Sequence record: MG589383 | DNA: 64,000 bases | From: Shigella phage phi25-307 | Direction: 5' to 3' (one strand) | Shown here: positions 1 through 64,000 of the stretch, in pieces | How positions within the stretch are numbered: the stretch's first letter is position 1 | How the letters are laid out: the number at the start of each line of letters is the position of its first letter | The notes under the pieces: model-generated | What the model was told of the DNA's origin: nothing | Database searches by the model: none | The model's input: only the letters and a program-made list of their open reading frames with translations | Translations under genes and position numbers: made by a program

Positions 1-275
1 CGTATGACGGTGATAATCAGATAACAGTTTTTGATGTAACATTTGCTTATCGCGTTATGCAATCAGGTGCTGTAAATAGACAGGCTGCTTTAGAATGGCT
101 GGAATCAGGACTTATTAGTAGTGTTTCAGGAATGTTTGGAAATAACCAGAATGATTCTGGTCTAGGAAGTGCAGTATCAAGACTTTCTAGATTAGGTGGG
201 ACCGCTGGAGGTGTGTCTAATATAAACACATTGACAGGTGTGGTGAATTCTGCGTCAAGAGTTTTAGGACTATAA
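1..275 (+). CDS. 3' end of a late structural gene, probably baseplate gene 54 (partial, 5' end outside window)
   Basis: Open frame from the window edge to TAA at 273-275; plus-strand orientation and position just upstream of alt match gene 54 in T4 order. Identity is by synteny only. Confidence 0.4.
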   Translation, partial: YDGDNQITVFDVTFAYRVMQSGAVNRQAALEWLESGLISSVSGMFGNNQNDSGLGSAVSRLSRLGGTAGGVSNINTLTGVVNSASRVLGL

Positions 276-280
276 AGAAA

Positions 281-303
281 AAAGGGAGACGTTGTCTCCC
301 TTT
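281..303. terminator. Bidirectional intrinsic terminator hairpin between convergent genes
   Basis: Perfect hairpin GGGAGAC-GTTG-GTCTCCC at 284-300, flanked by A-run on one side and T-run on the other; sits between the plus-strand stop at 275 and the minus-strand stop at 310. Confidence 0.6.
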
Positions 304-309
304 AGGGGT

Positions 310-603
310 TTATTTACGGAATGAAAGGAATGCTGGTGCTCGGAATGGAGTATCATCTTTAGAGTATTTAACTAATACGACCATTGGTACCTCTGTTTCT
401 AAATGACCCGTCACTACACCGACAAAAATTTGATCAGTGTGTTCAGGGTCACGAAAGTTTTTAAGAGGTTCCATAGCAATATGGAATGCACCTGGGAATA
501 CTCGATTCAATTCGTCAATCACAGCTTCGTTAAAAGCATCATCCGCTGGGATAACATCTTCAACTACTAGTTCTTGACCATTAAAGCGAAGCATAGATTT
601 CAT
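310..603 (-). CDS. Hypothetical protein, 97 aa (alt-downstream ORF)
   Basis: ORF-track ORF 310..675 trimmed to the ATG at 603, which follows GAGGAAAA and lies downstream of the early promoter at 634-661. Confidence 0.5.
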   Translation of the reverse strand: MKSMLRFNGQELVVEDVIPADDAFNEAVIDELNRVFPGAFHIAMEPLKNFRDPEHTDQIFVGVVTGHLETEVPMVVLVKYSKDDTPFRAPAFLSFRK

Positions 604-633
604 AACGTTTTCCTCATGTTGTTGATGGGATGA

Positions 634-661
634 TAGTATCACACATCCATGTGTTTGTAAA
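634..661 (-). promoter_or_regulatory. Early sigma70-type promoter (-35 TTTACA, 17-nt spacer, -10 TACTAT) inside a GGATG/CATCC inverted repeat
   Basis: Minus strand reads GTTTACAAACACATGGATGTGTGATACTATCATCC. Confidence 0.5.
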
Positions 662-2749
662 CTATCCTTGGACAAATTTAAACGGAACTGATTCTAAATC
701 CATTAAAGATGCTAACAATTTCAATCCTTTAGGAGCACTAGTTTTTTCTACAAATGAGGAGAACGATATCGGCTCATCTGATTCGATTTCACCCGTCATA
801 GCAACCACCTCACCTGTTTCCATGAGAACATCACCGTCGTAAATGACAGCTTCGTCCAACTGGTCCGAGGACATGACTTCAGCTTGAATAAATTTAAGGT
901 TGGATTCTAAACCTGCACCAGTGTCAGATGACGCATCTGTAATTTTATTTATCTGCAAGAGAATGCCTCTAGGCAAAATAATTTCTTGCTCATTAGGGTG
1001 ATTACTCAACTGTCCAGGATAAATCACGTTAACTTTATGGGCGCCATCAATAGCCCATCCAACGTTAACACGGATTTGGTCTGGTGCATGCATAGCTGTT
1101 CTTACTTGACTAGGAGAAATAGTAACACCTTCGTCATTATTGTCAATGTTAAGCTCTTTGCGAACTTCTTCAGGAGCAAGTCCAAGGGCAACGTTCTCTT
1201 TAAACCCACCGAAAATAATAGGAGCTAGTGAAGTGGAAACATAGTTTCTGAAGTAGAATACCTTATTTTTAACCATTGCTTCGTAAATAGGCATTCTGAT
1301 AGACTGAGCTCTATATAACGTTAGTCCTTCAGGTAAACGGTCTCCATTTAAAAACGCTGAATCAAGACCATCAATAGCGCGTTTAACTTCATCTTCATCT
1401 GCAACATCGTAAAAATCTGGTTTATAACGACCTAACAGCATATTATTGATATCGGTATACGCAGAAGAGGCATATTCACGAATAGCTCGTTTTTCAGCAA
1501 CAGAGTATTGATTAGGGACCCGATTCATTGTTATATTAAAGGTGCCTCTAGCCGATTCTCGTGCATAAGTATACATCACATTAGACAAGAACGCTGATTT
1601 ACGTTGTTTCCAAGTTTTTTCAGATACTTCAGCTAAAACGTCGTCAGCCAGTTGGAAATTATCACGTCTAAAATCTTCAAACCATTCGTCTTTAATAGAG
1701 TCTGCAATTTCATTTGCAGCTTCAACAAAAGCAGTTAATGCTTTAACAGATGTTGTTTTTTCAGTTTTAATTTTCTTAGCAAACTTTTCTAAAGTTGGCT
1801 TAATAACACTACCATAAGAAACTTCATCAGCAAATCTAAAGGATTCATCAATACGATTATAAATCTTATTTTCGATATCAGCAACTAAAGTGCCTTTTGC
1901 TGTGGACGATGCTTGGGCTAGTACGATTTCATATGCTTCAGGAAGTAATTCGGCTGTAGCTGGGCCACTAACTTCTTTAGCAGAATTTTCGTATTTCTGG
2001 AATAACTCACCTTCTTGTCGGTCAGCTTCTAAAGATTGACTTGCTGCAATAGCACGACGAGAAATTTTAGTACGAGCAATAACAGGCTTATCTTTACGTT
2101 TTTCTTCTACAGCAGCAATAGAACCAGCGATAGCCGTTTCTTTGGTGACCTTTTCGCCAGTCTTTTTACTCACATAAACTTCGCCAACATCAGAATCTAC
2201 TTTCGTGTACAACTCTGTGTTAATGTTAGGGATGCCTTTAATATCTTCAATGTTGGCATTTTTGCGAACCATCATCACATAGGTGTGTTTACCTGTGAAT
2301 TGATACATTGCCGACAATACTTTAAAACGACCACCGGTTTTAGTAGAAACTAAACGAGCAAGAAGAGTTTGAAGCTGCTGTCCGCGTCCTTTCAATTTCT
2401 TGGTAGGGAATCGGAATAGAACTGCATCCATACGAAGAGCTTTAACCTGTTCATATACTGTATTGAAAATGGTGTTGATTGCATCAATAGGAGCAGGACC
2501 AAGGCCATTTTTCAATTCAGCGAGATTGCCCTTTTCAGATAGACTCATAATAACAACATGAGCGTATTTGTCGCCAAGTTTAACTTGTTTTACAGCATCA
2601 CCTTCGGAAAGGTAAGAGAATAAGCGAACTACGATGTTTGTATCGATATCACCAATTTTCCAGACTTGTGGAACTTTAGCTTTAGGGTTCAAATTGACGA
2701 CAGGAAGACTGCCTTCAGATTCAAACACTTCATTTAATTGTTCAGACAT
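662..2749 (-). CDS. alt: Alt-like ADP-ribosyltransferase (head-packaged), 695 aa
   Basis: C-terminal ART motifs in order: R (LYRAQSIR), STS (YVSTSLAP), E-x-E (NEQEIILPRG); size close to T4 Alt (about 682 aa); position between gene 54 and ligase as in T4. Confidence 0.8.
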   Translation of the reverse strand: MSEQLNEVFESEGSLPVVNLNPKAKVPQVWKIGDIDTNIVVRLFSYLSEGDAVKQVKLGDKYAHVVIMSLSEKGNLAELKNGLGPAPIDAINTIFNTVYEQVKALRMDAVLFRFPTKKLKGRGQQLQTLLARLVSTKTGGRFKVLSAMYQFTGKHTYVMMVRKNANIEDIKGIPNINTELYTKVDSDVGEVYVSKKTGEKVTKETAIAGSIAAVEEKRKDKPVIARTKISRRAIAASQSLEADRQEGELFQKYENSAKEVSGPATAELLPEAYEIVLAQASSTAKGTLVADIENKIYNRIDESFRFADEVSYGSVIKPTLEKFAKKIKTEKTTSVKALTAFVEAANEIADSIKDEWFEDFRRDNFQLADDVLAEVSEKTWKQRKSAFLSNVMYTYARESARGTFNITMNRVPNQYSVAEKRAIREYASSAYTDINNMLLGRYKPDFYDVADEDEVKRAIDGLDSAFLNGDRLPEGLTLYRAQSIRMPIYEAMVKNKVFYFRNYVSTSLAPIIFGGFKENVALGLAPEEVRKELNIDNNDEGVTISPSQVRTAMHAPDQIRVNVGWAIDGAHKVNVIYPGQLSNHPNEQEIILPRGILLQINKITDASSDTGAGLESNLKFIQAEVMSSDQLDEAVIYDGDVLMETGEVVAMTGEIESDEPISFSSFVEKTSAPKGLKLLASLMDLESVPFKFVQG

Positions 2750-2784
2750 AGTGTTTTCCTTTTAGTAATAATTTATATTTATGC

Positions 2785-2805
2785 CAAAAAGAGCCCGAAG
2801 GCTCT
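2785..2805 (-). terminator. Intrinsic terminator (UUCG-loop hairpin plus U-run)
   Basis: AGAGCC-CGAA-GGCTCT hairpin at 2790-2805, followed on the minus strand by TTTTT; abuts the stop of ORF 2805..2993. Confidence 0.6.
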
Positions 2806-2993
2806 TAATCCACAATCGGGAGCAAAGTACGATAAACTTCAAAATTAGGGCCTTTTTCGTACCCATTAACGTTATCTACGAAAACCCGATACGAATTTTC
2901 ATTAGGAAAATCTAATATAATCTGAGAGCAAGAGGTGGAAACATCTCCACCATCCTTCTTAGCTACAATAACTGTTTCTAAATAAGCTTTCAT
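2805..2993 (-). CDS. Hypothetical protein, 62 aa
   Basis: Start trimmed to the ATG overlapping the ligase stop (TAATG at 2991-2995); ends at the terminator hairpin. Confidence 0.45.
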   Translation of the reverse strand: MKAYLETVIVAKKDGGDVSTSCSQIILDFPNENSYRVFVDNVNGYEKGPNFEVYRTLLPIVD

Positions 2994-4486
2994 TATAAAC
3001 CTGTCTGGGACCACGGTCCAAATACGTCTTCAAACGAATCCGCTTCTGTTTTATCAAAACGGAACCCTTTAATAATTGGAAGGAAAATACCTACAGTACC
3101 TTCACGGCCTTTAGAATGAACCCAACCATTACATTCACAATCAGCGATACGTCCAATTAATTTACCTTCACGAGCTTCGGTCATTAATCGTTCACGGTCT
3201 AAATCATGACGCTCGTCTAAAGGAATAAGAACCTTTACACCGTCAACTGTTTTATGAGTTGTATCTTTAAACCCTGAACCACAATCGGTTGTAATACGAC
3301 GACAACGTGATACGAGTTCGACACCACCTAATTTGTTAGGGTCTTTAGAGTGTTCATAGTATCCTACAACTTCTAAAGCGATATCAATAACTTCTTTAAA
3401 TTTAATTAGGTTCTTAGAGCGTTTGTTTTCCCAATATGAATCACGGTTTTTAAGGATAATACCTTCAAGACCTTGGTCAACATATTTTTTATAAACTACT
3501 TTAGCTTCGTCAAGATTACGAACTAACTGATTTTCAATTGGTTCAATTCGCTTAAAGCCTTCAGCCATATTTTCAAGAGCAGCAAAACGAACATCGTATT
3601 TCTGACCTTTAATTTTGCCGTCAGAATAGACTTCATCTAAAGGAACATAGTCCCAGGCTTGAAGAACCATACCTTCCGCTTCTTTAGGAGAAATAGTCCC
3701 TTGAAGAGATTTATTTGCTAAACCATTTGAAGTGCTACGGTCTGCAACTTGTACTTCTTCGGATTCTTCATTATCACCAAATAAGAACGACAGGTCATTT
3801 CCTGAGCTCACAGCCTTTTTAATATCGAATGAATGATAAACTAATTCACCGTCGATTAAAACCCCATTAGGGTGTCTTTCACGAGCTTCTTTAGTCATTT
3901 CCATTAGTTCATCCGCTAATAGAGTAAGACCATGGTATTCGTTACCAGCACGAGAAAAGAATTGAACACCATCATCGCGAACTTCAGCGAAACAACGAGC
4001 ACCATCTGCTTTTAATTGGGCAAATGCGGGCCATTTAATATTTTTAGTAATCAATTTCTCATCATATGCAGATGCTAACATCTGTGGTTGCAATTGAATA
4101 AGTCCAGGCCACACCTTATTCGCGATAGACACTGAAGCACCTACTTCAAGGTCGCGCATCATTACACGACGAAGGACTTCTACATCATCAGGTTTACCAT
4201 CAGCGATATAACCCATGAGCTCTTTAATTGCAGCATTACCGGTGAGTTTACGAGTGGCTAATGTGAACTCAATAAAATCCAACATGTCATCTAATTCAAG
4301 AAGACCATATGCTTGAGACCTTTCACCCGGTCCTGGCCATTTCTTAATATAATACTGGATACCACGTGCATATGTTAAACGATACACACGTTCAAGTAAT
4401 TTGTTGTCCTTATTTTTCTTAAGGATTTCTTGTTTTGTTTTAGTAGAACCGATCGCAGCTATTTGGTTTAAAATATCTAAAATCAT
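2993..4486 (-). CDS. 30: ATP-dependent DNA ligase, 497 aa
   Basis: Adenylation motif KADGAR; N-terminal region closely resembles T4 gp30 as remembered; size and position between alt and rIII match T4. Confidence 0.92.
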   Translation of the reverse strand: MILDILNQIAAIGSTKTKQEILKKNKDNKLLERVYRLTYARGIQYYIKKWPGPGERSQAYGLLELDDMLDFIEFTLATRKLTGNAAIKELMGYIADGKPDDVEVLRRVMMRDLEVGASVSIANKVWPGLIQLQPQMLASAYDEKLITKNIKWPAFAQLKADGARCFAEVRDDGVQFFSRAGNEYHGLTLLADELMEMTKEARERHPNGVLIDGELVYHSFDIKKAVSSGNDLSFLFGDNEESEEVQVADRSTSNGLANKSLQGTISPKEAEGMVLQAWDYVPLDEVYSDGKIKGQKYDVRFAALENMAEGFKRIEPIENQLVRNLDEAKVVYKKYVDQGLEGIILKNRDSYWENKRSKNLIKFKEVIDIALEVVGYYEHSKDPNKLGGVELVSRCRRITTDCGSGFKDTTHKTVDGVKVLIPLDERHDLDRERLMTEAREGKLIGRIADCECNGWVHSKGREGTVGIFLPIIKGFRFDKTEADSFEDVFGPWSQTGL

Positions 4487-4752
4487 TTGATGTCCTCGAT
4501 TTTGGTTACGGTTCTATTATAAGCCACTTCATCTAGAAGCGATTTCAGCGTTTTCTGATAAGTGGTAATCCATTTACCGAGACCTTCAACATAATATTCT
4601 GAAATGTAGATGAACCCTTGTTCAACACACTCTTTAAATATTTCTGCGTCTTTTACTGAACGAAACATTGGCCAGTCTCGAAAGAACATGTTAACGTGAC
4701 CGTAGTCACGCGTTGTGTTTTTGCCATCTGTAATATCATGAACTACAAACAT
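4483..4752 (-). CDS. Hypothetical protein, 89 aa (30.1 position)
   Basis: ORF with ATGA overlap onto the ligase start; no recognisable motif. Confidence 0.5.
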   Translation of the reverse strand: MFVVHDITDGKNTTRDYGHVNMFFRDWPMFRSVKDAEIFKECVEQGFIYISEYYVEGLGKWITTYQKTLKSLLDEVAYNRTVTKIEDIK

Positions 4753-4761
4753 AATTAACCC

Positions 4762-5586
4762 TTAACAATTTGTAGACCAAGTCCATTTGGACGAATCTAA
4801 AGGAAAGTTTTGAATCGTCCACCATGGCTGCATATCGGTTGGTCCTGGGGTTCGCCAGGTATATGGAGTACGTGTTGTCGAGGGGCCACCAATTTGATTA
4901 GGCCATGCACCTGGACTTGTTGTACCAGATTCTTTAAGCAAATCCGCCAATCGTTTTAAAAGGTCTTCACGATCTGAATCTGAATTATGCTCGGGTGGAA
5001 CCAAACGAGATTCAATATCATCCCACGTGTGTACACGTTGTGCAGTACGAGGAATGGCATCACGTTCACCACGAGCCAACCAATAAATCGGTACATTAAG
5101 AATTTCTGCTGCATGGTCACAATGATGAGCTAAATCGTCAACGTAACAAATCACGTTATATTTTGTTTTAGCTAGTTCGAATAATTGTTCCTTTGAAGAA
5201 TCATGACCACACATCATTACTTCAGAGAAAGCGCCTGGGAACAAAGCATTCAAATTAAATTGTCTATTCAATCGAGCATCAATTGAATCACCTAGCGCCG
5301 TCACGGCTACAAAATTATAGTCTTCTTTTAGTTTATTGATAACTCGAAGAGCATCCGAATAAGGCGCTAAGTAACGAATAAAATCAGAGCTATTATATTT
5401 TTCTATTAATTGTTTACCAAGGTTATCGTCGGTATTGAACAGTTTACCAGGAGAAATAAATTTTTCGTCCTGAATCATTTTTAAAATATGTTCTAATGGA
5501 AGATTATATTTTTGGGCAAAATAAGGAAGTCCAGATTGCCAGCTTAAACATACACCATCAATATCAGTCAAAATAGTAGGTTTCAT
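4762..5586 (-). CDS. HAD-superfamily phosphatase-like protein with a low-complexity P/T/W-rich C-terminal tail, 274 aa (30.2 position)
   Basis: HAD motif I DIDGV near the N-terminus, later VTALG and YVDDL motifs; last ~70 aa are Pro/Thr/Trp-rich; ATGA overlap with the upstream NADAR gene. Confidence 0.5.
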   Translation of the reverse strand: MKPTILTDIDGVCLSWQSGLPYFAQKYNLPLEHILKMIQDEKFISPGKLFNTDDNLGKQLIEKYNSSDFIRYLAPYSDALRVINKLKEDYNFVAVTALGDSIDARLNRQFNLNALFPGAFSEVMMCGHDSSKEQLFELAKTKYNVICYVDDLAHHCDHAAEILNVPIYWLARGERDAIPRTAQRVHTWDDIESRLVPPEHNSDSDREDLLKRLADLLKESGTTSPGAWPNQIGGPSTTRTPYTWRTPGPTDMQPWWTIQNFPLDSSKWTWSTNC

Positions 5587-6050
5587 AAAGAGTCTCTTAA
5601 TAGGTTTAACACATCAATAAATTCAGCTTCGGTTAGTATTGTATCATCTTTTGTTAGACCGCTAGCCATGCTGTGCTTCAAAATTTTTCCTTTAGAGGCT
5701 TGTAAGGCATCACGAAACCCCTTGTTTTGGATCGCGGCTTCAAAATATGCATTTGTGTATAATTCTTTCCACGCTTCGGAGTATCTTGAAAATGGAACTC
5801 CTAACCAGAAGAGAGTTCCACGGTCCTGAGCTCTTGCATAAGACCTTCCAGCTTGCTGTGCAGCCAATCCAGACATCCCAAATATGCGTCTTTGTTGTTC
5901 AACATTTTTCACCTTACATCCTTGGAGAAATCCTTCAAGTCCTCCGAATTGAATACCATCCATAACGAAAGGCCATTGAGCAAAGTTACTTAATGCACAT
6001 GACGGCCATTTGAAATTGCTTCTTATTTCTAATTCAGACATCTTTAACAC
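5583..6050 (-). CDS. NADAR / YbiA-like domain protein, 155 aa (30.3 position)
   Basis: Motif LSNFAQWPFVMDGIQF...EGFLQGCK matches the FSNFAAWP...DG...E.YFQA.KF core of E. coli YbiA as remembered. Confidence 0.6.
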   Translation of the reverse strand: MLKMSELEIRSNFKWPSCALSNFAQWPFVMDGIQFGGLEGFLQGCKVKNVEQQRRIFGMSGLAAQQAGRSYARAQDRGTLFWLGVPFSRYSEAWKELYTNAYFEAAIQNKGFRDALQASKGKILKHSMASGLTKDDTILTEAEFIDVLNLLRDSL

Positions 6051-6252
6051 TTATAATTTCAACATCAGCCCAATGGCCATATCCAGGTATACGGTCTTCG
6101 ATAGATAAATTTCCGTCATTTTTAGGCATTTTAATTGACGTAACGTATGGTTCTAAACGGTTTTCTGCATAATACGGAAAAACGTCTGTTACACGATAAG
6201 TAACTTCGATCATTTCCGTACCAAACAATTTCTGGATTAATTTATTCAACAT
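6034..6252 (-). CDS. Hypothetical protein, up to 72 aa (start uncertain)
   Basis: ORF overlaps neighbours at both ends; the true start may be the internal Met (MIEVTYR). Confidence 0.4.
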   Translation of the reverse strand: MLNKLIQKLFGTEMIEVTYRVTDVFPYYAENRLEPYVTSIKMPKNDGNLSIEDRIPGYGHWADVEIISVKDV

Positions 6253-6439
6253 GTTTCAACCCTTTAATAGGAGATAACTCTTTACCCATACGTATGTCAG
6301 AAGTCCAATCAACCCATTGAACAGCATACGCTTCATTGATAATTCCAGCGCCGGTTTTAAATTCAGGGAGAACTTTAAAAATCACCCCAGGAATTCCAAC
6401 ACCTTTTAATTGAACTGTTTGTGCTATTAAAAATTTCAT
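6242..6439 (-). CDS. Hypothetical protein, 65 aa
   Basis: ORF directly downstream of the early promoter at 6464-6493. Confidence 0.45.
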   Translation of the reverse strand: MKFLIAQTVQLKGVGIPGVIFKVLPEFKTGAGIINEAYAVQWVDWTSDIRMGKELSPIKGLKHVE

Positions 6440-6463
6440 ATTTTTCCACTTACTAAAGAAATC

Positions 6464-6493
6464 ATTATACTCTAATCCGTCCTTGGATGTAAA
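6464..6493 (-). promoter_or_regulatory. Early promoter (-35 TTTACA, -10 TATAAT)
   Basis: Minus strand reads GTTTACATCCAAGGACGGATTAGAGTATAAT. Confidence 0.5.
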
Positions 6494-7108
6494 CTACTTA
6501 ACGAAATTAATTTCTACTGGATGAACAACAGGTTGAGCAGTGATATATTGAGTAATTGCTTTCATGACTAGAGCTTCAGAACCAGGATTTTTCTCAACGA
6601 ATTCACGTGCTTGGTTATGAGCTTCAAGTTCACTTAGTAAACCACTTCGTTGGCATCCACGGTCTTGAGTACCCTGTTCAGATAAAAAGACGACGATGTA
6701 TTTTTCATCGTCATACGGTTTAGACGGTTGAGCAAATGTTCCTTTACTTCCAAAAGGAGAGTTATGACGCCACATCACGCCGTGAGGAGTTTCAACCTTC
6801 ATATATTCGTGCGGGCCATTTTTCTTAGTTTCTTGATGTGGAACTTCGTGGACCTTAGGGTTAGGACATTCAATAAAATGCTCATCTAAATCGGTCGAGA
6901 ATATTAAAGTAAAACAATTACTGAATTTACCAACACCTGCCTGATAAATTTTACCTTCAGAAGTTCTAATTTCACAAACCGAGCCGGCATCAGTAACTTC
7001 TAAAACTTCAAAAGGCTCGATAAGGTCATATGAGAACATGTTTTTAAGGCGTGGAGTAATATCCCCATTTTTAAAATTCATTTTATAAAAAGTATTAACT
7101 TTAAACAT
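6494..7108 (-). CDS. Hypothetical protein, 204 aa
   Basis: Long ORF preceded by GAGGAAA and the intercistronic hairpin at 7121-7136. Confidence 0.6.
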   Translation of the reverse strand: MFKVNTFYKMNFKNGDITPRLKNMFSYDLIEPFEVLEVTDAGSVCEIRTSEGKIYQAGVGKFSNCFTLIFSTDLDEHFIECPNPKVHEVPHQETKKNGPHEYMKVETPHGVMWRHNSPFGSKGTFAQPSKPYDDEKYIVVFLSEQGTQDRGCQRSGLLSELEAHNQAREFVEKNPGSEALVMKAITQYITAQPVVHPVEINFVK

Positions 7109-7120
7109 AATTTCCTCAGT

Positions 7121-7136
7121 GGGAGCCGAAGCTCCC
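7121..7136 (-). promoter_or_regulatory. Intercistronic UUCG-tetraloop stem-loop (no U-run) immediately upstream of an SD
   Basis: GGGAGC-CGAA-GCTCCC; on the minus strand it is followed by ACTGAGGAAATT-ATG. Confidence 0.4.
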
Positions 7137-7143
7137 AGTTAAA

Positions 7144-7509
7144 TTAGATATCGAATTCGTTAAGAACTACATCAAAGATTGCTTCGAGATGTTCAGGTTT
7201 AGCTCGGTTACTCAGGATATGACGAATCCAAGTTTTAACCAGAAGTTTACGATTATCACCGTTCCAGCAAGGATGAGTACCTAAATCACGTTGACGGAAA
7301 TCGTCATCTAATGCAATTTTGAAGTTGGAACCTTCCATCGTGATTGAAACCGTGATGCCATTTTCAAATCGCATATAAACGTAATTAGGAGTCATATACT
7401 GCTCAATTTCACATACTGAACCGTTATTATGTTTCCATAAGCAAATCGTATCAATAGAACCAGCAATACCGTTAGAAACATATTTACGTTCGAAGTTGAT
7501 GTAGTTCAT
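7144..7509 (-). CDS. Hypothetical protein, 121 aa
   Basis: ORF downstream of the promoter cassette at 7539-7578. Confidence 0.6.
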   Translation of the reverse strand: MNYINFERKYVSNGIAGSIDTICLWKHNNGSVCEIEQYMTPNYVYMRFENGITVSITMEGSNFKIALDDDFRQRDLGTHPCWNGDNRKLLVKTWIRHILSNRAKPEHLEAIFDVVLNEFDI

Positions 7510-7538
7510 TTATTCTCCAGATGTTTAAGTTGTTTGTT

Positions 7539-7578
7539 GGTACAGGTCTATAATAACAAAACCTGTACCAAAGTAAAC
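7539..7578 (-). promoter_or_regulatory. Early promoter embedded in a perfect 9-bp inverted repeat (PeSL-like cassette)
   Basis: Minus strand GTTTACTTTGGTACAGGTTTTGTTATTATAGACCTGTACC; arms GGTACAGGT / ACCTGTACC flank the -10 TATTAT. Confidence 0.55.
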
Positions 7579-7582
7579 ATTT

Positions 7583-7954
7583 TTATTTGATTTTTGTCCA
7601 CTTAGCTGAATCAATAACACCTTTTGCTTTAATCTTCTCGATTAATGACTCTGCACGATTTCTAGCATTTTCGTACCATACAACATCTTCAGAGTAACCA
7701 GTCTCTTCATCTTCGTAAGTTTTAGAACGAATACAACCATAAACTGTAGAATTCAGACGGTAAATTTCACCAGTGAAAAAGTTTTCGATTTCGATATGAT
7801 AACAAAAATCGTCTGAAGGGCCATCAGGAGTTGTACAATAAACTACATCACCTTGAACCGAACGAACCATCCACTGTAACTCGTTAACAACTTGAGATTT
7901 ATATCCATCATGGTCACGGCATTTAATTGTAGCATTTAAATTGATAGTGTTCAT
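7583..7954 (-). CDS. Hypothetical protein, 123 aa
   Basis: ORF downstream of the promoter at 7996-8024. Confidence 0.6.
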   Translation of the reverse strand: MNTINLNATIKCRDHDGYKSQVVNELQWMVRSVQGDVVYCTTPDGPSDDFCYHIEIENFFTGEIYRLNSTVYGCIRSKTYEDEETGYSEDVVWYENARNRAESLIEKIKAKGVIDSAKWTKIK

Positions 7955-7995
7955 TTTATTCTCCGGTTGTTTTATTGATTAGGTGGTACAAGTCT

Positions 7996-8024
7996 ATAGT
8001 AACACATCCTACAGGAGAGTAAAC
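7996..8024 (-). promoter_or_regulatory. Early promoter (GTTTAC, 17-nt spacer, TACTAT)
   Basis: Minus strand GTTTACTCTCCTGTAGGATGTGTTACTATAGAC. Confidence 0.5.
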
Positions 8025-8054
8025 ATCTTTTTTAAACTTTTTCTGCCCTAAACG

Positions 8055-8079
8055 CACAAAAGGGAGACCGAAGTCTCCC
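8055..8079 (-). terminator. Intrinsic terminator (GGGAGAC-UUCG-GUCUCCC plus UUUUGUG)
   Basis: Hairpin at 8062-8079, identical in sequence to the one at 23041-23058; lies just after the stop of ORF 8085..8264. Confidence 0.65.
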
Positions 8080-8084
8080 TAAAA

Positions 8085-8264
8085 TTATGCAACAACCTTT
8101 CCAAAACGAGAAGCATCATCTCGAAGAACTGCACGTGCTCTGCGCATGATCTTCTCAACGGTTTGATTAATACGAGAGTTCGACCCACGCTTGTATCCAG
8201 CGCGTTTAGAGGTACCATCAACTTTCTTTTCAACTGCTTTCTTTGCTTTAGCTTGTTTTGCCAT
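8085..8264 (-). CDS. Small basic Lys/Arg-rich protein, 59 aa (below the ORF-track size cut-off)
   Basis: Hand translation MAKQAKAKKAVEKKVDGTSKRAGYKRGSNSRINQTVEKIMRRARAVLRDDASRFGKVVA; ATG preceded by AAAGAGAA; stop is followed directly by the terminator. Preferred over track ORF 8048..8233, which is in another frame. Confidence 0.45.
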   Translation of the reverse strand: MAKQAKAKKAVEKKVDGTSKRAGYKRGSNSRINQTVEKIMRRARAVLRDDASRFGKVVA

Positions 8265-8531
8265 TATAAATTCTCTTTAAATGAAAATGCAGGACTTATT
8301 GTCATTGCCTGCTCAAGCCCTCAAGGGGAATATAGGTTTTGGATATTTAACGACAGGATAACCATAAACCCGTCATCATACCGACCACGACTTAGACAGA
8401 TAACCTTTTTCTGACGCGTGATAGTACAAAATACATTCAAGAGGTACACCGTAAAATTGTCGGGGCGGTACTTCAAAACATACCGATTCGCAAATCGATA
8501 ATCAGACAATTCGACGGCTCCTCGATTTAAC

Positions 8532-8780
8532 TTACTTCAGGGTAATAACAAAATGACGAACTGCTTTACGTGCTGCAGAAGCCAGAGGCTTAGCATATTT
8601 CAATTCATCTTTCTGGACCAGGATATCGCGAAGATCGGCTTGTGCTGGATTCAGATGTTTGAAATACTGTAAGATTTCAAGAGCTTCAGCTTCAACATCA
8701 ATAGATGCGCCGTAATTGTCATGGCCATTATTCCATGCATGGCGTTGCAGTTCAAGAGCGTGTTGTAATTGTTTAGTCAT
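8532..8780 (-). CDS. rIII: rIII lysis-inhibition accessory protein, 82 aa
   Basis: Same length as T4 rIII; sequence (QLQHALELQR...WNNGH.NYGASIDVEAEALEIL.YFKHLNPAQ) matches remembered T4 rIII; located upstream of gene 31 as in T4. Confidence 0.8.
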   Translation of the reverse strand: MTKQLQHALELQRHAWNNGHDNYGASIDVEAEALEILQYFKHLNPAQADLRDILVQKDELKYAKPLASAARKAVRHFVITLK

Positions 8781-8896
8781 TTTAAATTCTCAATTCGAGA
8801 TAATATTTAGTAGCCACGTTCTTCTGAATTTCACCTTCTTTCGACAAGTCTCTCAGTTGTAGGCTACCGCTTAGAAGAATGTTCTCTTCATATAGT

Positions 8897-8904
8897 TATT
8901 TATA
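8897..8904 (-). promoter_or_regulatory. Candidate late promoter TATAAATA upstream of rIII
   Basis: Minus strand reads GATATAAATAACT, immediately downstream of the gene 31 stop. Confidence 0.35.
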
Positions 8905-9237
8905 TCACTTATAAAGACACGGAATAGCTTTATAGTGGCATGTTACGAATTTCTGTTTAATTTCTTTAGGTTGTTTAAGTCCCAAAGCCACAAATGGATG
9001 CGGAACGTTTCGAATTTGACCAACTGGCAGAGAAGTCAAATCACCAACTTCAACAAAACCTTCAGGAACATCAGGACCTACAGAATGAACTACACATAGT
9101 TCAGGAACTTCACCTTGAACACGTTTACCAATCACAAGTCCTGATTCGGTAACTTCTTCATCACCTGCTTGAGCGGGTTCAGAAACCAGAATGACATATT
9201 CACCAACAGCACGAATTGGGAGTTGTACTTCAGACAT
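8905..9237 (-). CDS. 31: Co-chaperonin gp31 (GroES analogue), 110 aa
   Basis: Near-identical in remembered sequence to T4 gp31 ([34 protein letters not shown]...[11 protein letters not shown]). Confidence 0.9.
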
Positions 9238-9267
9238 CTTATTTCCTTGTTGTTTGACGATAGATTA

Positions 9268-9292
9268 ATAATACTATACTATTCGTAAAGCA
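9268..9292 (-). promoter_or_regulatory. MotA-dependent middle promoter for gene 31 (MotA box TGCTTTA, 12-nt spacer, -10 TATTAT)
   Basis: Minus strand ATGCTTTACGAATAGTATAGTATTAT; followed by AAGGAAAT and the gene 31 ATG. Confidence 0.45.
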
Positions 9293-9294
9293 TA

Positions 9295-9591
9295 TTACAT
9301 AAGAAGCAAACGTTCCACCGGAGTACCATCAACCGAAATTACTTTATCAAGGCGGAAAGAACGCCACTGACCTAACTTGGTGTCGAATGCTCGAACTGAT
9401 TCACGAGGTTCATAACGAACTTCTGTTGCCGGATTGTTATTTTCGTATTTGACTTCAAGTTCATCACGGGAGGCAAACATCGTACGAACATCACCGTTAG
9501 CCTTTTCAAATACAACACAATGAACGCCTACAGACAGAATAGTTTTAATACGTTCACGAAGAACCATAGTTTCTTGTTCAGTTAAAATCAT
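9295..9591 (-). CDS. Hypothetical protein, 98 aa (31.1 position)
   Basis: ORF between cd and gene 31; no recognisable motif. Confidence 0.55.
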   Translation of the reverse strand: MILTEQETMVLRERIKTILSVGVHCVVFEKANGDVRTMFASRDELEVKYENNNPATEVRYEPRESVRAFDTKLGQWRSFRLDKVISVDGTPVERLLLM

Positions 9592-9593
9592 AA

Positions 9594-10175
9594 TTATTCA
9601 CCACAAAAGTTTCGGATTTGTTCCCAATTCAGAGAACGAAGATTATTACGAGAGTACTGAATTACTTCAATACCGGCTTGTTTTAGAATGTCTGCCCAAT
9701 TTTCAGGAGATCTGTCATATAATTCTGCGTATACAACCTTTTTAATACCTGACTGCGTAATAGCTTTAGTGCAATCAGGACATGGAGAAAGTGTCGTATA
9801 CAACGTAGCACCTTCAATAGAATTACCTTTACGAGCTGCAAACAAAATGGCATTCAATTCAGCATGGATTTCGTTATTAGCAGACCATGCACTATGAGCG
9901 GCCCGATGTTCTTTAGCCAAAACAAAATTATCCACCCGTCCAAATGCTGTAGTGCCTTCTTTATGTCCGGCAACGATGACCGGGCTTGGTTTATTCTTCA
10001 ACCAACCGTTTTCGGATGCATGTTCACAACAGTTAACGCCACCTGCTGGTGAGCCATTATATCCAGTAGAGATAATGCGTCCATCTTTTTCAATGACGGC
10101 ACCAACTTTCCATGAACAACATTTTGATTCTTGAGAAATCAGATATGCAATCTGAAGGTATGTGCTAGCTTTCAT
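9594..10175 (-). CDS. cd: dCMP deaminase, 193 aa
   Basis: Zinc-binding deaminase motifs HAELNAI and PCPDCTKAI; same length as T4 Cd. Confidence 0.9.
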   Translation of the reverse strand: MKASTYLQIAYLISQESKCCSWKVGAVIEKDGRIISTGYNGSPAGGVNCCEHASENGWLKNKPSPVIVAGHKEGTTAFGRVDNFVLAKEHRAAHSAWSANNEIHAELNAILFAARKGNSIEGATLYTTLSPCPDCTKAITQSGIKKVVYAELYDRSPENWADILKQAGIEVIQYSRNNLRSLNWEQIRNFCGE

Positions 10176-11167
10176 TATTGAACCTTATTAATATAAGTTA
10201 ACAGCTCTTTAGTTTGTTCCCAACCGATGCACGCATCGGTAACGGAAACGCCATAGGACATATTATCAGAAATTTTTTGATTTCCTTCATGTAGGAATGA
10301 TTCTATCATAATTCCTTTGACCAAATCATTAGCTGCTAAATTTTTACCAATACCAATTTGATTGCTATAATACCCATCAGCGTTTGCGTGGCTACAGTCA
10401 ACCATTACATAATGATTCAGACCTAATGCACTTGCTTTGTTAGAAGCTTCTTGAATATCAGAAGAATGATAGTTCGGGCCGTTAGTCCCGCCACGCAATA
10501 CGATATGCGTATTCTGATTACCTTCAGCTTCAACAATGCCTACAGTACCATCGACGTCCATACCCATATACCGATGAGGCCAGGCGGCACTATACATCGC
10601 GTCTGTAGCTACTTTAATAGAACCATTGGTTGCGTTCTTGAAGCCTACGCACATCGGTAGACCTGAAGCAATTTCACGATGTGTCTGACTTTCAGTCGTA
10701 CGGGCGCCAATAGCAACCCATGAGAAAATACCAGAAAGATACTTAATCGTGAATGGGTCTAATACTTCAGTTGCTAATGGAAGTCCCATACGTAGAAGTT
10801 TACGACACAATGTTCGTGCAACTATAAGACCGTGGTTCATATCAAAACTTCCGTCAAGATATGGATCATTTACAAGACCTTTCCAACCTACGGTAGTTCG
10901 AGGCTTTTCAAAATAAACGCGCATCACTAACAGAACATTAGGAAGACGAGTTTGAAGTTCAGCCAGACGTTTGCCGTATTCAACAGCAGCAATAGGGTCA
11001 TGAATTGAACAAGGACCTACAACAATAAGTTTGCGTGGGTCTTCACCGTTCATAATCGAATTAACTTGTTCGCGATGAGAAGCCACTTGTGATGCGTAAG
11101 CTTCCGACAAAGGAATAATCTCAGCCAGTTCTTTTGGAGAAATAAGTTTTCTGACGATAGGTAACAT
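10175..11167 (-). CDS. 3-deoxy-D-arabino-heptulosonate-7-phosphate (DAHP) synthase, class I alpha (AroG/AroF/AroH-like), 330 aa
   Basis: Long runs shared with remembered E. coli AroG: VVGPCSIHDP, MRVYFEKPRTTVGWKGL, IGARTTESQ.HRE.ASGL, VGFKN, ILRGG, SHAN, VTDACIGWE. Stop overlaps the cd start as TAATG; own SD TAAGGA. Confidence 0.9.
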   Translation of the reverse strand: MLPIVRKLISPKELAEIIPLSEAYASQVASHREQVNSIMNGEDPRKLIVVGPCSIHDPIAAVEYGKRLAELQTRLPNVLLVMRVYFEKPRTTVGWKGLVNDPYLDGSFDMNHGLIVARTLCRKLLRMGLPLATEVLDPFTIKYLSGIFSWVAIGARTTESQTHREIASGLPMCVGFKNATNGSIKVATDAMYSAAWPHRYMGMDVDGTVGIVEAEGNQNTHIVLRGGTNGPNYHSSDIQEASNKASALGLNHYVMVDCSHANADGYYSNQIGIGKNLAANDLVKGIMIESFLHEGNQKISDNMSYGVSVTDACIGWEQTKELLTYINKVQ

Positions 11168-11287
11168 AACAATCCTTAGGAGATATAAACAGATTCTGAT
11201 TCAACAATACCTTTAACCGGATTAGACAGGCTAAGTTGGTAGTGCTCAGATTTATGACCATTCTCGATAGTAATGAGATAGCTCTCA

Positions 11288-11524
11288 TTATAGTGTTCCA
11301 TATACTCGAGTTGCTTCAACAAGACCATCACTGCCTAATTTAAGATTAGTAATTTGGTCACCATCTTTAGGATTAACGATTATGAGAAAAGAACGTGGAG
11401 ATTCTTTAATAACTCGTAATGTTGCATCTTGGAAACGTTCAGACACTTTATTGATGAGTGCTTGAGCAAATTCTTTTACTTTAATCTGAAATTCGTGTAC
11501 TGTAATTGGGTTTTCACTTAGCAT
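11288..11524 (-). CDS. Hypothetical protein, 78 aa
   Basis: ORF downstream of the promoter at 11553-11582. Confidence 0.55.
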   Translation of the reverse strand: MLSENPITVHEFQIKVKEFAQALINKVSERFQDATLRVIKESPRSFLIIVNPKDGDQITNLKLGSDGLVEATRVYGTL

Positions 11525-11552
11525 TTCTATTTCCTCATTTGTTGGTAGAGTT

Positions 11553-11582
11553 ATAGTATCACAACTCCACCATGTTGTAAAC
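11553..11582 (-). promoter_or_regulatory. Early promoter (GTTTAC, 18 nt, TACTAT) in an imperfect inverted repeat
   Basis: Minus strand GTTTACAACATGGTGGAGTTGTGATACTATAACTCTACC. Confidence 0.5.
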
Positions 11583-11584
11583 CA

Positions 11585-11860
11585 TTAAATTGCTTTGCAT
11601 TCAATTTTTTGTGTACCGAAATTGATATCACATTGGATAACTAAATCGCCGTCAAGATCAAATACCACTATGACGTGTGCAGACCCAGGGAGAAGAGTAA
11701 TAGCAATAGAATCTACTTGGTCTGGGAGCAAAGCATTGAGTACATGAGTTAGTTGAGCATGAACTCTGAGTTCGGCTGCATTATCAAGCACTTCAAACAT
11801 ATTATTAGCAATAATCTGACTGAAGACTACCTTTACAATTTCAGAATAAGTTGGGAACAT
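11585..11860 (-). CDS. Hypothetical protein, 91 aa
   Basis: ORF in the cd-pseT interval. Confidence 0.55.
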   Translation of the reverse strand: MFPTYSEIVKVVFSQIIANNMFEVLDNAAELRVHAQLTHVLNALLPDQVDSIAITLLPGSAHVIVVFDLDGDLVIQCDINFGTQKIECKAI

Positions 11861-11867
11861 AATTACC

Positions 11868-12092
11868 TCAGTGTACAGTATTTACTTTAACTCGAACAAC
11901 AAATCGCTCGGTCGGTTCACCTACAGGAACAAACTCTACATGATATTCACCTTTGTAACGAGTATTCAGATCATTACGAATTCCTGCGAGTTTGTTGATT
12001 AATGTAGGACTCATATTAAGTCCCACTAGTTTACGAAGCATTTTGTATGCTTCATCTTCGATTTCATGATGTTTATCGTACATAGTTTTCAT
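11868..12092 (-). CDS. Hypothetical protein, 74 aa
   Basis: ORF in the cd-pseT interval. Confidence 0.5.
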   Translation of the reverse strand: MKTMYDKHHEIEDEAYKMLRKLVGLNMSPTLINKLAGIRNDLNTRYKGEYHVEFVPVGEPTERFVVRVKVNTVH

Positions 12093-12263
12093 TTAACCAT
12101 TCAATTGCCTGGTCGACGTTATCAAATATACCGCCGTCCAACCATTCTTCATGTTCATAGTCCAGCACATCAATACCGAACCGTCCATTTACTAAAGGCC
12201 ATACTACAAACAAATATTCTTTATGCTGTTCGATGGCCTCAATCACTTCATATAATCGTTTCA

Positions 12264-12264
<1 letters not shown>
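12073..12264 (-). CDS. Hypothetical protein, 63 aa
   Basis: ORF whose ATG overlaps the pseT stop as TAATG. Confidence 0.5.
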
Positions 12265-13350
<1,086 letters not shown>

Positions 13351-13351
<1 letters not shown>

Positions 13352-13650
13352 TATTTTATTCCTAAGAAAATTTCAAGAATACGAATGTTATGCTCGCGCC
13401 GGTCTTTATTAATTTCAGCAACGTTTTTATTAATTGACGTACTTCTAACGTTTGAAGAAATAAATTTAATCATATGACTTTTGAGTTGTTGCAAATCCAA
13501 CCCTTTTTCTTTAGCAGCTTTACGAAGAGCTTTACCTGCTTCATCTAGTGCCTTTGCTGCATCTTTGTCATAATTGCCGAGTGACATTCCACGACAGATA
13601 TCAATATACTCATCAGACCGTTTGATGTAATTCTCTAGTAATGTTTTCAT
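13351..13650 (-). CDS. Hypothetical protein, 99 aa
   Basis: ORF downstream of the promoter at 13689-13719. Confidence 0.55.
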
Positions 13651-13688
13651 TTAGATTTCCTCAATTATCCATAGGAGCATTATACTCT

Positions 13689-13719
13689 GCTCCTGAGAGT
13701 TTGTAAACTATTTTACTAA
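13689..13719 (-). promoter_or_regulatory. Early promoter (GTTTACA, 18 nt, TATAAT) with AGGAGC/GCTCCT inverted repeat
   Basis: Minus strand GTTTACAAACTCTCAGGAGCAGAGTATAATGCTCCTATGG. Confidence 0.55.
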
Positions 13720-13932
13720 AGATTCAATATACTCGTGAAGAGCTTTAGTCGCTACTGCCCACTTATTCTGATATTCATTTTTCAGATTAGCACGAGACTG
13801 AACTAACAATCGGTCATTAGTCGGAGGCAAAGATTCTAATCGTTGAATCTGGCGCCCATAAATCATAGCCGCCATTTCAGATTCATAGATAAGCCCTTTA
13901 ATGTATTCATGTTGTTCTTTAGTCATTGGCAT
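13708..13932 (-). CDS. Hypothetical protein, 74 aa
   Basis: ORF in the pseT-alc interval. Confidence 0.5.
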   Translation of the reverse strand: MPMTKEQHEYIKGLIYESEMAAMIYGRQIQRLESLPPTNDRLLVQSRANLKNEYQNKWAVATKALHEYIESLVK

Positions 13933-14213
13933 TTTTCCTCTTTTAAACCACTACGATAATAACATATCATAGTCTTCTGGTCATGTACATATCTTTTTAC
14001 ATCGTTTAACCAGATACGAAATTCTTGAGAGTCTTCAAACGGCATTCCAACCCACGGATTACCATCAATAACCTTTACTTGCCATTTCTGGTTATATTCA
14101 ACAATAGATTCAGGCCATGGCGGATGTAAAGTTTCTTTAGGGCTTAAGGGCACATCCTGGGCACATCCAGCCAAAATACTAATAGATAATACAACTGCGG
14201 TTAATTTAATCAT
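13923..14213 (-). CDS. Predicted lipoprotein, 96 aa
   Basis: N-terminus MIKLTAVVLSISILAGCAQ: signal peptide with lipobox LAGC. Confidence 0.55.
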   Translation of the reverse strand: MIKLTAVVLSISILAGCAQDVPLSPKETLHPPWPESIVEYNQKWQVKVIDGNPWVGMPFEDSQEFRIWLNDVKRYVHDQKTMICYYRSGLKEEKCQ

Positions 14214-14566
14214 TCTGAGAGCTTCCTGAGGTCTTCTGCAAAGGAATCGAAGGACTTGTTGATTTGTTTTTCGACCAATCCTGGTTTACTTGCCACCACG
14301 TTCTTCTTCTTCGAATCCTTACGGAGCTTTTCATTTTCGGCCTTAAGTTGGTCAACTAAAACACGGTTCTTATAAGTCATTTCTTCGATTGACTGATACT
14401 GAACCTTGAAGTCGTCTAATACTTTAGCATTGTTTTTAGCGGTCTCTTTGACAGAAGCTAATTCAGTATTCAACGAATCAACTTTGTTGTTTAAGACAAC
14501 TATTGTTACCGTAGAAACTAGAGCAAAAGCTGCTACTATAGTATAAATCGGATTTACTTTAAGCAT
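14210..14566 (-). CDS. Membrane-anchored coiled-coil protein, 118 aa
   Basis: Hydrophobic N-terminal helix (IYTIVAAFALVSTVTIVVL) followed by a charged helical region. Confidence 0.55.
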   Translation of the reverse strand: MLKVNPIYTIVAAFALVSTVTIVVLNNKVDSLNTELASVKETAKNNAKVLDDFKVQYQSIEEMTYKNRVLVDQLKAENEKLRKDSKKKNVVASKPGLVEKQINKSFDSFAEDLRKLSE

Positions 14567-15054
14567 GTTTTAATAATCTCAATGATTTCATCTCGGGATA
14601 ATCCATTGATAAGAACGGTTTTCGGACCATCGCACTGGATTTTGTACGATTCAAACAATACACACAACTCTTCTGCTGTATGATACGGACTTGAAATTCC
14701 GAGGCGGTTGAATTTGTCGGTAAGAGGGTCGCAAATAATGTAGAATTTTATACCTGCGATATGTACATTTGGTTGACTAATATTAATGAACACATTAGCG
14801 TCATATTTAGTCAAATTGTTTTGAAGAAATTCTACCATGGCATTAACTGCTTCTGGCATCGCTTCACGTTTCTCTTCGGTGTAACGTGTTGAATATTCCT
14901 TTTGCTTTAACTTCTTTTTAGCATTTTTGGCCAGTGTAACACGTAGGTCAGTAAGATAACCAACTGGACGTCCTTTCTTAAAGACCCTGATTCCATCTGA
15001 AGAATCACCAAATGCTGCCACAACCATATCGTTAGTAATCAATTGCATATTCAT
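14554..15054 (-). CDS. alc: Alc-like inhibitor of host transcription, 166 aa
   Basis: Start set at ATG 15054 (MNMQLITN...), preceded by GAGGAG and the early promoter at 15085-15114; size and position (between the pseT cluster and rnlA) match T4 alc. No motif check possible. Confidence 0.55.
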   Translation of the reverse strand: MNMQLITNDMVVAAFGDSSDGIRVFKKGRPVGYLTDLRVTLAKNAKKKLKQKEYSTRYTEEKREAMPEAVNAMVEFLQNNLTKYDANVFINISQPNVHIAGIKFYIICDPLTDKFNRLGISSPYHTAEELCVLFESYKIQCDGPKTVLINGLSRDEIIEIIKTCLK

Positions 15055-15084
15055 AATTTTCTCCTCGTGATGTTGATAAAAGCC

Positions 15085-15114
15085 ATAGTAACACCATCCT
15101 TGGTGTTTGTAAAC
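15085..15114 (-). promoter_or_regulatory. Early promoter (GTTTACA, 18 nt, TACTAT)
   Basis: Minus strand GTTTACAAACACCAAGGATGGTGTTACTATGGC. Confidence 0.5.
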
Positions 15115-15116
15115 CA

Positions 15117-16250
<1,134 letters not shown>

Positions 16251-16266
16251 TCAGTTAGTTTTTTAA

Positions 16267-16296
16267 ATTGTACCACAATCCTTGTGGCGTGTAAAC
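16267..16296 (-). promoter_or_regulatory. Early promoter (TTTACA, 17 nt, TACAAT) with CCACAAGG/ATTGTGG inverted repeat, upstream of rnlA
   Basis: Minus strand GTTTACACGCCACAAGGATTGTGGTACAAT. Confidence 0.5.
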
Positions 16297-16706
16297 TACT
16301 TTTTCTTATGTTGGATATTCCAAGGCGGGTTGAACTTTTTGATAAAAAGCGGTTCTTCAAGGTCCATTGTTGCGATGGTCATTGAACCAAGTTCGTTGGT
16401 GACTGAAAGGTCAAAACATTGGCGGGCCCAGAATTCAACCTTTTTGCCTTGCATTAAGGCATCCAAAATCATAAGTGATTTTCTTGAATCTGAAGTCTGG
16501 TCTTTTCGATTTATGGCTGTTCGATAATAGTTAATGCGTTTCTTTAAATTCTTGGTTTTACCAATATACACAAGTTCGTCATCTATAGCAATAGCGTATA
16601 TGACATTTTTCTTATTAGGGACATCAACTGTTTTAATTGTTGCATCTTCTAATAGCTCCAATTCTGTATATTTAATAAAGGAATATTCGGCGGCAATATC
16701 TTTCAT
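16296..16706 (-). CDS. denA: Endonuclease II (GIY-YIG family DNA endonuclease), 136 aa
   Basis: Same length as T4 DenA and a close match to its remembered sequence (VIYAIAIDDELVYIGKTKNLKKRINYYRTAINRKD...PPWNIQHKKK). Confidence 0.92.
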   Translation of the reverse strand: MKDIAAEYSFIKYTELELLEDATIKTVDVPNKKNVIYAIAIDDELVYIGKTKNLKKRINYYRTAINRKDQTSDSRKSLMILDALMQGKKVEFWARQCFDLSVTNELGSMTIATMDLEEPLFIKKFNPPWNIQHKKK

Positions 16707-16710
16707 AATA

Positions 16711-16730
16711 AAGTGGGACCGAAGTCCCGT
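16711..16730 (-). promoter_or_regulatory. Intercistronic UUCG-loop hairpin between nrdB and denA
   Basis: GGGAC-CGAA-GTCCC, followed on the minus strand by ACTTTATT and the denA ATG. Confidence 0.4.
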
Positions 16731-16732
16731 CC

Positions 16733-17920
16733 TTAGAAATATTTTTTGTATGAATTGATTACATTTTGGTCTACATCATTATCAATTTGTGCGACAAGAT
16801 AAGAACTGATTTCAACTTCCTGAGGAGCTGCTTGAACTAAATCAGAGTTCAGATATTCACGAATCCAAGGATATGGATGCTTGGTCGGAGCATCAGTGAT
16901 TGGGCATGGTAAACCACACTGTTTCATACGAGACACAGTCAAGTAATCAACAAAAGCACACATACTCTGCGTATTGATACCTGGGCATGTACCGTTTTTA
17001 AAGAGGTGTGCAGCCCATTCCTTCTCTTGTCTATTTACTTCCATAAAAATGTCAACTGCTTCTTGTTCACATTCTTTAGCAATTTGAACCCACTCATCAC
17101 CATCAGTACCAGATTGAAGTTGACGGATAATGTACTGAGTACCCTTGAGGTGGAGTTGTTCGTCACGAGCAATGAACTTCATAATCTTTGCATTACCTTC
17201 CATAATTTCCATATTTTTATGGAAGTTGAAAGTACATGCAAATGATACGTAAAAACGAATAGCTTCTAAGGCATTGATAACATGCAAACAGAGATAAAGA
17301 GACTTCATTAAATCACGCTTGGCGTTAAACATTATTTCTTCATACATCTCAATATCATTCTGCTGGCATGAGCCTATTGAACGCTCATAATCTTCCTTAG
17401 CGTTTTCCCAATAACGAGTTTTAACCAGAACATCATCGTAATATTTACCTATTGATTCAGCTCGTTTCATGATTGCTTCGTCTAATACAATTTCATCAAA
17501 TACCTTAGATGGGTCCGTATAAAGATTTCGCATAATATGAGTATACGAACGAGAGTGAATAGTTTCACTGAATGTCCATGTTGCAACCCACGTATCTAAT
17601 GAAGGGTCAGAAATCAGTGCCATAAGTACCGCAGATGGGGCCCTGCCTTGGATAGAATCTAATAATGATTGATACTTAAGATTGTTTGTAAAGATGTCCT
17701 GTTGGAACTGAGGAAGCTTATTGAACTGCGCAGAGTCCAACATCAAGTTTACCTCTTCTGGGCGCCAAAAAAACGATAATTGCTTTTCGGTCAAATCTTC
17801 AAAAACTTTATGGCGTTGAATATCATAACGCGCAATACCAAGACCAGAACCAAAGAACATCGGTTCATTCAAAACATCAACTTGTTGTGTGTTAAAAACT
17901 GTACTCATTATATTTCTCAC
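16733..17920 (-). CDS. nrdB: Ribonucleotide reductase small (beta) subunit, 395 aa, uninterrupted
   Basis: Class Ia RNR beta-like sequence with a single continuous ORF (no intron); position denA-nrdB-nrdA as in T4. Confidence 0.88.
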   Translation of the reverse strand: MRNIMSTVFNTQQVDVLNEPMFFGSGLGIARYDIQRHKVFEDLTEKQLSFFWRPEEVNLMLDSAQFNKLPQFQQDIFTNNLKYQSLLDSIQGRAPSAVLMALISDPSLDTWVATWTFSETIHSRSYTHIMRNLYTDPSKVFDEIVLDEAIMKRAESIGKYYDDVLVKTRYWENAKEDYERSIGSCQQNDIEMYEEIMFNAKRDLMKSLYLCLHVINALEAIRFYVSFACTFNFHKNMEIMEGNAKIMKFIARDEQLHLKGTQYIIRQLQSGTDGDEWVQIAKECEQEAVDIFMEVNRQEKEWAAHLFKNGTCPGINTQSMCAFVDYLTVSRMKQCGLPCPITDAPTKHPYPWIREYLNSDLVQAAPQEVEISSYLVAQIDNDVDQNVINSYKKYF

Positions 17921-17960
17921 TTAGTTTAACTCATCCATGAGTAAATTATAATCAAAAGTC

Positions 17961-20216
17961 TTAAAGCTTACAAGCAGAACAATCTTCAGCTTTAGGTGTT
18001 TCTAATTCGTAGTCATCTGTACCTGACCCATCACGAGTGTTATGATAGTAGAGGTTTTTTCCGCCAAAGTACCAGAAGTAAAGTAGATCGTCAAGCATTA
18101 CTGACATTGGTACTTTACCTTTCTCAAATACTGCAGGGTCATAGTAAGTATTAGCAGAAGCAGATTGGCACACCCATTTCAACATGATAGCAACTTGGGT
18201 CAAATAAGGTTTATTACCTTTCTTAGCAAGTTTCCACGCGTAGTCGTAAAGACTCATGTTATGTTCTATATTAGGAACAACCTGACGGAAGTTGCCTTCT
18301 TTAGATTCTTTAATACTTACTGGACCGCGTGGGGGCTCAATCCCGTTTGTAGAGTTTGATACTTGACTGCTTGACTCACAAGGCATGAGTGCAGACAACG
18401 TTGAGTTACGAATTCCATGTTCTTTGAGTTCAGCTCGAAGTTCTTCCCAGTCACAGACGTAGTTCGGGGCTGCGATTTGGTCAATCTTTTTATTGTACCA
18501 GTCGATAGGTAATTCGCCTCTAGACCATTTAGTGTCTGAATAATACTCGCAACATCCTTTTTCTTTGGCGAGTTTGATTGAAGCTTTGATAAGGCCATAT
18601 TGCAATCTCTCAAACAATTCATGAGTCAAATCGTTAGCGTCTTCATATGAAGCAAAGTTGGAAGCTAACCATGCGGCATAGTTCGTAACACCAACACCGA
18701 GGTTTCGACGCTTTTTAGCTTTTAAAGCTTCTGGAACCGGATAATCTTGATAGTCTAACAGGTTATCAAGTGCACGTACTTGTACTTCAGCAAGTTCATT
18801 AATTTTATCTTGGTCTTGCCAATCAAATTTATCTAATACAAAAGCAGATAATGTGCATAAACCAATTTCAGCATCAGGACCATTCACATCATTAGTTGGA
18901 ATAGCGATTTCACAACATAAGTTACTCTGACGAATTGGAGCTTTTTCACGAATAAATGGAGTGTAGTTATTCGTGTTATCAACAAACTGTGGATAAATTC
19001 GAGCAGTGCCAGAACGTTCAGTCATGAACAATTCAAAGAGTTCTAGTGCTTTTATTCTTTTCTTTCTGATTGTTGGGTCTTTTTCAGCTTTCTCATAAAG
19101 CTCACGGAATTTATCTTGATCTTCAAAGAACGAGTAGTATAGTTCGCCTGACATTTCGTGAGGGCTAAATAAAGTAATATAATCATTTTTACCAAGGCGT
19201 TCCATCATAAGGTCATTAATCTGAATTCCGTAGTCCATATGACGAATACGGTTTTCATCCACGCCTTTGTTATTTTTCAGAACTAATAGGTTCTCTACTT
19301 CTAAGTGCCACATCGGATAATACGCTGTAGCAGCACCACCACGAATACCACCTTGAGAACAAGATTTTACTGCAGTTTGGAAATGTTTCCAGAATGGAAT
19401 AACACCTGTATGTCGAACTTCACCCATACCGATCTTAGAACCTTCTGCACGAAGCATACCAACGTTGATACCGATACCAGCTCGTTTAGAAATATATTCA
19501 ATAATTGATGCTGAAGTTTTGTTAATAGATTTTAACGAATCACCGGCTTCAATAACTACACAACTAGAGAACTGGCGAGTTGGAGTACGAGCACCTGCCA
19601 TAATTGGAGTAGGCAATGAAACTTGATGAGTAGAAACGGCATCATAAAAACGAATAATATGTTTCAAACGGTCGTGAGTTTCGTCTTGATGTAAGGCCAT
19701 ACCAATAGCCATGATAGCAAACTGTGGAGTTTCATAAATCTTCCCAGTTGTTTTATCTTTAACTAGATATTTTTCTTTAAGCTGCATAGCACCAGCATAA
19801 GTCAGGTCAAAGTCTCGTTCATGTTTAATCTGTGAATCGAGATAAATGATTTCTTCTGCTGAATATTGAGACAACAACTCAGGGTCATATTTGCCTTCAT
19901 TAACACAGTAAGAAATATGGTCGATAAAAGCAGGTGGTTCAAACTGTCCGTATACATCTTTACGAAGTGCAAACATTAGCCCTTTGGCGGCGACATACTG
20001 ATAATCAGGTTCTTCGACAGAAATCAAGTTAGCTGCAACTTTAATACAAATCTTCTGAATATCTTTGGTGCTCATCCCATCGACAAGATGGGTCTTAATT
20101 TCTTCGTACAATTCATATGGATCAATTTGTGTTCCTTCACATTGCCAAGTTAAGACTTGAATAATTTTCTGTGCATCAAAATTTTGGGATACACCACTGC
20201 TCTTAGTTACTTGCAT
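17961..20216 (-). CDS. nrdA: Ribonucleotide reductase large (alpha) subunit, 751 aa
   Basis: Class Ia RNR alpha features (ATP-cone-like N-terminus, CEIAIPT and conserved Cys-containing segments); size close to T4 NrdA (about 754 aa). Confidence 0.9.
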   Translation of the reverse strand: MQVTKSSGVSQNFDAQKIIQVLTWQCEGTQIDPYELYEEIKTHLVDGMSTKDIQKICIKVAANLISVEEPDYQYVAAKGLMFALRKDVYGQFEPPAFIDHISYCVNEGKYDPELLSQYSAEEIIYLDSQIKHERDFDLTYAGAMQLKEKYLVKDKTTGKIYETPQFAIMAIGMALHQDETHDRLKHIIRFYDAVSTHQVSLPTPIMAGARTPTRQFSSCVVIEAGDSLKSINKTSASIIEYISKRAGIGINVGMLRAEGSKIGMGEVRHTGVIPFWKHFQTAVKSCSQGGIRGGAATAYYPMWHLEVENLLVLKNNKGVDENRIRHMDYGIQINDLMMERLGKNDYITLFSPHEMSGELYYSFFEDQDKFRELYEKAEKDPTIRKKRIKALELFELFMTERSGTARIYPQFVDNTNNYTPFIREKAPIRQSNLCCEIAIPTNDVNGPDAEIGLCTLSAFVLDKFDWQDQDKINELAEVQVRALDNLLDYQDYPVPEALKAKKRRNLGVGVTNYAAWLASNFASYEDANDLTHELFERLQYGLIKASIKLAKEKGCCEYYSDTKWSRGELPIDWYNKKIDQIAAPNYVCDWEELRAELKEHGIRNSTLSALMPCESSSQVSNSTNGIEPPRGPVSIKESKEGNFRQVVPNIEHNMSLYDYAWKLAKKGNKPYLTQVAIMLKWVCQSASANTYYDPAVFEKGKVPMSVMLDDLLYFWYFGGKNLYYHNTRDGSGTDDYELETPKAEDCSACKL

Positions 20217-20279
20217 ATATTCCTCAGTATAGGTTGATAGACATTACTCCAAACGGGATAGTATTTATCCCGTTAATTT

Positions 20280-20304
20280 ATTATACAACTTTTAAACTGA
20301 AGCG
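20280..20304 (-). promoter_or_regulatory. Candidate middle promoter for nrdA (MotA-box-like CGCTTCA, 12 nt, TATAAT), followed by a 9-bp-stem leader hairpin
   Basis: Minus strand ACGCTTCAGTTTAAAAGTTGTATAAT, then AACGGGATA...TATCCCGTT at 20251-20273. Confidence 0.35.
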
Positions 20305-20559
20305 TTAATTATCCTCAGCAATAATTTCTTCGTATTCTTTAGGTGTCAAGACTGTGATATCGAAATAAACCAACGGTTCTTTTTCTATACCGTAACCACC
20401 ACAAAATTCACGATATTCATAAATTCGTTCATGTGAATAGCAAATGAATCGTTCACCTTTAATTGTGATTTCACTATTCGGTGAAGGGATATCCAGTTCG
20501 GTAGGATTTTTCATTTCAAAAATTGTGGTGCCATATGAATTAATAAAACGTAAAATCAT
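20305..20559 (-). CDS. Hypothetical protein, 84 aa
   Basis: ORF between td and nrdA. Confidence 0.5.
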   Translation of the reverse strand: MILRFINSYGTTIFEMKNPTELDIPSPNSEITIKGERFICYSHERIYEYREFCGGYGIEKEPLVYFDITVLTPKEYEEIIAEDN

Positions 20560-20560
20560 T

Positions 20561-21421
20561 TTATACCGCCATTTTAGCTTTGATAGCTGGATGTGATTCG
20601 TAATTTTTAAGAACGAAATCAGAATGTGTCATTGTTCCGGTAACCCAGTCCATTTGGATTTTTGTAGGCCAATTCTCAAAATTACTAGGCCAATTAATTT
20701 CAAGAGAACATAACTCTTTAGGTTCACGACGAAGAACTTCTTTGCATTGTTCTACATGATTGCTGTAGATATGCGTGTTGCCGCCTGAGAACACTAAATC
20801 ACCTGGGGTAAGGTTACACATCTTCGCTACAATATGCGTCAAGGCAGCGTACGAGGCAATGTTGAACGGCAGGCCTAAGAAAACATCTACACTGCGTTGA
20901 TACCATTGTAAATCAAGATGACCATTACGCACATTGAACTGATAGAACATATGGCAAGGAGGAAGAGCCATTTGATTTATTTCAGCTGGATTCCAGGCAG
21001 AAACAATTTGACGACGATCAGTTGGTAATTTTTTAATACGGTCGATTGTTTCAACTAATTGGTCTACACCACCAAAATCACGCCATTGCTTACCATAAAT
21101 AGGACCAAGTTCGCCACTATGATATCCAAGGTCTTTTGCCTGATTTTCATAGTTATCGTCCCAAATAGTTTTACCTTGAATAAGACTACCATGAGTACGA
21201 ATACGCAAATCATTAACATTGGTAGAACCAGACATGAACCATAATAGCTCGGCAATACAAGCTTTCCATGCTAATTTCTTAGTTGTTACCGCAGGGAATC
21301 CTTTAGTCAGATCCCAACGTAATTTAGTTCCGAACAGGGCAATAGTGCCGGTACCTGTACGGTCGTCTGTTTCGTAGCCATTTTCTAAGATATCTTTAAT
21401 TAGGTATTGGTATTGTTTCAT
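20561..21421 (-). CDS. td: Thymidylate synthase, 286 aa, uninterrupted
   Basis: Same length as T4 Td; active-site region ALPPCHMFYQF and LGLPFNIASYA; continuous ORF (no intron). Confidence 0.95.
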   Translation of the reverse strand: MKQYQYLIKDILENGYETDDRTGTGTIALFGTKLRWDLTKGFPAVTTKKLAWKACIAELLWFMSGSTNVNDLRIRTHGSLIQGKTIWDDNYENQAKDLGYHSGELGPIYGKQWRDFGGVDQLVETIDRIKKLPTDRRQIVSAWNPAEINQMALPPCHMFYQFNVRNGHLDLQWYQRSVDVFLGLPFNIASYAALTHIVAKMCNLTPGDLVFSGGNTHIYSNHVEQCKEVLRREPKELCSLEINWPSNFENWPTKIQMDWVTGTMTHSDFVLKNYESHPAIKAKMAV

Positions 21422-22005
21422 TTATAAACGCTCTCAGTAATTTCGGTGAGTTCATCGATTCTGTAGTAATGAGATTCTACCATAGAACGTTGAAGCATAA
21501 TATCTTGGACGAAATCTTTATCAAGTTGAACATCGGAATTAACACGACATTTCTTAATGATTTTAGTCATCACGATTTCATCGGCATAAGGCAGTGCTTG
21601 TTTTAATAAAGCAGGACCACCAATAACCGAGACATTAACATGTTCAGTAGAAAGTTTAAACGGTACGTCAGTTGCAGGGCTAAACAGGTTAATTTCACCA
21701 CCTGTTACCAAGGTAATAAATTCAGATTGGGTGATATAGAACCGTGCAAGTTCGTTGGTTTTAGTCCTAGGCAGTTTTCTGGCCATATCAGTGACAACCA
21801 CATGAGTGCGATCTGGTAGTAGACGAGGTAATGATGCAAAAGTCTTAGCACCCATAACCATTACAGTGTTTTTAGTGCGAGCAACAAAGTTACTCATATC
21901 TTGTTTGATATGCTTCCATGGAAGTCCATCACCTAATCCAAAAGCATATTCCAGTTTATCATCAACCGTTTTAGACGGTGCGCATGCGAATACTAATTTA
22001 AGCAT
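21418..22005 (-). CDS. frd: Dihydrofolate reductase, 195 aa
   Basis: Start trimmed to ATG 22005 (MLKLVFACAPS...); DHFR-like GLGDGLPW near the N-terminus; 4-nt overlap with the td start. Confidence 0.8.
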   Translation of the reverse strand: MLKLVFACAPSKTVDDKLEYAFGLGDGLPWKHIKQDMSNFVARTKNTVMVMGAKTFASLPRLLPDRTHVVVTDMARKLPRTKTNELARFYITQSEFITLVTGGEINLFSPATDVPFKLSTEHVNVSVIGGPALLKQALPYADEIVMTKIIKKCRVNSDVQLDKDFVQDIMLQRSMVESHYYRIDELTEITESVYK

Positions 22006-22246
22006 TTTTAAGTCCTTTAATAACTTTTTGGATTTGTGATTTAGAAGAAACCAAATCAGTCTGGATTTGACAGCCGTCGGTCGGGTCAAATGTTGTAACA
22101 CAAACACGAGGTTTTGTTGTGTATCGACCAGACAAATCAAATGCGTCACCAATGAATTCGGCTAAATCCGGATGGTCCAAATTAACTGAAGTATAAACTT
22201 CATATCCGACATCAGCGCCTTGAGAGTATTCAACAACAACATTCAT
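21998..22246 (-). CDS. Hypothetical protein, 82 aa
   Basis: ORF overlapping the frd start by 8 nt. Confidence 0.5.
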   Translation of the reverse strand: MNVVVEYSQGADVGYEVYTSVNLDHPDLAEFIGDAFDLSGRYTTKPRVCVTTFDPTDGCQIQTDLVSSKSQIQKVIKGLKNA

Positions 22247-22248
22247 AA

Positions 22249-22497
22249 TTATTTCCTCAGATTTTTCTTAACAACTTTCCAATCGGCTTTAAACGATTCA
22301 ACATCAGAGTGGTGAATCCAGAATCCTGCACTTTCACCATCTTCGTAGAGTGGACATCCATCACATTCTTCGTTCCAACCCATTTCACGTAAAGCTTCTT
22401 CGGCTTGTTCAAGGAGTTCAGCGTCTTTACCAACTATGGTAAAGTACCATTTACCTCTAACTTCTGAATCTTTGATGCTCTGGCGTTGCAATCTCAT
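22249..22497 (-). CDS. Hypothetical protein, 82 aa
   Basis: Start trimmed to ATG 22497 preceded by AAGGAG; the track start at 22512 is a GTG inside the SD. Confidence 0.5.
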   Translation of the reverse strand: MRLQRQSIKDSEVRGKWYFTIVGKDAELLEQAEEALREMGWNEECDGCPLYEDGESAGFWIHHSDVESFKADWKVVKKNLRK

Positions 22498-22520
22498 TTT
22501 ATTCTCCTTCACTTTTATTT

Positions 22521-22559
22521 GATAGGACTACTATAACATAGCCCTATCTTGTTATAAAC
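22521..22559 (-). promoter_or_regulatory. PeSL-like early promoter cassette (family B)
   Basis: Minus strand GTTTATAACAAGATAGGGCTATGTTATAGTAGTCCTATC; shares ATAGTAGTCCTA(T/C) with cassettes at 42443, 42964 and 62711. Confidence 0.55.
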
Positions 22560-22951
22560 TACTTTTTAAAAGTTTTTTGCAAAAGTTTGATGATTTCGTC
22601 GACGTTGGTTTCATCTACGATACAATGTATTTTTGTTACACCTAAAGCTATACCTTTGTTGGTAGATTGAGGCTTTACTAAATCTACCTCAGTAAAGTAT
22701 TTGAACTCGTCAGGATAAATCTCAAAATAAGTTTCAATTTCACCAGCGGCAGAACATACAGTACCGTCTTCCATAGTTACACTTACTACGTTTGGCGTAT
22801 CGTCATCATAATCAGGTTCCATTCCGTTTACAACAAAACTAGGCCCGTGGAGTTCAATCAATTTTAACATCTTAGCGTTATTGTGTGGCGCTTCTTGAAC
22901 AAAGTCGTCTTTAAACAAAGGGTTAATGATATAAGATTTTCCGATTTCCAT
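22559..22951 (-). CDS. Hypothetical protein, 130 aa
   Basis: ORF downstream of the promoter at 22981-23009. Confidence 0.55.
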   Translation of the reverse strand: MEIGKSYIINPLFKDDFVQEAPHNNAKMLKLIELHGPSFVVNGMEPDYDDDTPNVVSVTMEDGTVCSAAGEIETYFEIYPDEFKYFTEVDLVKPQSTNKGIALGVTKIHCIVDETNVDEIIKLLQKTFKK

Positions 22952-22980
22952 TTTGATTTCCTCATGTTGTTGATAGAACT

Positions 22981-23009
22981 ATAATATCACATCTAGGGAA
23001 GAAGTAAAC
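22981..23009 (-). promoter_or_regulatory. PeSL-like early promoter cassette (family A)
   Basis: Minus strand GTTTACTTCTTCCCTAGATGTGATATTATAGTTCTATC; near-identical to the cassette at 52392-52420. Confidence 0.55.
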
Positions 23010-23032
23010 AACTTTTTTGGCAATTTACAGAT

Positions 23033-23058
23033 ACTCAAAAGGGAGACCGAAGTCTCCC
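23033..23058 (-). terminator. Intrinsic terminator after gene 32
   Basis: GGGAGAC-UUCG-GUCUCCC hairpin followed by UUUUG on the minus strand. Confidence 0.7.
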
Positions 23059-23064
23059 GATTTA

Positions 23065-23964
23065 TTATAGACCAGCTAACAGGTCATCGAGGTCGCCATC
23101 GTCAGAAGACGAGGAACTCATGAAGTCATCTTCAGTTTTTGCAGAACTAAAGGCTTCCATGTCTTTATCAAAATCGTCGAGGTCAGAAGCAACTTTATCT
23201 GCAACAGAAGCTGCGGCAGCTGCTGCACCACCAAGAGCGGCAGTACCAAGAACTTGAGTAAATTTAGTATTCAATTCTTCAAACGATTTGAACTTATCTT
23301 TAGAAGTCATTTCAGAAAGGTCAACCATTTGTTCGAACAATTCTTTCTGGAAAGATTCATCATCAATGTTTGGAATCGCAGATTGATTCAGGAATTTAGA
23401 TTCGTCATAGTTACTGAAACCAGAAACCTGTTTAACTTTCAGCACAAAGTTAGCACCTTCCCATGGGCAAGTTACATCAACAGGAGTTTCACCCATTTCA
23501 GTATCGACTGCAATCATTGCATTGATTTTGTCCCAAATCTTTTTACCAAAACGGTATTTGAATACTTTACCTTCATTATCTGGAGCTTGTGGGTCTTTAA
23601 CAACCAGGATATTAGCCCAATAAGAAGTTTTACGTTTCAGTTGAGAATATTCTGTTTTGTTTGTATTGTACAGATCATTTTTACTAATGTACTGACATAC
23701 TGGACAAGAGTCATAATCGCCGTGTGTAGATGAACAGGTTTCAATATACCATTTGCCGTTTTTCTTGAACCCGTGGTTAACAAGAATTGCAAACGGAAGT
23801 GCGTCATCTGTTTTTGCCGGCAGGAAACGAATTACCGCTTGACCATTACCGGATGCATCGAGTTTCAGCTTCCATTCACCTTTATCTTCTGAAGAGAAAC
23901 CTTTGTTACCATTCAGTTTAGCCATCTGAGCTGCGAGGTCTGCGGTACTTTTACGTTTAAACAT
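23065..23964 (-). CDS. 32: Single-stranded DNA-binding protein gp32, 299 aa
   Basis: Close match to remembered T4 gp32 ([36 protein letters not shown]...), acidic C-terminal tail, size about 301 aa. Confidence 0.95.
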
Positions 23965-24035
23965 TTTATTTGCCTTTATTTAGATTAATTAAATTTTACA
24001 GTTGGTTGCTACGACACTTATACCTCGTAGCTGGT
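23965..24035 (-). promoter_or_regulatory. Gene 32 leader: AU-rich unstructured tract plus upstream hairpin (candidate autoregulatory translational operator)
   Basis: Minus strand GCTACGAGGTATAAGTGTCGTAGC hairpin (24008-24031), then AACCAACTGTAAAATTTAATTAATCTAAATAAAGG before the ATG. Confidence 0.5.
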
Positions 24036-24041
24036 ATGATT

Positions 24042-24049
24042 TATTTATA
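24042..24049 (-). promoter_or_regulatory. Candidate late promoter TATAAATA upstream of gene 32
   Basis: Minus strand TTTATAAATAAATC. Confidence 0.4.
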
Positions 24050-24078
24050 AAGTAATTTTAACACACAAGAAATAAAGC

Positions 24079-24732
24079 TTAATACTTACATGATTTGATT
24101 GTTTCTATGAACAATTTCTTAGCAGCATTTCCATCGATTTGAAGTATTTTTCGATATGCCTTTAATTTGGTAGAATAATTTTGCCAGACTAAATTGTCAG
24201 TAAGTTCGTCGTGCTTATCTATAATATTCAAAAATGAGTCCAACAATAAGAAAGTCTCAAATGAGATTATATTGCTTTGTAGCAATTTGAATATGTAGCT
24301 CGACTGAACGTTGTTATTATAATCAAATATCTCTTGAAGCGCACTAACTTCAACTTTCTTACTGAAATAGTAGATGTTACGTACGTCTTCAGCAAACGTC
24401 TCCTTGGCTTGTTTGAGACGTCCAATATATTCCCTATAGAAAACTAATGCATCAGCGTCTGATATCTCACCAATCCATGCGTCTTGGTTAGCAACTAAGT
24501 TGCTTATGAATATCAAGGTGAGTTCCTTCAATTTATATTTCTCTGCTAGTTTTTCAAAGAAATATTTATCTCGGCGTTTTTGATACGCATTATCCGAAAC
24601 ACGCATGCACCAGTTATATTTGATTACGTCATACCGACCACCAAAGTGGTTTTTGCACATCAAGTATAGTTTATATACTGATTTACCGTTAATATAACGT
24701 TCTCCGTCAGGAGGCATGCGTATTTTAATCAT
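24079..24732 (-). CDS. 59: Helicase loader gp59, 217 aa
   Basis: Same length as T4 gp59 and a close match to its remembered sequence (GERYI.GKSVYKLYLM...DVIKYNWCMRVSD.AYQKRRDKYFF). Confidence 0.9.
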   Translation of the reverse strand: MIKIRMPPDGERYINGKSVYKLYLMCKNHFGGRYDVIKYNWCMRVSDNAYQKRRDKYFFEKLAEKYKLKELTLIFISNLVANQDAWIGEISDADALVFYREYIGRLKQAKETFAEDVRNIYYFSKKVEVSALQEIFDYNNNVQSSYIFKLLQSNIISFETFLLLDSFLNIIDKHDELTDNLVWQNYSTKLKAYRKILQIDGNAAKKLFIETIKSCKY

Positions 24733-25408
24733 AGTTCCATCCAGGCCATTTTGAAGATTTAAGTCTATACGTAACTAGAGATGCAGAAATATTAAAAACA
24801 TCCGAAACTTCTGTGCATGACGAGTATTTTATACCATCAATAATTATAGGTTTTTGTTTTTTAATAGTTCTTTCTTTAGAATGCGGCTTTGAATTTGCTA
24901 TTCTAAGAGCTTCTTTGGTTGAATCAGGCATCGGCTTATTCGTTTTTCGCCCTTTTCGGACTTTACTCAAAGCTAATTTATGAGCTTCAGATAGTTTCTT
25001 ACCCTTATTAGGGGATGGTATTTTTCTTTCTAATCTGGTTTTAGATACTTTAGCCTTAGTCTCTTCAGATCTAGGTTTACCTAATTTAGAAAGTGAAATA
25101 GCCCTTTTAGCTTCATCACTTTGTTTTTTACCAGGGCCACCTTTACCACCGGGAACTAAGTTATAAGTATCAGTTCGCAAAACAAAATCTTCATTAACCA
25201 ATTCTGCTTCTTTTTTATAGGCGTCCTTGTCATTATCATATTCATAAAGAATTTCGGTATAAAAATTTTTTAGTCCATATTTAGCTTTGGCCGCTAATAT
25301 AGCGCGGCCTGATCCAATATACCAATCTTTCTCTTTATGTTTTTTGTGTACGCCTATATAAATTTTACCATTTATTTTATTGGTAGTTTTATACACAACG
25401 TATTTCAT
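24725..25408 (-). CDS. GIY-YIG homing endonuclease (Seg-like), 227 aa
   Basis: N-terminal GIY-YIG module VVYKTTNKINGKIYIGV..., basic C-terminal half with repeated K/R-rich DNA-binding-like segments; free-standing between gene 59 and gene 33. Confidence 0.8.
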   Translation of the reverse strand: MKYVVYKTTNKINGKIYIGVHKKHKEKDWYIGSGRAILAAKAKYGLKNFYTEILYEYDNDKDAYKKEAELVNEDFVLRTDTYNLVPGGKGGPGKKQSDEAKRAISLSKLGKPRSEETKAKVSKTRLERKIPSPNKGKKLSEAHKLALSKVRKGRKTNKPMPDSTKEALRIANSKPHSKERTIKKQKPIIIDGIKYSSCTEVSDVFNISASLVTYRLKSSKWPGWNYD

Positions 25409-25743
25409 AATAAGAAATCTAACGTATTAGTTTTTTCACCACGAGCAACTGATGGGCGAAGCATGTTTTCGTCAATTGCTTCGCTTGTAATTTTTTCAAC
25501 AATTCCTGTAGGAATAAATTTAGCAAATTGTGTTTCTGGAATAGAATTTTCTTCCAAGAAAGCAGTTGTTGCTTCTAAATAAGACATACCAAATCGTTCA
25601 ACCATGGATTCGATAATGAATCCGTTTTCTTGTCGGTCAAGTAATTTAGCGATATCATCTTTATCGTGTTTTACTGCTAATTCTTGTTCAGATAAACCGG
25701 CCTCATCAACCGGTTTAATATCACTTAGTGAAAACTGTGTCAT
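25405..25743 (-). CDS. 33: Late transcription accessory protein gp33, 112 aa
   Basis: Same length as T4 gp33 and close match to remembered sequence (FSL.DIKPVDE.GLSE.EL...LLDRQENGFIIE.MVE.FGMSYLEATTAFLEENSIPETQFAKFIP). Confidence 0.9.
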   Translation of the reverse strand: MTQFSLSDIKPVDEAGLSEQELAVKHDKDDIAKLLDRQENGFIIESMVERFGMSYLEATTAFLEENSIPETQFAKFIPTGIVEKITSEAIDENMLRPSVARGEKTNTLDFLL

Positions 25744-25990
25744 AAAGCTCGACTACCTCTTCGTTTTCAGCTTCAAATTGATCACGAGCGTCTTTATGAT
25801 AAAGAGCTAACAAACGATTAAACATTTTTCCATCGACGCCAAGCTCTTCTTTAGCACGAGTACGAATGTCTTTAATCAGTTCATTATAACCAGAAATTTT
25901 AAGTTTGTTATCGGAAGCTTCTTTGACTAGTTTAGCCAGTTCTTCACCATGCACATCTTGATTAAATTCAACTGCTTCTTTCTTAGCCAT
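25721..25990 (-). CDS. dsbA: Double-stranded DNA-binding protein DsbA, 89 aa
   Basis: Start trimmed to ATG 25990 (preceded by GAGG), giving the T4 DsbA length of 89 aa; position between 33 and rnh. Confidence 0.75.
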   Translation of the reverse strand: MAKKEAVEFNQDVHGEELAKLVKEASDNKLKISGYNELIKDIRTRAKEELGVDGKMFNRLLALYHKDARDQFEAENEEVVELYDTVFTK

Positions 25991-25997
25991 GTTTACC

Positions 25998-26915
25998 TCA
26001 GAATTCATTAATTACACTTGTTAATTTAGAAAGACCAGATTTTACAAAGTATGAATAAATCTTGCCTTTAGGTTGTGGTTTATATGAGTTATAATACTCT
26101 ATAATGGTTGAAGCAATATTATCAGGGATATAATCAAAATCAATGAGAACCAAATTTTCTTGATACCGTTTATATTCTTCTGCACTTAATAATACTTCGG
26201 CTTGAGAACGGTCATTGGCAATTGCTTCAATAATCGTTGTTTTCATGCTCGGAGTTCGTTCACCATCAACTCGAGTAAACCAGAAGTCACCACGAACTCG
26301 AACAGATGCAACGCCATCTTTACGGTCACCTTTAAGAATTTTAGTCATGCAATCAATTTCAGCAGAACCGTTCTTAATTTTAACCCATTTTTTCTGTGGT
26401 GGCGACCACTGTTTAACGTTAGGATATTTGTGTAATTGTGTAAAGTCACCATCTGATGCAACAATACATACCTTATGACCAGCTAATGACAAATATTTAG
26501 TTAATACACCGATATGGTCATCCGCTTCATACTTGTCAATATCCATTACAACGTATGGCATGTATTTCTTAATCTCATCAACAACTTGATGGAGTGCAGT
26601 AAAATATCCTTCCCAATCCCACTTTGAAGCTTCACGATCGGTTTTACGATTTTTCTTGTAATAGTAAGCAAAGTCACGACGCCAATAACCTGAAGTAGCA
26701 TTATCCATACACAATACAAATTTTGTATAGCCTTGCTTACGGAACATCACCACGTTTTTACGAATTGAATTCAAGATTACATGGCGAACCATCGGAACAG
26801 TAATTTTATCGCCGTCTTCAAAGTTGTTTAATGCGGCTGCCAATGCAATGTTACTAAAGTCGGCAAGTGCAATACCTTCTTTGTAATCTTCATCCAACAT
26901 CATTTCTAAATCCAT
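25998..26915 (-). CDS. rnh: RNase H (5'-3' exonuclease, FEN-1 family), 305 aa
   Basis: Same length as T4 RNase H and a close match to its remembered sequence (YKEGI...VRH.ILNSI..., DIDKYEADDHI.VL, SSDGDFTQLHKYPNVKQWSP). Confidence 0.92.
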   Translation of the reverse strand: MDLEMMLDEDYKEGIALADFSNIALAAALNNFEDGDKITVPMVRHVILNSIRKNVVMFRKQGYTKFVLCMDNATSGYWRRDFAYYYKKNRKTDREASKWDWEGYFTALHQVVDEIKKYMPYVVMDIDKYEADDHIGVLTKYLSLAGHKVCIVASDGDFTQLHKYPNVKQWSPPQKKWVKIKNGSAEIDCMTKILKGDRKDGVASVRVRGDFWFTRVDGERTPSMKTTIIEAIANDRSQAEVLLSAEEYKRYQENLVLIDFDYIPDNIASTIIEYYNSYKPQPKGKIYSYFVKSGLSKLTSVINEF

Positions 26916-26947
26916 ATGAACCTCTTGTTCAGTTAGTCAACTTGACT

Positions 26948-26977
26948 ATAGTAACATACTCATTTGAAAGCGTAAAC
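26948..26977 (-). promoter_or_regulatory. Early promoter for rnh (GTTTAC, 18 nt, TACTAT)
   Basis: Minus strand GTTTACGCTTTCAAATGAGTATGTTACTATAG. Confidence 0.45.
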
Positions 26978-26980
26978 TGG

Positions 26981-26988
26981 TATAAATA
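26981..26988 (+). promoter_or_regulatory. Late promoter TATAAATA for gene 34
   Basis: Exact TATAAATA 31 nt upstream of the gene 34 ATG, in the divergent rnh/34 intergenic region. Confidence 0.6.
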
Positions 26989-27018
26989 AGTATTATTGAA
27001 ACAATAAAGGAAAAACGA

Positions 27019-30000
27019 ATGGCCGACATCAAACGTAAGTTCAGAGCCGAAGACGGTCTGGACGCCGGTGGCGACAAGATTGTTAACGTAGCATTAGCCG
27101 ACCGTACAGTAGGTACTGATGGCGTAAACGTTGACTTCCTGGTACAAGAAAACACCGTTCAAGTATATGATTCTACGCGTGGATATAACAAAGGATTTGT
27201 TGTTCTTTATGACAACCGTTTATATCAAGCAATAAATGATATCGTGTCTCCTTCCGGGGCATTTAACCTTTTACAATGGCGCACAGTTCGTACCGATGCA
27301 CAATGGATAACTGTCGCTTCTGGGACTTATCAACTTTCTTCAGGTGAATCGATTTCGGTTAACACTGCTGCCGGCAATGATATGGTTTTCACATTGCCAA
27401 GTACGCCGGTTGATGGTGATACTGTTGTTTTGGCTGATATCGGTGGAAGAACCGGGACAGTTAAAGTACAGATTAACGCGTCTGTGCAGAGTATTTTAAA
27501 CTTTAGAGGTGAACAAGTTCGTTCAGTTTTAATGACGCGACCACGTTCACAACTAGTGTTTGTGTTTAGTAATCGTTTGTGGCAGATGTATATCATTGAT
27601 TACGGTAAAGAATCAATCACTGTTACACCAGCGGCACCATATCAAGCACAAGCAAATGATTTTATCGTTCGTCGTTTTACTAGTGCAGCACCAATCAACA
27701 TTACACTTCCACGTAATGCTAACAATGGTGATATAATCAGCCTAGTCGATTTAGATAAATTAAACCCACTGTATCATACAATTGTTAAAACATTTGATGA
27801 TACAACGTCTATTGGTGAAGTCGGGACTCATATTGCCGAAGGCAGAAATGACTCTGACGCGTTTTTTGTTTTTGATGCTGCAAATAGTTTATGGCGTATA
27901 TGGGAAGGCGACCAGAAATCGCGTCTTCGTATTATCCGTGCGGATTCAAATATTCGTCCAAATGAAGAAGTTCTTATTTTTGGCACAAATAACGCTGCAA
28001 CCGGAACTATTAATCTTACGCTGCCTACCGGAATTTTGAGTGGTGACACTGTTAAAATTTCAATGAACTACATGCGTAAAGGCCAAACAGTAAAAATTAA
28101 AGCTGCCGAAGGTGATACAATTGCTTCTTCTGTTGCGTTGCTTCAGTTCCCTAAACGTTCTGAGTATCCACCTGATGCTCAATGGGTCTCTGTTACTGAA
28201 CTAGAATTCAATGGCACTACTTCATATGTTCCTGTATTAGAATTATCGTATATCGAAGACACCGTTGCTGGTACACGTTATTGGGTTGTGCAACAAAACG
28301 TCCCAACTGTAGAACGTGTTGATGCTGGAACTGATGCTACACGAGCTCGTTTAGGTGTTATTGCTCTTGCTACTCAAGCGCAAGCAAACGTTGATTTTGA
28401 AAATTCTCCGGCTAAAGAAGTTGCTATTACTCCTGAAACGTTGGCAAATCGTACAGCAACTGAAGCTCGACGTGGTATCGCTAAAATTGCTACAACAGCA
28501 CAAGTTAACCAGAATTCCACAGCATCATTTGTGGACGATACTATTGTTACGCCTAAAAAACTAAATGAGCGTACAGCAACTGAAACTCGTCGTGGTCTTG
28601 CTGAAATTGCTACTCAGGCTGAAACAGATGCTGGTCTTGATGACACAACGATTATTACACCTAAGAAATTGCAGGCACGTCAGGGTTCTGAAACACTATC
28701 TGGTATAGTTAAATATGTATCAACTACTTCTGCTACTCCTGCTGAAACTCGTGGGGCTGCAGGCACTAATGTTTATAATAAAACCGTAAATAATTTAACT
28801 ATTTCTCCTAAAGCCCTTGACCAATATAAAGCAACTTACGCCCAACAAGGTGCAGTAATTTTAGCTATTGATAGTGAAGTAATTGCTGGACAATCTCAGT
28901 CTGGATACTCTCATGCTGTAGTAACTCCTGAAACACTACATAAGAAAACTTCTACTGATGGACGTATTGGTTTAATTGAAATTGCTACGCAAGCAGAAAC
29001 TAATGCTGGGACTGATTATACACGTGCAGTAACGCCTAAGACGTTAAATGATAGGAGAGCGACGGAAGGATTATCCGGCATAGCCGAAATTGCTACGCAA
29101 GTTGAATTTGATACTGGAACTGATGATACTCGTATCTCGACTCCACTGAAAATTAAAACTCATTTTGATTCTTCTGACCGTACCAGTGTTAATTCTGATT
29201 CCGGACTTATTGAAGAAGGAACCTTGTGGAACCATTATACTCTTGATATTTCTAAAGCAAATGAAACACAACGTGGTACACTTCGCGTAGCGACCCAGGC
29301 AGAATCTAATGCAGGAACTTTAGATGATGTTCTTATTACTCCTAAAAAGCTTTTAGGGACTAAGTCCACTGAAACGTCTGAAGGTGTAATCAAGGTTGCA
29401 ACCCAGTCTGAAACTGTGACTGGAACGTCAGCGAACACTGCTGTATCTCCTAAGAATTTAAAATGGATTGTGCAGAGTGAACCAACATGGGCTGCTACTA
29501 CAGCAATTCGCGGATTCGTTAAAACTTCATCCGGTTCTATTACATTCGTTGGTAATGATACAGTCGGTTCTACACAAAACTTAGAGCTATACGAGAAAAA
29601 TAGCTATGCAGTATCACCGTATGAATTAAACCGTGTATTGGCAAATTACTTGCCATTAAAAGCAAAAGCTGCTGACGCAAATTTATTAGATGGCCTAGAT
29701 TCATCTCAGTTCATTCGTAGGGACATTGCACAGACGGTTAATGGTTCACTAACCTTAACCCAACAAACGAATCTGAGTGCCCCTCTTGTATCATCTAGTA
29801 CGGCTACGTTTGGTGGTTCGGTATCTGCTAATAGTACATTAACTATTTCTAATACAGGTGCTTCAACTCGCTTAATATTTGAAAAAGGTCCACAAACTGG
29901 AAACAACCCTGCTCAGGCGATGAATATCCGTGTATGGGGTAACCAATTCGCCGGCGGTTCTGATACATCTCGTGCTACGATATTTGAAGTTGGTGATGAA

Positions 30001-30894
30001 ACATCTAACCACTTTTATTCACAACGGGATAACCTTGGTAATATTACTTTCAGCATCAACGGTACAGTTCGGCCGATTAATGTTAATGCATCCGGAACAT
30101 TGAATGCTAATGGTGCGGCAACATTTGGACGTTCGGTGACAGCACAGGGTGAATTTATAACCTATAGTGCAAACGCATTCAGAGCAATTAGTGGTAATTA
30201 CGGATTCTTTATTCGTAATGATGCTGCTAATACCTATTTTATGCTTACTGCATCAGGTGATCAGACTGGCGGATTTAATGGATTACGTCCTTTAGCTATT
30301 AATAATGCATCCGGCCAAGTAACGATTGGTGAAGGCTTAATCATTGCCAAAGGTGCTACTATAAATTCAGGTGGTTTAACTGTTAACTCGAGAATTCGTT
30401 CTCATGGTTCTAAAACTGCTGATTTATACACTCGTGCTCCTACTGCTGATACAGTCGGATTCTGGTCAATCGATATTAACGATTCAGCCACTTATAACCA
30501 GTTCCCGGGTTATTTTAAAATGGTTGAAAAAACTAATGAAGTGACTGGACTTCCATACTTAGAACGTGGCGAAGAAGTTAAATCTCCTGGTACACTGACT
30601 CAGTTTGGTAACACACTTGATTCGCTTTACCAAGATTGGATTACTTATCCAACAACTCCAGAAGCACGTACAACCCGTTGGACACGTACATGGCAGAAAA
30701 CTAAAAATTCTTGGTCGAGTTTTGTTCAGGTATTTGATGGTGGAAACCCTCCTCAACCTTCTGATATTGGTGCTTTACCTTCTGATAATGCAACAATCGG
30801 AAACTTGACAATAAGAGATTTCTTAAGGATTGGTAACGTCCGCATTATTCCAGACCCTGTGAATAAATCTGTTAAATTCGAGTGGATTGAATAA
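27019..30894 (+). CDS. 34: Long tail fibre proximal subunit gp34, 1291 aa
   Basis: First gene of the plus-strand late operon; size close to T4 gp34 (about 1289 aa); repeated ...TPKKL/TPETL... motifs in the shaft region. Confidence 0.9.
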   Translation: MADIKRKFRAEDGLDAGGDKIVNVALADRTVGTDGVNVDFLVQENTVQVYDSTRGYNKGFVVLYDNRLYQAINDIVSPSGAFNLLQWRTVRTDAQWITVASGTYQLSSGESISVNTAAGNDMVFTLPSTPVDGDTVVLADIGGRTGTVKVQINASVQSILNFRGEQVRSVLMTRPRSQLVFVFSNRLWQMYIIDYGKESITVTPAAPYQAQANDFIVRRFTSAAPINITLPRNANNGDIISLVDLDKLNPLYHTIVKTFDDTTSIGEVGTHIAEGRNDSDAFFVFDAANSLWRIWEGDQKSRLRIIRADSNIRPNEEVLIFGTNNAATGTINLTLPTGILSGDTVKISMNYMRKGQTVKIKAAEGDTIASSVALLQFPKRSEYPPDAQWVSVTELEFNGTTSYVPVLELSYIEDTVAGTRYWVVQQNVPTVERVDAGTDATRARLGVIALATQAQANVDFENSPAKEVAITPETLANRTATEARRGIAKIATTAQVNQNSTASFVDDTIVTPKKLNERTATETRRGLAEIATQAETDAGLDDTTIITPKKLQARQGSETLSGIVKYVSTTSATPAETRGAAGTNVYNKTVNNLTISPKALDQYKATYAQQGAVILAIDSEVIAGQSQSGYSHAVVTPETLHKKTSTDGRIGLIEIATQAETNAGTDYTRAVTPKTLNDRRATEGLSGIAEIATQVEFDTGTDDTRISTPLKIKTHFDSSDRTSVNSDSGLIEEGTLWNHYTLDISKANETQRGTLRVATQAESNAGTLDDVLITPKKLLGTKSTETSEGVIKVATQSETVTGTSANTAVSPKNLKWIVQSEPTWAATTAIRGFVKTSSGSITFVGNDTVGSTQNLELYEKNSYAVSPYELNRVLANYLPLKAKAADANLLDGLDSSQFIRRDIAQTVNGSLTLTQQTNLSAPLVSSSTATFGGSVSANSTLTISNTGASTRLIFEKGPQTGNNPAQAMNIRVWGNQFAGGSDTSRATIFEVGDETSNHFYSQRDNLGNITFSINGTVRPINVNASGTLNANGAATFGRSVTAQGEFITYSANAFRAISGNYGFFIRNDAANTYFMLTASGDQTGGFNGLRPLAINNASGQVTIGEGLIIAKGATINSGGLTVNSRIRSHGSKTADLYTRAPTADTVGFWSIDINDSATYNQFPGYFKMVEKTNEVTGLPYLERGEEVKSPGTLTQFGNTLDSLYQDWITYPTTPEARTTRWTRTWQKTKNSWSSFVQVFDGGNPPQPSDIGALPSDNATIGNLTIRDFLRIGNVRIIPDPVNKSVKFEWIE

Positions 30895-30902
30895 GAGGTA
30901 TT

Positions 30903-32030
30903 ATGGAAAAATTTATGGCTAAGTTTGGACAAGGATACGTCCAAACGCCATTTTTATCGGAAAGCAATTCAGTACGATTTAAATTAAGCATAGCGGGCTC
31001 TTGCCCGCTATCAACATCTCCTGCTTATATTAAGTTCCAGGATAATCCACTTGGGTCCCAGGTTTTTTCTGTTGGATTAAACGTTCGTGTAATAAATCCT
31101 ACAACAGGTGCAGTAGTTGAATCTAAGTCATATAATTTCTCTACTGAAAACGACACAACGTCAAGTGCATTTGTTACTTTCATGGACACATATGCTTCAA
31201 ATTTTATATTTGCTCTTGTTACTAACGCTAAAACAAACTTTCCGCCTGAAGTTCTTACATGGTTTAATAAAGCCGGAAGTTCTGCTATTCCATTAGCTCA
31301 ACAAGTTTTAAATATAGTGGACATTTCTTATTCGGCATTTTATATTTCTGGTAAGAATGCTATAGCACTAGAACATATTAAGTATAGTAATAAGAAAACT
31401 TCAACCGACTATAGTACACCACTTGATGTTGTGTATGACACGATCGACGATATTGGTGCTACCGGCTTCCCTAGTCGTACGTATGAATCGACAGACACAT
31501 TTTTATCTGCCGTTGGAGGTACTAATAATGAAATTAAAAGGATGCCTACAACATCCCTTATTACACCTCTCGCTGGGTATAAATTGAAGCCTGGAGATTT
31601 CCTTTATATGAAATTCCAACTAATGGCTGATGCCGATTTGTTAGCACAAGGGACGACACGACTTTCTATTCGTTTCTTTAAATCTCCTTCTACTTCACCT
31701 ATTTCATTTAAGGATACAAACTTTGATGGGGCTGCAGGTGAATGGAAGATATATGAAGACTACATAGAAATTCCTGCTGGTGCTGACGGGTTCACGATTT
31801 ATTGTTATCGTACAGCTCCAGTCGGGCAAGGTGGATTAAGAAACGTTATATTCACTGAAGTATCATGTAATGGAAGCGTTTCAAAACCTGCTGAGTTTGG
31901 TGTAAATGGTATTCGTGTAAATTATGTTTCAGAATCTTTAAGTGCCCCAGACATAATGACATTACCTACTCAATCTTCAACTGATACTGGTAAGGTATTT
32001 GGTCAAGAATTTAAAGAAGCATCAGAATAA
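30903..32030 (+). CDS. 35: Long tail fibre hinge protein gp35, 375 aa
   Basis: Position and size match T4 gp35 (about 372 aa); SD GAGG before the ATG. Confidence 0.8.
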   Translation: MEKFMAKFGQGYVQTPFLSESNSVRFKLSIAGSCPLSTSPAYIKFQDNPLGSQVFSVGLNVRVINPTTGAVVESKSYNFSTENDTTSSAFVTFMDTYASNFIFALVTNAKTNFPPEVLTWFNKAGSSAIPLAQQVLNIVDISYSAFYISGKNAIALEHIKYSNKKTSTDYSTPLDVVYDTIDDIGATGFPSRTYESTDTFLSAVGGTNNEIKRMPTTSLITPLAGYKLKPGDFLYMKFQLMADADLLAQGTTRLSIRFFKSPSTSPISFKDTNFDGAAGEWKIYEDYIEIPAGADGFTIYCYRTAPVGQGGLRNVIFTEVSCNGSVSKPAEFGVNGIRVNYVSESLSAPDIMTLPTQSSTDTGKVFGQEFKEASE

Positions 32031-32035
32031 ATTTA

Positions 32036-32060
32036 GGGAGACTTCAGTCTCCCATTTTTG
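32036..32060 (+). terminator. Intrinsic terminator after gene 35
   Basis: GGGAGAC-TTCA-GTCTCCC hairpin followed by ATTTTTG. Confidence 0.7.
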
Positions 32061-32068
32061 TATAAATA
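32061..32068 (+). promoter_or_regulatory. Late promoter TATAAATA for genes 36-37-38-t
   Basis: Exact TATAAATA directly after the terminator, 25 nt upstream of the gene 36 ATG. Confidence 0.6.
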
Positions 32069-32092
32069 TGGTATACATATAAGGAGACAACT

Positions 32093-32758
32093 ATGGCCGA
32101 TTTAAAAGCTGGTAGTACAACTGGCGGCGCCGTTATATGGCATCAAGGTAATTTCCCTTTAATGCCAGCAGGTGATGACGTCCTGTATAAAACGTTTAAA
32201 CTCTATTCAGAATATAATAAACCACAAGCGGCTGATAACGATTTCGTTTCTAAAGCTAATGGTGGTACGTATGCCGCTCGAGTAACATTTAATAATGGTG
32301 TGCAAGTACCTTATGCCGTAAATAACACAAATCAAAGTGGTATTTATCCTGGCAATGGCGATGCTGCTACTTTTGATACAGCAAATATTGATATTGTTTC
32401 ATGGTATGGCATTGGTTTTAAATCATCACAAGGATCTGCAGGTAGAACTGTTGTTGTTAACACTCGTACTGGTGATATCAGCACTAAAGGTGGTATTTAT
32501 GCAACTGGTCCTGTCCGTTCTAACGCTACTGCTCCGGTTGCAGCAAATGATCTCACAAGAAAAGATTACGTTGATGGACGAATAAATATTGTTACAGATA
32601 ACGCAAATTCCCGTGTATTGCGTTCTGGCGATACCATGGCTGGTACTTTAACAGCACCAAACTTTTTCTCACAGAATCCGGCGTCTGAGGCTAATCATGT
32701 TCCTCGTTTCGACCAGATTGTAATTAAAGATTCTGTTCAAGATTTCGGCTATTATTAA
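32093..32758 (+). CDS. 36: Long tail fibre distal connector gp36, 221 aa
   Basis: Same length as T4 gp36; position between 35 and 37. Confidence 0.8.
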
Positions 32759-32766
32759 GAGGACTT

Positions 32767-35700
32767 ATGGCTACATTAAAACAGATACAATTTAAAAGAA
32801 GCAAAGTAGCAGGAGTTAATCCTACTGCAGCACAATTAGCCGAAGGCGAATTAGCGATAAACTTAAAAGATCGAACTCTTTTTACTAAAGATGACCTCGG
32901 TAATATTATTAGCCTAGGCTTTGCTAAGGGCGGGGATATTAACGGTAATGTAACTCAAAATGGAGATTATTTACAGAACGGTACATATAATCTCAATGGA
33001 AACCAGTTTGTTTATGCAGGAAAATATATTGAATTTTTACCTAAAACTGCAGGCAATGGTGCTTGGGCTAACCAACATTTGAATAAAGCCCCTATCTTTA
33101 CAGATTTAAGTTCAACTACTTCTGTTTCAGAATACCATCCGCTGATTAAACAACGCTATAAAGATGGAACTTTTTCTGCTGGTACATTAGTAAACGAAGG
33201 TAGTTTTAAATTCCATTATATTGATGAAACCAGGACTTCAAAATACTGGACTTTTAATCGAAACGGTAATTTTCAAGTTGATTCCGGAAGTTTATTAGTA
33301 TCTAATGGATATTTAGTTACTCAAAGTAATATTGAAACTAAAGCTGGTTCTTTAATTGGTCCTAAAGTTATTACCAAAAATATCAATGTGAGCACTAAAT
33401 CTTGGGACACTAATATTGATACTGCATATGATTTAGTTTCATTACCTACTTGGCAGTATACTCCAACCGAAACGGATTTGGATACTAATGGTATAAACTA
33501 CCTTCGTAAATTCCGCGGACATGTTTCTTCTGCTATTTTCCATGAAGTTGCTGATGCTCGTTCAGGTAAACCACAGAATATTTCGTATTGGACGGGACGT
33601 AATGCTGAAGTTTATCAATGGTCTTATACCACAGATGGGCGTATGTCTGTTGCTAATTCGATAGGTATAGGTCTTGCTGATGTTGGTGACCAAGGACGTT
33701 ATCCATTGGTTTCGTTTGGTAAAGGTATTGCAATTGGTGACAATGATACTGGTATTAAATGGGTTCGTGACGGGGTTATCGATTTAGTTGCGAATGGTAT
33801 TTCTGCCGGCACTATTCTTAATAACGGTATTAACAGTACTAAAAAATTGATGGTCGGTTATAGCCGCGATTCTGGTACTACTTGGGATTTCCCAAATAAC
33901 AACCAAGCAATGTTTACCGCACGCACCGATGTTGATGGTAATAATAACGGCGATGGTCAGACTCATATCGGTTATAACAGTAATTCTAAAATGTATCACT
34001 ATTTCCGTGGTACAGGTCGTATGGCTGTTGGTATGTCCCAAGGTCTCCTTGTTGAACCAGGAATTTTAGATATTAGCACTGGTTCAAATACATTAAGTTT
34101 GCGTGCTGACGGTACTGTTGCTTCTGTTCAAACGTTAAAGCTTAATAATGGATTATATTTTAATGGTGATGGAACTAATGCTTCTTTAGTTTTTAAAGCA
34201 GCTTCAGGTATTGATGGCACTAAGCAAATTATGTGGGAAGGTGGTAAGCGTGCTGGTCAAAATAAAAGTTATGTGACAGCTAAAGCTTGGGGTAATTCAT
34301 TTAACGCATCTGGCGATCGTAATCGTGAAACAGTTTTTGAAGTAGCTGACGGACAAGGTTATTACTTTTATGCGCAGCGTGTAGCTCCCGCTTCAGGATC
34401 TACTGTCGGACCAATTCAATTTAGAATTGCTGGAGCATTATTAACCGGTGGTGGTATTACATCATCCGGCTCGATTGTTACAGAATCAAGTTTAGTTGCT
34501 AATAACGGATTATCTGTAAATGGCCAGGCTAAATTTGGCGGAACAGCTGATGCATTAAGAATTTGGGATGCCGAATATGGCGCTATTTTCCGTCGTTCAG
34601 AAACAGCATTACATATTATCCCGACCAATAAAGATGCTGGTGAATCTGGTGGAATAAGCAATCTGCGCCCATTGAGCATCGCACTTAACAACGGTATGGT
34701 TCAAATGCGTCATTCTGTCACGTTAGGTGATGATGGTGCAGGCGGTAATATGATTACTGTGGACAACGATAACAAACTTGTTGTTGTTACTAGTCATAGT
34801 CGTATTTCTCCTAATTACCGTATGCAGGTAGGACAAGCAGCTTATATTGATGCTGAATGTACTGACACCGTTCGCCCGGCTGGTGCAGGGTCTTTTGCTT
34901 CACAAAATAATGAAAACGTTCGTGCTCCGTTCTATATGAATATTAATCGCACAGATACAAGTACTTACGTTCCTATTTTAAAACAACGTTATGTTCAAGG
35001 AAATAGCTGTTATTCTTTAGGTACTTTAATAAATGGCGGTAACTTCAGAGTTCATTATCATGAAGGTGGAGACGGAAGTTCAACAGGCGCAACTATAAAA
35101 GATTTAGGCTGGGAATTTACACGTTCTGGTGATTTTATATCTCCTAAGCGCATTTCTGCTGGGGGTTCAGTTTATTTAGGCACAGACGGTAACATTACTG
35201 GTGGTTCTGGTAATTTTGCCAACTTAAATAGTACAATTGAATCACTTAAAACTGATATTGTTTCAAGTTATCCTATTGGAGCTCCGATTCCTTGGCCTAC
35301 TGATACACCTCCTGAAGGTTACGCCATAATGGAAGGTCAAACATTTGATGCTGGCTTGTATCCTAAGTTAGCTGCTGTGTATCCTTCCGGCTCTCTGCCT
35401 GATATGCGTGGTCAAACTATCAAGGGTAAACCATCTGGGCGTGCTGTATTAAGTACAGAAGCAGACGGTGTTAAGTCACATAGCCATAGTGCAAGTGCAT
35501 CAAACACGGATTTGGGTACTAAAACCACTTCTAGTTTTGATTACGGTAGCAAAACGACTTCAAGCTTTGATTATGGTACTAAGACCAGTAATACCACTGG
35601 CAACCATAACCATACAGTGAGTGGTAATACTAGTTCCGCTGGTGCTCACCGACACGCGCGTTCAGGCCCTCAGATTCAATACGGCGTACACACTAGCATA

Positions 35701-36024
35701 TTCTATGATGGATACAATAGTGCTGGTCCAAATGGCAACGCTAAAATCACTGGAACCGTGAGTGGTGCTACTGCATCGTCGAATATGGCCAAAACTTCTT
35801 CAGACGGTGCCCACACCCATAGTTGGTCTGGTACTACTAGCACCACAGGTAACCATGCCCACACCGTAGGTATTGGCGCCCATACTCACACCGTAGGTAT
35901 TGGCGCTCACACCCATTCGGTTGCAATTGGTTCACATGGTCATACAATAACTGTAAATGCCACAGGAAATACAGAAAACACAGTTAAAAACGTTGCTTTT
36001 AACTATATCGTTCGTTTAGCATAA
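32767..36024 (+). CDS. 37: Long tail fibre distal subunit / receptor-binding protein gp37, 1085 aa
   Basis: Large Gly/Ser/Thr-rich fibre protein ending in a His-box tip (GNHNHT, GAHRHA, GAHTHS, GNHAHT, GAHTHT, GAHTHS, GSHGHT) and the T4-like C-terminus NYIVRLA. Confidence 0.9.
35515..35592 (+). repeat. In-frame tandem 30-nt coding repeat in the gp37 tip ([11 protein letters not shown])
   Basis: GGTACTAAAACCACTTCTAGTTTTGATTAC / GGTAGCAAAACGACTTCAAGCTTTGATTAT, then a partial third copy. Confidence 0.7.
35866..35919 (+). repeat. In-frame tandem 27-nt coding repeat in the gp37 tip ([10 protein letters not shown], His-box)
   Basis: GTAGGTATTGGCGCCCATACTCACACC / GTAGGTATTGGCGCTCACACCCATTCG. Confidence 0.7.
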
Positions 36025-36057
36025 GGAGAAGGGACTTCTGTCCCTTTTTATAATATG
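36023..36057 (+). promoter_or_regulatory. Gene 38 translation initiation region with SD and AUG separated by a hairpin (split ribosome-binding site)
   Basis: AAGGAG at 36023-36028, hairpin GGGAC-TTCT-GTCCC at 36031-36044 plus T-run, ATG at 36055; the hairpin would bring the SD close to the AUG and may also terminate some gene 37 transcripts. Confidence 0.5.
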
Positions 36058-36606
36058 AAACTCTATCACTATTATTTTGACACTAAAGAATTTTACAAAG
36101 AAGAAAATTATAAACCATTAAAAGGCGTAGGATTTCCAGCTCATTCGACACCAAAAAAACCTTTAGACCCTAAAGAAGGCTATGCTGTTGTATTTGATGA
36201 ACGCGAACAAGAATGGGTATATGTTGAAGACCATCGTGGAAAAACAGTATGGACTTATGATAAGCAAAAAATTGTTATTGACACTCCAGGTGCTCTTCAA
36301 AATGTTACTACAGAAGAACCTGGTGAATTTGACATTTGGACCGGCGACGGGTGGAAGGAAGATGAAGCATATAAACGCGTAGTTCAACGTGATAAGAAAA
36401 TTCATGAACTCTATAAATTATTCAGTGTTTTAAGTTCTCTTATTGACGCAGAGGTTGCTAATAGAGAAGAAAAACGAAAATTTAAAGAGCTCAAAAAATT
36501 CTTTGCCCTTTTAGAAAAACATGAACATCTTGGTGGTGAATTCCCTAAATTCCCTGACCTTGAAAACAAATCTATTGTCAAAGCGATTATAAATATCTTT
36601 AAGTAA
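36055..36606 (+). CDS. 38: Tail fibre assembly chaperone gp38 (T4 type, not the T2-type adhesin), 183 aa
   Basis: Same length as T4 gp38 and close match to remembered sequence (YHYYFDTKEFYKEENYKP.KG.G.PAHST.KKPL.PKEGYAVVFDE...FALLEKHEHLGGEFP). Confidence 0.9.
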   Translation: MKLYHYYFDTKEFYKEENYKPLKGVGFPAHSTPKKPLDPKEGYAVVFDEREQEWVYVEDHRGKTVWTYDKQKIVIDTPGALQNVTTEEPGEFDIWTGDGWKEDEAYKRVVQRDKKIHELYKLFSVLSSLIDAEVANREEKRKFKELKKFFALLEKHEHLGGEFPKFPDLENKSIVKAIINIFK

Positions 36607-36615
36607 GGAGGTATT

Positions 36616-37275
36616 ATGGCAACACCAAAAGTATCATTTTCGCCTAGTGATATTCTATTTGGGTTGCTAGATCGTATTTTCAAAGATAACGCTACTGGAA
36701 AGGTTTTAATGTCTCGAGTAGCGGTAATTATTCTTTTGTTCCTAATGGCACTAATATGGTACAAAGGAAGTATTTTGCTGGATTATTATGTAAGAGCTAA
36801 GTATGATACTTATACTGAAATAATCCAAAAAGAACGAGCTTTACGTTTTGAATCTGCGGCTCTAGAACAACTGCAAATAGTTCATATCTCATCTGGTGCA
36901 GATTTTAGTGCTGTGTATTCTTTCAGACCTAAAAACTTAAATTATTTCGTCGACCTTATAGCTTATGAAGGCAAACTACCTAGCACAATTTCTGAAAAGT
37001 CCCTTGGCGGATTTCCGGTGGATAAAACGGCCAATGAATATATAATTCATTTAAGTGGCCGTCATTTCTCATCTAAATCAGAATTTGCATTTTTGCCTAC
37101 AAAATCTAAGACCGCCGAACTTTCTTATATGTATAGTTGCCCATACTTTAATTTGGATAACATCTATGCTGGGACTGTGACGATGTATTGGTATAAGGGG
37201 AGTAATATACTTGAGGAGGATCGCTTAGCGGCTATATGCAACCAAGCGATCCGAATACTAGGAAGGGCTAAATAA
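36616..37275 (+). CDS. t: Holin T, 219 aa
   Basis: Close match to remembered T4 holin (SFSPSDILFG.LDR.FKDNATGKVL.SRVAV..LLF.MA..WY...), single N-terminal TM segment and large periplasmic domain; SD AAGGAGG. Confidence 0.92.
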   Translation: MATPKVSFSPSDILFGLLDRIFKDNATGKVLMSRVAVIILLFLMALIWYKGSILLDYYVRAKYDTYTEIIQKERALRFESAALEQLQIVHISSGADFSAVYSFRPKNLNYFVDLIAYEGKLPSTISEKSLGGFPVDKTANEYIIHLSGRHFSSKSEFAFLPTKSKTAELSYMYSCPYFNLDNIYAGTVTMYWYKGSNILEEDRLAAICNQAIRILGRAK

Positions 37276-37548
37276 TTAGTTGTTAGAATACATCGCTAAA
37301 TGACGATAAATATTTTCAAAACCTTCATTGAATTCACTAATCAGTGTTTTCTTTTCTTCGGCAGTTAAATTTGTAATTAGTTTTCTGAACGAATTCTGAT
37401 TTAGCTGCCGACCATCTTTTTTAATTCCAATCTCATTCAAGAAACCGATGAAACTTGCTCGGTCTTCAACAATATCTTCCCTAGAGAATTTAATCAAAAT
37501 AGAAGCAATAGTAATAATTTCACGTACGATTTCAATGTCTTTATTCAT
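37276..37548 (-). CDS. asiA: Anti-sigma70 factor AsiA, 90 aa
   Basis: Same length as T4 AsiA and close match to remembered sequence (REIIT.ASILIKFSREDIVE.RA.FI.FLNEIG...NQNSFRK). Confidence 0.92.
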   Translation of the reverse strand: MNKDIEIVREIITIASILIKFSREDIVEDRASFIGFLNEIGIKKDGRQLNQNSFRKLITNLTAEEKKTLISEFNEGFENIYRHLAMYSNN

Positions 37549-37582
37549 AACGTTTTATTCATTCCACTTAATTGATAGGAGT

Positions 37583-37612
37583 ATAGTACCACTATCAGTG
37601 TTGATTGTAAAC
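37583..37612 (-). promoter_or_regulatory. Early promoter for asiA (TTTACA, 17 nt, TACTAT)
   Basis: Minus strand GTTTACAATCAACACTGATAGTGGTACTATACTCC. Confidence 0.5.
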
Positions 37613-37756
37613 GGCTTTTTCTACGCTTTTAACGTAATTGGTGTAGTCTTCCTGTTCGTACGAGTGTAAGGCCAAGAACGGAGCTAATAGTTCATTATAG
37701 ACTAAAGCCTCACGCTCACGTTCGGCCTCTACTACGTTCTGAAGATTATGACTCAT
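37595..37756 (-). CDS. Hypothetical protein, 53 aa
   Basis: Track ORF 37595..37810 trimmed to the ATG that overlaps the upstream stop (ATGAGTCATAA). Confidence 0.4.
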   Translation of the reverse strand: MSHNLQNVVEAEREREALVYNELLAPFLALHSYEQEDYTNYVKSVEKAVYNQH

Positions 37757-38132
37757 ACTGTTCCTTATAACTATCAATGTAGTCCTGTATGTCGAAGAAT
37801 GATATTTCATATTCTAAGGCATTAAGAGCCTGTTCTTCAGTGTAGTCAGAACCAAATACAATAGTGATTTCACCAGGTTTAGAATGACTGAAATCAACAC
37901 TAAACTCAAGTCGAGAGCAGACTTCATCTTCCATATCTATGATAACACTACGATACACTTCTCGGTTAACCTGATAAAGCTCTGCAAGTTCTTCGCATCG
38001 AATAACAAGTTCAGTGGCAGGATTTTCTTTGATTTTAGTAAGCATAGTCTTTACCCTTATGTTTTTGTTTGCGTTTAGATTGAAGTTCTGATTTCTTCTT
38101 GTCCTTATGGACGGAAGCCTTATTGAAATCAT
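37746..38132 (-). CDS. Hypothetical protein, 128 aa (start uncertain)
   Basis: ORF with ATGA overlap onto the upstream gene; an internal Met at 38045 is an alternative start. Confidence 0.5.
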   Translation of the reverse strand: MISIRLPSIRTRRNQNFNLNANKNIRVKTMLTKIKENPATELVIRCEELAELYQVNREVYRSVIIDMEDEVCSRLEFSVDFSHSKPGEITIVFGSDYTEEQALNALEYEISFFDIQDYIDSYKEQYES

Positions 38133-38347
38133 GTTTTGCTACAAAATTGTTCATAATGCTTTATAACCTCGTTTAAACATTTGTCTGTGAAAGAAAACTT
38201 TTTAGCCACAGAACATTCGATAATGTGCTCTTTCAAATCTTTAGAGTCAGTATAACCCATCTCAGTAATAAAGTGGCGAATTAAAGCTTTATTCTTATCA
38301 TTAACAGAATTAAAATAATCTGCTTTAGAATCAATTATTCTCATCAT
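38129..38347 (-). CDS. Hypothetical protein, 72 aa
   Basis: ORF in the asiA-motA interval. Confidence 0.5.
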   Translation of the reverse strand: MMRIIDSKADYFNSVNDKNKALIRHFITEMGYTDSKDLKEHIIECSVAKKFSFTDKCLNEVIKHYEQFCSKT

Positions 38348-38612
38348 CTAATTTCCTTAATTGATATTGCAACGAGCCAATAATTTCTTCGTTCATTTTA
38401 ATATACATGTCGCGCAAGAAAGGTTTTAACCCATCACGAATAATTGCTAATGTATCACCTTTACATAAATTAACCAAATAAGGATGGTCTAAAGCATCCC
38501 AACCAGGCTGATTAGCATACATACCATAATTTTCTTCCATCATATGATTAAGACGTTTGATATCTTGGATACGTGATTCAATAGCATCTTTCTGGAGTTG
38601 TTTAATATTCAT
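38331..38612 (-). CDS. Hypothetical protein, 93 aa
   Basis: ORF in the asiA-motA interval. Confidence 0.5.
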
Positions 38613-38874
38613 TAATAAAGGTCCTCTGAATAAAGTTCTTTCTCGCTTCCGCCACGTTCAATTTAAACCTATTAGCTGCACATACTATAACACGTTGAAC
38701 TTTTTGGTCATTATTCCAATAGCACGTTTGCCAACAGATTTCAGGAACTTCATTCATTATATCATCAGCAGAATAATTATAACCGTAGGACTGGAATTTT
38801 TCTGCTAGACTTTCAGGAGTCTCACGAGACAAGGCCAAATCTAATAGCTCTAAACGTTCTTTAAATGATTTCAT
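38602..38874 (-). CDS. Hypothetical protein, 90 aa
   Basis: ORF in the asiA-motA interval. Confidence 0.5.
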
Positions 38875-39200
38875 TTAAACCATTCCTTAATACGTTGCCA
38901 AATAGATTTTTGTGCTTGTTTATTTACACCAATCGAACGAATAACTGGTTGTGACTGCTGATATTCTTTATAATCTTCTTTATAGATTTCGTAAGCGGCA
39001 TCAACAAATGAACTGATCGCTGCCATGTAGTTTTTACGAAGGCCGAATGGTGCGTCATTATTTTCACGAATAACCATATATTGGCCTGCTTTAATCTTTA
39101 CAATTGTCCCTAAATAAGCCCCGTGGTACCAAATATCCCATCCTTCCTGAGTAGGTTCTGCACATTTACGAAGTTCGTTAATAATATTCAGCTTATTCAT
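38871..39200 (-). CDS. Hypothetical protein, 109 aa
   Basis: ORF immediately downstream of motA. Confidence 0.55.
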
Positions 39201-39210
39201 TATGTATTCC

Positions 39211-39843
39211 TCACAGTACGTTAGTTACAAGGGTAATGATTTCTTTGGACACATTAGGGAAGTCAATGTAAGTATATTTACCACCGATCTTAATCTTAAC
39301 ATCATTTTCAAGAGAAGTAAACAGCTTTGATTCAGTTTCTGACATGTTATATGCAAATATTCTAAGACAACCGTCTCGACGAATTTCGATCTGACGAATA
39401 CCTAGAACTCGTTTTGCAAATCGAACTTCCAAGTTACTACGGTTTTCACCAATTTCTTTAACTTCAACTTTATCTTTAATATTTTCAAAAACAAAGTTTG
39501 CTAATTCATGCATTTCGGGAGTAACTCCACGTGCTTTTCTAGTGTTACGTTTCTGAAGAAGTTCTGGAGCATTTTCTTGGGCAAAGAGGTCTGCAGCTTT
39601 TTGGATAATATCCATTGCTTCGCCTGTTGCTATAAGTCCATCACCAGATTTTTCGACTAAACCTTTCTTAATCAATACACCAATGTTAGAGTTAACAACC
39701 GATGCATTGTATTCCGCTTCCAGAGCTTCACGGACATTGGCAGCAGTGGTGAAGTTGTTCTTAATGATATAAACCATTATTGCAGCAGTTTTTTCATTCA
39801 GAGCGTTTTCGGAAGCTTTGATGATGTAAGCAACTTTAGACAT
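39211..39843 (-). CDS. motA: Middle transcription activator MotA, 210 aa
   Basis: Size close to T4 MotA (211 aa); close match to remembered sequence (IIKAS...LNEKTA, NSNIGVLIKKGLVEKSGDGLI.TGEA.DII, QENAPELL.KR.TRKAR). Confidence 0.9.
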   Translation of the reverse strand: MSKVAYIIKASENALNEKTAAIMVYIIKNNFTTAANVREALEAEYNASVVNSNIGVLIKKGLVEKSGDGLIATGEAMDIIQKAADLFAQENAPELLQKRNTRKARGVTPEMHELANFVFENIKDKVEVKEIGENRSNLEVRFAKRVLGIRQIEIRRDGCLRIFAYNMSETESKLFTSLENDVKIKIGGKYTYIDFPNVSKEIITLVTNVL

Positions 39844-39882
39844 TTTATTTCTCCAATTTGGTTGTTTTGTTTTGATAGGTCT

Positions 39883-39911
39883 ATAATATCATGTTTGAAG
39901 CACATGTAAAC
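39883..39911 (-). promoter_or_regulatory. Early promoter for motA (GTTTAC, 17 nt, TATTAT)
   Basis: Minus strand GTTTACATGTGCTTCAAACATGATATTATAGACC. Confidence 0.5.
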
Positions 39912-39929
39912 TGTTTTGTGAGAAAAATG

Positions 39930-39952
39930 CACAAAAGGGAGCCGAAGCTCCC
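39930..39952 (-). terminator. Intrinsic terminator downstream of gene 52
   Basis: GGGAGC-UUCG-GCUCCC hairpin followed by UUUUGUG on the minus strand. Confidence 0.6.
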
Positions 39953-40028
39953 TAATCGTGTTTGTCCAACCAATACAGCCAAATCACTAGTGCAGCTATT
40001 GCACCGAGAAATCCTAAGGCTAGGGCAC

Positions 40029-41354
40029 TCAAAGTGCCTCCAAGTCTTTAGTGTACTCTGTCACAACATCAGTAGACTTCCAATACTCATTTTCTTCTTT
40101 CTTAGCTTTAGCTTCTTCTGCCAGTTTACGTGCTTCGTCGGAAGTGATATGGAAGATGTTAAGGCCTACCAGTTTATCGACATGTTCTTTATACATTTCG
40201 ATTTGTGCTAGCTCTTCAGTCAAAGCTTTACGAGTCTTGCCCTGAATCACAATTTCGCCACTGATAACTTTTTTGATGAAGTGTGCCTTAGCAAAAGCCA
40301 GTTTAAATGCTTTTTCAGATTCAAGGATTTTGTTGTCAATACGTTTCTGAACGTAAGTCTTACGGACTTCAACAAAATCTTTGATTAAGTCCACTACGTT
40401 ATCATAGACGGCTAATTTACCCTTTTCATTAATCACTGTGATGTTTTGTGAACGACGTTCGATGAGACTAAAATCTTTCATGATTTTTTCATGACGTAGC
40501 TCTTCATCATCAGGAAGCGAGTACTCTTTACGGAACTTCACCTTAAACCCAAAGCCGTGTTCACCACAATCATCTTCCCATGAGATTAGACCTTTGTCTT
40601 CCAATGGGTCAAGAACCTTACTCACATACGTTTCACGGTCGAATTTATATGGGATTTCAGTTATCTGCATTTGAGTGCGAGATGTGAACTTATATGTTCC
40701 GTGAATCTCATAACGCCCATCAACTTCGTGTACTTCACCACGGAATTCCGGGAATTCAACTTTTGGCTTAGTGACATTTTTACCTTGAAGAGCTTGTAAT
40801 ACGGCCTTTTTTACCGATTTAAAACTATGAGGCAGAATATTTGTTGCGTAACCGGTTGCAATACCAGAGACACCATTCAAAAGAACTGTCGGAATAATAG
40901 GAAGATAGAATTTTGGTGGAATGTGTTCTTTATCTTCATGGGCTGGAGCATATTCAGTATCTTTATATACGTTATAGAAATTTTTACTTACACGAGCAAA
41001 AATATAACGAGATGCTGCAGCTTTTTGGACTGTTCGAGAACCAAAGTTGCCTTGGCCATCTAACAGTGGATAGTTGTTGTTCCATGTGTTAGCCATCAAT
41101 GCACCTGCATCTTGTGCAGAAGATTCACCATGGTGATAACCTAAATCTGCAACACCGCCTGCAATTGACGCAAGTTTATGAAATTTTTCTTTATTACCAC
41201 GAGCCAAATCTAACGCACGATGAACCACAAAACGTTGAACCGGCTTAAATCCATCAATCATGTTTGGGATTGCACGGTTTTCAACGGTGTACATCGCGTA
41301 TGCTAAGGCTTCGTTATCAATAATACTTTTTAGATTACGAGAATTCAATTGCAT
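40029..41354 (-). CDS. 52: DNA topoisomerase II medium subunit gp52, 441 aa
   Basis: Size close to T4 gp52 (442 aa); GyrA-like N-terminal region with near-identity to remembered T4 gp52 (IDNEALAYAMYTVENRAIPNMIDGFKPVQRF). Confidence 0.95.
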   Translation of the reverse strand: MQLNSRNLKSIIDNEALAYAMYTVENRAIPNMIDGFKPVQRFVVHRALDLARGNKEKFHKLASIAGGVADLGYHHGESSAQDAGALMANTWNNNYPLLDGQGNFGSRTVQKAAASRYIFARVSKNFYNVYKDTEYAPAHEDKEHIPPKFYLPIIPTVLLNGVSGIATGYATNILPHSFKSVKKAVLQALQGKNVTKPKVEFPEFRGEVHEVDGRYEIHGTYKFTSRTQMQITEIPYKFDRETYVSKVLDPLEDKGLISWEDDCGEHGFGFKVKFRKEYSLPDDEELRHEKIMKDFSLIERRSQNITVINEKGKLAVYDNVVDLIKDFVEVRKTYVQKRIDNKILESEKAFKLAFAKAHFIKKVISGEIVIQGKTRKALTEELAQIEMYKEHVDKLVGLNIFHITSDEARKLAEEAKAKKEENEYWKSTDVVTEYTKDLEAL

Positions 41355-41358
41355 ATTT

Positions 41359-41499
41359 TCACCATATTAATGAACGAATAGCCATTATAACATCTGAAAT
41401 GAAAAGCACTACTTGGATTAGCCCAAACATCACACCATAGTACAGAACCGTAAGCAACAACAAGAGCCCGAAGGCTCCTGCTAAGATTTTCTTAATCAT
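41359..41499 (-). CDS. Small hydrophobic protein, 46 aa (52.1 position; uncertain)
   Basis: Hand translation MIKKILAGAFGLLLLLTVLYYGVMFGLIQVVLFISDVIMAIRSLIW; a UUCG hairpin (41463-41478) lies inside it, so it may be a terminator region rather than a gene. Confidence 0.3.
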   Translation of the reverse strand: MIKKILAGAFGLLLLLTVLYYGVMFGLIQVVLFISDVIMAIRSLIW

Positions 41500-41644
41500 T
41501 ACTCGCCTTTAATACGTTAAAAAGAGCTAAGACCGCTAAGGTACCTTGTGACACAGCCTGTTGAAATACTGTTGTTTCGCCTGTAACTAAAGTGTTAACG
41601 AATAAAAACGACCAACACAGCAATGCAATAATCCATGCTACCAT
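41492..41644 (-). CDS. ac: Ac-like small membrane protein, 50 aa
   Basis: Hand translation MVAWIIALLCWSFLFVNTLVTGETTVFQQAVSQGTLAVLALFNVLKASND; SD GAGGT; size and position (between ndd and 52) match T4 ac (51 aa). Confidence 0.5.
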   Translation of the reverse strand: MVAWIIALLCWSFLFVNTLVTGETTVFQQAVSQGTLAVLALFNVLKASND

Positions 41645-41670
41645 TTTAATTACCTCAAAAATAAATTAAA

Positions 41671-41689
41671 GGCCTAGCTTAATAGGCCT
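41671..41689 (-). terminator. Stem-loop after ndd (AGGCCUA...UAGGCCU) followed by AU-rich run
   Basis: 7-bp stem; minus strand continues TTAATTTATTTTT. Confidence 0.45.
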
Positions 41690-41696
41690 GTATAAA

Positions 41697-42143
41697 TTAG
41701 TAACTCTGCAGAATGAATTTGAAGTTATCAGCCAGAAGACGGTTCATTTCAGTGAGTGTTTGATATTCTGATGTATGGTTGCGAGTGAATGCCAGAGCCA
41801 ATTGACCTTTACCGTAACCAGTAGTCAGGGGTTTCATGTTCTTAGCTGCAACAAAGATTACATCATATTCAATATTGTTAGTGCCCATGGTACGGGCTAG
41901 TTGCGAACGGCCTTGACGAATGTGAGAAAGAATTGCATCTAACCCTTGTTTAGAACGTTGACGTCCTACAAAGAATCGTGCTGCTACTTGACGCCAATCA
42001 GATGAACCTTTAACAAAGAAGTAAAAACCTTCACGAGAACGAAACTCTTTAGAAACTTCAGAACCGTATTCGCCATTACGAACTACTGCAACAACTTCAC
42101 CGCCAACTGCCAGAAGGTCTTTACGAGTTAAATATTTGGACAT
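41697..42143 (-). CDS. ndd: Nucleoid disruption protein Ndd, 148 aa
   Basis: Close match to remembered T4 Ndd ([63 protein letters not shown]). Confidence 0.9.
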
Positions 42144-42188
42144 GCTAATTTCCTCAATTGATTAATGATTTTATTATCCAATGAGAGC

Positions 42189-42218
42189 ATTATACTCTGC
42201 TCTCAAGAGTTTGTACAA
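42189..42218 (-). promoter_or_regulatory. Early promoter for ndd (TTGTACA, 18 nt, TATAAT) with GAGAGCA/TGCTCTC inverted repeat
   Basis: Minus strand TTGTACAAACTCTTGAGAGCAGAGTATAATGCTCTCA. Confidence 0.55.
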
Positions 42219-42220
42219 TT

Positions 42221-42421
42221 TTATTCGGCTATATCAGAACGTTCAAAAAGCTCTTCAACAGTTAAACATTCGGTGTCGTCCTCAATAAAGAATCGAGTCC
42301 AACACGTTGGGGCGATACAGTTATGAGTTTGTCCGGCGATAGAAGCTACACGAATAAGCTGCTGACCATTATTCAGAACAAATTTTTCACCAATTTCAAC
42401 ATCTTTAAAAAGCTTAGCCAT
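42221..42421 (-). CDS. Hypothetical protein, 66 aa
   Basis: ORF downstream of the cassette at 42443-42479. Confidence 0.5.
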   Translation of the reverse strand: MAKLFKDVEIGEKFVLNNGQQLIRVASIAGQTHNCIAPTCWTRFFIEDDTECLTVEELFERSDIAE

Positions 42422-42442
42422 TTTGTGTTCCTCATGTTTCAG

Positions 42443-42479
42443 TAGGACTACTATACCATAATCCTACCTTGATGTAAAC
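42443..42479 (-). promoter_or_regulatory. PeSL-like early promoter cassette (family B)
   Basis: Minus strand GTTTACATCAAGGTAGGATTATGGTATAGTAGTCCTACTG. Confidence 0.55.
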
Positions 42480-42481
42480 AA

Positions 42482-42592
42482 TTAAATTACATTAAAATAT
42501 GTTAAAGCCAACCATGTTCCAGTGAACGAACATACGATGTAAAAACCCGTATCACAAATTGTTCTTAGTACAATAAGAAGCGCATTTTTCAT
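42482..42592 (-). CDS. Hydrophobic micro-protein, 36 aa (below ORF-track cut-off)
   Basis: Hand translation MKNALLIVLRTICDTGFYIVCSFTGTWLALTYFNVI; ATG overlaps the stop of the preceding micro-ORF (ATGA). Confidence 0.3.
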   Translation of the reverse strand: MKNALLIVLRTICDTGFYIVCSFTGTWLALTYFNVI

Positions 42593-42675
42593 AAGTACCT
42601 CAATGCAATTGAAAATATTATACAAATCATAGGGATACTAAGCAACCATATTCCGATCCACATTTTAGAGCTCAT
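42589..42675 (-). CDS. Hydrophobic micro-protein, 28 aa (below ORF-track cut-off)
   Basis: Hand translation MSSKMWIGIWLLSIPMICIIFSIALRYL; ATG overlaps the stop of ORF 42672..42935 (ATGA). Confidence 0.3.
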   Translation of the reverse strand: MSSKMWIGIWLLSIPMICIIFSIALRYL

Positions 42676-42935
42676 ATCTCAACTTCCGCGAGTTCCATAT
42701 ATCCTTTGTTGATAACCTCTTTAAGGTCTTTAGAAAGAATAACACTAAAATGGTCGTTCATATGTCCATTAACTAAACGAGTTATTTCTGCTTCAGATGA
42801 CATATAAGGCACGTCTGAGTCCCAATGAGATAGACTCAAATGGGTATAAATCATCCCTTCGTCATCTGCGGTGTTGTACATTGAAACAAATTCGCCTGTT
42901 ACTTTATGTTTTGCGTAGAAAAATTTAAATTTCAT
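42672..42935 (-). CDS. Hypothetical protein, 87 aa
   Basis: ORF downstream of the cassette at 42964-43001. Confidence 0.55.
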   Translation of the reverse strand: MKFKFFYAKHKVTGEFVSMYNTADDEGMIYTHLSLSHWDSDVPYMSSEAEITRLVNGHMNDHFSVILSKDLKEVINKGYMELAEVEI

Positions 42936-42963
42936 GATGTTATCCTCTTTTAGATAGGACTAC

Positions 42964-43001
42964 TATATCATAGTCCTACTTAGTTGTAAACACTTTTATG
43001 A
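42964..43001 (-). promoter_or_regulatory. PeSL-like early promoter cassette (family B) with perfect 8-bp inverted repeat
   Basis: Minus strand GTTTACAACTAAGTAGGACTATGATATAGTAGTCCTATC. Confidence 0.55.
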
Positions 43002-43003
43002 AA

Positions 43004-43480
43004 TTAAAGATGAAGATACCACCCGTTGTAGTTGCTCTTGCGGACGATTTTCTTTAGGTCTTCATGGTCTCCCACGAACTTTATAGAATAAGAGAAGACG
43101 TCAGGTGAGGTTTCTTTGACATCTAATATAATAATGCAATCTGCGACTCGATGGTTCAAGAAGGGCCCTATATTGATTCCATTACCACCCGGATAATCAC
43201 CACTGTATCCTGTGGTAACCGAAATCCATTTAGAATCTATCTGGTGTGTCTTGACTTCTACACGAATTCCACAATACTTGGGATGGGCTAACACGTCCCA
43301 TGCATACGTGTACGGGTCTTCTACGTCTTCAATACCTTTATTAACATATCCGTCTAGCCAATTTGCTACTACATACTCTGCAAAGACCGCAACCTTACAA
43401 CGTCGAACTACGTCTTCTTTTATTTGACCTGGATCTTGTTTCAACGAGTACCGAGCAGTGTCAGCAATCTTCACCTTCAT
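43004..43480 (-). CDS. Putative PD-(D/E)xK-like nuclease, 158 aa (possibly DenB / endonuclease IV by position; start uncertain)
   Basis: D...EVK and LDVKE motifs; position between rIIB and ndd; the track ORF extends to 43624 (206 aa) and an internal Met would give 185 aa. Identity is not established. Confidence 0.35.
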   Translation of the reverse strand: MKVKIADTARYSLKQDPGQIKEDVVRRCKVAVFAEYVVANWLDGYVNKGIEDVEDPYTYAWDVLAHPKYCGIRVEVKTHQIDSKWISVTTGYSGDYPGGNGINIGPFLNHRVADCIIILDVKETSPDVFSYSIKFVGDHEDLKKIVRKSNYNGWYLHL

Positions 43481-43496
43481 TTCACTAGTCAAAAAC

Positions 43497-43784
43497 TCAT
43501 TCGACAGGATAAATGTCGGAAGATTCTTCAGTCTCAACAGTCCCAAGTTCGTCTTTACCATAGATACCTCTGATGTGTAGTTCGCCAAAATAAATGCGGT
43601 CACCTTCTTCAAGATATTCTGCATCTACAGGCGGAATTTCAATAACAACTTCGTCACATTCTAACCAGCCGTAGTGTGCATCGCCAGGATGTTTTACCAA
43701 TTTAGCACAATAAACTGATTTACACTTATGATGACCACGAAGATTAGCAATTTTGGATTCTGATACGTCAAATGGATGAATCAT
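43497..43784 (-). CDS. Hypothetical Cys/His-containing protein, 95 aa
   Basis: Start trimmed to ATG 43784, which follows the rIIB terminator and AGGGG; contains HHKCKSVYC. Confidence 0.5.
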   Translation of the reverse strand: MIHPFDVSESKIANLRGHHKCKSVYCAKLVKHPGDAHYGWLECDEVVIEIPPVDAEYLEEGDRIYFGELHIRGIYGKDELGTVETEESSDIYPVE

Positions 43785-43796
43785 AATTACCCCTAA

Positions 43797-43822
43797 AGAA
43801 AAAAAAGGGGACCGAAGTCCCC
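43797..43822 (-). terminator. Intrinsic terminator after rIIB
   Basis: GGGGAC-UUCG-GUCCCC hairpin followed by UUUUUUUU on the minus strand. Confidence 0.7.
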
Positions 43823-43827
43823 AATTA

Positions 43828-44763
43828 TTATTCTGCAAATAATTCAGTAACGTCTGAAATTACTTCATAACGACAAGTACGCATCTTAGCATCACCATAG
43901 TCAACTGGGATAGATACAACATCACGTGGATGAACTTTAACCTTAACAACTTTATCTGAGCTAGAACCAAAGTAACGAATATATGATTTAGCACAAACAT
44001 GTAGACCACGGGAACAAGTTTGTGTATCATCATCGTTAACACGAGTACGAGGCATTGAAACAACTTTACCAGGCGAGTTATCAAATGTGCCACTATAGCA
44101 ATCTAAATAGTCTTTACGAACTACTTTCCACGCATAGAAATGCCCATCTTCAGTGATTTCAATATCGTTTGCAACCAAGAAGTCGAATAAACGTTGTACA
44201 GCTTTTTCGCTTGGGTTTTCTAACAGGTTTTCAAGGAACGGCAGATAGAATTTAAAGTCTTCGCCTTTTTCCATGGAATCAATAATACGATTAACCAGTC
44301 CTGAACGAATTTCTATACCTTGATAAAATAAACTACCACCTTCAATAGTAACATTACCGTCAACAAACTTAGTAATAGCTTTCTTGATGTTAATAAGTTC
44401 GACAGCTTTACTAAGGTTTCCTGCGACCAAATTGGCTTTAATTTCTTCAAAATTTGCATGACTTGTTGGGGTCGCATTGTATGCTACGCGTCCTTCAATG
44501 ATTGAAATAAATTTAGATGACGCGTTCCATACGATTTCTGGACGATGACCTGTAATAATAGGTTCATTATTTTCTGGGACCTGTTCTTCGTCTTCAAATT
44601 CAGCTGCTTTCTCTTCAGCTTTAAAATTCTTAACAATCTTACGAAGAGTATCTGTTGAAATGCCGAAGTAATCGGCAATTTCTTTACGAGTCCATTTGCC
44701 TGATTCAACCAGGCCGTAAGCTTCTAACTGTTCTTCTTGGGACAAGCATTTAATATTGTACAT
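43828..44763 (-). CDS. rIIB: rIIB protein, 311 aa
   Basis: Size close to T4 rIIB (312 aa); extensive identity to remembered sequence (FYLPFLENLLENPS.KAV.RLFDFLVANDIEITEDG.FYAWKVVR, KVKVHPRDVVSIP). Confidence 0.95.
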   Translation of the reverse strand: MYNIKCLSQEEQLEAYGLVESGKWTRKEIADYFGISTDTLRKIVKNFKAEEKAAEFEDEEQVPENNEPIITGHRPEIVWNASSKFISIIEGRVAYNATPTSHANFEEIKANLVAGNLSKAVELINIKKAITKFVDGNVTIEGGSLFYQGIEIRSGLVNRIIDSMEKGEDFKFYLPFLENLLENPSEKAVQRLFDFLVANDIEITEDGHFYAWKVVRKDYLDCYSGTFDNSPGKVVSMPRTRVNDDDTQTCSRGLHVCAKSYIRYFGSSSDKVVKVKVHPRDVVSIPVDYGDAKMRTCRYEVISDVTELFAE

Positions 44764-44772
44764 AATGTTTCC

Positions 44773-46986
44773 TTATTTGGCCGCTTCCACGGCCTTCATG
44801 AATTTAACGATTTGAGCGACCTGTTCTTTGGAAAGAGTACCACGTCGTCCCATGTATTCTGACACAATATGATAATTGGTTTCGAATTCAATAACCATTT
44901 TATCATCATTATCGTAAGCATTATCTTTAAGCTTATCGAAAATTTTAGCACACAATTCTAACTTCTTATTCAGGTCTGTATTAGTAGCACCTGCGAATCG
45001 ATTCCATCCCCAACGATTATTTACTGTTGAGAGTTTTGCAAAGTCTTTACTGATTTCTTTGTTCTTAGAGCTAAAATACTTACTAAGGAAGTTAAGCTCT
45101 TCGTTACGAGTAATATGATTCAAATAAGGCTGTGCTCTACGACTTGGTGATACATACTCATCATAATCCACTTTGTCAATTAGCGTAATATAGTCATTAA
45201 TTGATTTTTCGAACAAGCATTCTACTTCACCAAGTTTACGAACTTTCTTAGCAATCTGTGGACGGACTACAGTGAACTCTTTAATACCTGACAAATCAGC
45301 AATACGAGTCAAGAAACTAGAATCATAGTTCAACCAACCTTTATCTGCGTCAAGACATTCGGCGTTAGAACGATTACGAATTACAACATAACCTTGAATC
45401 TCATCGGCTTTACCGGCCGGAATAAAGAGATCTTCTGATACCCAAACATCGTTTTCATTCTTAAAGAACCGATGAGCACTTGGGGATTTAGGACGAGGCT
45501 GCGATGAACGTTCTTTAACTTCAATCCACGGTTTAACTAATGCAAGAATTTCAGAGGTCTTATAAAATTTAAGGCTATCACCAGCGAAAATAACCTTTAA
45601 TCGTTCTAGAAGTTTCATTGCAACTTCATCTTCCGGATTAACGAATAATACGCTACTACCCCATCCGGAAGGAACCTTATCAACGAGTGTTGATGCATCG
45701 GTGGAAGTCAAAGCATCGTTCAGAGCACGCATCATTGGTACGCGGCCTTTCACATCGTCAATAACAATATCAATATGCTTACGACTAATACCTAGCAGGC
45801 TATTAATTGAAATAGTTGAAGACGAGCTTCCGCTTTCACGAATACGACGAAGTCGTGGATCTGAAACGATATCGTATACAACACCAAGGTTGCACCATTC
45901 AGGTCCCATTTTAAACCGTTTGTACAACTCAGAATAAGTTAGCTGTTCTTTAGAATATTTCAGTGATTCAATATTAGAACCGGCTTTTTCCATGTATTTA
46001 CGAGCAGAGTAACCAAGAGAATCGATTTCACGGAATACATGACGTGGATATTCACAATCAATCCATTTCTTAGAATCTTCAGCAAATAATTTTGCATCGA
46101 TTTCTGCAACACGTTTATGGATATTTGCTACTGTACGTTTATCAAATGACAATGCTTCACGAGACGGGGCTACATCTAGTTCACCCATAGGGAATTTAAT
46201 ATAAGCTGTAGTGCATCGCGTCATCATCCATGTTTGTTCTTTAATAACACTTCCGATTGGATATACAATACCACCATAAACAGCCATGATATTACCACGT
46301 TCACCCCATGGAGCTTCCTTGGCTAAATAAACATCATCGAATTCCGGGAAGTATTTGATATCTTTAACACCACGAACTTCTGCAATATCGCCGAGAGGAC
46401 GCATAACATATGCAATTTCAGATGCGAACTTTTCAAAATCTTCTGGGTTAACCGGTACAACTACTTCTACACCCGTACGGTCATCAGGGCCCATCTTATC
46501 TACAAAGGTTGGCTTAATCTGTGGACCGCTGTCATCTTGATAAATTACATAACCACGAACTTCACCGTTGTGATAAGACGTAAGGTTAAACGTATCGGTA
46601 TACGCTAGTGGAGCTTTAGAGCCGAGTCCGAATCCACCAATGAAATCGTTACTCGATGTTTTAGTTGAAGCAAAATATGAATTATAGATTCCTGGCTCTT
46701 CGTCATTACCTCGAATGGTGAAATCACTCATACCAGGACCAAAGTCTCGAACTACAAAACGTGGGTCTAAACGACCTGGAGCCTGAACAATAAACTTATC
46801 AGTGCAACCATTAAGAATTTGACCATCGATACAGTTTGTGATTAATTCGCGTACACAAGCCAATTCTTTGTTTGTATAAAGGTCATTAGACAAAATCTTA
46901 TAAACTTTGCTATTGCCTTGAATAGTAAATGCTGTGCTCTTATCGCCTGAACCAATAATCGTTTCTTTAGCCGTTTCAATAATCAT
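44773..46986 (-). CDS. rIIA: rIIA protein, 737 aa
   Basis: Size close to T4 rIIA (about 725 aa); N-terminal GHKL-ATPase-like region matching remembered T4 rIIA (ELITN.ID...FGPGMSDF, YNSYF.S.K..SNDFIGGFGLGSK). Confidence 0.95.
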   Translation of the reverse strand: MIIETAKETIIGSGDKSTAFTIQGNSKVYKILSNDLYTNKELACVRELITNCIDGQILNGCTDKFIVQAPGRLDPRFVVRDFGPGMSDFTIRGNDEEPGIYNSYFASTKTSSNDFIGGFGLGSKAPLAYTDTFNLTSYHNGEVRGYVIYQDDSGPQIKPTFVDKMGPDDRTGVEVVVPVNPEDFEKFASEIAYVMRPLGDIAEVRGVKDIKYFPEFDDVYLAKEAPWGERGNIMAVYGGIVYPIGSVIKEQTWMMTRCTTAYIKFPMGELDVAPSREALSFDKRTVANIHKRVAEIDAKLFAEDSKKWIDCEYPRHVFREIDSLGYSARKYMEKAGSNIESLKYSKEQLTYSELYKRFKMGPEWCNLGVVYDIVSDPRLRRIRESGSSSSTISINSLLGISRKHIDIVIDDVKGRVPMMRALNDALTSTDASTLVDKVPSGWGSSVLFVNPEDEVAMKLLERLKVIFAGDSLKFYKTSEILALVKPWIEVKERSSQPRPKSPSAHRFFKNENDVWVSEDLFIPAGKADEIQGYVVIRNRSNAECLDADKGWLNYDSSFLTRIADLSGIKEFTVVRPQIAKKVRKLGEVECLFEKSINDYITLIDKVDYDEYVSPSRRAQPYLNHITRNEELNFLSKYFSSKNKEISKDFAKLSTVNNRWGWNRFAGATNTDLNKKLELCAKIFDKLKDNAYDNDDKMVIEFETNYHIVSEYMGRRGTLSKEQVAQIVKFMKAVEAAK

Positions 46987-46998
46987 ATTTTTCTCTCA

Positions 46999-47199
46999 TC
47001 ACAAGTTACGTTTAAAAATTTCTGCTACTTCAAGAAGTTCTTCTTTAGTAGCTGTATCGGTTTGTATTTTATATCGAATTTCCTTAAAGCGTTCTTTAAA
47101 GGCTTCAGCTGATTCGATATCAAAAAATCTTTGGATAAGCCGGAATTCCCGGAGCACAGCTTTATCAAAAAGTTCCAAGTCCACGTTATATGTTCTCAT
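46999..47199 (-). CDS. Hypothetical protein, 66 aa (rIIA.1 position)
   Basis: ORF directly upstream of rIIA. Confidence 0.5.
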   Translation of the reverse strand: MRTYNVDLELFDKAVLREFRLIQRFFDIESAEAFKERFKEIRYKIQTDTATKEELLEVAEIFKRNL

Positions 47200-47224
47200 A
47201 ATATTCTCTTCAGTAGATTCCTAG

Positions 47225-47275
47225 GGCACTATTACTAAAGACCATATAATCTATCATCTTATGTGTAATAGTGCC
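47225..47275. repeat. 11-bp inverted repeat (GGCACTATTAC / GTAATAGTGCC) around a 29-nt AT-rich loop containing TATAAT
   Basis: Perfect arms at 47225-47235 and 47265-47275. Confidence 0.6.
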
Positions 47276-47291
47276 TCAGGCTATTCAGGAT

Positions 47292-48392
47292 TTACGCTGT
47301 GAAGATTTTATCCCACATCGCAACAACTGCATCTCGGTTATACTTCTTCCATACTGCTTCAGCACGTTTAACTCGAGCTTCGTATGTATCAGTGAATTCT
47401 AATACAGCTTTTGTGTAAAGCGCAACTACTTCTTTCTTAGGAGTAGAGGAATCAATTTCTACACGCACAGTATCTGGGTCGTATTCAAATGTCGCATGAG
47501 GATAATCCTTAAAAACTAACTGGATTACAGGGACACCTTTAGAGATGGCTTCAATAGAACTATTCTCTACCGTACCTGTGTCAGGACATGTATTAATAAG
47601 TGCTTTAGCTGTTTTAAGACGTTCCATGATTTCACTGTGTGGAGCATCAATAATAACAGGATATTTAGCTGGTGGTGCCCATTTGCTTGGACAGTATCCT
47701 ACACCATTTTCGCCTAGTGCTTTAATCGCTTCAAGAGCAACATCAGTACGACGCATTTTAGTGTCATAACGTTGTGCACTAATAATCAGATCAGTCGCCG
47801 GAAGAACTTCAGGTTTCTCATTCAAACAAATAACCGGATAATCTTCGGCTTCAAACAACGGATTTGCTCGCCAATAATCATAATCAATTTTGTCAGTCAG
47901 AGCTGAAGTCATATGGCAATATTTACGTTCAAATTCACGGAAGGCTTTAGTAGGAGCATAACTCTTACCGCCATTCTTATGAATTTGAATAGTCTGGTCC
48001 CAAATTTGAACAATGCCACGAGATACCGGTTCAAATGGTGTTGCCATAAAATTCTTATGAACTTTAGAGAGACCTGCGTCTTTAATTGCCTGAACGGTTA
48101 GTTTAGTCGGTTCCATAGTAACAACAAAATCGTATTCATGGATGCCGGCTAGTTCAACAATCTTACGAGCCATAGTATAACTCATACCTAGACTGAATTT
48201 AGTCAGATGACCAACAGGATGGTGTGTAACTTTCCAGTCACCAAACGTGTCATTATCAAAGCCGATATAATCAATATCAGCACCAATGGACACAAGATAT
48301 TTCAACACATTTAAATGTACTGCTTCAAGGCCACCTTGTACACGGTCAGGATTAAATGGGACTGCACGAGATGGGATAAACATAACTTTCAT
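47292..48392 (-). CDS. GT-B fold glycosyltransferase-like protein (GT4-like motifs), 366 aa
   Basis: N-terminal Rossmann start MKVMFIPS...GGLEAVHLNVLKYLVSIG.DIDYIGF and C-terminal E-x7-E-like segment TGTVENSSIEAISKGVPVIQL resemble retaining GT-B glycosyltransferases; no obvious match to remembered T4 alpha- or beta-glucosyltransferase N-termini. Confidence 0.55.
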   Translation of the reverse strand: MKVMFIPSRAVPFNPDRVQGGLEAVHLNVLKYLVSIGADIDYIGFDNDTFGDWKVTHHPVGHLTKFSLGMSYTMARKIVELAGIHEYDFVVTMEPTKLTVQAIKDAGLSKVHKNFMATPFEPVSRGIVQIWDQTIQIHKNGGKSYAPTKAFREFERKYCHMTSALTDKIDYDYWRANPLFEAEDYPVICLNEKPEVLPATDLIISAQRYDTKMRRTDVALEAIKALGENGVGYCPSKWAPPAKYPVIIDAPHSEIMERLKTAKALINTCPDTGTVENSSIEAISKGVPVIQLVFKDYPHATFEYDPDTVRVEIDSSTPKKEVVALYTKAVLEFTDTYEARVKRAEAVWKKYNRDAVVAMWDKIFTA

Positions 48393-48404
48393 AATTAAGC
48401 CTTA

Positions 48405-48436
48405 TTAAAATTAAAATGAAGCTCCCGAAGGAGCTT
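48405..48436 (-). terminator. Intrinsic terminator overlapping the HNH endonuclease stop codon
   Basis: AAGCUCC-UUCG-GGAGCUU hairpin (48419-48436) followed by CAUUUUAAUUUU on the minus strand. Confidence 0.6.
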
Positions 48437-49232
48437 AGGACATCCAACACATTTTATAACCTTTGCAGGTTCTGTTAGGATTATTTAATGCTTTCAATAT
48501 ATTAGAAGACCCTATATCTAAATACTCCCTTAATTCATAAAGATAGTTAAAATCAATAGTTTCACCTGTTTTTACACTTGTGATTCTTATAGGCCTTCTT
48601 TCATATTTAGATTTATACAACTCTCTAGTCTTAGCTTTAGTTTCTTCTGACCTAGGAGTGTATGGTTTAAATCCTTTTGTTTTAAATGTTTCCATTCTTG
48701 ATTTAGTTATTTTATCCTGGTGTTCTTTTGTTTTTACAGGTGCTTTTCGCCCATTCTCCCAAGATAACTTGTTGGCCTGTATTATTTTATCTATTGCTTC
48801 TTGCGTATGAGTTTTACCATAAAATGGATTTAATTCGCCTATACGTTGTGAAGCAATATGTGACATTAATTCTCTTGTTGCTTTAGTATGTTTTTTACCT
48901 TTAAATGGGTTGCCATTTTTAGCAATCCATTCTTTCATAAATCTAGAGTGCTCTTTAGAGAATTCTTGTTTAAGCCAATCATAATCTCTAGAATTTCTAG
49001 CTCCCATGTAAAAAGCTCTAATAGCCATAAGCATAGAACGGTTCTTATGAATTTTATAAAGCAATAAATGGGCGATAAAATGCTCTCTAGGGGTCATTTT
49101 AACTAGATTTGATTTAGCATTACTCCCACCCATAGATTTAGGCAAAATATGGTGAGTTTCAGTATAATTAGGAATAGTGCTGCGGTTTTTAGCCGCAGCG
49201 ATAAGTTTATCATAAATTTTACGATAATTCAT
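48435..49232 (-). CDS. HNH homing endonuclease (Mob-like), 265 aa
   Basis: HNH motif TETHHILPKSMGGSN...NLVKMTPREHFIAH and repeated NPF(K/Y)GK.HT NUMOD-like motifs; start overlaps the gene 39 stop (TAATG). Confidence 0.8.
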   Translation of the reverse strand: MNYRKIYDKLIAAAKNRSTIPNYTETHHILPKSMGGSNAKSNLVKMTPREHFIAHLLLYKIHKNRSMLMAIRAFYMGARNSRDYDWLKQEFSKEHSRFMKEWIAKNGNPFKGKKHTKATRELMSHIASQRIGELNPFYGKTHTQEAIDKIIQANKLSWENGRKAPVKTKEHQDKITKSRMETFKTKGFKPYTPRSEETKAKTRELYKSKYERRPIRITSVKTGETIDFNYLYELREYLDIGSSNILKALNNPNRTCKGYKMCWMS

Positions 49233-51052
49233 TATCCTAGCATCCAATCTTTACGGAGTTCAGGGTCGTTACCCATGAGCATTTCAAATAGTTCTTTCCA
49301 ATTTTCAGGAAGTTTAACTACGTCGTACACAGGGTTTTGAATCATTTCTTTATATTCATCCCGCTGAAGTGAGCCCAATCCCTTGATGTATCGAATACTA
49401 TGCTTAGGCAGTGTATCTTTGGCTTCTTCATACTCAGCTACAGTATAAAACCATTTTTGAGTTTTGCCAATTTGTGCAATAATTACAGGCGTTTTAACAA
49501 AGCGAATACGTCCTTGTTCAAACAATTCAGGCCAATTACTAAAGAAAGCAAGCAAAGCCGGATAAATACTTCCAAGACCGTCATGATCGGCATCGGTCAT
49601 AATTGCAATATTACGATAGTTCGTATTCTCTGCCTTTTCACCAAGAATAAGACCTGTGATAGCACAGATATCAAAGAGCTCTTTGTTCTTCATCATATCA
49701 GCATATGACATACCCCAGCTATTCATCACCTTACCACGTAATGGGAATCCACCGTGTAGTTCACGGTCACGAACATCAATGAGATAACCAATTGCCGAAT
49801 CACCTTCTGTTAAAAACAATGTCGTATCTGCATCTTTACCACATTGGTTAGCTTTAATATGCTTATGAACCTTAGCTTTAGTTGCCTTTTTAGCTGCTTT
49901 AGTTTCTGCAGCCTTTTCTGCTGCCAATTTACGAGCTAATGCTGCTTCAACAATAGGCATAATCAAAGCTTCATTTTTAAGAAGTGCCTGAGCAATTTTC
50001 TTAGCATCTAATTGGATATGATTACGAATATCACCATACGTTGACGTTAAACGTTCTTTAGTCTGAGAATCAAAACGCATGTTGCTCATGTCTCTAATAA
50101 ACATCAACATTGTGAGGCATTCTTTAACACGAGCTTTAGTGACTTCAATACCCTTATATTTCTTTTTAATACCGGGCAAAAGATGTTCGCAGATATCATC
50201 CATTACACATTCAACATGATGACCACCATTTTTAGTATGGATGTTATTCACATAAGTTAAATGACGGAAGCCATCTGGTGATGTTGTGAATGCTATAGAG
50301 ACTTTATCATTTTCTTGAATGATGTTATCTTCGCCAAATTGTTTAGCAAATCGTTTAAAATTACCATCAACCTTTTTACCATTAAATGTGAACTTGATAT
50401 CAGGATAAACGACTGCCAATGTTTGAAGACGGTCTAAAGTAATATCTAAATAAATTTGAGATAAATTATGCTCTTCAAATGAAGAGAAATCAGGAGTGAA
50501 GATTACTTTAGTGCCTTTACCTTTAGATTTCTTAGAAGACCATGATTTGTTTTCCATTCCGTTTGAACAGTTAACAGTGATTTCATTTTCGCCATCTGAC
50601 GTGATGCCTGTAAACAACGTAGAGAAGATATTAGTTAAACTACTCCCGACGCCGTTCATACCACCAGTCTTGCGTTCAGAGTCATCACCAAAGTTACCAC
50701 CGGCCTTTGGAATAGTCCAGGCCGCTACAGGCCCAGGAATTTGTTCACCTGTTTGGTCGGTAACTAAACCTTGAGGAATACCACGTCCGTTATCTTCCAC
50801 TGAGACTTGATTATTTTTAATTTGCACATCAATTTTATTTGCAAACTTAAATGATGTACGAATAGCTTCATCAACCGAGTTGTCAATAATCTCATCGATT
50901 AATTTAACAAGACCAGGAACATATTCAACTTGTTGATATTTACCAAACAAAAAACGCTCATGGGCTTCTTTAGCCGAAGAACCAATATACATGCCACTGC
51001 GTTTCTTAATATGTTCTACATCTGACAATACCTTAATTTCATTTTTAATCAT
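49232..51052 (-). CDS. 39: DNA topoisomerase II large subunit, single fused ORF equivalent to T4 39 plus 60, 606 aa
   Basis: GyrB-like ATPase N-terminus (HIKKRSGMYIGS, VDEAIR...DNGRGIP) and TOPRIM region in one continuous frame. Confidence 0.92.
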   Translation of the reverse strand: MIKNEIKVLSDVEHIKKRSGMYIGSSAKEAHERFLFGKYQQVEYVPGLVKLIDEIIDNSVDEAIRTSFKFANKIDVQIKNNQVSVEDNGRGIPQGLVTDQTGEQIPGPVAAWTIPKAGGNFGDDSERKTGGMNGVGSSLTNIFSTLFTGITSDGENEITVNCSNGMENKSWSSKKSKGKGTKVIFTPDFSSFEEHNLSQIYLDITLDRLQTLAVVYPDIKFTFNGKKVDGNFKRFAKQFGEDNIIQENDKVSIAFTTSPDGFRHLTYVNNIHTKNGGHHVECVMDDICEHLLPGIKKKYKGIEVTKARVKECLTMLMFIRDMSNMRFDSQTKERLTSTYGDIRNHIQLDAKKIAQALLKNEALIMPIVEAALARKLAAEKAAETKAAKKATKAKVHKHIKANQCGKDADTTLFLTEGDSAIGYLIDVRDRELHGGFPLRGKVMNSWGMSYADMMKNKELFDICAITGLILGEKAENTNYRNIAIMTDADHDGLGSIYPALLAFFSNWPELFEQGRIRFVKTPVIIAQIGKTQKWFYTVAEYEEAKDTLPKHSIRYIKGLGSLQRDEYKEMIQNPVYDVVKLPENWKELFEMLMGNDPELRKDWMLG

Positions 51053-51074
51053 GTTGTCTCCTCGTTATGAAGGT

Positions 51075-51099
51075 ATTCTATCATCCGAAATCTAAAGCA
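51075..51099 (-). promoter_or_regulatory. MotA-dependent middle promoter for gene 39 (TGCTTTA, 12 nt, TAGAAT)
   Basis: Minus strand TTTGCTTTAGATTTCGGATGATAGAAT, just downstream of the UUCG hairpin terminator at 51104-51115. Confidence 0.45.
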
Positions 51100-51100
51100 A

Positions 51101-51115
51101 AAAGGGCCGAAGCCC
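51101..51115 (-). terminator. Intrinsic terminator (GGGC-UUCG-GCCC plus UUUUUG)
   Basis: Short GC hairpin with UUCG loop directly after the stop of ORF 51116..51541. Confidence 0.5.
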
Positions 51116-51541
51116 TTATTTAAATTTAATTTTCTGAAGTGCATCAATTGCAGCCAAACGCCCTTGTTCACTTTTAACTGTAATGACCACATCGCCTGAT
51201 ACGATCACCGAACCATCAACAAATTCTATAGAGCCTTTTTTGAAATCGACAGATGTATCTGGTTCCGGAACTTCTTCAAAGAATTTAAATTCTGCACCAT
51301 AAAGCAGAATATCACCTTGCATACTATGAATAGTTCGGCCATAATCGCCTACGGCTTCTACAGCAATCACAGAAACGCCGTAACCAATCATCTCTTCCAC
51401 AATAAAATCTTTGGACAATAAAGTAGTATGCAGATTAGTATTAAGACGTTTACCAGTCGTATTAAGAATTCTCAAGAAATTATCTTCCTGTCCTTTGATA
51501 ATACGATATTTCTTACCAACTTCAAAACCTTTAAAAGCCAT
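51116..51541 (-). CDS. Hypothetical protein, 141 aa
   Basis: ORF upstream of gene 39. Confidence 0.55.
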   Translation of the reverse strand: MAFKGFEVGKKYRIIKGQEDNFLRILNTTGKRLNTNLHTTLLSKDFIVEEMIGYGVSVIAVEAVGDYGRTIHSMQGDILLYGAEFKFFEEVPEPDTSVDFKKGSIEFVDGSVIVSGDVVITVKSEQGRLAAIDALQKIKFK

Positions 51542-51543
51542 AA

Positions 51544-51723
51544 TTAACCCTTCTTAAGTAAGTCGTAAAAACCACCGTTCACATGTTTAGGAGCAGAAAC
51601 CCGACGAGTAGACAAACGATGACATTCAGGGCAAACATCGTTTTCTCGTTCAGAAATTCTTTTAATTTTTTCATATTCATGACCACAATCTTCAGATTGG
51701 CATTTATAGTCGTATAACGGCAT
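51544..51723 (-). CDS. Zinc-ribbon protein (FmdB-like CxxC...CxxC), 59 aa (below ORF-track cut-off)
   Basis: Hand translation MPLYDYKCQSEDCGHEYEKIKRISERENDVCPECHRLSTRRVSAPKHVNGGFYDLLKKG; fills the gap between flanking genes with 2-nt spacers. Confidence 0.65.
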   Translation of the reverse strand: MPLYDYKCQSEDCGHEYEKIKRISERENDVCPECHRLSTRRVSAPKHVNGGFYDLLKKG

Positions 51724-51725
51724 TA

Positions 51726-52136
51726 TTATTCCTTAAAATGTGCTTTCAACATTTGATACAAAGACCATGCCTGGTCGTTATTTTCGATAGTAATCGTCAT
51801 CACCGGAAATTCAGACAATTCGTCAAGTTCACCAGAATCTTGCTCTTCGGACGCTTGATATGGATTTTCAACTTCGTCAAAGAACTCTGCTTCATTCGTG
51901 GAGAGCCAGATAAAGTTTTCATCAAGGATATCACCGCCTGTTGCGTATCCAACCGTGCCAGTAGATGTCACAATTTTAGTAGGACGGCCAAGATGGTCAA
52001 CATCTAATACTTTAAATGGTTCCATGCCAAGACGTCGTGCATAAATCCCATTATCAGTGTGGTCTTTAATAAACTCTTCTTGGGCACGTTTATCTATAAA
52101 TTGGTACCATGAGTTAACGCGGAATTTATTAGCCAT
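51726..52136 (-). CDS. Hypothetical acidic protein, 136 aa
   Basis: Start trimmed to the ATG overlapping the upstream stop (TAATG); begins [10 protein letters not shown]. Confidence 0.5.
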
Positions 52137-52363
52137 TAGTAAGTTTCCTTCCAATAAGTTGTACCGTTTTCAGTGATTTCACGGAAGATACCATAGATAG
52201 GCATTTCATCACCGAGTTTTTCGTAAACGTAAATCACTTCTGTGTAGCATAAAAATTCGGTCCAGTTTTTCTGTACAACAACTAAATCAGGATTAAACAG
52301 AACATCTTCAAACTCATCGATGTTTGAATCAGTAGTTACGTTTTTAATGATTTGGCGTTTCAT
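52136..52363 (-). CDS. Hypothetical protein, 75 aa
   Basis: Start trimmed to ATG 52363, preceded by GAGGAG and the promoter at 52392-52420. Confidence 0.5.
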
Positions 52364-52391
52364 AATATTCTCCTCTTGTTTTGATAGGTCT

Positions 52392-52420
52392 ATAGTAACA
52401 CATCTAGAGGAGAAGTAAAC
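52392..52420 (-). promoter_or_regulatory. PeSL-like early promoter cassette (family A)
   Basis: Minus strand GTTTACTTCTCCTCTAGATGTGTTACTATAGACCTATC. Confidence 0.55.
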
Positions 52421-52424
52421 AACT

Positions 52425-52844
52425 TTATGCAAAAGATGCTGGACAATATTTTTTGATTTGGAACTCAGGAACTACCATGAACTGTCCAGCGAAAACGATG
52501 TTATAAAGCTTAACACCATCTTCTACCCAACGGTCGCTAATAAATCCGGCGATTTGCTTAGTTTTCCACGGCGTTCCATCGGTTCCCGCAGCAATAGTGA
52601 ATTCATGGTCTTTTACAACTAAAACAGACCTGCACAGTTTCCATTTGAACGCTTTTTCTTCTGGCTCAATGAATTGGCTTGAGACGTAGCCAATGTTGCC
52701 ATCGGCGTCACGAACTTTAACTTGATGTGGACTAAAGAGTCCACAACTTACAGAAAGAACTTCAACCAACTTCCCGGCAACTTTAGAGCGAGAAGCAACA
52801 GATACATATACGTAATCACCTGTAGAGAGATTTACAATATTCAT
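52425..52844 (-). CDS. Hypothetical protein, 139 aa; paralog of 52854..53309
   Basis: Shares VSVASRSKVAGKLVEV and FISDRWVEDGVKLYNIVFAGQF with its upstream neighbour. Confidence 0.6.
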   Translation of the reverse strand: MNIVNLSTGDYVYVSVASRSKVAGKLVEVLSVSCGLFSPHQVKVRDADGNIGYVSSQFIEPEEKAFKWKLCRSVLVVKDHEFTIAAGTDGTPWKTKQIAGFISDRWVEDGVKLYNIVFAGQFMVVPEFQIKKYCPASFA

Positions 52845-52853
52845 AATAATTCC

Positions 52854-53309
52854 TTAAGCTTTACGAGGAGACACATAGCGAGTGATTTCAGATTCTTTAA
52901 CAACTCGGAAGTCACCTAAGAATACGATATTGTATAACTTTTCACCATCTTCAACCCATTGGTCACTAATGAAGCCACACATAGTATCAGTTTTGCTTGG
53001 ATAACCGTATTCGTCGATGTAATCAAATTCTTTATCGGTTATAAATTCAACGCCTTTGCAAAGGGCCCATTTGAACTGTACATTAGGTTCAGTAGAAGCA
53101 AAATGAGCACTCACATGAGTTTCCAGGAATTTAGGACTTACGTAAGCGTACTGAGTATCCTGACGTCCAAAACTAGGAATGATTCGAACTTTAACTTCTT
53201 TAATACGTCCCATGCCATTTGTGCGAAGTCCGACAACTTCAACCAGACGACCTGCGGCTTTAGACCGGGATGCAGTTGATACACGCTTAATTTCACCAAT
53301 AGTAATCAT
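52854..53309 (-). CDS. Hypothetical protein, 151 aa; paralog of 52425..52844
   Basis: Start trimmed to ATG 53309 (the track start lies inside the -10 element); shares STASRSKAAGRLVEV and FISDQWVEDGEKLYNIVFLGDF with its neighbour. Confidence 0.6.
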   Translation of the reverse strand: MITIGEIKRVSTASRSKAAGRLVEVVGLRTNGMGRIKEVKVRIIPSFGRQDTQYAYVSPKFLETHVSAHFASTEPNVQFKWALCKGVEFITDKEFDYIDEYGYPSKTDTMCGFISDQWVEDGEKLYNIVFLGDFRVVKESEITRYVSPRKA

Positions 53310-53339
53310 AATTTTTCTCTCTTTGTTTAAGTTGAATTC

Positions 53340-53369
53340 ATTATACTCCATCCATCCTTGGATGTAAAC
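53340..53369 (-). promoter_or_regulatory. Early promoter (GTTTAC, 18 nt, TATAAT)
   Basis: Minus strand GTTTACATCCAAGGATGGATGGAGTATAAT. Confidence 0.5.
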
Positions 53370-53374
53370 TGGTT

Positions 53375-54052
53375 TTATCGCTGTTTTACACTTAACGGGT
53401 CAGGATTTTCAGGGACATCTTCAAGGCCAAGCGCATAACGCTGAGCATATTTTAACATCAAAATATCTTTAGCACAATCATGAATACTATCATGGGCAAC
53501 GAATCCTTTTAACGTACCCAACGGTAATGGACACATACTTAATCCTCGTGTCAACGAGTAAGCTTCGATTGCCGTACGAATATCGCGTTGAGCCCAGAAT
53601 TTAACCGGTTCTAATTTATCAGTATCAATCTCTGGTTCAGGAACACCTTCATCACGATAGAGGTCACGAATCAAATCGACTAATATCGGGAAGTCAAAGC
53701 TCATACCACGGCACCACATCTGTGATTTCCATTGGTCAACTTTATTAGCTCGACAATAATCTAAAAAGATTTTAATGCCTTCAAGCGTAGTGACATCGTC
53801 TTCAGACGGAGCCAAGTTTTTACGTGCTTCAGCCGATTGTTCTTTCCACCATTTCATAGTGGATTTAGCGAAAACTCGCTTCCCTTTCTGAGAAGCTAAA
53901 TTAAATTTAATTCGTTTACCTCGTTGAACAAGTTCTTCAAATGATTCAACAACTTCAGGGTCGGAATTATATGCAATAACCGCAAGGTCAATAACAGCCG
54001 CTTTTGATGTATTGCCGAATGTTTCAAAATCTATAATAACATCAGTGCTCAT
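53375..54052 (-). CDS. dexA: Exonuclease A (DnaQ-like 3'-5' exonuclease), 225 aa
   Basis: N-terminal DnaQ Exo I motif VIIDFETFG; size close to T4 DexA (227 aa); position upstream of dda as in T4. Confidence 0.75.
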   Translation of the reverse strand: MSTDVIIDFETFGNTSKAAVIDLAVIAYNSDPEVVESFEELVQRGKRIKFNLASQKGKRVFAKSTMKWWKEQSAEARKNLAPSEDDVTTLEGIKIFLDYCRANKVDQWKSQMWCRGMSFDFPILVDLIRDLYRDEGVPEPEIDTDKLEPVKFWAQRDIRTAIEAYSLTRGLSMCPLPLGTLKGFVAHDSIHDCAKDILMLKYAQRYALGLEDVPENPDPLSVKQR

Positions 54053-54061
54053 AATTTTCTC

Positions 54062-55375
54062 TCAAATAAAATGGACGTCAAACCGGCCACGAGTTGTGCC
54101 GACATACAATAACTGTTTAGCTAATTCTGAATCGGCATAATGGATACACGGTGTATAAACAAAGGCCGTGTCAACAGACATACCCTGGGCCTTATGGAAG
54201 GTTGATACTGGTAGTGCCTTCACCTTAGTGAACATACGTTTAGCATCCCAGAATTCGCTCCATGGAGCTTTACCACCTTTATTCCAAAATTTGTATGTTT
54301 CTGCGGTCTTAGCCAAAAACAAATTGAATTTATAAAGCTCTTCTTCAGAAGAAATAACCTTTATATCTTCGCGGATGTATTCTTCATCATCCCCATATGT
54401 TTCTACTGTAAGATTCCAGTATCGTATCATATATTCGCCCGAAACACCACGTGCTTTAACGAATGTAGACGTTTCTACAGCATCTCTAATACGAACGAAT
54501 TGGCCGTTATTGAAAAGCATTTCGGTAATATTTTTACCATCTAGCTTATATGTCTTAGTAAATGGCTCCTGTAGAACAATGACTTCGTCTTTAATAAATG
54601 GTTTTTCTGTTTCAAGAAGTTTTCGTCGAATAATTGAATTTAACTTGTCCACCGACTTATTTGTGAATGCCATCATTCGATTTTCGAAAAGGTCTTCAGG
54701 AGTTTTAACGACGTTAAAATAGTTCATCATATACGATTTAAGGTCTGTATATCCGTGAACACCATGTCCATCAACTACTTTATCGTAAATCCATTTGCCA
54801 TTACGAATATCAGTAGCAACATCAATAATTGGTGCATTGCTACGTTTAACTTCTGTAAGGTTGCATTGCACGAAGTCTTTGTGAGTGAAGAAAGGACTTA
54901 GATACGCAGTTGATTCGCCTGGGTCTACCGGACGAATCTGGCATCGGTCGCCGATGCCAATTACTGTACACCATTTAGGGATACTAGCTAACATTATTTT
55001 AAACAGAGAACGGTCGCACATTGACGCTTCATCAAATAACAGTACACGGCACAAGGCTAGGTCTGGAACCTTTTTCTGTTCAAACAATACGTTTTCTTCG
55101 TATGTAGTTGGGTTGATTTTAAGAATGCTATGAATAGTCGATGCTTCTTGTCCCGCAAGTTTACTTAGAACCTTTTTAGCGGCATGTGTAGGGGCTGCTA
55201 AAATAATACCTGATTCTCCAGAAGAAATAAGGGCTTCAACGATGAATCTAGTAAGGGTTGTTTTACCTGTACCAGCAGGCCCATTAATAGTTACGTGATG
55301 TTTCTTTTCTTTAATAGCGTTCATAACAACGTTGAAGGCGTTTTTCTGGCCTTCAGTCAAATCATCAAATGTCAT
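54062..55375 (-). CDS. dda: Dda DNA helicase (SF1B), 437 aa
   Basis: Walker A INGPAGTGKTTL, Walker B LLFDEASM; size close to T4 Dda (439 aa). Confidence 0.9.
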   Translation of the reverse strand: MTFDDLTEGQKNAFNVVMNAIKEKKHHVTINGPAGTGKTTLTRFIVEALISSGESGIILAAPTHAAKKVLSKLAGQEASTIHSILKINPTTYEENVLFEQKKVPDLALCRVLLFDEASMCDRSLFKIMLASIPKWCTVIGIGDRCQIRPVDPGESTAYLSPFFTHKDFVQCNLTEVKRSNAPIIDVATDIRNGKWIYDKVVDGHGVHGYTDLKSYMMNYFNVVKTPEDLFENRMMAFTNKSVDKLNSIIRRKLLETEKPFIKDEVIVLQEPFTKTYKLDGKNITEMLFNNGQFVRIRDAVETSTFVKARGVSGEYMIRYWNLTVETYGDDEEYIREDIKVISSEEELYKFNLFLAKTAETYKFWNKGGKAPWSEFWDAKRMFTKVKALPVSTFHKAQGMSVDTAFVYTPCIHYADSELAKQLLYVGTTRGRFDVHFI

Positions 55376-55683
55376 CGTAAAGTCCCTGCAATTGGAATAC
55401 TAACAATACGGCCTGTATCCAGGATTCGTTGATACAATTTTTGCGTCTCCGCATCTAGTTTAACGTGTTTCATTTCAAGCTTATTAAACCAGAACTTACG
55501 CGGAGTTTCGACCATTCTTAGAACTCCCATTTTTAAATCTGTTTTATACTGTGTTTTCAAAGTATCGAAAACTTTATCTGCAATATCCTTTCTAAAAAAT
55601 ACTGCAGGACGATGCTCATCAAGTGGAACCGGGACAGTAAATCCTTCCATATCTCGATAAACTATTGCATATACATAAACCAT
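55372..55683 (-). CDS. Hypothetical protein, 103 aa (dda.1 position)
   Basis: ORF with 4-nt overlap onto the dda start. Confidence 0.5.
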   Translation of the reverse strand: MVYVYAIVYRDMEGFTVPVPLDEHRPAVFFRKDIADKVFDTLKTQYKTDLKMGVLRMVETPRKFWFNKLEMKHVKLDAETQKLYQRILDTGRIVSIPIAGTLR

Positions 55684-55685
55684 AA

Positions 55686-56432
55686 TTAACCTTTAATCAG
55701 TTGGAATAATGATGCGCTAAGTGGTAAGCCACGTTTCAATTTTAATTTACCAATGAAACCGATCTTTTCAAAACGTTGCAGACCTTGGATAACTTTATCA
55801 TATGTATCGAAAAGCGATTCAGCGTCAGTTAATTTAGTTTTAGTTTTCCAGTCAGAGCCTTTAAGAAGAACGTTGAGTTTAGTAAGTTCATGGCCTTCTG
55901 CTTGATGCGAGCCATTAATGCGTGCTTTCAAAGCAACAATTCTAAGTTTAGCTTCGTCAGATAAAGGTTGATTTTTCATCATGTTCGCCATATGCTTAAC
56001 ACGATTTTCACGTTTTGCTCGGATTTTTAAAATGGTATCATAAACCTTTTTAATTTGGGCCCATTTCTTCTCGTCGAGATTAAGTTTCTCTACTTTACGG
56101 GCGGAAGGATTAGCGATACGTCTTGCAATAGCGTCACGTTTCTCAATAAGTTCTTCTAATGTTAAATCAGAACGAGCCGTGTTATATTTTTTCTTAACTG
56201 GGATAACATTACCTTTAATGTAACCGATATCGTTATTAAAACGTTCTAAGGATAATTTCTCACCTTCAACAGAGTTATTGAAAGATTCACCTGAGTAAGC
56301 GCAGACCTTTTGATCAAGAATGTTTTTAAGGTAATTAAAGTCTAAGTTAAAATCCTTAGAGCGTCTCTTCGCAGAAGCTCTGGTGTGGTCAAGACGACGA
56401 TTGATTTTGTTAATTTTATTATTTGATAACAT
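55686..56432 (-). CDS. srd: Srd-like protein, 248 aa
   Basis: Size and position (between dda and modA) match T4 srd; no motif check possible. Confidence 0.45.
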   Translation of the reverse strand: MLSNNKINKINRRLDHTRASAKRRSKDFNLDFNYLKNILDQKVCAYSGESFNNSVEGEKLSLERFNNDIGYIKGNVIPVKKKYNTARSDLTLEELIEKRDAIARRIANPSARKVEKLNLDEKKWAQIKKVYDTILKIRAKRENRVKHMANMMKNQPLSDEAKLRIVALKARINGSHQAEGHELTKLNVLLKGSDWKTKTKLTDAESLFDTYDKVIQGLQRFEKIGFIGKLKLKRGLPLSASLFQLIKG

Positions 56433-56585
56433 AATATTTTCCTCTGTCTTACGGACGTTAGGTCATTTAGCTGATATGTCCTATAATATCATGCCCTCAG
56501 GTAGTGTACACTCTTTTTTCGTAAAATGCTTTAATTTTTTATGTGTTATAATGGTTCTGAGTTCCATCCGGTTATTCCAATCCAG

Positions 56586-57194
56586 TCAGTAACCGACAAT
56601 AGACAGATTCCAGATTGTATAACGTCCATCTTGAATAATAGAATCTACACGCAGTGTAGTCCCTATAGGGAGCATAAATTCACATTCGTCAGATATAAGT
56701 CTAGCATTAGACCGTCTTGTCGCTTCAGGGAAAGCTCCATTGAACTCACAAGATGGTGCAGCCAGAATCATATTAAGCATATGTTCACGGAAGTTGAAAG
56801 CAAATGGTGCATCTTTGATGCAGAACATATTAAATGTTCCGTAAAAATTATATGAAGCGAAGTTACGTGCTACACCAAACACCGGACTAAAGCTCATTAC
56901 TCTATCAAATTTAATAATACTACCAACGCCTTTATCATCGAGTGTGGCCATAGTTTTCTTAGAGATTCCACGATACATTGTCTCAGGAACAGAAGACGTC
57001 CAATTTCTACGAACGATTGAACTTAAATCTTTTTGGATGCTGTCTGGCTTGTTTTCCATACATTGCCACAGTACACTTTGTTCAATGTCGCTGAATTGCT
57101 CATCGATTTTGTACTGAAGCATATCTTGATAATCCGGGCATTGAGCACGACGAACCATTTCTTCAATTTCACACTCGTTATACGGCATAAACAT
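56586..57194 (-). CDS. modA: ModA/ModB-family ADP-ribosyltransferase, 202 aa
   Basis: ART triad in order: R (TMYRGIS), S-x-S (VMSFSP), E-x-E (DECEFMLP); size close to T4 ModA (200 aa). Only one mod paralog is present. Confidence 0.6.
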   Translation of the reverse strand: MFMPYNECEIEEMVRRAQCPDYQDMLQYKIDEQFSDIEQSVLWQCMENKPDSIQKDLSSIVRRNWTSSVPETMYRGISKKTMATLDDKGVGSIIKFDRVMSFSPVFGVARNFASYNFYGTFNMFCIKDAPFAFNFREHMLNMILAAPSCEFNGAFPEATRRSNARLISDECEFMLPIGTTLRVDSIIQDGRYTIWNLSIVGY

Positions 57195-57222
57195 TTAGGT
57201 TTCTCCTCTGGTTGATAAAAGT

Positions 57223-57251
57223 ATAGTATCATCGTCGGTAGAGTTTGTACA
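57223..57251 (-). promoter_or_regulatory. Early promoter for modA (TGTACA, 17 nt, TACTAT)
   Basis: Minus strand GTGTACAAACTCTACCGACGATGATACTATAC, followed by GAGGAG and the ATG. Confidence 0.5.
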
Positions 57252-57380
57252 CTAAAAATTCAACATTTTTAAATGAATGATTTTGTTAGGTATTCGCGTT
57301 CTTGAAGTTCAGATTGACATGTCATGATAGACCTCCATTTAAAGATAAGCCTATCATAACACGAGAGGAGGGAATGTAAA

Positions 57381-57545
57381 CTACTTTTTAAGCTTTCCTA
57401 CTAAAGGTCCATCAGGTCCAGGTTGTTCTAACATGAATAAGGATGCTTTAAAAAGCAATGCCAACCCTTTCACCATTCGATACCATGTCTCAAAGTCTTT
57501 TTCCTTGATTTCTAGTAAGAATTTCTCTTTAAATTTCTCTTTCAT
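57381..57545 (-). CDS. Hypothetical protein, 54 aa (below ORF-track cut-off)
   Basis: Hand translation MKEKFKEKFLLEIKEKDFETWYRMVKGLALLFKASLFMLEQPGPDGPLVGKLKK; ATG overlaps the upstream stop (ATGA). Confidence 0.4.
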   Translation of the reverse strand: MKEKFKEKFLLEIKEKDFETWYRMVKGLALLFKASLFMLEQPGPDGPLVGKLKK

Positions 57546-57730
57546 TTCCAAGGACTCCATGGTGGAGGGTCGTCATAATAAGAGGCAAGGTCTTTCAGGG
57601 CTTCAACAGGTAAACTACAGCCGTGACGTTGTATAATACTATCTAGTTCATCAACAAGTTCACTACGATGCACTTTAGGAGCCTCAACTTCGGGCTCATC
57701 AAACATACTCATCAAGTCCATATTATTCAC
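57542..57730 (-). CDS. Hypothetical acidic protein, 62 aa
   Basis: ORF with 8-nt overlap onto the upstream gene. Confidence 0.5.
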   Translation of the reverse strand: MNNMDLMSMFDEPEVEAPKVHRSELVDELDSIIQRHGCSLPVEALKDLASYYDDPPPWSPWK

Positions 57731-58187
57731 CGAGATAAAAACTAGCAGGTTCAGAGAATGTTTCTAGCGCTACACCTTTTGTCTTAAAAAATTTCCAAAT
57801 AGCTCGTTGCAAATGGATTAAATCTGCTAATGATGTAATAAAGTATTTTTTGGCAAAATACTTATGGTCTCGCTTTTCAAACAGGTCTAAACGCTTTTCT
57901 GGATTCACATAAACGGCATTTTCCGTAGATTCATAACCTAAGTCCTTTATGCCTTCTTCAAGACTAAACGGAGAATTTTTAGAATGAGTAATAGCTCCAA
58001 CTCGCTCTACACGAATTTTGTAACCTTTAGGAATCTGCAATTTACAGAATTCTTCTACGATATATTGCGGATTATTTAGACTTTTGTTAATGAGAATAGC
58101 TATTTCTAGTGGAGTCTTATCTTCTACTGGTATATGTTTAAACGACTTGGCTTCAAGCAAATACATTTTAAATAACATAGCATCCAT
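57723..58187 (-). CDS. Hypothetical protein, 154 aa
   Basis: ORF in the modA-soc interval. Confidence 0.55.
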   Translation of the reverse strand: MDAMLFKMYLLEAKSFKHIPVEDKTPLEIAILINKSLNNPQYIVEEFCKLQIPKGYKIRVERVGAITHSKNSPFSLEEGIKDLGYESTENAVYVNPEKRLDLFEKRDHKYFAKKYFITSLADLIHLQRAIWKFFKTKGVALETFSEPASFYLGE

Positions 58188-58393
58188 TATAATTTCCTCG
58201 ATGGTTCACCCATATAAAGTTTTACAATACGTTCGCCTTCATCTTCGATGAGCTTCTCTTCATGTTTCTGGAATTCTTTAGCCATATTCTCTTCAAGAAC
58301 ATCCAGCCAATCTTCTGGACCGACACCATCGTCCCAGCTTTTAAACCATTTAACTATCTTGTTCATTCGCAGCTCCCTGAGCTTGAACCACAA
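58187..58393 (-). CDS. Hypothetical protein, 68 aa
   Basis: ORF whose ATG overlaps the downstream gene start region. Confidence 0.5.
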   Translation of the reverse strand: MWFKLRELRMNKIVKWFKSWDDGVGPEDWLDVLEENMAKEFQKHEEKLIEDEGERIVKLYMGEPSRKL

Positions 58394-58563
58394 TCAGAAT
58401 AACTTGACCCAGAATCACCAGGCCAAGACGATACGTATGAATGATTATAATCGGAAGAGCTTGAAGCATTAACCTGTTTTGTTTTTGGACGAACAACTTC
58501 TTCCATCATTCCGTCACCGATATATTCCCAACTTTTTTCGTGTGTATCAGGAATAGGCATCAT
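58363..58563 (-). CDS. Hypothetical Ser-rich protein, 66 aa
   Basis: Track ORF 58363..58686 trimmed to the first ATG after the upstream stop, preceded by AAGG. Confidence 0.4.
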   Translation of the reverse strand: MMPIPDTHEKSWEYIGDGMMEEVVRPKTKQVNASSSSDYNHSYVSSWPGDSGSSYSDCGSSSGSCE

Positions 58564-58576
58564 ACCTTCGCCTGGA

Positions 58577-58804
58577 TTAACAGCAAACAACTTCTTCAGC
58601 ATCGTAAGCATTAATTGTTCCTCGAACAAAACGAACACCACCGTCATCCCAACGGATTTCGGCATTAAATTTGACGTCTTCACCATCCATCATGAACGAG
58701 TGTACGACTACATCATCATAATATCCAAGGCCGTATTTCAATGAAACTTCTTGAGCAATCAAAGCACCTAATGTGTTATTAGGTTTAATCCAACGATTTA
58801 ACAT
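58577..58804 (-). CDS. Hypothetical protein, 75 aa
   Basis: Start trimmed to ATG 58804, preceded by AAGAGGAGAA and the promoter at 58833-58862. Confidence 0.5.
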   Translation of the reverse strand: MLNRWIKPNNTLGALIAQEVSLKYGLGYYDDVVVHSFMMDGEDVKFNAEIRWDDGGVRFVRGTINAYDAEEVVCC

Positions 58805-58832
58805 ATTGTTCTCCTCTTGAGTAAGTAAGAAT

Positions 58833-58862
58833 ATCTTAACACAGTTTTTAGCGGTTGTAAAC
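58833..58862 (-). promoter_or_regulatory. Early promoter (TTTACA, 17 nt, TAAGAT)
   Basis: Minus strand GTTTACAACCGCTAAAAACTGTGTTAAGAT. Confidence 0.45.
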
Positions 58863-58871
58863 TGTAGAAAC

Positions 58872-58899
58872 AAAAAAAAAGGAATCCCGAAGGATTCCT
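58872..58899 (-). terminator. Intrinsic terminator after soc
   Basis: GGAAUCC-UUCG-GGAUUCC hairpin followed by a 9-nt U-run on the minus strand. Confidence 0.75.
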
Positions 58900-58907
58900 T
58901 AAATTAT

Positions 58908-59144
58908 TTAACCGCTTACTGGTGTAGGCGTGAACATTGCTGCGTTCTTGGTCTTCCAGTCAGCAGCATCAGTTACTACCGTTGTATAAGCAGCTTTTTC
59001 AGACGGGAAAGTCTGATAATGAGAATCTGCAATACGATGTTCGTTTGAATAAATCTCAAACGGTACAGAAACTTCCATACCTTTAACTTCTTTACCTTCA
59101 CCTGCAGGATGCGTAAAGGTTTTGATGTTTACATAACCACCCAT
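58908..59144 (-). CDS. soc: Small outer capsid protein Soc, 78 aa
   Basis: Close match to remembered T4 Soc (GYVNIKTF, HYQTFPSEKAAY.TV); size about 80 aa; late promoter upstream. Confidence 0.85.
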   Translation of the reverse strand: MGGYVNIKTFTHPAGEGKEVKGMEVSVPFEIYSNEHRIADSHYQTFPSEKAAYTTVVTDAADWKTKNAAMFTPTPVSG

Positions 59145-59175
59145 AATTAACTCCTTTGTTGTTTAATTACAGGTG

Positions 59176-59183
59176 TATTTATA
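59176..59183 (-). promoter_or_regulatory. Late promoter TATAAATA for soc
   Basis: Minus strand AGTTATAAATACACC, about 32 nt upstream of the soc ATG. Confidence 0.55.
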
Positions 59184-59189
59184 ACTTAA

Positions 59190-59708
59190 TCAGTAACCAT
59201 TATCCTGGCGTTCAAAGTTGTGTTGGTTTTTCAGGTAATACAGTTTGAAGATTTCTTCAGCAGAAAGTCCTAGACCTTGGAACATATTTAGAACGAAATG
59301 TAGGATATCAATCATCTCGAATTTAATTTCAAGCTGGTCTTCAGGAGACAGTTCATCGATACGACGATTTCGATATTCAGCATGTTGTGCCTTCCACGGC
59401 TTCCATACAGAGCTAGCGGCTTTTTCACCATTGCTCATACCACCAAGTGAAGTCAGCAGTTCACGGAATTCATCATCAATATAATCTTTCTGATTACGCA
59501 GCCAATCAACAACATCACCAGCAGTAGCCAATTCATCAGGATGTTTGTTATGTTCAGGCTTGTCATTTGCCAGACGAACCTGTAAAGATTTCTGCATATC
59601 AAGCATTACCTGCAGAGGGTCTTTATCTTCGTGAATCAGGGCATTAAAATAAGCTTCTTCTGCTTTATCAACACCAGAAATAAGTTGTGAACATTCGTTA
59701 AAGTGCGC
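59190..59708 (-). CDS. 56: dCTP pyrophosphatase (dCTPase/dUTPase) gp56, 172 aa
   Basis: Start trimmed to MAHFNEC; close match to remembered T4 gp56 (DPLQVMLDMQ, FRELLTSLG, SPEDQLEIKFE..D..HFVLNMF.GLG, EEIFKLYYLKN); position between soc and 61. Confidence 0.75.
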   Translation of the reverse strand, partial: AHFNECSQLISGVDKAEEAYFNALIHEDKDPLQVMLDMQKSLQVRLANDKPEHNKHPDELATAGDVVDWLRNQKDYIDDEFRELLTSLGGMSNGEKAASSVWKPWKAQHAEYRNRRIDELSPEDQLEIKFEMIDILHFVLNMFQGLGLSAEEIFKLYYLKNQHNFERQDNGY

Positions 59709-59801
59709 CATTATTTTTCCTTTCAATTCAGTATAAGAGAGTTTAATTCTAACATTAATTTTATAAAGCGTAATAAATAATAAGGTAACTAAGGAGATAT
59801 T

Positions 59802-59999
59802 ATGTTTAAACTTCCATCGTTAATCAACGCTATTAAAGGCAATAAAAAGAAAACTGCTATCGCTGCAATAGTTGTAGGTGGCATTATTTCATGGAACTTC
59901 GGGATTGCACCATTGTTAGTTGCCCATGGTGTTATAGTTCCTTCTGTTCCATTGGATACTGTAGTTGATTTGGCCTTTGCTATTATAGGGCTTGTTTAA
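59802..59999 (+). CDS. Small membrane protein, 65 aa, plus strand inside a minus-strand early block
   Basis: Strong SD AAGGAGA 8 nt before the ATG; two hydrophobic segments (IAAIVVGGIISW, VVDLAFAIIGLV). Confidence 0.5.
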   Translation: MFKLPSLINAIKGNKKKTAIAAIVVGGIISWNFGIAPLLVAHGVIVPSVPLDTVVDLAFAIIGLV

Positions 60000-61018
60000 A
60001 TCTTAGAATAACGAGATAATCTCATTTTAGCATGCAACCCACTTGAAATATTCTGTTTCATATATTCTAAAATTTCTTGTGGTGTTGCATTTTCTTTCAT
60101 TACCATATCATTCACATCCTTTGAACTCCATGGAGCTCTATCCCAGAACATAACACGTTCGCCTGCATCTACTAATCGCTTCATACGAGCTATAGTATCC
60201 GGATGCCTAGGTTCATTATCCATCACCCATACCCGACGTTCTTTAAATGGTACCACATCTAAATCTATTGAGCCGCCTGTAATAGCGATTGCATTGGGTA
60301 TGAATAAACTATCAATAGGGCCTTCCATTACCCAGACGTCTCCTTCCTTAACACGTTCAACACCATAAATTTTTGTTGCAGACTCAAACGCTTTAATAGT
60401 GATATATTTCTGAGGAGCATCTTTACGAAGTGCACGTCCTTGGAATGACTCGGCCTTCCCGTCTTTATTAAAAATAGGAATCACTAAACGTGGTTCGGGA
60501 ATCTCTTTCTTATACGTACCAGGTTGAATCTTGTTGACCAATTTAGGCCATTCTAATGTGAACCATAATCTGTTCCATGATTCTTTAGGAATGCATCGAG
60601 ACTTAACATATTTCACAATAGGATGCTCTTCAGGCAGCTTGTCCAGACGAGAACAAGACGGCAAAGAATTTATAGTCTTTTTCTCCGGTTCTGGTTTATG
60701 TTCAGGAACCTTTTCAATCTTTGGTCCCATTCTAGCTTTTTCTTTACGAACTTCCATTAGATATTCGCGGTAAAGCTCTTCATCATACTCTTTTAAGTAT
60801 CCGGAAATTGTATTGTGGTATTGACAATTATAGCAATGTACATTACCAGGAGTACCGCCATAATACCAACCGCGAGCTTTCATTGCATCTGTCTGGGAGT
60901 CGCCACAAACTGGACAACGAAATGTTAATTTAAATGTGCTTGAATTATTGATTTGTCTAAAACGAGGTAGGTGAGAAAACGCACGATAAGCAAATTCATT
61001 ATCTATCCATTCAGCCAT
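59996..61018 (-). CDS. 61: DNA primase gp61, 340 aa
   Basis: N-terminal zinc ribbon CPVCGDS...CYNCQYH followed by a TOPRIM-like region; size close to T4 gp61 (342 aa). Confidence 0.9.
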   Translation of the reverse strand: MAEWIDNEFAYRAFSHLPRFRQINNSSTFKLTFRCPVCGDSQTDAMKARGWYYGGTPGNVHCYNCQYHNTISGYLKEYDEELYREYLMEVRKEKARMGPKIEKVPEHKPEPEKKTINSLPSCSRLDKLPEEHPIVKYVKSRCIPKESWNRLWFTLEWPKLVNKIQPGTYKKEIPEPRLVIPIFNKDGKAESFQGRALRKDAPQKYITIKAFESATKIYGVERVKEGDVWVMEGPIDSLFIPNAIAITGGSIDLDVVPFKERRVWVMDNEPRHPDTIARMKRLVDAGERVMFWDRAPWSSKDVNDMVMKENATPQEILEYMKQNISSGLHAKMRLSRYSKI

Positions 61019-61057
61019 AGTATTCTCCAGAGGCCTTAAATTAATAAGGCCATCATA

Positions 61058-61552
61058 TCACAACTTATTAATATTTACTTTAATTCGCTTTCTTTTCTTG
61101 GAAGGAATTTGTTCTGGACCTTTATTTACGACTGCACCTGTAGTTGTTCCTGATGCAATAGCTTGAGGACTACCGCCTGAATCACCAGCAACCATATCCT
61201 CAAATAAAGGGAGTTCTTTAAATATTTCTTTCTGTTGTTCTTCTGTAATGTTATAGCGTGAAGCTACAGCACTCCAGGCAGACATCATTGAGGCCATTCC
61301 ATTAAGACCTGGAACAGTGCTCATCATTCGCTTCATTGAACGAACTGAAGCATGAAAAGGTGTATACGCAGCTTTCTCTTCGGGAGTAGAAGGACGTTTA
61401 AGAACACTTCCACGTTCATCGATGATTTTGGCTTCGTATGCTTTCCATTCGGTAAAAGGTTTTTGCATTAGTCGAATAAACTTATATGCATAAACAGAAT
61501 CTATTGCAGTGTTAATAATACCCATAGGTACCTCCTGAGTATATTTAATCAA
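61058..61552 (-). CDS. Hypothetical protein, 164 aa (61.1 position)
   Basis: ORF upstream of gene 61. Confidence 0.55.
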   Translation of the reverse strand: MIKYTQEVPMGIINTAIDSVYAYKFIRLMQKPFTEWKAYEAKIIDERGSVLKRPSTPEEKAAYTPFHASVRSMKRMMSTVPGLNGMASMMSAWSAVASRYNITEEQQKEIFKELPLFEDMVAGDSGGSPQAIASGTTTGAVVNKGPEQIPSKKRKRIKVNINKL

Positions 61553-61742
61553 TTACAAAGATTGCTTTGTCACCATTTACATCTGTGACTTCATATGTAG
61601 TGCCTTCATACTGTGGAATATTCCAAATTACACCATCATTAGCTTTTACGCTAATATGGCATTGGTGTTTTGAAACAACTTCATAATCTTCAAAACTTGT
61701 AAAAACACTAATTTTAGAACCAGTGCAAATTGCAGTAGTCAT
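61545..61742 (-). CDS. Hypothetical protein, 65 aa
   Basis: ORF in the 61-sp interval. Confidence 0.5.
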   Translation of the reverse strand: MTTAICTGSKISVFTSFEDYEVVSKHQCHISVKANDGVIWNIPQYEGTTYEVTDVNGDKAIFVID

Positions 61743-61743
61743 T

Positions 61744-62403
61744 TTAACCTCGATTCATAAATGCATTAAATATTTGGTCATCAACAGAAATTTCTAATTC
61801 GACTTCAATTGCTTCAGCCTTTTCTTCAGGTGGTAATTCGTATCCACACACTACAATTTTTTCATCAATATCAAAATATACAGAAGCAATATGATTAATG
61901 TTATTTTCGGTTAAGTCTAAATCAACATCAACATCTTTTTGACCTACACTTAAAGGATAACTAATACGGGTTATTTTATTATCTTTAACAAAGAGTCCAC
62001 CGACATACTCTGTACTACGTTTGAAGTTTACACGTTTCCGAAATGAAAGATATGATGCATCTTTACCATGAGCTCGGCTCATAGGACATAATGAATAGCT
62101 AGAATAAGAGATGTCAAATCCTACACCTTCAATATGAGCCAACGTGTCATGATTAAACCAATTATAATCATATGCCAAATCCATTATATTGTAATATGTG
62201 AAAGGCACCGGATTAACATCATACGTTGTACCTTTAAAATCTGCCCAGGCAACGATTTCGTTATCTTTAACAATTACAAAAATTACACCAATATGGTATC
62301 CGTTATTATTTTCATTCGGCGTTATATTATAACATTGTGCATTAGGAAATTTACCATATTTAAACGGCGCGTTTTTGTGCATGTAATAAATCATATTATT
62401 CAC
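61744..62403 (-). CDS. Hypothetical protein, 219 aa
   Basis: ORF in the 61-sp interval. Confidence 0.55.
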   Translation of the reverse strand: MNNMIYYMHKNAPFKYGKFPNAQCYNITPNENNNGYHIGVIFVIVKDNEIVAWADFKGTTYDVNPVPFTYYNIMDLAYDYNWFNHDTLAHIEGVGFDISYSSYSLCPMSRAHGKDASYLSFRKRVNFKRSTEYVGGLFVKDNKITRISYPLSVGQKDVDVDLDLTENNINHIASVYFDIDEKIVVCGYELPPEEKAEAIEVELEISVDDQIFNAFMNRG

Positions 62404-62689
62404 CTGTGATTTCGGTTACGATATCTTTGTTATCGAAATTAGGGTCACAATACAAAACATAATTGTACTGCATGATACCGCCAGACTTAAGTTGTTCAAC
62501 AACTTTATTAACCATATTAGGACGATCTCGTTTAGTGATGTTCATGATATCAGAGAAGATTTGTTGTTCAACATCTTCTTGATTTGCAGTCATTGACCAC
62601 TCACAGAGGTCTTTATCATAACCTGCCGTAACTGGAGCTGGTGCGCATGATACTGCAAGTAAGATTGCTGCCAATGATAACTTTTTCAT
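62396..62689 (-). CDS. sp: Spackle (Sp) periplasmic superinfection-exclusion protein, 97 aa
   Basis: Signal peptide MKKLSLAAILLAVSCAPAPVTA, then AGYDKDLCEWSMTA and MQYNYVLYCD matching remembered T4 Sp; same length (97 aa). Confidence 0.85.
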   Translation of the reverse strand: MKKLSLAAILLAVSCAPAPVTAGYDKDLCEWSMTANQEDVEQQIFSDIMNITKRDRPNMVNKVVEQLKSGGIMQYNYVLYCDPNFDNKDIVTEITGE

Positions 62690-62710
62690 TTTAACTCCTT
62701 AGTTGATTTG

Positions 62711-62748
62711 ATAGGACTACTATACTATAGTCCATCTATAATGTAAAC
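62711..62748 (-). promoter_or_regulatory. PeSL-like early promoter cassette (family B)
   Basis: Minus strand GTTTACATTATAGATGGACTATAGTATAGTAGTCCTATC. Confidence 0.55.
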
Positions 62749-62752
62749 AAGT

Positions 62753-63001
62753 TTATTCTTTTTCGCGAATAATAATTACTTGTTGAGGCTGCTGAGCAGA
62801 TTTCTTTTCGGCAACGATAGACCAAATTAAAGTTCCAATCCAACCAACCATCGTCCAGTTAAAGAGTAAAGATACAAAGAAGATTGCTGTTGTGCTTTTT
62901 GTGCCACGAATAAGTGCGATTACCCAAGGCAACATGTAAATGATGATTGAACCAATACCTGCGATTAAAACTGCTACTGAACTAGCTACGAATAATTCCA
63001 T
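62753..63001 (-). CDS. Small inner-membrane protein with two predicted TM helices, 82 aa
   Basis: Hydrophobic segments LFVASSVAVLIAGIGSIIIYMLPWVIALI and AIFFVSLLFNWTMVGWIGTLIWSIV; has its own promoter (63029-63058) and SD. Confidence 0.6.
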   Translation of the reverse strand: MELFVASSVAVLIAGIGSIIIYMLPWVIALIRGTKSTTAIFFVSLLFNWTMVGWIGTLIWSIVAEKKSAQQPQQVIIIREKE

Positions 63002-63028
63002 GTTAATTTCCTCTTGATTTGTTATGTT

Positions 63029-63058
63029 TATAGTATCTTGGTTTAACTTTAGTGTAAA
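63029..63058 (-). promoter_or_regulatory. Early promoter (TTTACA, 17 nt, TACTAT) within TGGTTTA/TAAACCA inverted repeat
   Basis: Minus strand TGGTTTACACTAAAGTTAAACCAAGATACTAT. Confidence 0.5.
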
Positions 63059-63062
63059 CCAA

Positions 63063-63431
63063 TTAATTAAATTTGTTTAAACGTTCAATACACTGGATGT
63101 AGTTATTCGCGATTTGTTTCTGGGTAGGCTCTTTACCAGTTGTTTCAACATAGCGAATGAATGCGATTTCAGTAGCCTGTAAGCAATGTTCTTTAACGCG
63201 CTGTTCTTTTGACATAGCTACAGTATCAGAATCACGATAACGTTGAGCATGAGCATCAGCTTGAATCATTCGATTACCTACAGTAACCGGGTCTTCCACT
63301 TCAACTTTAGGTTGTTCATACTGTTTAACATTCGGATTGTAAATCAGTTGGCCGACGTTATTAGGAATAAAGCCATGGGCACCACATCCTGTTAATCCAA
63401 ATACCATTGCTAAAGCGATTAATTTTTTCAT
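63063..63431 (-). CDS. Predicted lipoprotein, 122 aa
   Basis: N-terminus MKKLIALAMVFGLTGCGAHG: signal peptide with lipobox LTGC. Confidence 0.6.
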   Translation of the reverse strand: MKKLIALAMVFGLTGCGAHGFIPNNVGQLIYNPNVKQYEQPKVEVEDPVTVGNRMIQADAHAQRYRDSDTVAMSKEQRVKEHCLQATEIAFIRYVETTGKEPTQKQIANNYIQCIERLNKFN

Positions 63432-63459
63432 TTCAATTTCCTCTGTAGTTGATAGAAAG

Positions 63460-63489
63460 ATAGTAACACAGTATGTGGTGCTTGTAAAC
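63460..63489 (-). promoter_or_regulatory. Early promoter (GTTTACA, 18 nt, TACTAT)
   Basis: Minus strand GTTTACAAGCACCACATACTGTGTTACTATC. Confidence 0.5.
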
Positions 63490-63491
63490 AG

Positions 63492-63704
63492 CTATTTTAA
63501 ACTTTTGCGAAATTTGCGTTTTTCTTGACGAATCTGTCGTTTAGTCGGACGTACAGCAAATTTAACGAAGTCCACTTTGCCGTGTGGAAACTTTTCAGAT
63601 GCTTCACAGTCCATCATTAGTTCCCATCCTTCCAGAATAAGAGCTTTCCATTGTGTAGTTGATGCAAATTCGTATGTTGATGGTTTAAACACAGTTGAAT
63701 ACAT
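63492..63704 (-). CDS. Hypothetical basic protein, 70 aa
   Basis: Track ORF 63492..63749 trimmed to the first ATG after the dmd stop. Confidence 0.45.
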   Translation of the reverse strand: MYSTVFKPSTYEFASTTQWKALILEGWELMMDCEASEKFPHGKVDFVKFAVRPTKRQIRQEKRKFRKSLK

Positions 63705-63705
63705 A

Positions 63706-63897
63706 TTATCCTCTGAAATCAGCTTCAAAAACTTTCTCGTCATTAACAAATGCTTTAACTAATGCTTTGTTCACTTCAGCAAGTTGTACCGCAACCCACT
63801 CGATTTCTTCACGGTCACCTGATAACATGATATCTTTAGTGAACGTATTATCATTTTTAAACCAGCCAATAAAAGTAACTTTAGTTAATTTGCTCAT
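63706..63897 (-). CDS. dmd: Dmd antitoxin-like protein (inhibitor of RnlA/LsoA-type toxins), 63 aa
   Basis: Start trimmed to MSKLTKV; FIGWFKN...FTK and AEVNKALVKAF match remembered T4 Dmd (60 aa). Confidence 0.8.
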   Translation of the reverse strand: MSKLTKVTFIGWFKNDNTFTKDIMLSGDREEIEWVAVQLAEVNKALVKAFVNDEKVFEADFRG

Positions 63898-64000
63898 ATT
63901 TCCTCGCAAAATGCCCATTCAGCGTGATAAACTGTAGCACCTTTAGTATTATTCATTTGAACTACGTCTACCGGAGAAATTACTCGATAGAGACGTGGTT
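63894..64000 (-). CDS. 3' end of an upstream minus-strand gene (partial, 5' end outside window)
   Basis: Open frame from the window edge ending ...HAEWAFCEEI with TGA overlapping the dmd ATG (ATGA); identity unknown. Confidence 0.35.
   Translation of the reverse strand, partial: PRLYRVISPVDVVQMNNTKGATVYHAEWAFCEEI

Follow-up and report, generated by a model that had tools for sequence, protein, structure and literature searches.

The reading frame that follows gene 39 in Shigella phage phi25-307 (record MG589383, analysed here over a window of 64,000 nt) lies inserted in the last codons of the topoisomerase gene and is probably a homing endonuclease gene (HEG) of the T4 Mob type, free-standing and with no promoter found, which joins an HNH nuclease to NUMOD3 repeats and would spread by homing. 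A homing endonuclease element is an ordinary, known kind of element, and this one already bears the label ‘homing endonuclease’ in GenBank records. Its surroundings show at nucleotide level how a HEG can settle in the tail of an essential gene with hardly any cost: the element gives a new stop codon and a ribosome-binding site, and takes the old stop codon and its hairpin (Table 1).

Table 1. Positions of the HEG, its insertion boundaries and neighbouring features in the window.
Feature	Position	Strand	Details
RB69 ORF003c orthologue, putative GT-B DNA arabinosyltransferase	47292..48392	minus	outside the mobile element; PHROG_8302; RB69p003 match
Hairpin	48409..48436	minus	AAGCUCC-UUCG-GGAGCUU then CAUUUUAAUUUU; terminator scan, centroid fold
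Displaced original gene 39 tail	48435..48446	minus	TGG ATG TCC TAA; now the end of the HNH ORF (three codons and stop)
Mob-family HNH homing endonuclease ORF (predicted)	48435..49232	minus	265 aa plus stop
800-bp insertion vs empty-site relatives	48441..49240	minus	junctions compared with F2, RB69, JK45, NHEP36
Two NUMOD3 DNA-binding repeats	48780..48917	minus	residues ~106-151; GNPFKGKKHT..., LNPFYGKTHT...; Pfam NUMOD3 4.6e-09
HNH catalytic core	49056..49169	minus	residues ~22-59, YTETHHILP...SNLV...REHFIAH; predicted beta-beta-alpha
Gene 39, DNA topoisomerase II large subunit	49232..51052	minus	undivided (T2/RB69-type); 606 aa, ends GGA TAA
Diverged patch 2 of gene 39	49241..49282	minus	~42 nt of gene 39 adjoining the insertion; 9-10 substitutions vs RB69, F2, JK45
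Diverged patch 1 of gene 39	49333..49382	minus	12-14 substitutions per 50 nt vs RB69, F2, JK45

The endonuclease and its family

The original prediction of a Mob-like HNH endonuclease with NUMOD-like repeats, with the limits of its reading frame exactly as first given, is upheld. The protein matches PHROG_655 ‘homing endonuclease’ at 1.3e-55 and contains two repeats recognized by Pfam NUMOD3 at 36.5 bits (cut-off 20.4), and it aligns with the Mob proteins of T4. The HMM searches recovered the NUMOD part of the prediction above threshold but not the HNH part, as the Pfam models HNH, HNH_4 and HNH_5 reach ~16-17 bits against cut-offs of 21-27. With the 265-aa protein NCBIfam produced nothing beyond sub-threshold or weak matches, and the sole match in a sequence search of the PDB was McrA (E 0.38). 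The family assignment rests for this reason on PHROGs, NUMOD3, the comparison with T4 Mob proteins and the structural model.

By BLASTP the protein is 44.8% identical to T4 MobB over 116 aa (2e-26), 52.6% identical to MobE over 76 aa and 37.9% identical to MobD over 169 aa, with MobC also matched, and the intact MobA of HY01 is 60.6% identical over its first 71 aa. The Mob nuclease-domain motif MNYxKIY...E-HHI-P...GG...NLV-LT--EH--AH-LL-KI is present in the alignment, and the C-terminal tail ..SSNILKAL......KGYK..W.. aligns with the tails of MobB and MobC. In the catalytic motif H27-H28...N42...H51...H55, compared across 42 homologues, no change occurs at N42, H51 or H55, and H27 and H28 are at least 90% conserved. 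On these sequence grounds the product is classed as a Mob-type HNH/NUMOD3 endonuclease of the T4 Mob family, with a predicted nuclease activity and a predicted target site.

The AlphaFold2 model (mean pLDDT 86.9) places strands at residues 25-28 and 43-46 and a helix at 48-62, and these beta-beta-alpha elements are modelled at pLDDT >90. The best match of the model in the PDB is the nicking enzyme I-HmuI of Bacillus phage SPO1 (1U3E; probability 1.0, with a weak E of 7.6e-3); the HNH domains of Cas8-HNH and McrA come next, and the DNA-binding domain of I-TevI is also among the fold matches. Like I-HmuI, the modelled protein would begin with a beta-beta-alpha-metal HNH domain, after which come NUMOD-type DNA-binding modules that are helical and extended. 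Unlike it, I-HmuI is intron-encoded, and identity between the two is just 18% over 88 aligned columns.

The start of the HNH gene overlaps the gene 39 stop, as predicted: in the string TAATG the ATG (49232-49230) shares the last A of the gene 39 TAA at 49232. This ATG is favoured over an upstream TTG given by the ORF finder because the resulting N-terminus, MNYRKIY, agrees with the start of T4 MobB-E. No promoter belonging to the gene was found: the T4 late-promoter motif TATAAATA was looked for near it and not seen, and sigma-70-like matches numbered 12 against 16.1 expected by chance. With its start overlapping the upstream frame, the gene has the form of a promoter-less Mob cassette, presumably co-transcribed with gene 39. 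The 5' region of its mRNA folds better than shuffled sequences (z -3.2), and the AGGA of the ribosome-binding site can pair with a UUCCU at about +60. The minimum free energy structure makes up 0.9% of the ensemble, so that occlusion of the ribosome-binding site by this fold is a weak idea.

The closest parallel in organization is found in T4, where the stop of nrdA and the start of mobE share the string UAAUGA, the mob genes form cassettes that lack a promoter, and both MobA and MobE act as nicking enzymes on their targets (PMC2988022). Like MobE, which lies between nrdA and nrdB and supplies the N-terminal HNH domain similarity given above, the present element directly follows an essential gene of nucleotide or DNA metabolism with a one-nucleotide UAAUG overlap (PMC2988022), is distributed sporadically and has spread with flanking sequence. 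It differs from MobE in its host gene, the topoisomerase gene 39 rather than nrdA/nrdB; in the greater length of its C-terminal DNA-binding region, which contains two NUMOD3 repeats and an IENR1-like tail; in its predicted rather than established activity; and in its position among the final codons of the upstream gene, the stop and hairpin of which it re-uses.

Insertion into the gene 39 tail and the inherited hairpin

RB69, F2, JK45 and NHEP36 provide precise empty sites for the 800-bp indel. In the window the inserted segment is bounded by 6-bp direct repeats, TGGATG, at 49246-49241 and 48446-48441. It opens with CTA GGA TAA, comprising the new gp39 tail and the AGGA Shine-Dalgarno sequence, and runs on through the HNH ORF to ...TGT TGGATG. 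The cassette swaps the final codon of gene 39 for Leu-Gly-stop, with AGGA lying within the added codons, and gp39 ends here in ...DWMLG* in place of ...EWMS*. The displaced tail that now closes the HNH ORF is identical to the gene 39 end of HEG-less relatives. The HNH gene had been described as lying downstream of gene 39; it does adjoin that gene, but as an insertion of 800 bp among the final codons rather than as a simple downstream neighbour.

The prediction that the stop codon lies inside a UUCG hairpin proved correct. The TAA (48437..48435) is followed by GCTCC TTCG GGAGC, and in the terminator scan AAGCTCC and GGAGCTT pair as a 7-bp stem closed by a TTCG loop and followed by the tail CATTTTAATT (48436..48419); because this stem begins AAGCTCC, two A's of the stop lie inside it. 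The structure has the features of an intrinsic terminator, with four GC pairs in the stem, a UUCG loop and a tail, CAUUUUAAUU, with an interrupted U-tract, and it is annotated ‘terminator’ in fPS-90. An identical hairpin stands directly 3' of the gene 39 stop in HEG-less F2, RB69 and JK45. As these phages close gene 39 in the same way, the stop-in-hairpin arrangement predates the insertion and was inherited. The comparison thus identifies the hairpin as the ancestral 3' hairpin of gene 39, of the terminator or mRNA-stabiliser type, that now closes the HNH ORF. For annotators, a ‘stop codon inside a terminator’ is here an inheritance from gene 39 and no special feature of the endonuclease.

The neighbouring 366-aa gene has a separate history. 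Its product, which we take to have the GT-B fold given by published models, is identical to RB69p003 at 361 of 366 residues, and the gene occupies the same position between 39 and rIIA.1. RB69 ORF003c is a putative DNA arabinosyltransferase (PMC6024577, PMC13326640). Orthologues are annotated in the HEG-less close relatives inspected (F2, JK45, RB69, LF82-4, OLB35 and NHEP36), and the HEG has moved separately, into Tequatrovirus genomes without ORF003c. The suggestion that the endonuclease and the glycosyltransferase-like gene form one accessory island therefore fails: the latter is conserved in the genus and kept where the HEG, found in about 13% of the 140 records that cover most of the region, is lacking. 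The 39-rIIA.1 interval itself nevertheless varies across T4-like genera.

Distribution, flanking tracts and distant relatives

Copies at least 98.9% identical to the HEG were found in 26 records, representing 21 distinct phages, and in every case they adjoin gene 39. Among the 140 records that cover at least 80% of a 4.2-kb region, 18 carry it. The HEG-less rows inspected in this set lack exactly the 800-bp segment, rows at 81% coverage differ from the window by about the length of the HEG, and most close relatives are HEG-less, in keeping with the accessory status originally proposed.

Identity tracts centred on the HNH gene occur in three backgrounds. In the Tequatrovirus genomes fPS-90, F1, BYEP01 and FL12, gene 39 diverges from the window by ~20-30% up to about -420 nt and is thereafter identical through the HEG; CJY920, also a Tequatrovirus, switches to identity at about -170 to -200, and in the divergent Mosigvirus AV115 identity extends from about -720 to about +1100. 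Across Tequatrovirus and the divergent Mosigvirus, tract limits thus fall at about -170, -420 or -720 on the left and at +880 or +1100 on the right. Six Tequatrovirus genomes carry the HEG along with a hairpin of Mosigvirus origin, 49 nt of a gene confined to Mosigvirus and a displaced piece of the recipient's gene 39 tail. In all of the aligned copies (fPS-90, F1, BYEP01, CJY920 and FL12) the HEG is succeeded by this hairpin and by the opening 49 nt of ORF003c, and these donor parts join the displaced tail, TTCGTAAAGAATGGATGAGCCAGTAG, at the microhomology CTGACC. Read from sequence comparison, this junction is the fossil of a transfer across the genus boundary, apparently from Mosigvirus into Tequatrovirus, and the HEG has spread recently between the two genera. 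Mosigvirus DNA carries arabinosylated cytosine and Tequatrovirus DNA glucosyl-hmC, and the two groups have been reported as partly isolated genetically; recent DNA passage has taken place despite these differing hypermodifications and that isolation.

Could the substitutions clustered at the end of gene 39 mark immunity to the enzyme? Patch 2 stands out from a background divergence of 1-2% around it, is parted from patch 1 by a fully conserved 41-nt block, and is a candidate site-immunity or co-converted segment. The HEG-linked substitutions are also present in the HEG-less alleles of NHEP36, TH12, LF82-4 and OLB35, and for patch 1 in the HEG-less Tequatrovirus SP21535, so that they may be ordinary lineage polymorphisms carried along rather than immunity changes. 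The HEG-carrying Tequatrovirus genomes keep an intact CTTCGTAAAGAATGGATG downstream, which means that CTTCGTAAAGAATGGATG alone cannot be the whole target. Descent of the 19-nt extra segment of TH12-type genomes from the present HEG by simple deletion was considered; as two deletions would be needed and two synonymous differences are present, an older footprint or a pre-insertion allele is more likely.

More distant relatives occupy the same end of gene 39. Three proteins that are 41-45% identical to the HNH protein (P0002, P0003 and P0004) come from three further T4-like clades, where their genes stand at the 3' end of gene 39; the gp39 of these clades are 77%, 72% and 43% identical to that of the window. 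Two of the three genes have a start codon overlapping the stop of gene 39. The P0002 gene closes with a displaced tail of gene 39, opening at the same TTCGTAAAG; the endings of P0003 and P0004 differ from the stop-in-hairpin arrangement. The chances are about even that these genes belong to a Mob sub-lineage dedicated to the very 3' end of gene 39, a second site independent of that of MobA, with a common break at GAC^CTTCGTAAAG ~26 nt before the stop, and that one member is sweeping and has crossed from Mosigvirus into Tequatrovirus, taking along part of the arabinosyltransferase gene and a gp39 C-terminus that is chimeric. A gene of Shewanella phage Thanatos-1 (30% identity), which adjoins the topoisomerase gene, was excluded as a member at this site: it lies inside a split topoisomerase gene and is of the MobA type. 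P0006, at 40% identity, adjoins PrkA/DUF444 genes.

Proposed homing and its alternatives

The steps of the proposed homing can be laid out as follows. The gene 39 transcript would also carry the HNH gene, which would be translated at a low level through coupling or re-initiation, and the hairpin would, as before, form the transcript's 3' end or stabilise it; with hairpin function retained, the insertion would cost the phage little. In a mixed infection the enzyme would nick or cut a HEG-less allele near the gene 39 3' end, as the Mob family and the comparative pattern suggest, and the recombination-dependent repair of the phage would then copy the HEG together with flanking donor sequence. Carriers may owe protection to the insertion itself, to the substitutions clustered in the final ~45 nt of gene 39, or to both. 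The surroundings of the HEG also yield a testable prediction of the cleavage site, with the break tentatively put around GAC^CTTCGTAAAG, ~26 nt before gene 39 reaches its stop.

Could the HNH gene instead be a resident that no longer mobilises itself, or never did, its patchiness and flanking tracts being left by ordinary homologous recombination between co-infecting T-even-type phages? Such phages recombine heavily, mosaic tracts could in principle arise in this way, HEG-linked flanks exist in HEG-less genomes, and mobA of T4 itself is a pseudogene. Two copies, in AV118 and ECO111 5-P, are frameshifted, so that some copies are either decaying or mis-sequenced. However, the ORF is intact in the other 24 of the 26 records, copies that are 99-100% identical sit in backgrounds 10-30% apart in the adjacent gene, and the tracts centre on the HNH gene with left ends that differ. 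The right junction in Tequatrovirus is moreover illegitimate, with its 6-bp microhomology and duplicated target tail, which fits break repair with one-sided homology and not a homologous crossover. A merely resident gene is accordingly unlikely.

Less probable still is a nuclease that chiefly serves the phage, by cutting the topoisomerase gene of co-infecting relatives and so excluding these competitors or their markers, or in some other role in DNA metabolism, with homing as a by-product. Intron-encoded and free-standing HNH enzymes such as I-HmuI/II give a competitive advantage, according to work cited in PMC2988022, the target here would be an essential replication gene, and the sub-lineage has stayed at the gene 39 site across diverged clades; yet such long-term site association is equally expected of a homing element, most close relatives do without the gene, and nothing in the sequence separates this account from plain selfish homing. 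The least credible of the alternatives makes the stop in the hairpin a dedicated regulatory device of the endonuclease, for instance one that couples translation to termination or controls the downstream transferase gene. The pairing of the two A's of the stop and the internal terminators of mobE and segF (PMC2988022) speak for it, but the arrangement already closes gene 39 in HEG-less RB69, F2 and JK45, and P0003 and P0004 end otherwise.

Homing of a Mob-type element, the reading preferred here, has a second precedent at the same host gene in the MobA element of T4 and HY01. Both elements encode proteins of the same Mob family, and both overlap the topoisomerase ORF and give it a new C-terminal extension, and in both cases a short piece of homologous target sequence is displaced or replaced (bioRxiv 10.1101/2022.08.31.505936). 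The MobA element lies in mid-gene at D490/G491, where it splits the gene into 39 and 60 and needs a 50-nt translational bypass cassette. In the window, by contrast, gene 39 is a single ORF with GyrB, Toprim and C-terminal domains, the inserted DNA sits at its very 3' end, bypass is absent, and the C-terminal halves of MobA and the HNH protein cannot be aligned. CJY920 carries both an intact MobA element and the HEG of the gene 39 tail, 515 nt apart, and their coexistence marks them as distinct elements at distinct sites.

Insertion site at the 3' end of gene 39

The phage is T4-like (Straboviridae), and the Mosigvirus phages SQ17, p000v and phiE142 are ~98% identical to the window across the region. 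The minus strand carries every gene of the region, in the order gene 39, flagged ORF, 366-aa gene, rIIA.1, rIIA, rIIB (table). The ORF stands as originally predicted, its start overlapping the gene 39 stop in TAATG, where the final A of that stop (GGA TAA) is the first base of the ORF ATG, and its stop lying inside a UUCG hairpin. Its 3' end reads TGG ATG TCC TAA GCTCC TTCG GGAGC TT, with both A's of the stop codon in the stem of a hairpin that was picked up by a terminator scan and is also present in the centroid fold. A second hairpin with a UUCG loop lies just upstream of gene 39, so that a tetraloop hairpin stands on either side of the gene.

Features of the region in the window and in related loci (L005 to L028, each in its own local coordinates)
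Feature	Coordinates	Strand	Description
gene 39	51052..49232	-	undivided topoisomerase II large subunit, 606 aa
flagged ORF (endonuclease)	49232..48435	-	265 aa
unnamed gene (ORF003c ortholog)	48392..47292	-	366 aa
rIIA.1	47199..46999	-	
rIIA	46986..44773	-	
rIIB		-	next after rIIA
extra sequence relative to empty sites	49240..48441		
hairpin at ORF stop	48436..48419		7-bp stem AAGCTCC/GGAGCTT, TTCG loop, tail CATTTTAATT
hairpin in endonuclease codons 11-18	49181-49201	-	GCUGCGG-CUAAAAA-CCGCAGC
second UUCG-loop hairpin	51102-51117		AAGGGC-TTCG-GCCCTT, then TTTGC
JK45 (L006), extra ORF	1893-2303		136 aa, no Pfam match
CJY920 (L019, PQ349265.1), MobA	1170-1985		99.6% to HY01 MobA
CJY920 (L019, PQ349265.1), 3'-end endonuclease	2501-3295		515 nt from MobA
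AV115 (L005), NUMOD3 protein	1002-1685		227 aa, 3 repeats
metagenomic contig L023, Endonuclease_7-domain protein	1144-1851		235 aa
Thanatos-1 (L028), HNH gene	2501-3313		30% identical to window protein
AV118 (L027, OR352948.1), ORF break	~636		1-nt insertion in A-run (A6 to A7)
NHEP36 (L012, PQ511151.1), empty site	~2620-2640		..GAT TGG ATG TCC TAA
TH12, LF82-4, OLB35 (L009-L011), HEG-less allele	~2630-2660		gp39 ends WMLG* (CTT GGT TAA)

Relatives at the same locus that are devoid of the homing endonuclease gene (HEG) correct its placement downstream of gene 39: it is an insertion inside that gene. In HEG-less F2, RB69 and JK45, gene 39 ends ...GAA TGG ATG TCC TAA GCTCCTTCGGGAGCTT, its stop within the same hairpin that holds the ORF stop in the window. 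There gene 39 ends ...GAT TGG ATG CTA GGA TAA TG.. and the endonuclease ...TGT TGG ATG TCC TAA GCTCC..., and exactly 800 bp are extra relative to the empty sites, with TGGATG at both borders. The last three codons, stop and hairpin of the endonuclease are thus the displaced end of gene 39, and since the endonuclease took over that end, the stop-in-hairpin arrangement is an inheritance from gene 39. Three effects of the cassette follow from this 800-bp difference: the gp39 tail changes from ...EWMS* to ...DWMLG*, the pair of codons gained (CUA GGA) brings an AGGA motif to within 2 nt of the endonuclease AUG, upstream of it, and the endonuclease acquires its borrowed end. Two protein-search relatives, P0003 and P0004, end in ...GFKW(K/R)Y.. 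as against ...GYKMCWMS in the window, which fits an endonuclease C-terminus rebuilt at the junction.

The endonuclease and the adjacent glycosyltransferase-like gene had also been predicted to form one accessory island. The 366-aa protein matches nothing in Pfam or NCBIfam but is identical at 361 of 366 residues to RB69 ORF003c, which occupies the same position; ORF003c has been put forward as the GT-B arabinosyltransferase of this phage (PMC6024577), and a 2026 study that showed arabinosylated 5-hydroxycytosine in RB69 DNA lists it as a putative 'beta-arabinosyltransferase 2' (PMC13326640). Its homologue is annotated in every HEG-less Mosigvirus-type relative inspected and missing from Tequatrovirus, and therefore the two genes have separate histories and the island does not hold. 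The expected variability of the 39-rIIA interval was borne out between genera, while ORF003c is conserved in Mosigvirus-type relatives: the 39-rIIA.1 interval is 54 nt in SP21535, holds mobA/60.1/60 in T4 and other genes in metagenomic relatives, and in JK45 has an extra ORF, absent from the window, between the ORF003c homologue and rIIA.1.

Family, fold and predicted expression of the endonuclease

The description of the protein as Mob-like HNH plus NUMOD proved correct, on the strength of profile matches, comparison with Mob proteins, conserved residues and a fold model. It matches PHROG_655 'homing endonuclease' (1.3e-55) and, with two repeats, Pfam NUMOD3 above cut-off; the Pfam HNH models reach only ~16 bits, below threshold, and NCBIfam and a PDB sequence search gave nothing firm. 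Direct comparison with the T4 proteins settles the predicted family as Mob: the N-terminal ~75-115 residues (MNYRKIYDKLI...ETHHILPKSMGG...NLV.MTPREHFIAHLLLYKI) align with identities of 60.6% to intact MobA (phage HY01), 52.6% to T4 MobE, 44.8% to MobB and 37.9% to MobD, and the C-terminal halves are unalignable save for an IENR1-like tail that MobB and MobC also have. Across 42 aligned homologues N42, H51 and H55 never vary, and conservation at H27 and H28 is at least 90%. In an AlphaFold2 model (mean pLDDT 86.9) residues 25-62 form the beta-beta-alpha core; among PDB entries the HNH homing endonuclease I-HmuI matches the model best (probability 1.0, though with an E of only 7.6e-3), ahead of the DNA-binding domain of I-TevI and further HNH domains. 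Nuclease activity and a target site are presumed.

The closest architecture is that of T4 mobE after nrdA, which has the same stop/start overlap as the UAAUG of the window. For nrdA/mobE the overlap is proposed to allow translational coupling at a low level, and mob genes are described as promoter-less cassettes (PMC2988022). Near the endonuclease gene no late-promoter motif was found and sigma-70-like matches were not above chance. The first ~130 nt of its mRNA are more stably folded than shuffled sequences (z -3.2), and AGGA is paired in one structure, but with a diffuse ensemble this is a weak point. Codons 11-18 contain a perfect 7-bp hairpin with no U-tract after it. In mobE and segF, hairpins or terminators are known to occur inside the 5' part of the gene. 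Translational coupling at the UAAUG and a function of the hairpin at the ORF stop are presumed for the window gene.

By host gene, a topoisomerase gene, the closest system is the MobA/bypass element, a mid-gene insertion that splits the protein and needs a bypass cassette (bioRxiv 10.1101/2022.08.31.505936). Unlike the gene split by that element, gene 39 of the window stays whole, so the MobA element was rejected as its identity. The two occur together in the Tequatrovirus CJY920, where an intact MobA element splits 39/60. In the Shewanella phage Thanatos-1 an HNH gene lies between two 'DNA topoisomerase large subunit' fragments and is therefore a MobA-type split-gene element; Thanatos-1 is a phage with pentose-modified cytosine. 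Two relatives have a nuclease-type gene immediately before gene 39, in AV115 for a NUMOD3 protein that overlaps the gene 39 start and on contig L023 for an Endonuclease_7-domain protein; in some phages gene 39 appears to have mobile nuclease genes on both sides. As a class the window element is ordinary; its insertion and its spread between genera have left a well-preserved record.

Distribution and transfer between genera

By tblastn, copies at least 98.9% identical occur in 26 records (21 distinct phages), every one abutting gene 39, and the next full-length matches are at most 36% identical. Among 140 records covering at least 80% of the 4.2-kb region, the gene is present in the 18 top rows (~13%); all other rows inspected are two-piece alignments of 81% coverage, short by about the HEG length.

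In the Tequatrovirus carriers fPS-90, F1, BYEP01 and FL12, gene 39 differs from the window by ~10-20 mismatches per 50 nt until ~-420 nt, and from there through the gene by 0-1. CJY920 switches to identity at ~-170 to -200, a shorter left tract than in fPS-90 and F1, and in AV115, a divergent Mosigvirus, identity extends from ~-720 to ~+1100. The pattern is reversed when carriers are compared with HEG-less Tequatrovirus G4507 and SP21535. After the gene, five aligned Tequatrovirus carriers have the Mosigvirus hairpin, the spacer and 49 nt (16 codons) from the start of ORF003c, a gene otherwise absent from this genus, joined at the microhomology CTGACC to TTCGTAAAGAATGGATGAGCCAGTAG, which is the gene 39/60 tail of the recipient itself in displaced copy. 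Because of this fragment and displaced tail, the direction of transfer can be fixed as Mosigvirus to Tequatrovirus. The illegitimate right junction is the product expected of break repair with one-sided homology, and together these patterns are evidence for a gene probably mobile now or recently. The ORF is split in AV118, and the gene aligns in two pieces in ECO111 5-P (OR844765.1); these breaks are either early gene decay or homopolymer sequencing error.

Break point and HEG-less alleles

A search of 5.8 billion proteins returned only three full-length relatives above 40% identity, P0002 (45%), P0003 (45%) and P0004 (41%), each at the 3' end of a gene 39 homologue on other T4-like contigs, which points to a Mob sub-lineage tied to that end. 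Their gp39 proteins are 77%, 72% and 43% identical to that of the window, and their starts are, respectively, a probable GTG overlapping the gene 39 TGA, a start 35 nt past the gene 39 stop, beyond a hairpin, and an ATGA overlapping the stop. At its 3' end P0002 has a displaced gene 39 tail, ...TATGC TTCGTAAAGAGTGGATGAATCAATAG. Because this tail and those of the Tequatrovirus carriers begin at the same TTCGTAAAG, a break point may tentatively be put ~26 nt upstream of the gene 39 stop. A point against this simple reading is that the Tequatrovirus carriers keep an intact CTTCGTAAAGAATGGATG downstream, so the predicted recognition site must extend further upstream.

Compared with RB69, F2 and JK45, gene 39 of the window shows 0-2 differences per 50 nt except in patch 1 (-142..-93, 12-14 differences) and patch 2 (-42..-1, 9-10 differences), separated by a fully conserved 41-nt block. 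These patches may keep carriers from cutting their own DNA, or they may just be polymorphisms of the donor lineage that travelled with the gene; HEG-less genomes that share the patches are compatible with either reading. NHEP36 combines a precise empty site with HEG-linked upstream substitutions, and its allele may have arisen by clean loss of the gene across the 6-bp repeat, or it may be ancestral in the donor lineage. The 'Mosigvirus utam'-type phages TH12, LF82-4 and OLB35 are HEG-less, yet their gene 39 has the HEG-linked flank, and they carry 19 extra nt (..TTGATAGATG) ahead of TCCTAA and the hairpin, an allele shared, by BLAST, with phiEC1, TH58 and CCU7; it may be what an older insertion left behind when lost, or a pre-insertion allele. 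The HEG-less Tequatrovirus Shigella phage SP21535 (L021) has patch 1 with 0-2 mismatches, ~170 to 70 nt before the gene 39 stop, and keeps its own last ~66 nt of gene 39; this may represent partial co-conversion that did not bring in the gene.

Follow-up and report, generated by a model that had tools for sequence, protein, structure and literature searches.

In phage T4 the large subunit of the type IIA topoisomerase is encoded in two pieces, genes 39 and 60: the gene is split at about aa 473, its parts carry insert-derived tails, a 50-nt coding gap has to be bypassed, and MobA is encoded between the halves. Such tails have been described for the MobA element (bioRxiv 10.1101/2022.08.31.505936). 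In the stretch of Shigella phage phi25-307 that was analysed here (sequence record MG589383; 64,000 nucleotides, called the window), both parts appear to be read from one ORF. The locus therefore raises the question of whether this is a derived, fused gene, as the first-pass annotation had worded it, or one that was never split, and of whether the locus is free of mobile DNA, which that annotation had also claimed. The features on which the first part of the answer rests are as follows.

49232..51052, minus strand: gene 39, unsplit, for the GyrB-like large subunit of the phage type IIA topoisomerase (ATG start, 606 aa)

49631..49642, minus strand: codons for GEKA, aa 471-474, the point at which the MobA element breaks T4 gene 39; continuous here

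49577..49594, minus strand: codons for DADHDG, in which G492 (GGT, 49579..49577) corresponds to the GGA take-off codon of T4, with no 50-nt gap after it

40029..41354, minus strand: gene 52, for the GyrA-like medium subunit that partners gp39 (441 aa; Pfam DNA_topoisoIV 6.5e-78; phrog_551)

The single 606-aa ORF exists at 49232..51052 exactly as first annotated, and at the base composition of the window the chance of meeting 606 sense codons in a row is about 8e-20. With gp39, gp60 and the bypass coordinates taken from the T4 reference record, BLASTP aligned T4 gp39 aa 1-473 with window aa 1-474 (79% identity, E=0) and T4 gp60 aa 27-158 with window aa 473-604 (83% identity, E=2e-84), so that the alignment proposed in the first-pass annotation, once run, placed the two parts collinearly in one frame. 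A tblastn search of the whole window for a gp60-equivalent region that was missing or encoded elsewhere returned two gp39/gp60 matches only (51052->49631 and 49636->49241), both in the same frame; the gp60-equivalent part is thus present once, within gene 39. T6 gp39, from its solved structure (8ylu_C), aligned in one stretch (window 1-604 to T6 1-603, 1152 bits), and an artificial T4 gp39-gp60 fusion aligned in two.

Nothing of the T4 interruption was found in this gene. MobA inserted into gene 39 at aa 466-473 (bioRxiv 10.1101/2022.08.31.505936); here the alignment is unbroken across these residues, with no extra residues and no insert-derived C- or N-terminal extensions, and by BLASTP the T4 tails (gp39 aa 474-516 and gp60 aa 1-26) have no counterpart in the window gene. 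Where T4 has its take-off codon, the window has an uninterrupted GAC GGT CTT GGA (D491 G492 L G; 49582..49571). When the whole window was searched for the 50-nt bypass sequence, the best match was only 12 nt long and lay in unrelated hairpins elsewhere. No intein domain was detected in the product with Pfam, and scanning the entire window with Rfam at the gathering threshold gave no hits, which leaves the gene and its surroundings without a group I intron or any other curated RNA.

The product has the complete architecture expected of such a subunit. Pfam recovered HATPase_c (3.5e-11) and DNA_gyraseB (2.8e-14), and TOPRIM_C scored 26.3 bits, under its curated cut-off of 29. The GHKL ATPase motifs are in place (N-box DNSVDE, aa 57-62; G1 DNGRGIP, aa 87-93; G2 GGMNGVGSS, aa 130-138), as are a transducer domain with its QTK loop (SQTKERL, aa 329-335) and both halves of TOPRIM (EGDSA, aa 416-420, and DADHDG, aa 487-492) in the same ORF. 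The chain is accordingly a GHKL ATPase, a transducer and a whole TOPRIM domain in one polypeptide and, as far as can be judged from sequence, it has every testable defining feature of the unsplit T-even gp39 type of type IIA topoisomerase B subunit. By analogy with T6 and T2, gp39 and gp52 are expected to assemble into a heterotetrameric type IIA topoisomerase made of two kinds of subunit, and the T6 enzyme (PMC11461880) suggests that the complex would relax DNA in an ATP-dependent manner.

To place this arrangement among other phages, phage records were surveyed with a 101-aa probe that covers both sides of the T4 split point. Of the 1985 records that matched, 1912 (96%) are uninterrupted there; just 43 phage records contain the T4 mobA region. 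T2 and T6 have a two-subunit topoisomerase and an unsplit gene (PMC11461880), and Manning & Atkins described unsplit genes as 'parental' and MobA insertions as recent and repeated (bioRxiv 10.1101/2022.08.31.505936). Because about 96% of homologue records are contiguous and T2, T6 and RB69 are all unsplit, the unsplit form of gene 39 is the norm. The word 'fused', which implies a derived state, is therefore a poor description, and 'unsplit' fits better. The arrangement is also already known, from the annotation of RB69 and from the structure of the T6 protein. The rare exception is T4, with its split gene and ribosome-skipping gap, and not the window phage; the three-subunit enzyme and 50-nt bypass of T4 exist because a MobA cassette inserted there, and the window genome never received one.

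The 5-kb neighbourhood of the gene matches Mosigvirus phages, SQ17 among them, at 98.4% identity, and the window gene order (rIIA, rIIA.1, a 366-aa ORF resembling ORF003c, gene 39) is that of RB69; on these grounds we assign the phage to Mosigvirus (RB69-like). The ORF is an ordinary gene 39 from a T-even phage of this genus and was never split.

The absence of mobile DNA, as first annotated, holds for one end of the question only. There is no MobA or bypass cassette at the TOPRIM site, but a Mob-family HNH gene abuts the gene 39 stop codon at 49232. Two corrections follow that should be useful: it is T4 that is unusual, and the gene 39 locus cannot be described as having 'no mobile insertion'. 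The features at the 3' end of gene 39 are listed below.

48435..49232, minus strand: free-standing Mob-family HNH/NUMOD3 homing endonuclease gene (265 aa), whose ATG overlaps the gene 39 stop (TAATG)

48441..49240, minus strand: insertion of 800 bp relative to the empty allele (pEK20, RB69), flanked by a 7-nt direct repeat, TTGGATG

48419..48436, minus strand: hairpin with a UUCG loop and a T-rich tail (pattern match), which follows the gene 39 stop in empty alleles and the HNH gene here

49247..49370, minus strand: rewritten gene 39 3' end, holding 20 of the 42 nucleotide differences from pEK20 in the whole gene

49349..49370, minus strand: sub-patch 1, SLQRDEYKE in place of SLEKSEYRE

49247..49279, minus strand: sub-patch 2, GNDPELRKDWMLG and stop in place of GDDSELRKEWMS and stop

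The HNH ORF starts in the TAATG overlap with the topoisomerase stop, with AGGA just 2 nt upstream. Its HNH motif (HHILPKSMGG...N...EH..AH) and NUMOD3 are intact (Pfam NUMOD3, 5e-09), and it matches phrog_655, 'homing endonuclease', at 1.3e-55; a PDB sequence search with the protein gave no match. The gene has been annotated as 'homing endonuclease' in several genomes and has received a passing mention for phiC120, and we found no study of its target or mobility in the literature. The region contains no excess of promoter-like sites, with 14 counted where 17 were expected. The downstream hairpin matches the pattern of a terminator, but its fold energy is no more favourable than that of shuffled sequences (z = -0.36), and it is at most a candidate terminator.

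Comparison with 98%-identical relatives from which the insertion is missing, e.g. pEK20, revealed how the gene is seated. The TTGGATG repeat copies lie at 49247..49241 and 48447..48441. In pEK20, gene 39 ends ..GAATGGATG TCC TAA and is followed by the hairpin, and in the window it ends ..GATTGGATG CTA GGA TAA, which changes the C-terminal codons from EWMS-stop to DWMLG-stop in the HNH-carrying allele. The HNH ORF itself ends ..TGT TGG ATG TCC TAA (..CWMS-stop), after which comes the same hairpin as in the empty allele. Since this is the end of the empty-allele gene 39, the original terminal codons and stop of gene 39 have been reused by the HNH ORF.

The insertion is accompanied by a rewritten gene 39 terminus. 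Between window and pEK20, the clustering of 20 of 42 differences in the last 124 nt of the gene (49247..49370) is far from random (Fisher p = 2e-13), and protein identity is 555/557 before the rewritten part and 40/48 after it. The patch goes beyond synonymous sites, with eight substitutions and one extra residue in the last 48 aa. All 26 HNH-carrying records had the rewritten allele; among records without the HNH gene it was found in full in seven, with the ordinary allele in 149. The association between gene and allele (Fisher 2e-25) is uncorrected for kinship among records, and because the 26 records are inter-related (21 distinct phages), such statistics overstate independence. No phage group was found for which the rewritten C-terminus is native: 33 records were at least 99% identical to it, two were at 90-95% and proved to be partial recombinants, and the rest were at most 87%.

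Rewritten alleles that lack the HNH gene fall into several forms. TH12, LF82-4 and OLB35 keep both sub-patches, and in them the new stop is separated from the old ATGTCCTAA by a 16-nt relic, CTTGGTTAATTGATAG; these could represent a pre-insertion lineage rather than deletion derivatives. JM17, a Mosigvirus, has sub-patch 1 alone (49349..49370, SLQRDEYKE), and the Tequatrovirus SP21535 has a window-like tract of ~170 nt around sub-patch 1 in a gene that is otherwise T4-like.

The HNH gene was present in 26 phage records, always beside the topoisomerase large-subunit gene and at the same insertion site. Its copies are 98.7-99.9% identical as DNA and 98.9-100% as protein, whereas the host gene 39 is just ~70-80% identical. 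Two of the 26 records gave the HNH match in two pieces, and some copies may thus be decaying. The clearest comparison was with Tequatrovirus fPS-90. Its gene 39 is 68-87% identical to that of the window (100-nt bins, 50999 down to 49600; lower across the start), and from 49648 through the HNH gene to 48344 identity is 99-100%. The tract extends into the Mosigvirus 366-aa (ORF003c-like) gene, of which it holds the first 49 nt, and is then joined at a CTGACC microhomology to what is left of the resident T4-type gene end, a 26-nt relic (TTCGTAAAGAATGGATGAGCCAGTAG). AV109 showed the same pattern, with the identity jump at ~49900 and a background of 65-87% for both phages; the 227-aa ORF upstream of its gene 39 did not match the 227-aa Seg-like ORF of the window. 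Because the fPS-90 tract combines a Mosigvirus flank with a relic junction, it indicates transfer from a Mosigvirus donor to a Tequatrovirus. Judged from these alignments, horizontal movement of the HNH cassette from Mosigvirus to Tequatrovirus, together with flanking, co-converted DNA, is shown.

These observations suggest how the cassette might operate. A promoter-less Mob-family HNH cassette has inserted exactly at the stop codon of gene 39. Promoter-less endonuclease cassettes of T4 are expressed by read-through and stop-start coupling (review PMC2988022), and the HNH gene is probably co-transcribed with gene 39 by read-through and translated at a low level by coupling of its start to the gene 39 stop. 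The protein would then probably nick or cut endonuclease-free gene 39 alleles in their last ~150 bp. The putative cut site most likely lies around the equivalent of 49346..49372: short conversion tracts centred on sub-patch 1, as in JM17 and SP21535, are the expected leftovers of the repair of a break close by, and the likely recognition or cleavage site is placed there for that reason. After cutting, the cassette would be copied in by recombinational repair, and the rewritten codons carried with it would make its own host allele resistant. We tentatively propose, as a reading with a real but less than even claim, that gene 39, the target of MobA, hosts a second Mob-family cassette independent of MobA and made up of the HNH gene together with the ~45 rewritten codons at the end of gene 39. 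This cassette would shield the allele that carries it by replacing codons and the C-terminus and not by a bypass, and its jump from Mosigvirus to Tequatrovirus would have left resistant, endonuclease-free alleles behind (TH12, JM17, SP21535).

The same data can be read in a second way, in which the HNH gene is carried along as a passenger, either inert or domesticated, and gene 39 owes its divergent 3' end to ordinary lineage variation or recombination mosaicism, with neither a homing target nor immunity. T-even genomes are mosaic, and rewritten alleles do occur without the HNH gene. Moreover, the patch alters amino acids, so it could be hitch-hiking donor sequence instead of selected immunity. 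Set against this are the near-identity of HNH copies (98.7-99.9% as DNA) in phages that share only ~70-80% identity in gene 39, a near-identity tract centred on the HNH gene, an fPS-90 copy that brought Mosigvirus flanking DNA and an illegitimate junction with it, a constant insertion site, and a rewritten allele that was found nowhere independent of the HNH lineage. We consider the passenger reading unlikely.

Still less probable is that the endonuclease beside gene 39 is MobA itself, relocated to the end of the gene as a displaced mobile insertion. Both endonucleases are associated with gene 39, and the first 71 aa of the HNH protein are 59-61% identical to the intact MobA of T4T. Past aa 71, however, there is no similarity, whereas true MobAs, those of T4T and Shewanella phage Thanatos-1, align from end to end with 42% identity (E=3e-65) and have C-terminal motifs in common that are missing from the window protein. 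The N-terminal domain is also matched about as well by MobE and MobD, and the HNH gene has no terminal extensions, replacement homology region or bypass alongside. Nor does any MobA orthologue with full-length homology lie between gene halves in the window. The identity of the HNH protein with MobA had been entertained in its own right and was rejected, the likeness being confined to those 71 aa and extensions and bypass being lacking. The gene is best described as an uncharacterised endonuclease, assigned to the Mob family by its sequence features, with a DNA-binding region predicted to differ from that of MobA.

It is hardly credible that a MobA/bypass cassette once split gene 39 and was later excised in a 'hit and run' re-fusion: although such cases are known from an Aeromonas phage clade (Manning & Atkins, bioRxiv 10.1101/2022.08.31.505936) and gene 39 does adjoin a Mob-family endonuclease, re-fused genes retain homologues of the T4-type extensions at the insertion site (same source) and the window gene has none, with no counterpart of the non-aligning T4 tails, a gap-free alignment to T6 gp39 over aa 466-492, and a length of 606 aa, one more than the 605 aa of the unsplit pEK20 and fPS-90 genes.

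Taken as a whole, we are highly confident that the locus is best explained by a never-split gene 39 for a two-subunit enzyme of the T6/T2 kind, with an HNH homing cassette inserted at its stop codon. The cassette offers a natural comparison with MobA, as it occupies the same host gene at a different site and would avoid self-cleavage by different means. It also documents DNA flow from a Mosigvirus with arabinosyl-hmC DNA to a Tequatrovirus. The interest of this is modest and mainly for specialists.

One of the closest known systems is RB69, the Mosigvirus type species, whose gp39 (NP_861694) is annotated, unsplit and 606 aa long, with 575/605 residues identical to window gp39. Unlike the window, RB69 has the empty allele, with no HNH gene, an ordinary ..EWMS-stop end and the hairpin straight after the stop. 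The gp39 of T6 and T2 (PDB 8ylu and related, PMC11461880) shares domain order, motifs and pairing with gp52; it differs in sequence, with identity of about 79-83%, as measured against T4 gp39 and gp60, and in the last ~48 residues, where the window protein has cassette-linked substitutions and an LG-stop terminus. T4 genes 39 and 60 encode homologous protein parts, and T4 likewise has a Mob-family HNH gene tied to this host gene, but of its split, tails, coding gap and intervening MobA the window has none. The HNH gene resembles the free-standing Mob/Seg homing endonucleases of T-even phages (PMC2988022), e.g. MobE between nrdA and nrdB: it too is a promoter-less ORF that overlaps the end of the upstream gene, has a conserved essential gene as its neighbour, is present in some close relatives and absent from others, and is co-transferred with its flanks. 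It differs from them in its target, the 3' end of gene 39, in its C-terminal DNA-binding region, and in having borrowed the last codons and stop of its host gene.

The rewritten 3' end of gene 39, the unsplit topoisomerase large-subunit gene, spans 49247..49370 and is linked to the adjoining HNH gene. Relatives that are 98% identical lack this endonuclease gene, which is common to the window and Tequatrovirus fPS-90 at 99-100% identity. The features concerned, here and elsewhere in the window and in phage AV109, were as follows.

Features of the window, and one of AV109
48435..49232 (-), Mob-family HNH/NUMOD3 homing endonuclease gene, adjoining the gene 39 stop codon
48419..48436 and 51102..51117, UUCG-loop hairpins (n = 2) bracketing the gene 39 and HNH unit
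47292..48392 (-), 366-aa ORF, 361/366 identical to RB69 ORF003c
24725..25408 (-), 227-aa GIY-YIG/I-TevI-DNA-binding (Seg-like) homing endonuclease ORF, overlapping the gene 59 start
20561..21421 (-), thymidylate synthase gene td, one 286-aa ORF
10175..11167 (-), 330-aa DAHP-synthase-family protein (Pfam, 1.8e-74; phrog_5045)
AV109 6104..6787, 227-aa ORF with NUMOD3-like repeats, overlapping the gene 39 start

At the 3' junction, phages TH12, LF82-4, and OLB35 were missing the HNH gene and had retained the rewritten gene 39 end. In these three genomes a 16-nt relic, CTTGGTTAATTGATAG, precedes the old ATGTCCTAA and also encodes the terminal LG*, via synonymous changes. The position of the AV109 ORF places putative endonuclease genes on either side of gene 39 in that phage, and the 5' two-thirds of its gene 39 showed only ~50-86% identity to the window (100-nt bins). 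A stem-loop core of 12 nt that the T4 bypass hairpin contains, AGCCTTCGGGCT, was also detected at ~2792..2803 and ~41465..41476, where the copies are apparently ordinary intergenic hairpins.

Beyond this locus, the DAHP-synthase-family ORF is an auxiliary metabolic gene for which no T4 counterpart is known. The Seg-like ORF, which lies in a stretch of low GC (0.34), is probably a further polymorphic mobile gene, because the close relative SQ17 has no annotated ORF at the same site. Additionally, td is annotated in SQ17 as two pieces around a homing endonuclease, whereas in the window it is a single ORF in which Rfam found no group I intron. RB69 ORF003c is a proposed arabinosyl-hmC transferase (PMC6024577), and the near identity of the 366-aa ORF to it suggests that the phage DNA carries arabinosylated hmC. 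The position held by this ORF003c-like gene in the window is occupied in T4 by gene 60.

Follow-up and report, generated by a model that had tools for sequence, protein, structure and literature searches.

The window analyzed here, a 64,000-nucleotide stretch of Shigella phage phi25-307 (MG589383), carries on its minus strand at 51544..51723 an open reading frame of 59 codons plus stop (ATG to TAA) that, judged by its sequence and position, is the ortholog of gene 39.2 of T4-type phages, a known and annotated gene rather than a new one. It is a real gene, well conserved and under purifying selection. The product is a small zinc-ribbon protein (Gp39.2 / NwgI) which, by inference from T4, very probably acts on host GroEL rather than on nucleic acid. 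For the window itself this finding matters little, as the gene is that of a textbook phage and has already been annotated and functionally studied.

Identity and conservation of gene 39.2

The window is DNA of a T4-type myovirus (Straboviridae, Tevenvirinae). Across this region, it shares 98.3% identity with Escherichia phage F2 and ~97% with many RB69-like phages. The original prediction had described a 59-aa ORF at 51544-51723 without giving its strand, and the frame is found exactly there, with a translation (MPLYDYKCQSEDCGHEYEKIKRISERENDVCPECHRLSTRRVSAPKHVNGGFYDLLKKG) that agrees with the text quoted at the time. The protein is 100% identical to RB69 NP_861696.1 (RB69p006, ORF006c) and to the annotated proteins of phages F2 and SF, and 10 substitutions separate it from the 58-aa protein of re-sequenced T4 (MT984581). 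In T4, 39.2 sits between goF/cef and 39.1/39. The slot relative to goF, cef and gene 39 is kept in T4, RB69, RB5, RB32, VR26, Bp7, Moon, ECD7, Muldoon and Miller, and it is retained out to Moonvirus, Krischvirus, Pseudotevenvirus and Muldoonvirus. Copies in AR1, PP01, RB32, RB5, ECD7, VR26 and Bp7 are labelled 39.2 or "similar to T4 gp39.2". Both sequence orthology to the T4 and RB69 genes and a same-strand position near goF/cef and gene 39 were thus found for the window ORF. The primary study of Gp39.2/NwgI is that of Ang & Georgopoulos 2012 (Genetics 190:989), in which the gene first isolated was reportedly RB69 39.2; this would be the exact protein of the window.

The gene had been described as missed by the ORF track. 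It is indeed absent from that list, probably for the simplest of reasons, namely that its 59 aa fall one codon under the default minimum length of 60 aa, but public records of relatives do annotate it. A 60-aa floor thus makes ORF tracks overlook genuine, functional phage genes that are just one codon too short.

The predicted 2-nt spacers are present on each side of 39.2, with the stop of the upstream gene at 51726-51728 and the ATG of the downstream gene at 51539-51541, and both neighbors lie on the same strand as 39.2. A Shine-Dalgarno-like AAGGA was read from the sequence at 51730..51734 (-), 6 nt 5' of the 39.2 ATG, where it overlaps the final codons of the upstream gene (…AAG GAA TAA TA ATG); T4 39.2 has the same arrangement. 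At the other end, a GAAGG within the final codons of 39.2 precedes the ATG of the downstream gene (51116..51541). Such packing is as expected for coupled phage genes, and 39.2 and its neighbors are probably coupled in translation.

The AT-rich region contains many spurious 30-60-aa ORFs. The T4 reference moreover shows a shortened version of 45 aa, and a few database entries (P0007, P0008, P0044 and P0090) are frameshifted, as would be expected of a chance ORF or a decaying pseudogene in an intergenic gap. Conservation nevertheless excludes that explanation, to which we assign practically no probability. The predicted membership in the FmdB-like zinc-ribbon proteins was borne out by profile searches, in which the protein exceeds the curated thresholds of both Pfam PF09723 Zn_ribbon_8 (49.3 bits, E 5e-13; gathering score 34.4) and the NCBIfam model for zinc ribbon proteins of the FmdB family, TIGR02605 (48.0 bits; cut-off 31.3); it also matches PHROG 1076. 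A tblastn search with the protein yields matches in 954 phage records; coverage of the query is 80% or more in 911 of these records, and identity is 99% or more in 133. Together with the ortholog alignments, these matches show that the frame is intact in relatives. Compared with the window, the orthologs of RB5, RB32, Bp7, VR26 and T4 give dN/dS values of 0.03-0.12 by the Nei-Gojobori method, with synonymous sites near saturation. At closer range, 1-4 nucleotide differences distinguish the window gene from those of RB69, F2 and SF, every one of them synonymous, and the RB69 gene is a single synonymous base apart. The Shine-Dalgarno sequence and the tight coupling to the neighbors likewise speak against a chance ORF, and the 45-aa form of T4 stems from legacy sequence differences, since re-sequenced T4 encodes 58 aa.

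The T4 reference record (NC_000866/AF158101) annotates 39.2 as 45 aa (piece L003 2660-2840, minus strand). Relative to re-sequenced T4 (MT984581, piece L015 421-597) it contains an additional T and six substitutions, i.e. 96.4% identity over 221 nt, and these differences hold against about a dozen re-sequenced T4-type records. MT984581 encodes the full 58-aa protein, matching the length given in the literature. To judge from these sequences, the reference version most likely reflects legacy sequencing errors, and the record still holds a shortened 39.2 as a result. An elevated dN/dS of 0.62 for RB32 against the frame-repaired T4 reference raised the question of decay of the T4 copy, an idea that was rejected given the 7 differences over 221 nt from re-sequenced T4.

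In an alternative frame, an overlapping stretch of 35 codons lies at 51579-51686 (-). The four frameshifted database entries run into or out of this frame, by which the 39.2 versions gain a hydrophobic tail (…NVIVCLLVGLLLLSM), and they form single-member clusters. They probably reflect errors in sequencing or assembly and not a second product.

The surrounding minus-strand block

Gene 39.2 belongs to a tight minus-strand block comprising motB-like genes, cef, goF, 39.2 and an ORF005c homolog, located beside topoisomerase gene 39. The upstream neighbor (51726..52136, minus strand) is the ortholog of goF, an mRNA metabolism modulator, with matches to PHROG 622 and goF families; RB69 has it annotated as goF. 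The downstream neighbor (51116..51541, minus strand) is a goF-like homolog of RB69ORF005c and also falls in PHROG 622. These two goF-like genes flanking 39.2 are barely similar and not close paralogs; because their BLASTP similarity is marginal (E 0.026), they are at best very old paralogs.

Between the ORF005c homolog and gene 39, a consensus scan finds a GC-rich hairpin with a trailing T-run (AAGGGCTTCGGCCCTT TTTGCTTT) at 51102..51117 (-) that resembles a terminator. This is a pattern match only, and on the plus strand the same palindrome is likewise scored as a terminator. It is plausible that this predicted intrinsic terminator closes the motB-cef-goF-39.2 block.

Further upstream, the cef ORF (52136-52432, minus strand) has a mechanically assigned TTG start that gives 98 aa. 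Annotated cef orthologs (228 nt, 75 aa) begin at the internal ATG at 52363 (MKRQII…), which fits the boundary of the Pfam T4_Cef domain.

The motB genes differ in content among relatives. Two blocks are missing from the window: ~540 nt after cef (window 52361-52400), which hold motB.2 in RB69 and SF, and ~495 nt before dexA (window 53303-53366), which hold a motB.1-like gene in F2, SF and RB69. Short repeated intergenic sequences lie at both junctions, and the repeats flank the missing blocks in the relatives. The second junction repeat holds a near-consensus promoter-like site (53368..53340, TTTACA-17-TATAAT). The pattern suggests that genes were gained or lost through recombination between repeated, putative early-promoter cassettes.

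Protein anatomy and predicted structure

The original prediction spoke of two CxxC pairs. The second zinc knuckle, C31-P-E-C34 (51622..51633, minus strand, from the translation), is indeed CxxC, but the first, identified from the translation and alignments, is C8-x4-C13 (CQSEDC; 51685..51702, minus strand). In the alignments, this first knuckle carries two extra residues compared with the CxxC of the family consensus. Otherwise, the protein has the features of the FmdB family, namely an MPxYxYxC start and two knuckles ~17-20 residues apart. Across homologs, M1, P2, Y4, Y6, C8 and C34 are invariant and C31 is nearly so. Orthologs share the MPxYxYxC start, an I-S/A-E-R stretch, the second knuckle and an A-P-K/R...G-G-F/Y-Y-D motif, while the metal ligands differ in distant orthologs, with CxxH in ECD7 and Muldoon and CxC in Moon, Miller and F5M1E.

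Following the second knuckle, the motif G50-G-F-Y-D54 (51562..51576, minus strand) leads into a short predicted helix (residues 52-56), as placed by the alignments and AlphaFold2. GGFYD is present in all Straboviridae orthologs and aligns with KGSGFYxTD of cellular FmdB/Ruc proteins. The idea that this tail is a phage-specific GroEL-binding signature was rejected, since cellular family members have the same motif. The protein ends 5 residues past GGFYD, whereas cellular matches have 20-70 further residues. Accordingly, 39.2 lacks the low-complexity, Ser-rich or hydrophilic C-terminal extension usual in cellular members, to which 'SSSS' in the name of the TIGR02605 model refers and which lies outside the scored domain.

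An AlphaFold2 model built with 86 homologs has a mean pLDDT of 79, with four short strands and the C-terminal helix at residues 52-56, and is consistent with a zinc ribbon. The protein would thus be a single-domain zinc ribbon with four Cys ligands, the GGFYD motif and a short C-terminal helix. Foldseek comparison of the model with the PDB gave no match at E <= 0.001. With E >= 0.14 throughout, the best matches are RbpA in RNAP complexes, a YdjO-SigA model and RNAP subunit P. The fold is therefore uninformative beyond 'zinc ribbon'. Single-protein searches of PDB sequences (phmmer) returned only marginal bL31 matches (E >= 0.3), and a family-profile search of PDB sequences detected no solved member of the 39.2 family. 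The top family-profile matches were C2H2 zinc-finger arrays, which were rejected as homologs on account of motif mimicry of 'YKCxECGKxF'.

An 81-aa relative of 39.2 (MPFYDYACKGCGH…GFKDVLRQIKK…) was seen in Serratia phage IME250 (Ackermannviridae; piece L013, ~1201-1446). Its annotation covers just part of it, a 41-aa CDS at 1321-1446, and a gp33-like late-transcription gene adjoins it. It represents a distinct, longer subfamily that is common in Ackermannviridae-like contigs.

Proposed chaperonin modulation and relation to known systems

Folding of the major capsid protein of T4-type phages requires GroEL and the phage cochaperonin Gp31. [quoted passage not shown] The summary in a second paper agrees that T4 Gp39.2 modulates the GroEL/GroES chaperonin (PMC4396842). 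Secondary accounts also credit the gene with rescue of phage growth on groEL/groES mutants. The passages on Gp39.2 in this secondary literature describe no direct physical contact with GroEL.

If the RB69-type protein does the same as T4 Gp39.2, it would shift GroEL to an open state that accepts a cochaperonin, be it host GroES or a phage-encoded one, and chaperonin-dependent folding would then be maintained on hosts with a poorly matched GroEL. The zinc ribbon and the GGFYD tail together may form the interaction surface. Since the T4-type capsid protein needs GroEL and Gp31, the benefit would be robust capsid folding on an ill-matched GroEL. Two observations temper this action on GroEL, which we still consider very probable: the RB69-type protein is 10 positions away from that of T4, and 39.2 lies among modifiers of transcription and RNA (motB, goF and cef), a setting that would suit a regulatory role equally well.

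Such a role was in fact the original prediction, which took the product for a small regulatory or nucleic-acid-binding protein. As an FmdB-like transcriptional regulator, its zinc ribbon would dock on DNA, RNA or RNA polymerase and retune host or phage expression early in infection. PHROG 1076 and RefSeq carry precisely this name, the motB-like, goF and cef neighbors affect transcription or RNA, and the fold comparison, although weak, ranks small zinc-ribbon or sigma-binding proteins first (RbpA, YdjO-SigA and RNAP subunit P). However, every one of these matches has E >= 0.14 and none reaches 0.001, and Pfam and NCBIfam give a generic zinc ribbon alone, with no DNA- or RNAP-binding domain among their matches. 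The name is homology-derived, and a full-text literature search on FmdB found, among the papers listed, no functional study of the family behind 'FmdB-like transcriptional regulator', nor was evidence of DNA or RNA binding by any FmdB-family member found in the literature consulted. The T4 ortholog is reported to modulate GroEL/GroES and Ruc, the only cellular family member for which experimental data were found, is a chaperone, so that both point to chaperones. The regulatory role is thus not upheld, and we consider it unlikely.

In M. tuberculosis, the chaperone Ruc (Rv0991c) is under redox control: its N-terminal zinc ribbon (C8, C11, C29 and C32) coordinates one zinc through cysteine thiols, and oxidation activates the protein (PMC7448276). 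Its disordered, hydrophilic C-terminus is required for activity, and residues 1-49 alone are inactive (PMC7448276). The protein co-purifies with DnaK, its gene is repressed by HrcA together with groES/groEL, and the gene adjoins chaperone genes in many phyla (PMC7448276). A Ruc fragment consisting of residues 1-18, 23-40 and 42-49, rebuilt from primers in PMC7448276, reaches 49.4 bits with PF09723 and 58.4 bits with TIGR02605, both of which also recognize 39.2. Profile-profile comparison (hhalign) of phage 39.2 with cellular Ruc-like proteins gave 99.5% probability and E 1.3e-22 over all 59 residues including GGFY, with the caveat that the cellular proteins had been collected by means of the phage profile. 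No paper linking phage Gp39.2 with Ruc was found in the literature searched, and PMC7448276 itself mentions neither phages nor Pfam.

These shared family models and the profile-profile match, along with the four Cys of the 39.2 protein, would also fit a Ruc-type redox-switched holdase, in which Cys oxidation frees the zinc and yields a chaperone that holds unfolded proteins for DnaK or GroEL. Such a mechanism is unlikely for 39.2, and we rate it marginally below even the regulatory role, because the phage protein comprises the conserved core alone and has no long tail like that of Ruc: in place of a disordered C-terminus, ~6 residues follow GGFY, in a predicted short helix. In addition, distant orthologs have His for Cys (CxxH in ECD7 and Muldoon) or CxC, which does not suggest a conserved thiol switch, and the phenotype reported in the essay noted above (PMC5153855) is allele-specific GroEL modulation and not general holdase activity.

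Both FmdB-family members with experimental data, Gp39.2 and Ruc, are thus reported to act in protein folding, and because they do so, the inherited label 'FmdB-like transcriptional regulator', passed on by homology, is probably misleading. A bolder proposal, which we put forward tentatively and regard as possible but doubtful, is that the whole 'FmdB family' consists of proteins that interact with chaperone machines rather than of regulators, and that 39.2 is a tail-less Ruc-like core whose zinc ribbon and G-G-F-Y would dock on host Hsp60/Hsp70. Were this so, hundreds of phage and bacterial genes annotated as 'FmdB-like transcriptional regulator' would be misnamed, and cellular FmdB members might likewise tune GroEL or DnaK directly.

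Among known systems, the closest is RB69 ORF006c, which has an identical amino-acid sequence and occupies the same slot between goF and gene 39; nothing of substance differs. T4 Gp39.2/NwgI occupies that slot as well and belongs to the same length class of 58-59 aa. Generic zinc ribbons (RNAP subunit P/Rpb12, RbpA, bL31, and the MCM and Sir2 zinc modules) are likewise built from two beta-hairpin knuckles around one metal, but their resemblance to 39.2 is weak and not significant (Foldseek E >= 0.14, phmmer E >= 0.3). Ruc and cellular FmdB proteins have, like 39.2, an MPxYxYxC start and two Cys knuckles ~20 residues apart, followed by G-G/S-G-F-Y, and both Ruc and T4 Gp39.2 are functionally linked to the Hsp60/Hsp70 folding machinery. 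Unlike Ruc, however, 39.2 has no long hydrophilic disordered tail and has a Cx4C first knuckle, and whereas Ruc holds substrates for DnaK, 39.2 is reported to modulate GroEL.

Follow-up and report, generated by a model that had tools for sequence, protein, structure and literature searches.

The 64-kb stretch of DNA analysed here (the window) carries two adjacent open reading frames, designated motB copy A and motB copy B, on the minus strand between the genes for the DexA exonuclease and Cef (Table 1). Their sizes and positions agree with a preliminary description of this DNA, which had also placed the pair upstream of dexA. Every gene at this locus is on the minus strand, however, and the pair is therefore transcriptionally downstream of dexA. 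Downstream of cef, and on the same strand, are a goF-like gene, a 39.2-like zinc ribbon, a 141-aa ORF and the gene 39 topoisomerase. The locus is thus a classic T4-type early region of a Mosigvirus-like phage. The frame formed by cef and dexA around motB is shared by the window, T4, T6, JS98, P896, Sf24 and mogra, and there is synteny with phage ST2 too. Furthermore, the window DNA is 93-95% identical (Megablast) to the Mosigvirus phages SF, JS09, TU01 and ST2, whose records annotate the pair as "MotB-like transcriptional regulator (x2)", "modifier of transcription" or "transcriptional regulator". The 171-kb T4-like genome of Escherichia phage ST2 (L001; OM982647.1), which is collinear with the window at this locus and 94% identical to it, is filed in the GenBank taxonomy under Guernseyvirinae; Kagunavirus, a siphovirus genus, evidently through a mis-assigned taxid.

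Table 1. Genes, promoter cassettes and intergenic spacer at the motB locus (coordinates of the window)
Feature	Coordinates	Strand	Description
cef	52136-52366	minus	PF24050 T4_Cef, E=4.3e-34; downstream neighbour of B
Early promoter cassette, after the B stop and before cef	52392-52420	minus	GTTTAC-N17-TACTAT
motB copy B	52425-52844	minus	139 aa; compact MotB paralog, RB69ORF010c type
A-B spacer	52845-52853	minus	9 nt, GCTTAAGGAATTATTATG; Shine-Dalgarno-like AAGGA overlapping the TAA stop of A (read from sequence)
motB copy A	52854-53309	minus	151 aa from ATG 53309; closer relative of T4 MotB
Early promoter cassette, upstream of A	53340-53369	minus	GTTTACA, 17-nt spacer with hairpin CATCCAaggaTGGATG, TATAAT
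dexA exonuclease	53375-54052	minus	PF16473, E=4.8e-20; PHROG 255, E=3e-81; upstream neighbour of A
dda	54062-55375	minus	First in the transcription order dda, dexA, A, B, cef

The reading frame of A is also open further upstream, and an ATG at 53351 would give a protein of 165 aa (52854-53351). We prefer the 151-aa start because the resulting N-terminus aligns with that of T4 MotB (MITIGE versus MIINIGE) and because the alternative ATG falls within the spacer of the early promoter.

Two other ORFs in the vicinity, of 141 aa (51116-51541, minus strand) and 136 aa (51726-52136, minus strand), flank the 39.2-like zinc-ribbon gene and match PHROG 622 (E=8.5e-22 and 1.3e-39, respectively) as well as GoF-type PHROGs. 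These matches suggest that both ORFs probably belong to the GoF/MotB.1/Frd.2 family of LSm-like proteins (PMC12152347). The direct similarity between the two GoF-like proteins is marginal (BLASTP, E=0.026). At the position of the 141-aa ORF, T4 has an unrelated 65-aa protein, gp39.1.

A and B are adjacent, same-strand and considerably diverged paralogs. Residues 6-133 of B align to residues 2-145 of A with 43% identity (BLASTP; 98 bits, E=5e-32), much more than chance would produce. The two blocks from which their kinship was first proposed, ASRSK.AG.LVEV and FISD.WVEDG.KLYNIVF.G.F, are present verbatim in both proteins, the former as ASRSKAAGRLVEV in A and ASRSKVAGKLVEV in B and the latter as FISDQWVEDGEKLYNIVFLGDF in A and FISDRWVEDGVKLYNIVFAGQF in B, and the similarity reaches far past these short motifs. 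A six-frame HMM scan identified A and B as the only members of their family in the 64-kb window.

The family, reported as unknown in the preliminary description, is that of MotB. A matches the Pfam MotB domain (PF17613) with 130 bits (E=9.8e-38; profile positions 2-157 of 162) and B with 78.8 bits (E=5.5e-22; profile positions 5-162), both above the gathering threshold of 25 bits. The two proteins also match PHROG 1671, "MotB-like transcriptional regulator" (E=1.2e-64 for A and 1.7e-50 for B). [quoted passage not shown] A and B are, therefore, clearly full-length members of the MotB family. Over the full length, A is 48% identical to T4 MotB (NP_049626; E=9e-44) and B is 37% identical to it (E=2e-26). 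Like T4 MotB, they have the SRSKAAGK motif in the KOW/SH3-like NTD and the QWVEDGVKLYNVVF motif in the beta CTD, and they occupy the same slot between cef and dexA in the same early-promoter context. The loci differ in that the one full-length motB of T4 precedes motB.1 and motB.2, whereas the window has two full-length motB genes and neither motB.1 nor motB.2. The MotB family is narrow: a profile search of 1.84 billion cluster representatives recovered only 33 clusters and no informative remote relatives. A sequence search of the PDB with A gave no meaningful match (best E=0.79), and hence no member of the family with a solved structure.

We also considered whether B could be a protein of the MotB.1 type, which shares only the CTD with MotB, and rejected this assignment because the NTD of B matches the MotB profile. 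T4 MotB.1 and MotB.1-like proteins (categories 2 and 4 of Patterson-West et al., 2021; the LSm-like NTD family of Kim et al., 2025) have in common with MotB, A and B the C-terminal domain and its W(V/I)EDG-(K/E)L-N(V/I)V motif. However, their NTD is unrelated (LSm-like) and the proteins as a whole are acidic (pI 4.6-5.1), whereas the NTD of B carries the SRSK-AG-LVEV of MotB. Consistent with this, A and B align to the MotB profile from the start of the profile onwards, whereas the MotB.1-like proteins of mogra, Sf24 and JS98 match only positions ~69/114-150. A scan of the full 64 kb found no MotB.1-like gene in the window.

T4 MotB is an early protein that is non-essential, confers a roughly 2-fold benefit in burst size and is toxic when overexpressed (PMC6070864, PMC7827196). 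Its DNA binding is sequence-nonspecific and extends to unmodified and glucosyl-hmC DNA alike. It also co-purifies with H-NS and StpA, changes the H-NS footprint and relieves the repression of some of the H-NS regulon (PMC6070864, PMC7827196). Others' summaries of a further study (Son et al., 2021, NAR, PMC8450097) describe it as a phage nucleoid-associated protein that compacts DNA. The presence of a second copy has precedent as well. The family survey of Patterson-West et al. (2021; PMC7827196) reported two motB copies in RB69, a Mosigvirus, and its supplementary table includes short copies ~35-37% identical to T4 MotB, namely RB69ORF010c (labelled "similar to motB" from the annotation of the RB69 genome onwards), JS09_0170, Sf24 gp134 and RB51 ORF010. 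The tandem pair is thus already known from annotation and from the literature. As a discovery it matters little, both genes having been named MotB-like in curated annotation and the second copy having appeared in a published survey. To our knowledge, no characterisation of the short, B-type copy has been published.

The sequences bracketing the pair suggest how it may be expressed. The cassette upstream of A matches the sigma-70 consensus at 11 of 12 positions. A total of 18 matches to the early motif GTTTAC-N17/18-TAnnAT were found across the window (0.7 expected by chance), every one of them on the minus strand. Two of these matches bracket the pair, and others on the same strand lie, for example, at 633-662, 7996-8024, 15085-15114, 16267-16296, 22981-23009 and 63460-63489. 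Several of the spacers carry a short palindrome with an AAGGA-type loop (e.g., ACACCAAGGATGGTGT and CCACAAGGATTGTGG), as does the one upstream of motB copy A. Judged from these motifs, the 18 matches look like a family of PeSL-type cassettes spread across the early region.

Each gene of the pair had been credited with a promoter cassette of its own. We identified one predicted early promoter before A and none between the genes, which are 9 nt apart, and the second cassette follows B and would serve cef. The spacer is too small for a promoter, and a scan of the minus strand between 52845 and ~53000 for sigma-70 promoters, the T4 early motif and the MotA-box middle motif detected no dedicated promoter for B. 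Similarly, consensus matching found neither a MotA-box middle promoter in 52400-53400 nor a late promoter. The simplest reading of these consensus matches is that A and B form a bicistronic early transcription unit. The two genes would be co-transcribed from the single early promoter (53369-53340), with additional read-through from dexA, and B would be translated from its own Shine-Dalgarno sequence, 9 nt past the stop of A. A weak internal promoter or an RNA processing site may also precede B. In the window at large, MotA-box-like matches (TGCTTnA-N11-13-TAnnnT) number 12, against 3.9 expected, and include minus-strand sites at 51075-51099, 51282-51306 and 58444-58468. The first of these is just upstream of gene 39 and adjoins a terminator-like hairpin (51102-51117).

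The hairpin in the spacer of the A cassette has a 6-bp stem (-7.3 kcal/mol) that is indistinguishable from shuffled sequences (z=-0.5), and no T-tract terminator is predicted there. Its stem differs in a compensatory manner from that of mogra (CATCCA/TGGATG in the window versus CAACCA/TGGTTG in mogra). The cef cassette and leader (52360-52425, minus strand) can fold into a hairpin with a 9-bp stem, CTCCTCT...AGAGGAG, whose stability (-14.1 kcal/mol, z=-1.5) is likewise not significant. As read from the sequence, the latter hairpin would sequester GAGGAG, the cef Shine-Dalgarno sequence. Given the unexceptional stability of both hairpins, we make no claim that they function as terminators.

The same cassettes mark the places where gene content varies among close relatives. 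The interval between cef and dexA holds two genes in the window, ST2 and PNJ-9. It holds three in NHEP36 and similar phages, where an extra motB.2-like gene adjoins cef, and four in mogra, JS09, TU01 and LF82-9, which have in addition a motB.1-like gene adjoining dexA. Window positions 53366-53303 match two sites in mogra that flank the motB.1-like gene, and positions 52400-52361 match two that flank the motB.2-like gene (BLASTN). Each window cassette is a hybrid of its two mogra counterparts, with a left part like the upstream copy and a right part like the downstream copy and a crossover within the shared promoter core. The cassettes therefore coincide with the indel junctions between the window and mogra. 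PeSL cassettes are strong early promoters present in repeated copies (TTTACW-N17-TAYWAT in the T4/PST group), many of which have a stem-loop between the -35 and -10 elements (Arbiol et al., 2010, PMC2839356; Comeau et al., 2014, PMC4122927). They sit at the borders of variable genes and mediate their gain and loss (PMC2839356, PMC4122927). Both cassettes around the pair fit this description and the indel junctions, but the stem-loops in the window are short (6 bp) and not statistically distinct from shuffled sequence. The two-gene locus of the window would, then, be the minimal state of a variable locus. In relatives that carry a motB.1-like gene, a motB.2-like gene or both, recombination between repeated early-promoter cassettes (PeSL-type shuffling) would account for the gain or loss of these genes. 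The change in gene number may reflect a deletion in the window lineage or an insertion in others.

Two further observations concern mobility at this locus. The motB.2-like gene (PF26820, Phage_T4_Y00F) adjoins cef in Mosigvirus and dexA in Tequatrovirus and Dhakavirus (coordinates noted in mogra, L005: 2444-2938 and 3945-4469; in Sf24, L006: 1918-2421 and 2434-2928). This difference in position indicates that the gene was relocated within the locus, consistent with cassette shuffling. In a distant relative, Klebsiella phage AmPh_EK29 (L014, 2211-2825), a homing endonuclease gene lies between dexA and a short MotB homolog of 126 aa, which again points to the dexA-motB junction as a hotspot of mobile insertion.

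AF2 models of A and B share the same architecture, a small N-terminal beta-barrel and a C-terminal beta domain, at moderate confidence (pLDDT 78 for A and 82.6 for B; pTM 0.51 and 0.59) and from shallow alignments of 17-20 sequences. The interdomain linker spans 14 aa in A and 4 aa in B, compared to 22 aa in T4 MotB and 46 aa in JS98 MotB. In A, residues 66-82, which cover the linker, are disordered in the model (pLDDT <50). B also lacks the 6-residue extension of the NTD hairpin found in T4 MotB. The domains differ in net charge as well: the NTD carries +7 in A, 0 in B and +5 in T4 MotB, and the CTD carries -4, +3 and +2, respectively. These differences are descriptive and are compatible with subfunctionalisation. 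As a speculation, A could have specialised with its basic NTD, acidic CTD and 14-aa flexible linker, and B with its neutral NTD, mildly basic CTD and 4-aa linker.

By homology to T4 MotB, both would be small proteins of all-beta structure, combining an SH3/KOW-like NTD with a beta-barrel CTD, that are produced right after infection and bind DNA regardless of its sequence. Both would coat or compact DNA and displace or remodel H-NS/StpA, for a modest gain in fitness. For B, DNA binding and the effect on H-NS are extrapolated from a T4 protein to which it is 37% identical. We consider it likely that A and B are two full-length, functional early motB copies of the Tevenvirinae in the canonical cef-motB-dexA slot, co-expressed and, by homology, active in DNA coating and against H-NS.

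Natural hybrids of the two types bear on how the domains work. Protein P0027 (L015, 1373-1894) joins an A-type NTD to a B-type CTD at the conserved FKW and is encoded by the only full-length motB in a contig ordered motB.2, motB.1-like, hybrid and cef. P0029 (L016, 4001-4492; also L017 and L018) joins a T4-type NTD to a B-type CTD and is present in five contigs from at least three independent sequencing runs. P0031 is of the A type up to WVEDG and of the B type thereafter. The hybrid genes are the sole full-length motB in their contigs. They look like products of collapse or exchange by homologous recombination between motB alleles, and some may be artefacts of short-read metagenome assembly. 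Single-copy hybrids in loci without a second full-length motB suggest that the domains work within one polypeptide. B could also be a specialised second nucleoid-targeting protein and no redundant copy, given that the basic NTD surface and flexible linker of canonical MotB are lost in B and its positive charge sits on the CTD. In that role it may bind another substrate (for example, another nucleoid protein of the host, such as StpA or Hha, or DNA that is modified rather than unmodified) or co-assemble with A, in which case the hybrids would show that the NTD and CTD are exchangeable functional modules. We regard this version as possible, if somewhat unlikely.

The pair is widespread. Searches with A (tblastn) matched 770 phage records, 201 of them at an identity of at least 60% (A-type), and searches with B matched 776, with 205 at 80% or more (B-type). 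Thus, the pair is present in roughly a quarter of MotB-carrying phages, including Mosigvirus and a subset of Tequatrovirus (Sf24, pSe_SNUABM_01, RB7 and ime09). In every locus inspected, A precedes B with a spacer of 9-13 nt. The 139-aa "MotB-like protein" of the RB69ORF010c type, found in Mosigvirus and some Tequatrovirus phages (RB51 ORF010, Sf24 gp134 and JS09_0170), is the ortholog of B: its members are 83-97% identical to B, are all 139 aa long and lie immediately downstream of an A-type motB. B differs from them in nothing substantive and is a new allele, the best-matching cluster representative being 97% identical to it and the best-matching phage record 95.7%.

The split between A and B is old. 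The two genes are 53% identical in nucleotide sequence, with dN of 0.55 and a saturated dS of 2.7. Within the conserved block GFISD-WVEDG-KLYNIVF, A and B encode 10 of the 21 identical residues with different codons. These codon differences and the high dS led us to reject recent gene conversion as an explanation for the conserved CTD block. In neighbour-joining (NJ) trees built from p-distances with 100 bootstraps, from full-length and from CTD-only alignments, the B proteins form a clade with 100% support and so do the A proteins. The full-length tree places B outside the A, T4-type and JS98/Gaprivervirus-type MotBs combined (57% support), whereas the CTD-only tree groups A with B (45% support). 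This topology indicates that the A/B split does not postdate the divergence of the main coliphage MotB types, or that B evolved faster. A tandem duplication followed by divergence had been proposed for the pair. The adjacent, same-strand, diverged paralogs bear out the divergence, and duplication in situ is plausible rather than proven, given the weakly supported position of the B clade outside the others.

The same position could mean that B is a xenolog. Under this reading, a divergent motB allele of some other T4-like lineage entered this hyperplastic region beside the resident copy, through homologous recombination or recombination mediated by the cassettes. B is not sister to A in the full-length tree, the locus is demonstrably shuffled by promoter cassettes, and the motB.2-like gene has changed position between Mosigvirus and Tequatrovirus. 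Furthermore, the A+B module is ~83% identical between Mosigvirus and some Tequatrovirus phages, which indicates lateral exchange of the module. However, the deep placement of B and its alternative grouping with A are both weak, and a long-branch effect from faster evolution of B would give the same topology. An intact B without A was found in none of the inspected loci, where B always lies directly beside an A-type copy, and the A-type and B-type records are nearly equal in number. We consider a foreign origin of B unlikely.

B might instead act as a partner or modulator of A, by forming a heteromer with it or by competing for H-NS/StpA or some other host target, so that the pair would be a two-component unit. 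The co-occurrence and tight linkage of the genes, the short spacer that makes co-transcription likely and the complementary charges of the two proteins (a strongly basic NTD and acidic CTD in A against a neutral NTD and basic CTD in B) would suit such a unit. The related protein MotB.1 runs as both monomer and dimer (PMC12152347). Yet T4 and most Tequatrovirus phages have a single MotB, and the hybrids that combine a B-type CTD with an NTD of the A or T4 type occur as single copies in loci without a second full-length motB. This makes a two-component unit improbable in our view.

Both copies are under purifying selection. Across seven phages, the omega values of A were 0.08-0.31, apart from a single value of 0.63 at dS=0.09, and those of B, for which dS reached 0.69, were 0.09-0.25. 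B keeps an open frame of exactly 139 aa in each of the seven loci that were compared, and 24 of its 25 closest cluster representatives do so as well. A redundant, decaying duplicate without a function of its own, to which the shorter length of B, the loss of its NTD hairpin insertion and linker, its lower MotB score (78.8 versus 130 bits) and the dispensability of motB in T4 (PMC6070864) might point, is strongly disfavoured by this intact frame, the low omega of B and the retention of all family-invariant residues, and we regard it as very improbable.

The preferred reading remains that of two functional, co-expressed motB copies. The locus is a clean textbook example of gene gain and loss mediated by promoter cassettes in the hyperplastic regions of T4-like phages. 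Few nucleoid-associated, anti-H-NS proteins are encoded by phages, and MotB is among them; in roughly one quarter of the MotB-carrying phages of the collection, purifying selection maintains a second, compact paralog. Comparison of A with B, together with the natural NTD/CTD hybrids, would offer an inexpensive way to assign DNA binding and the effect on H-NS to one or the other MotB domain.
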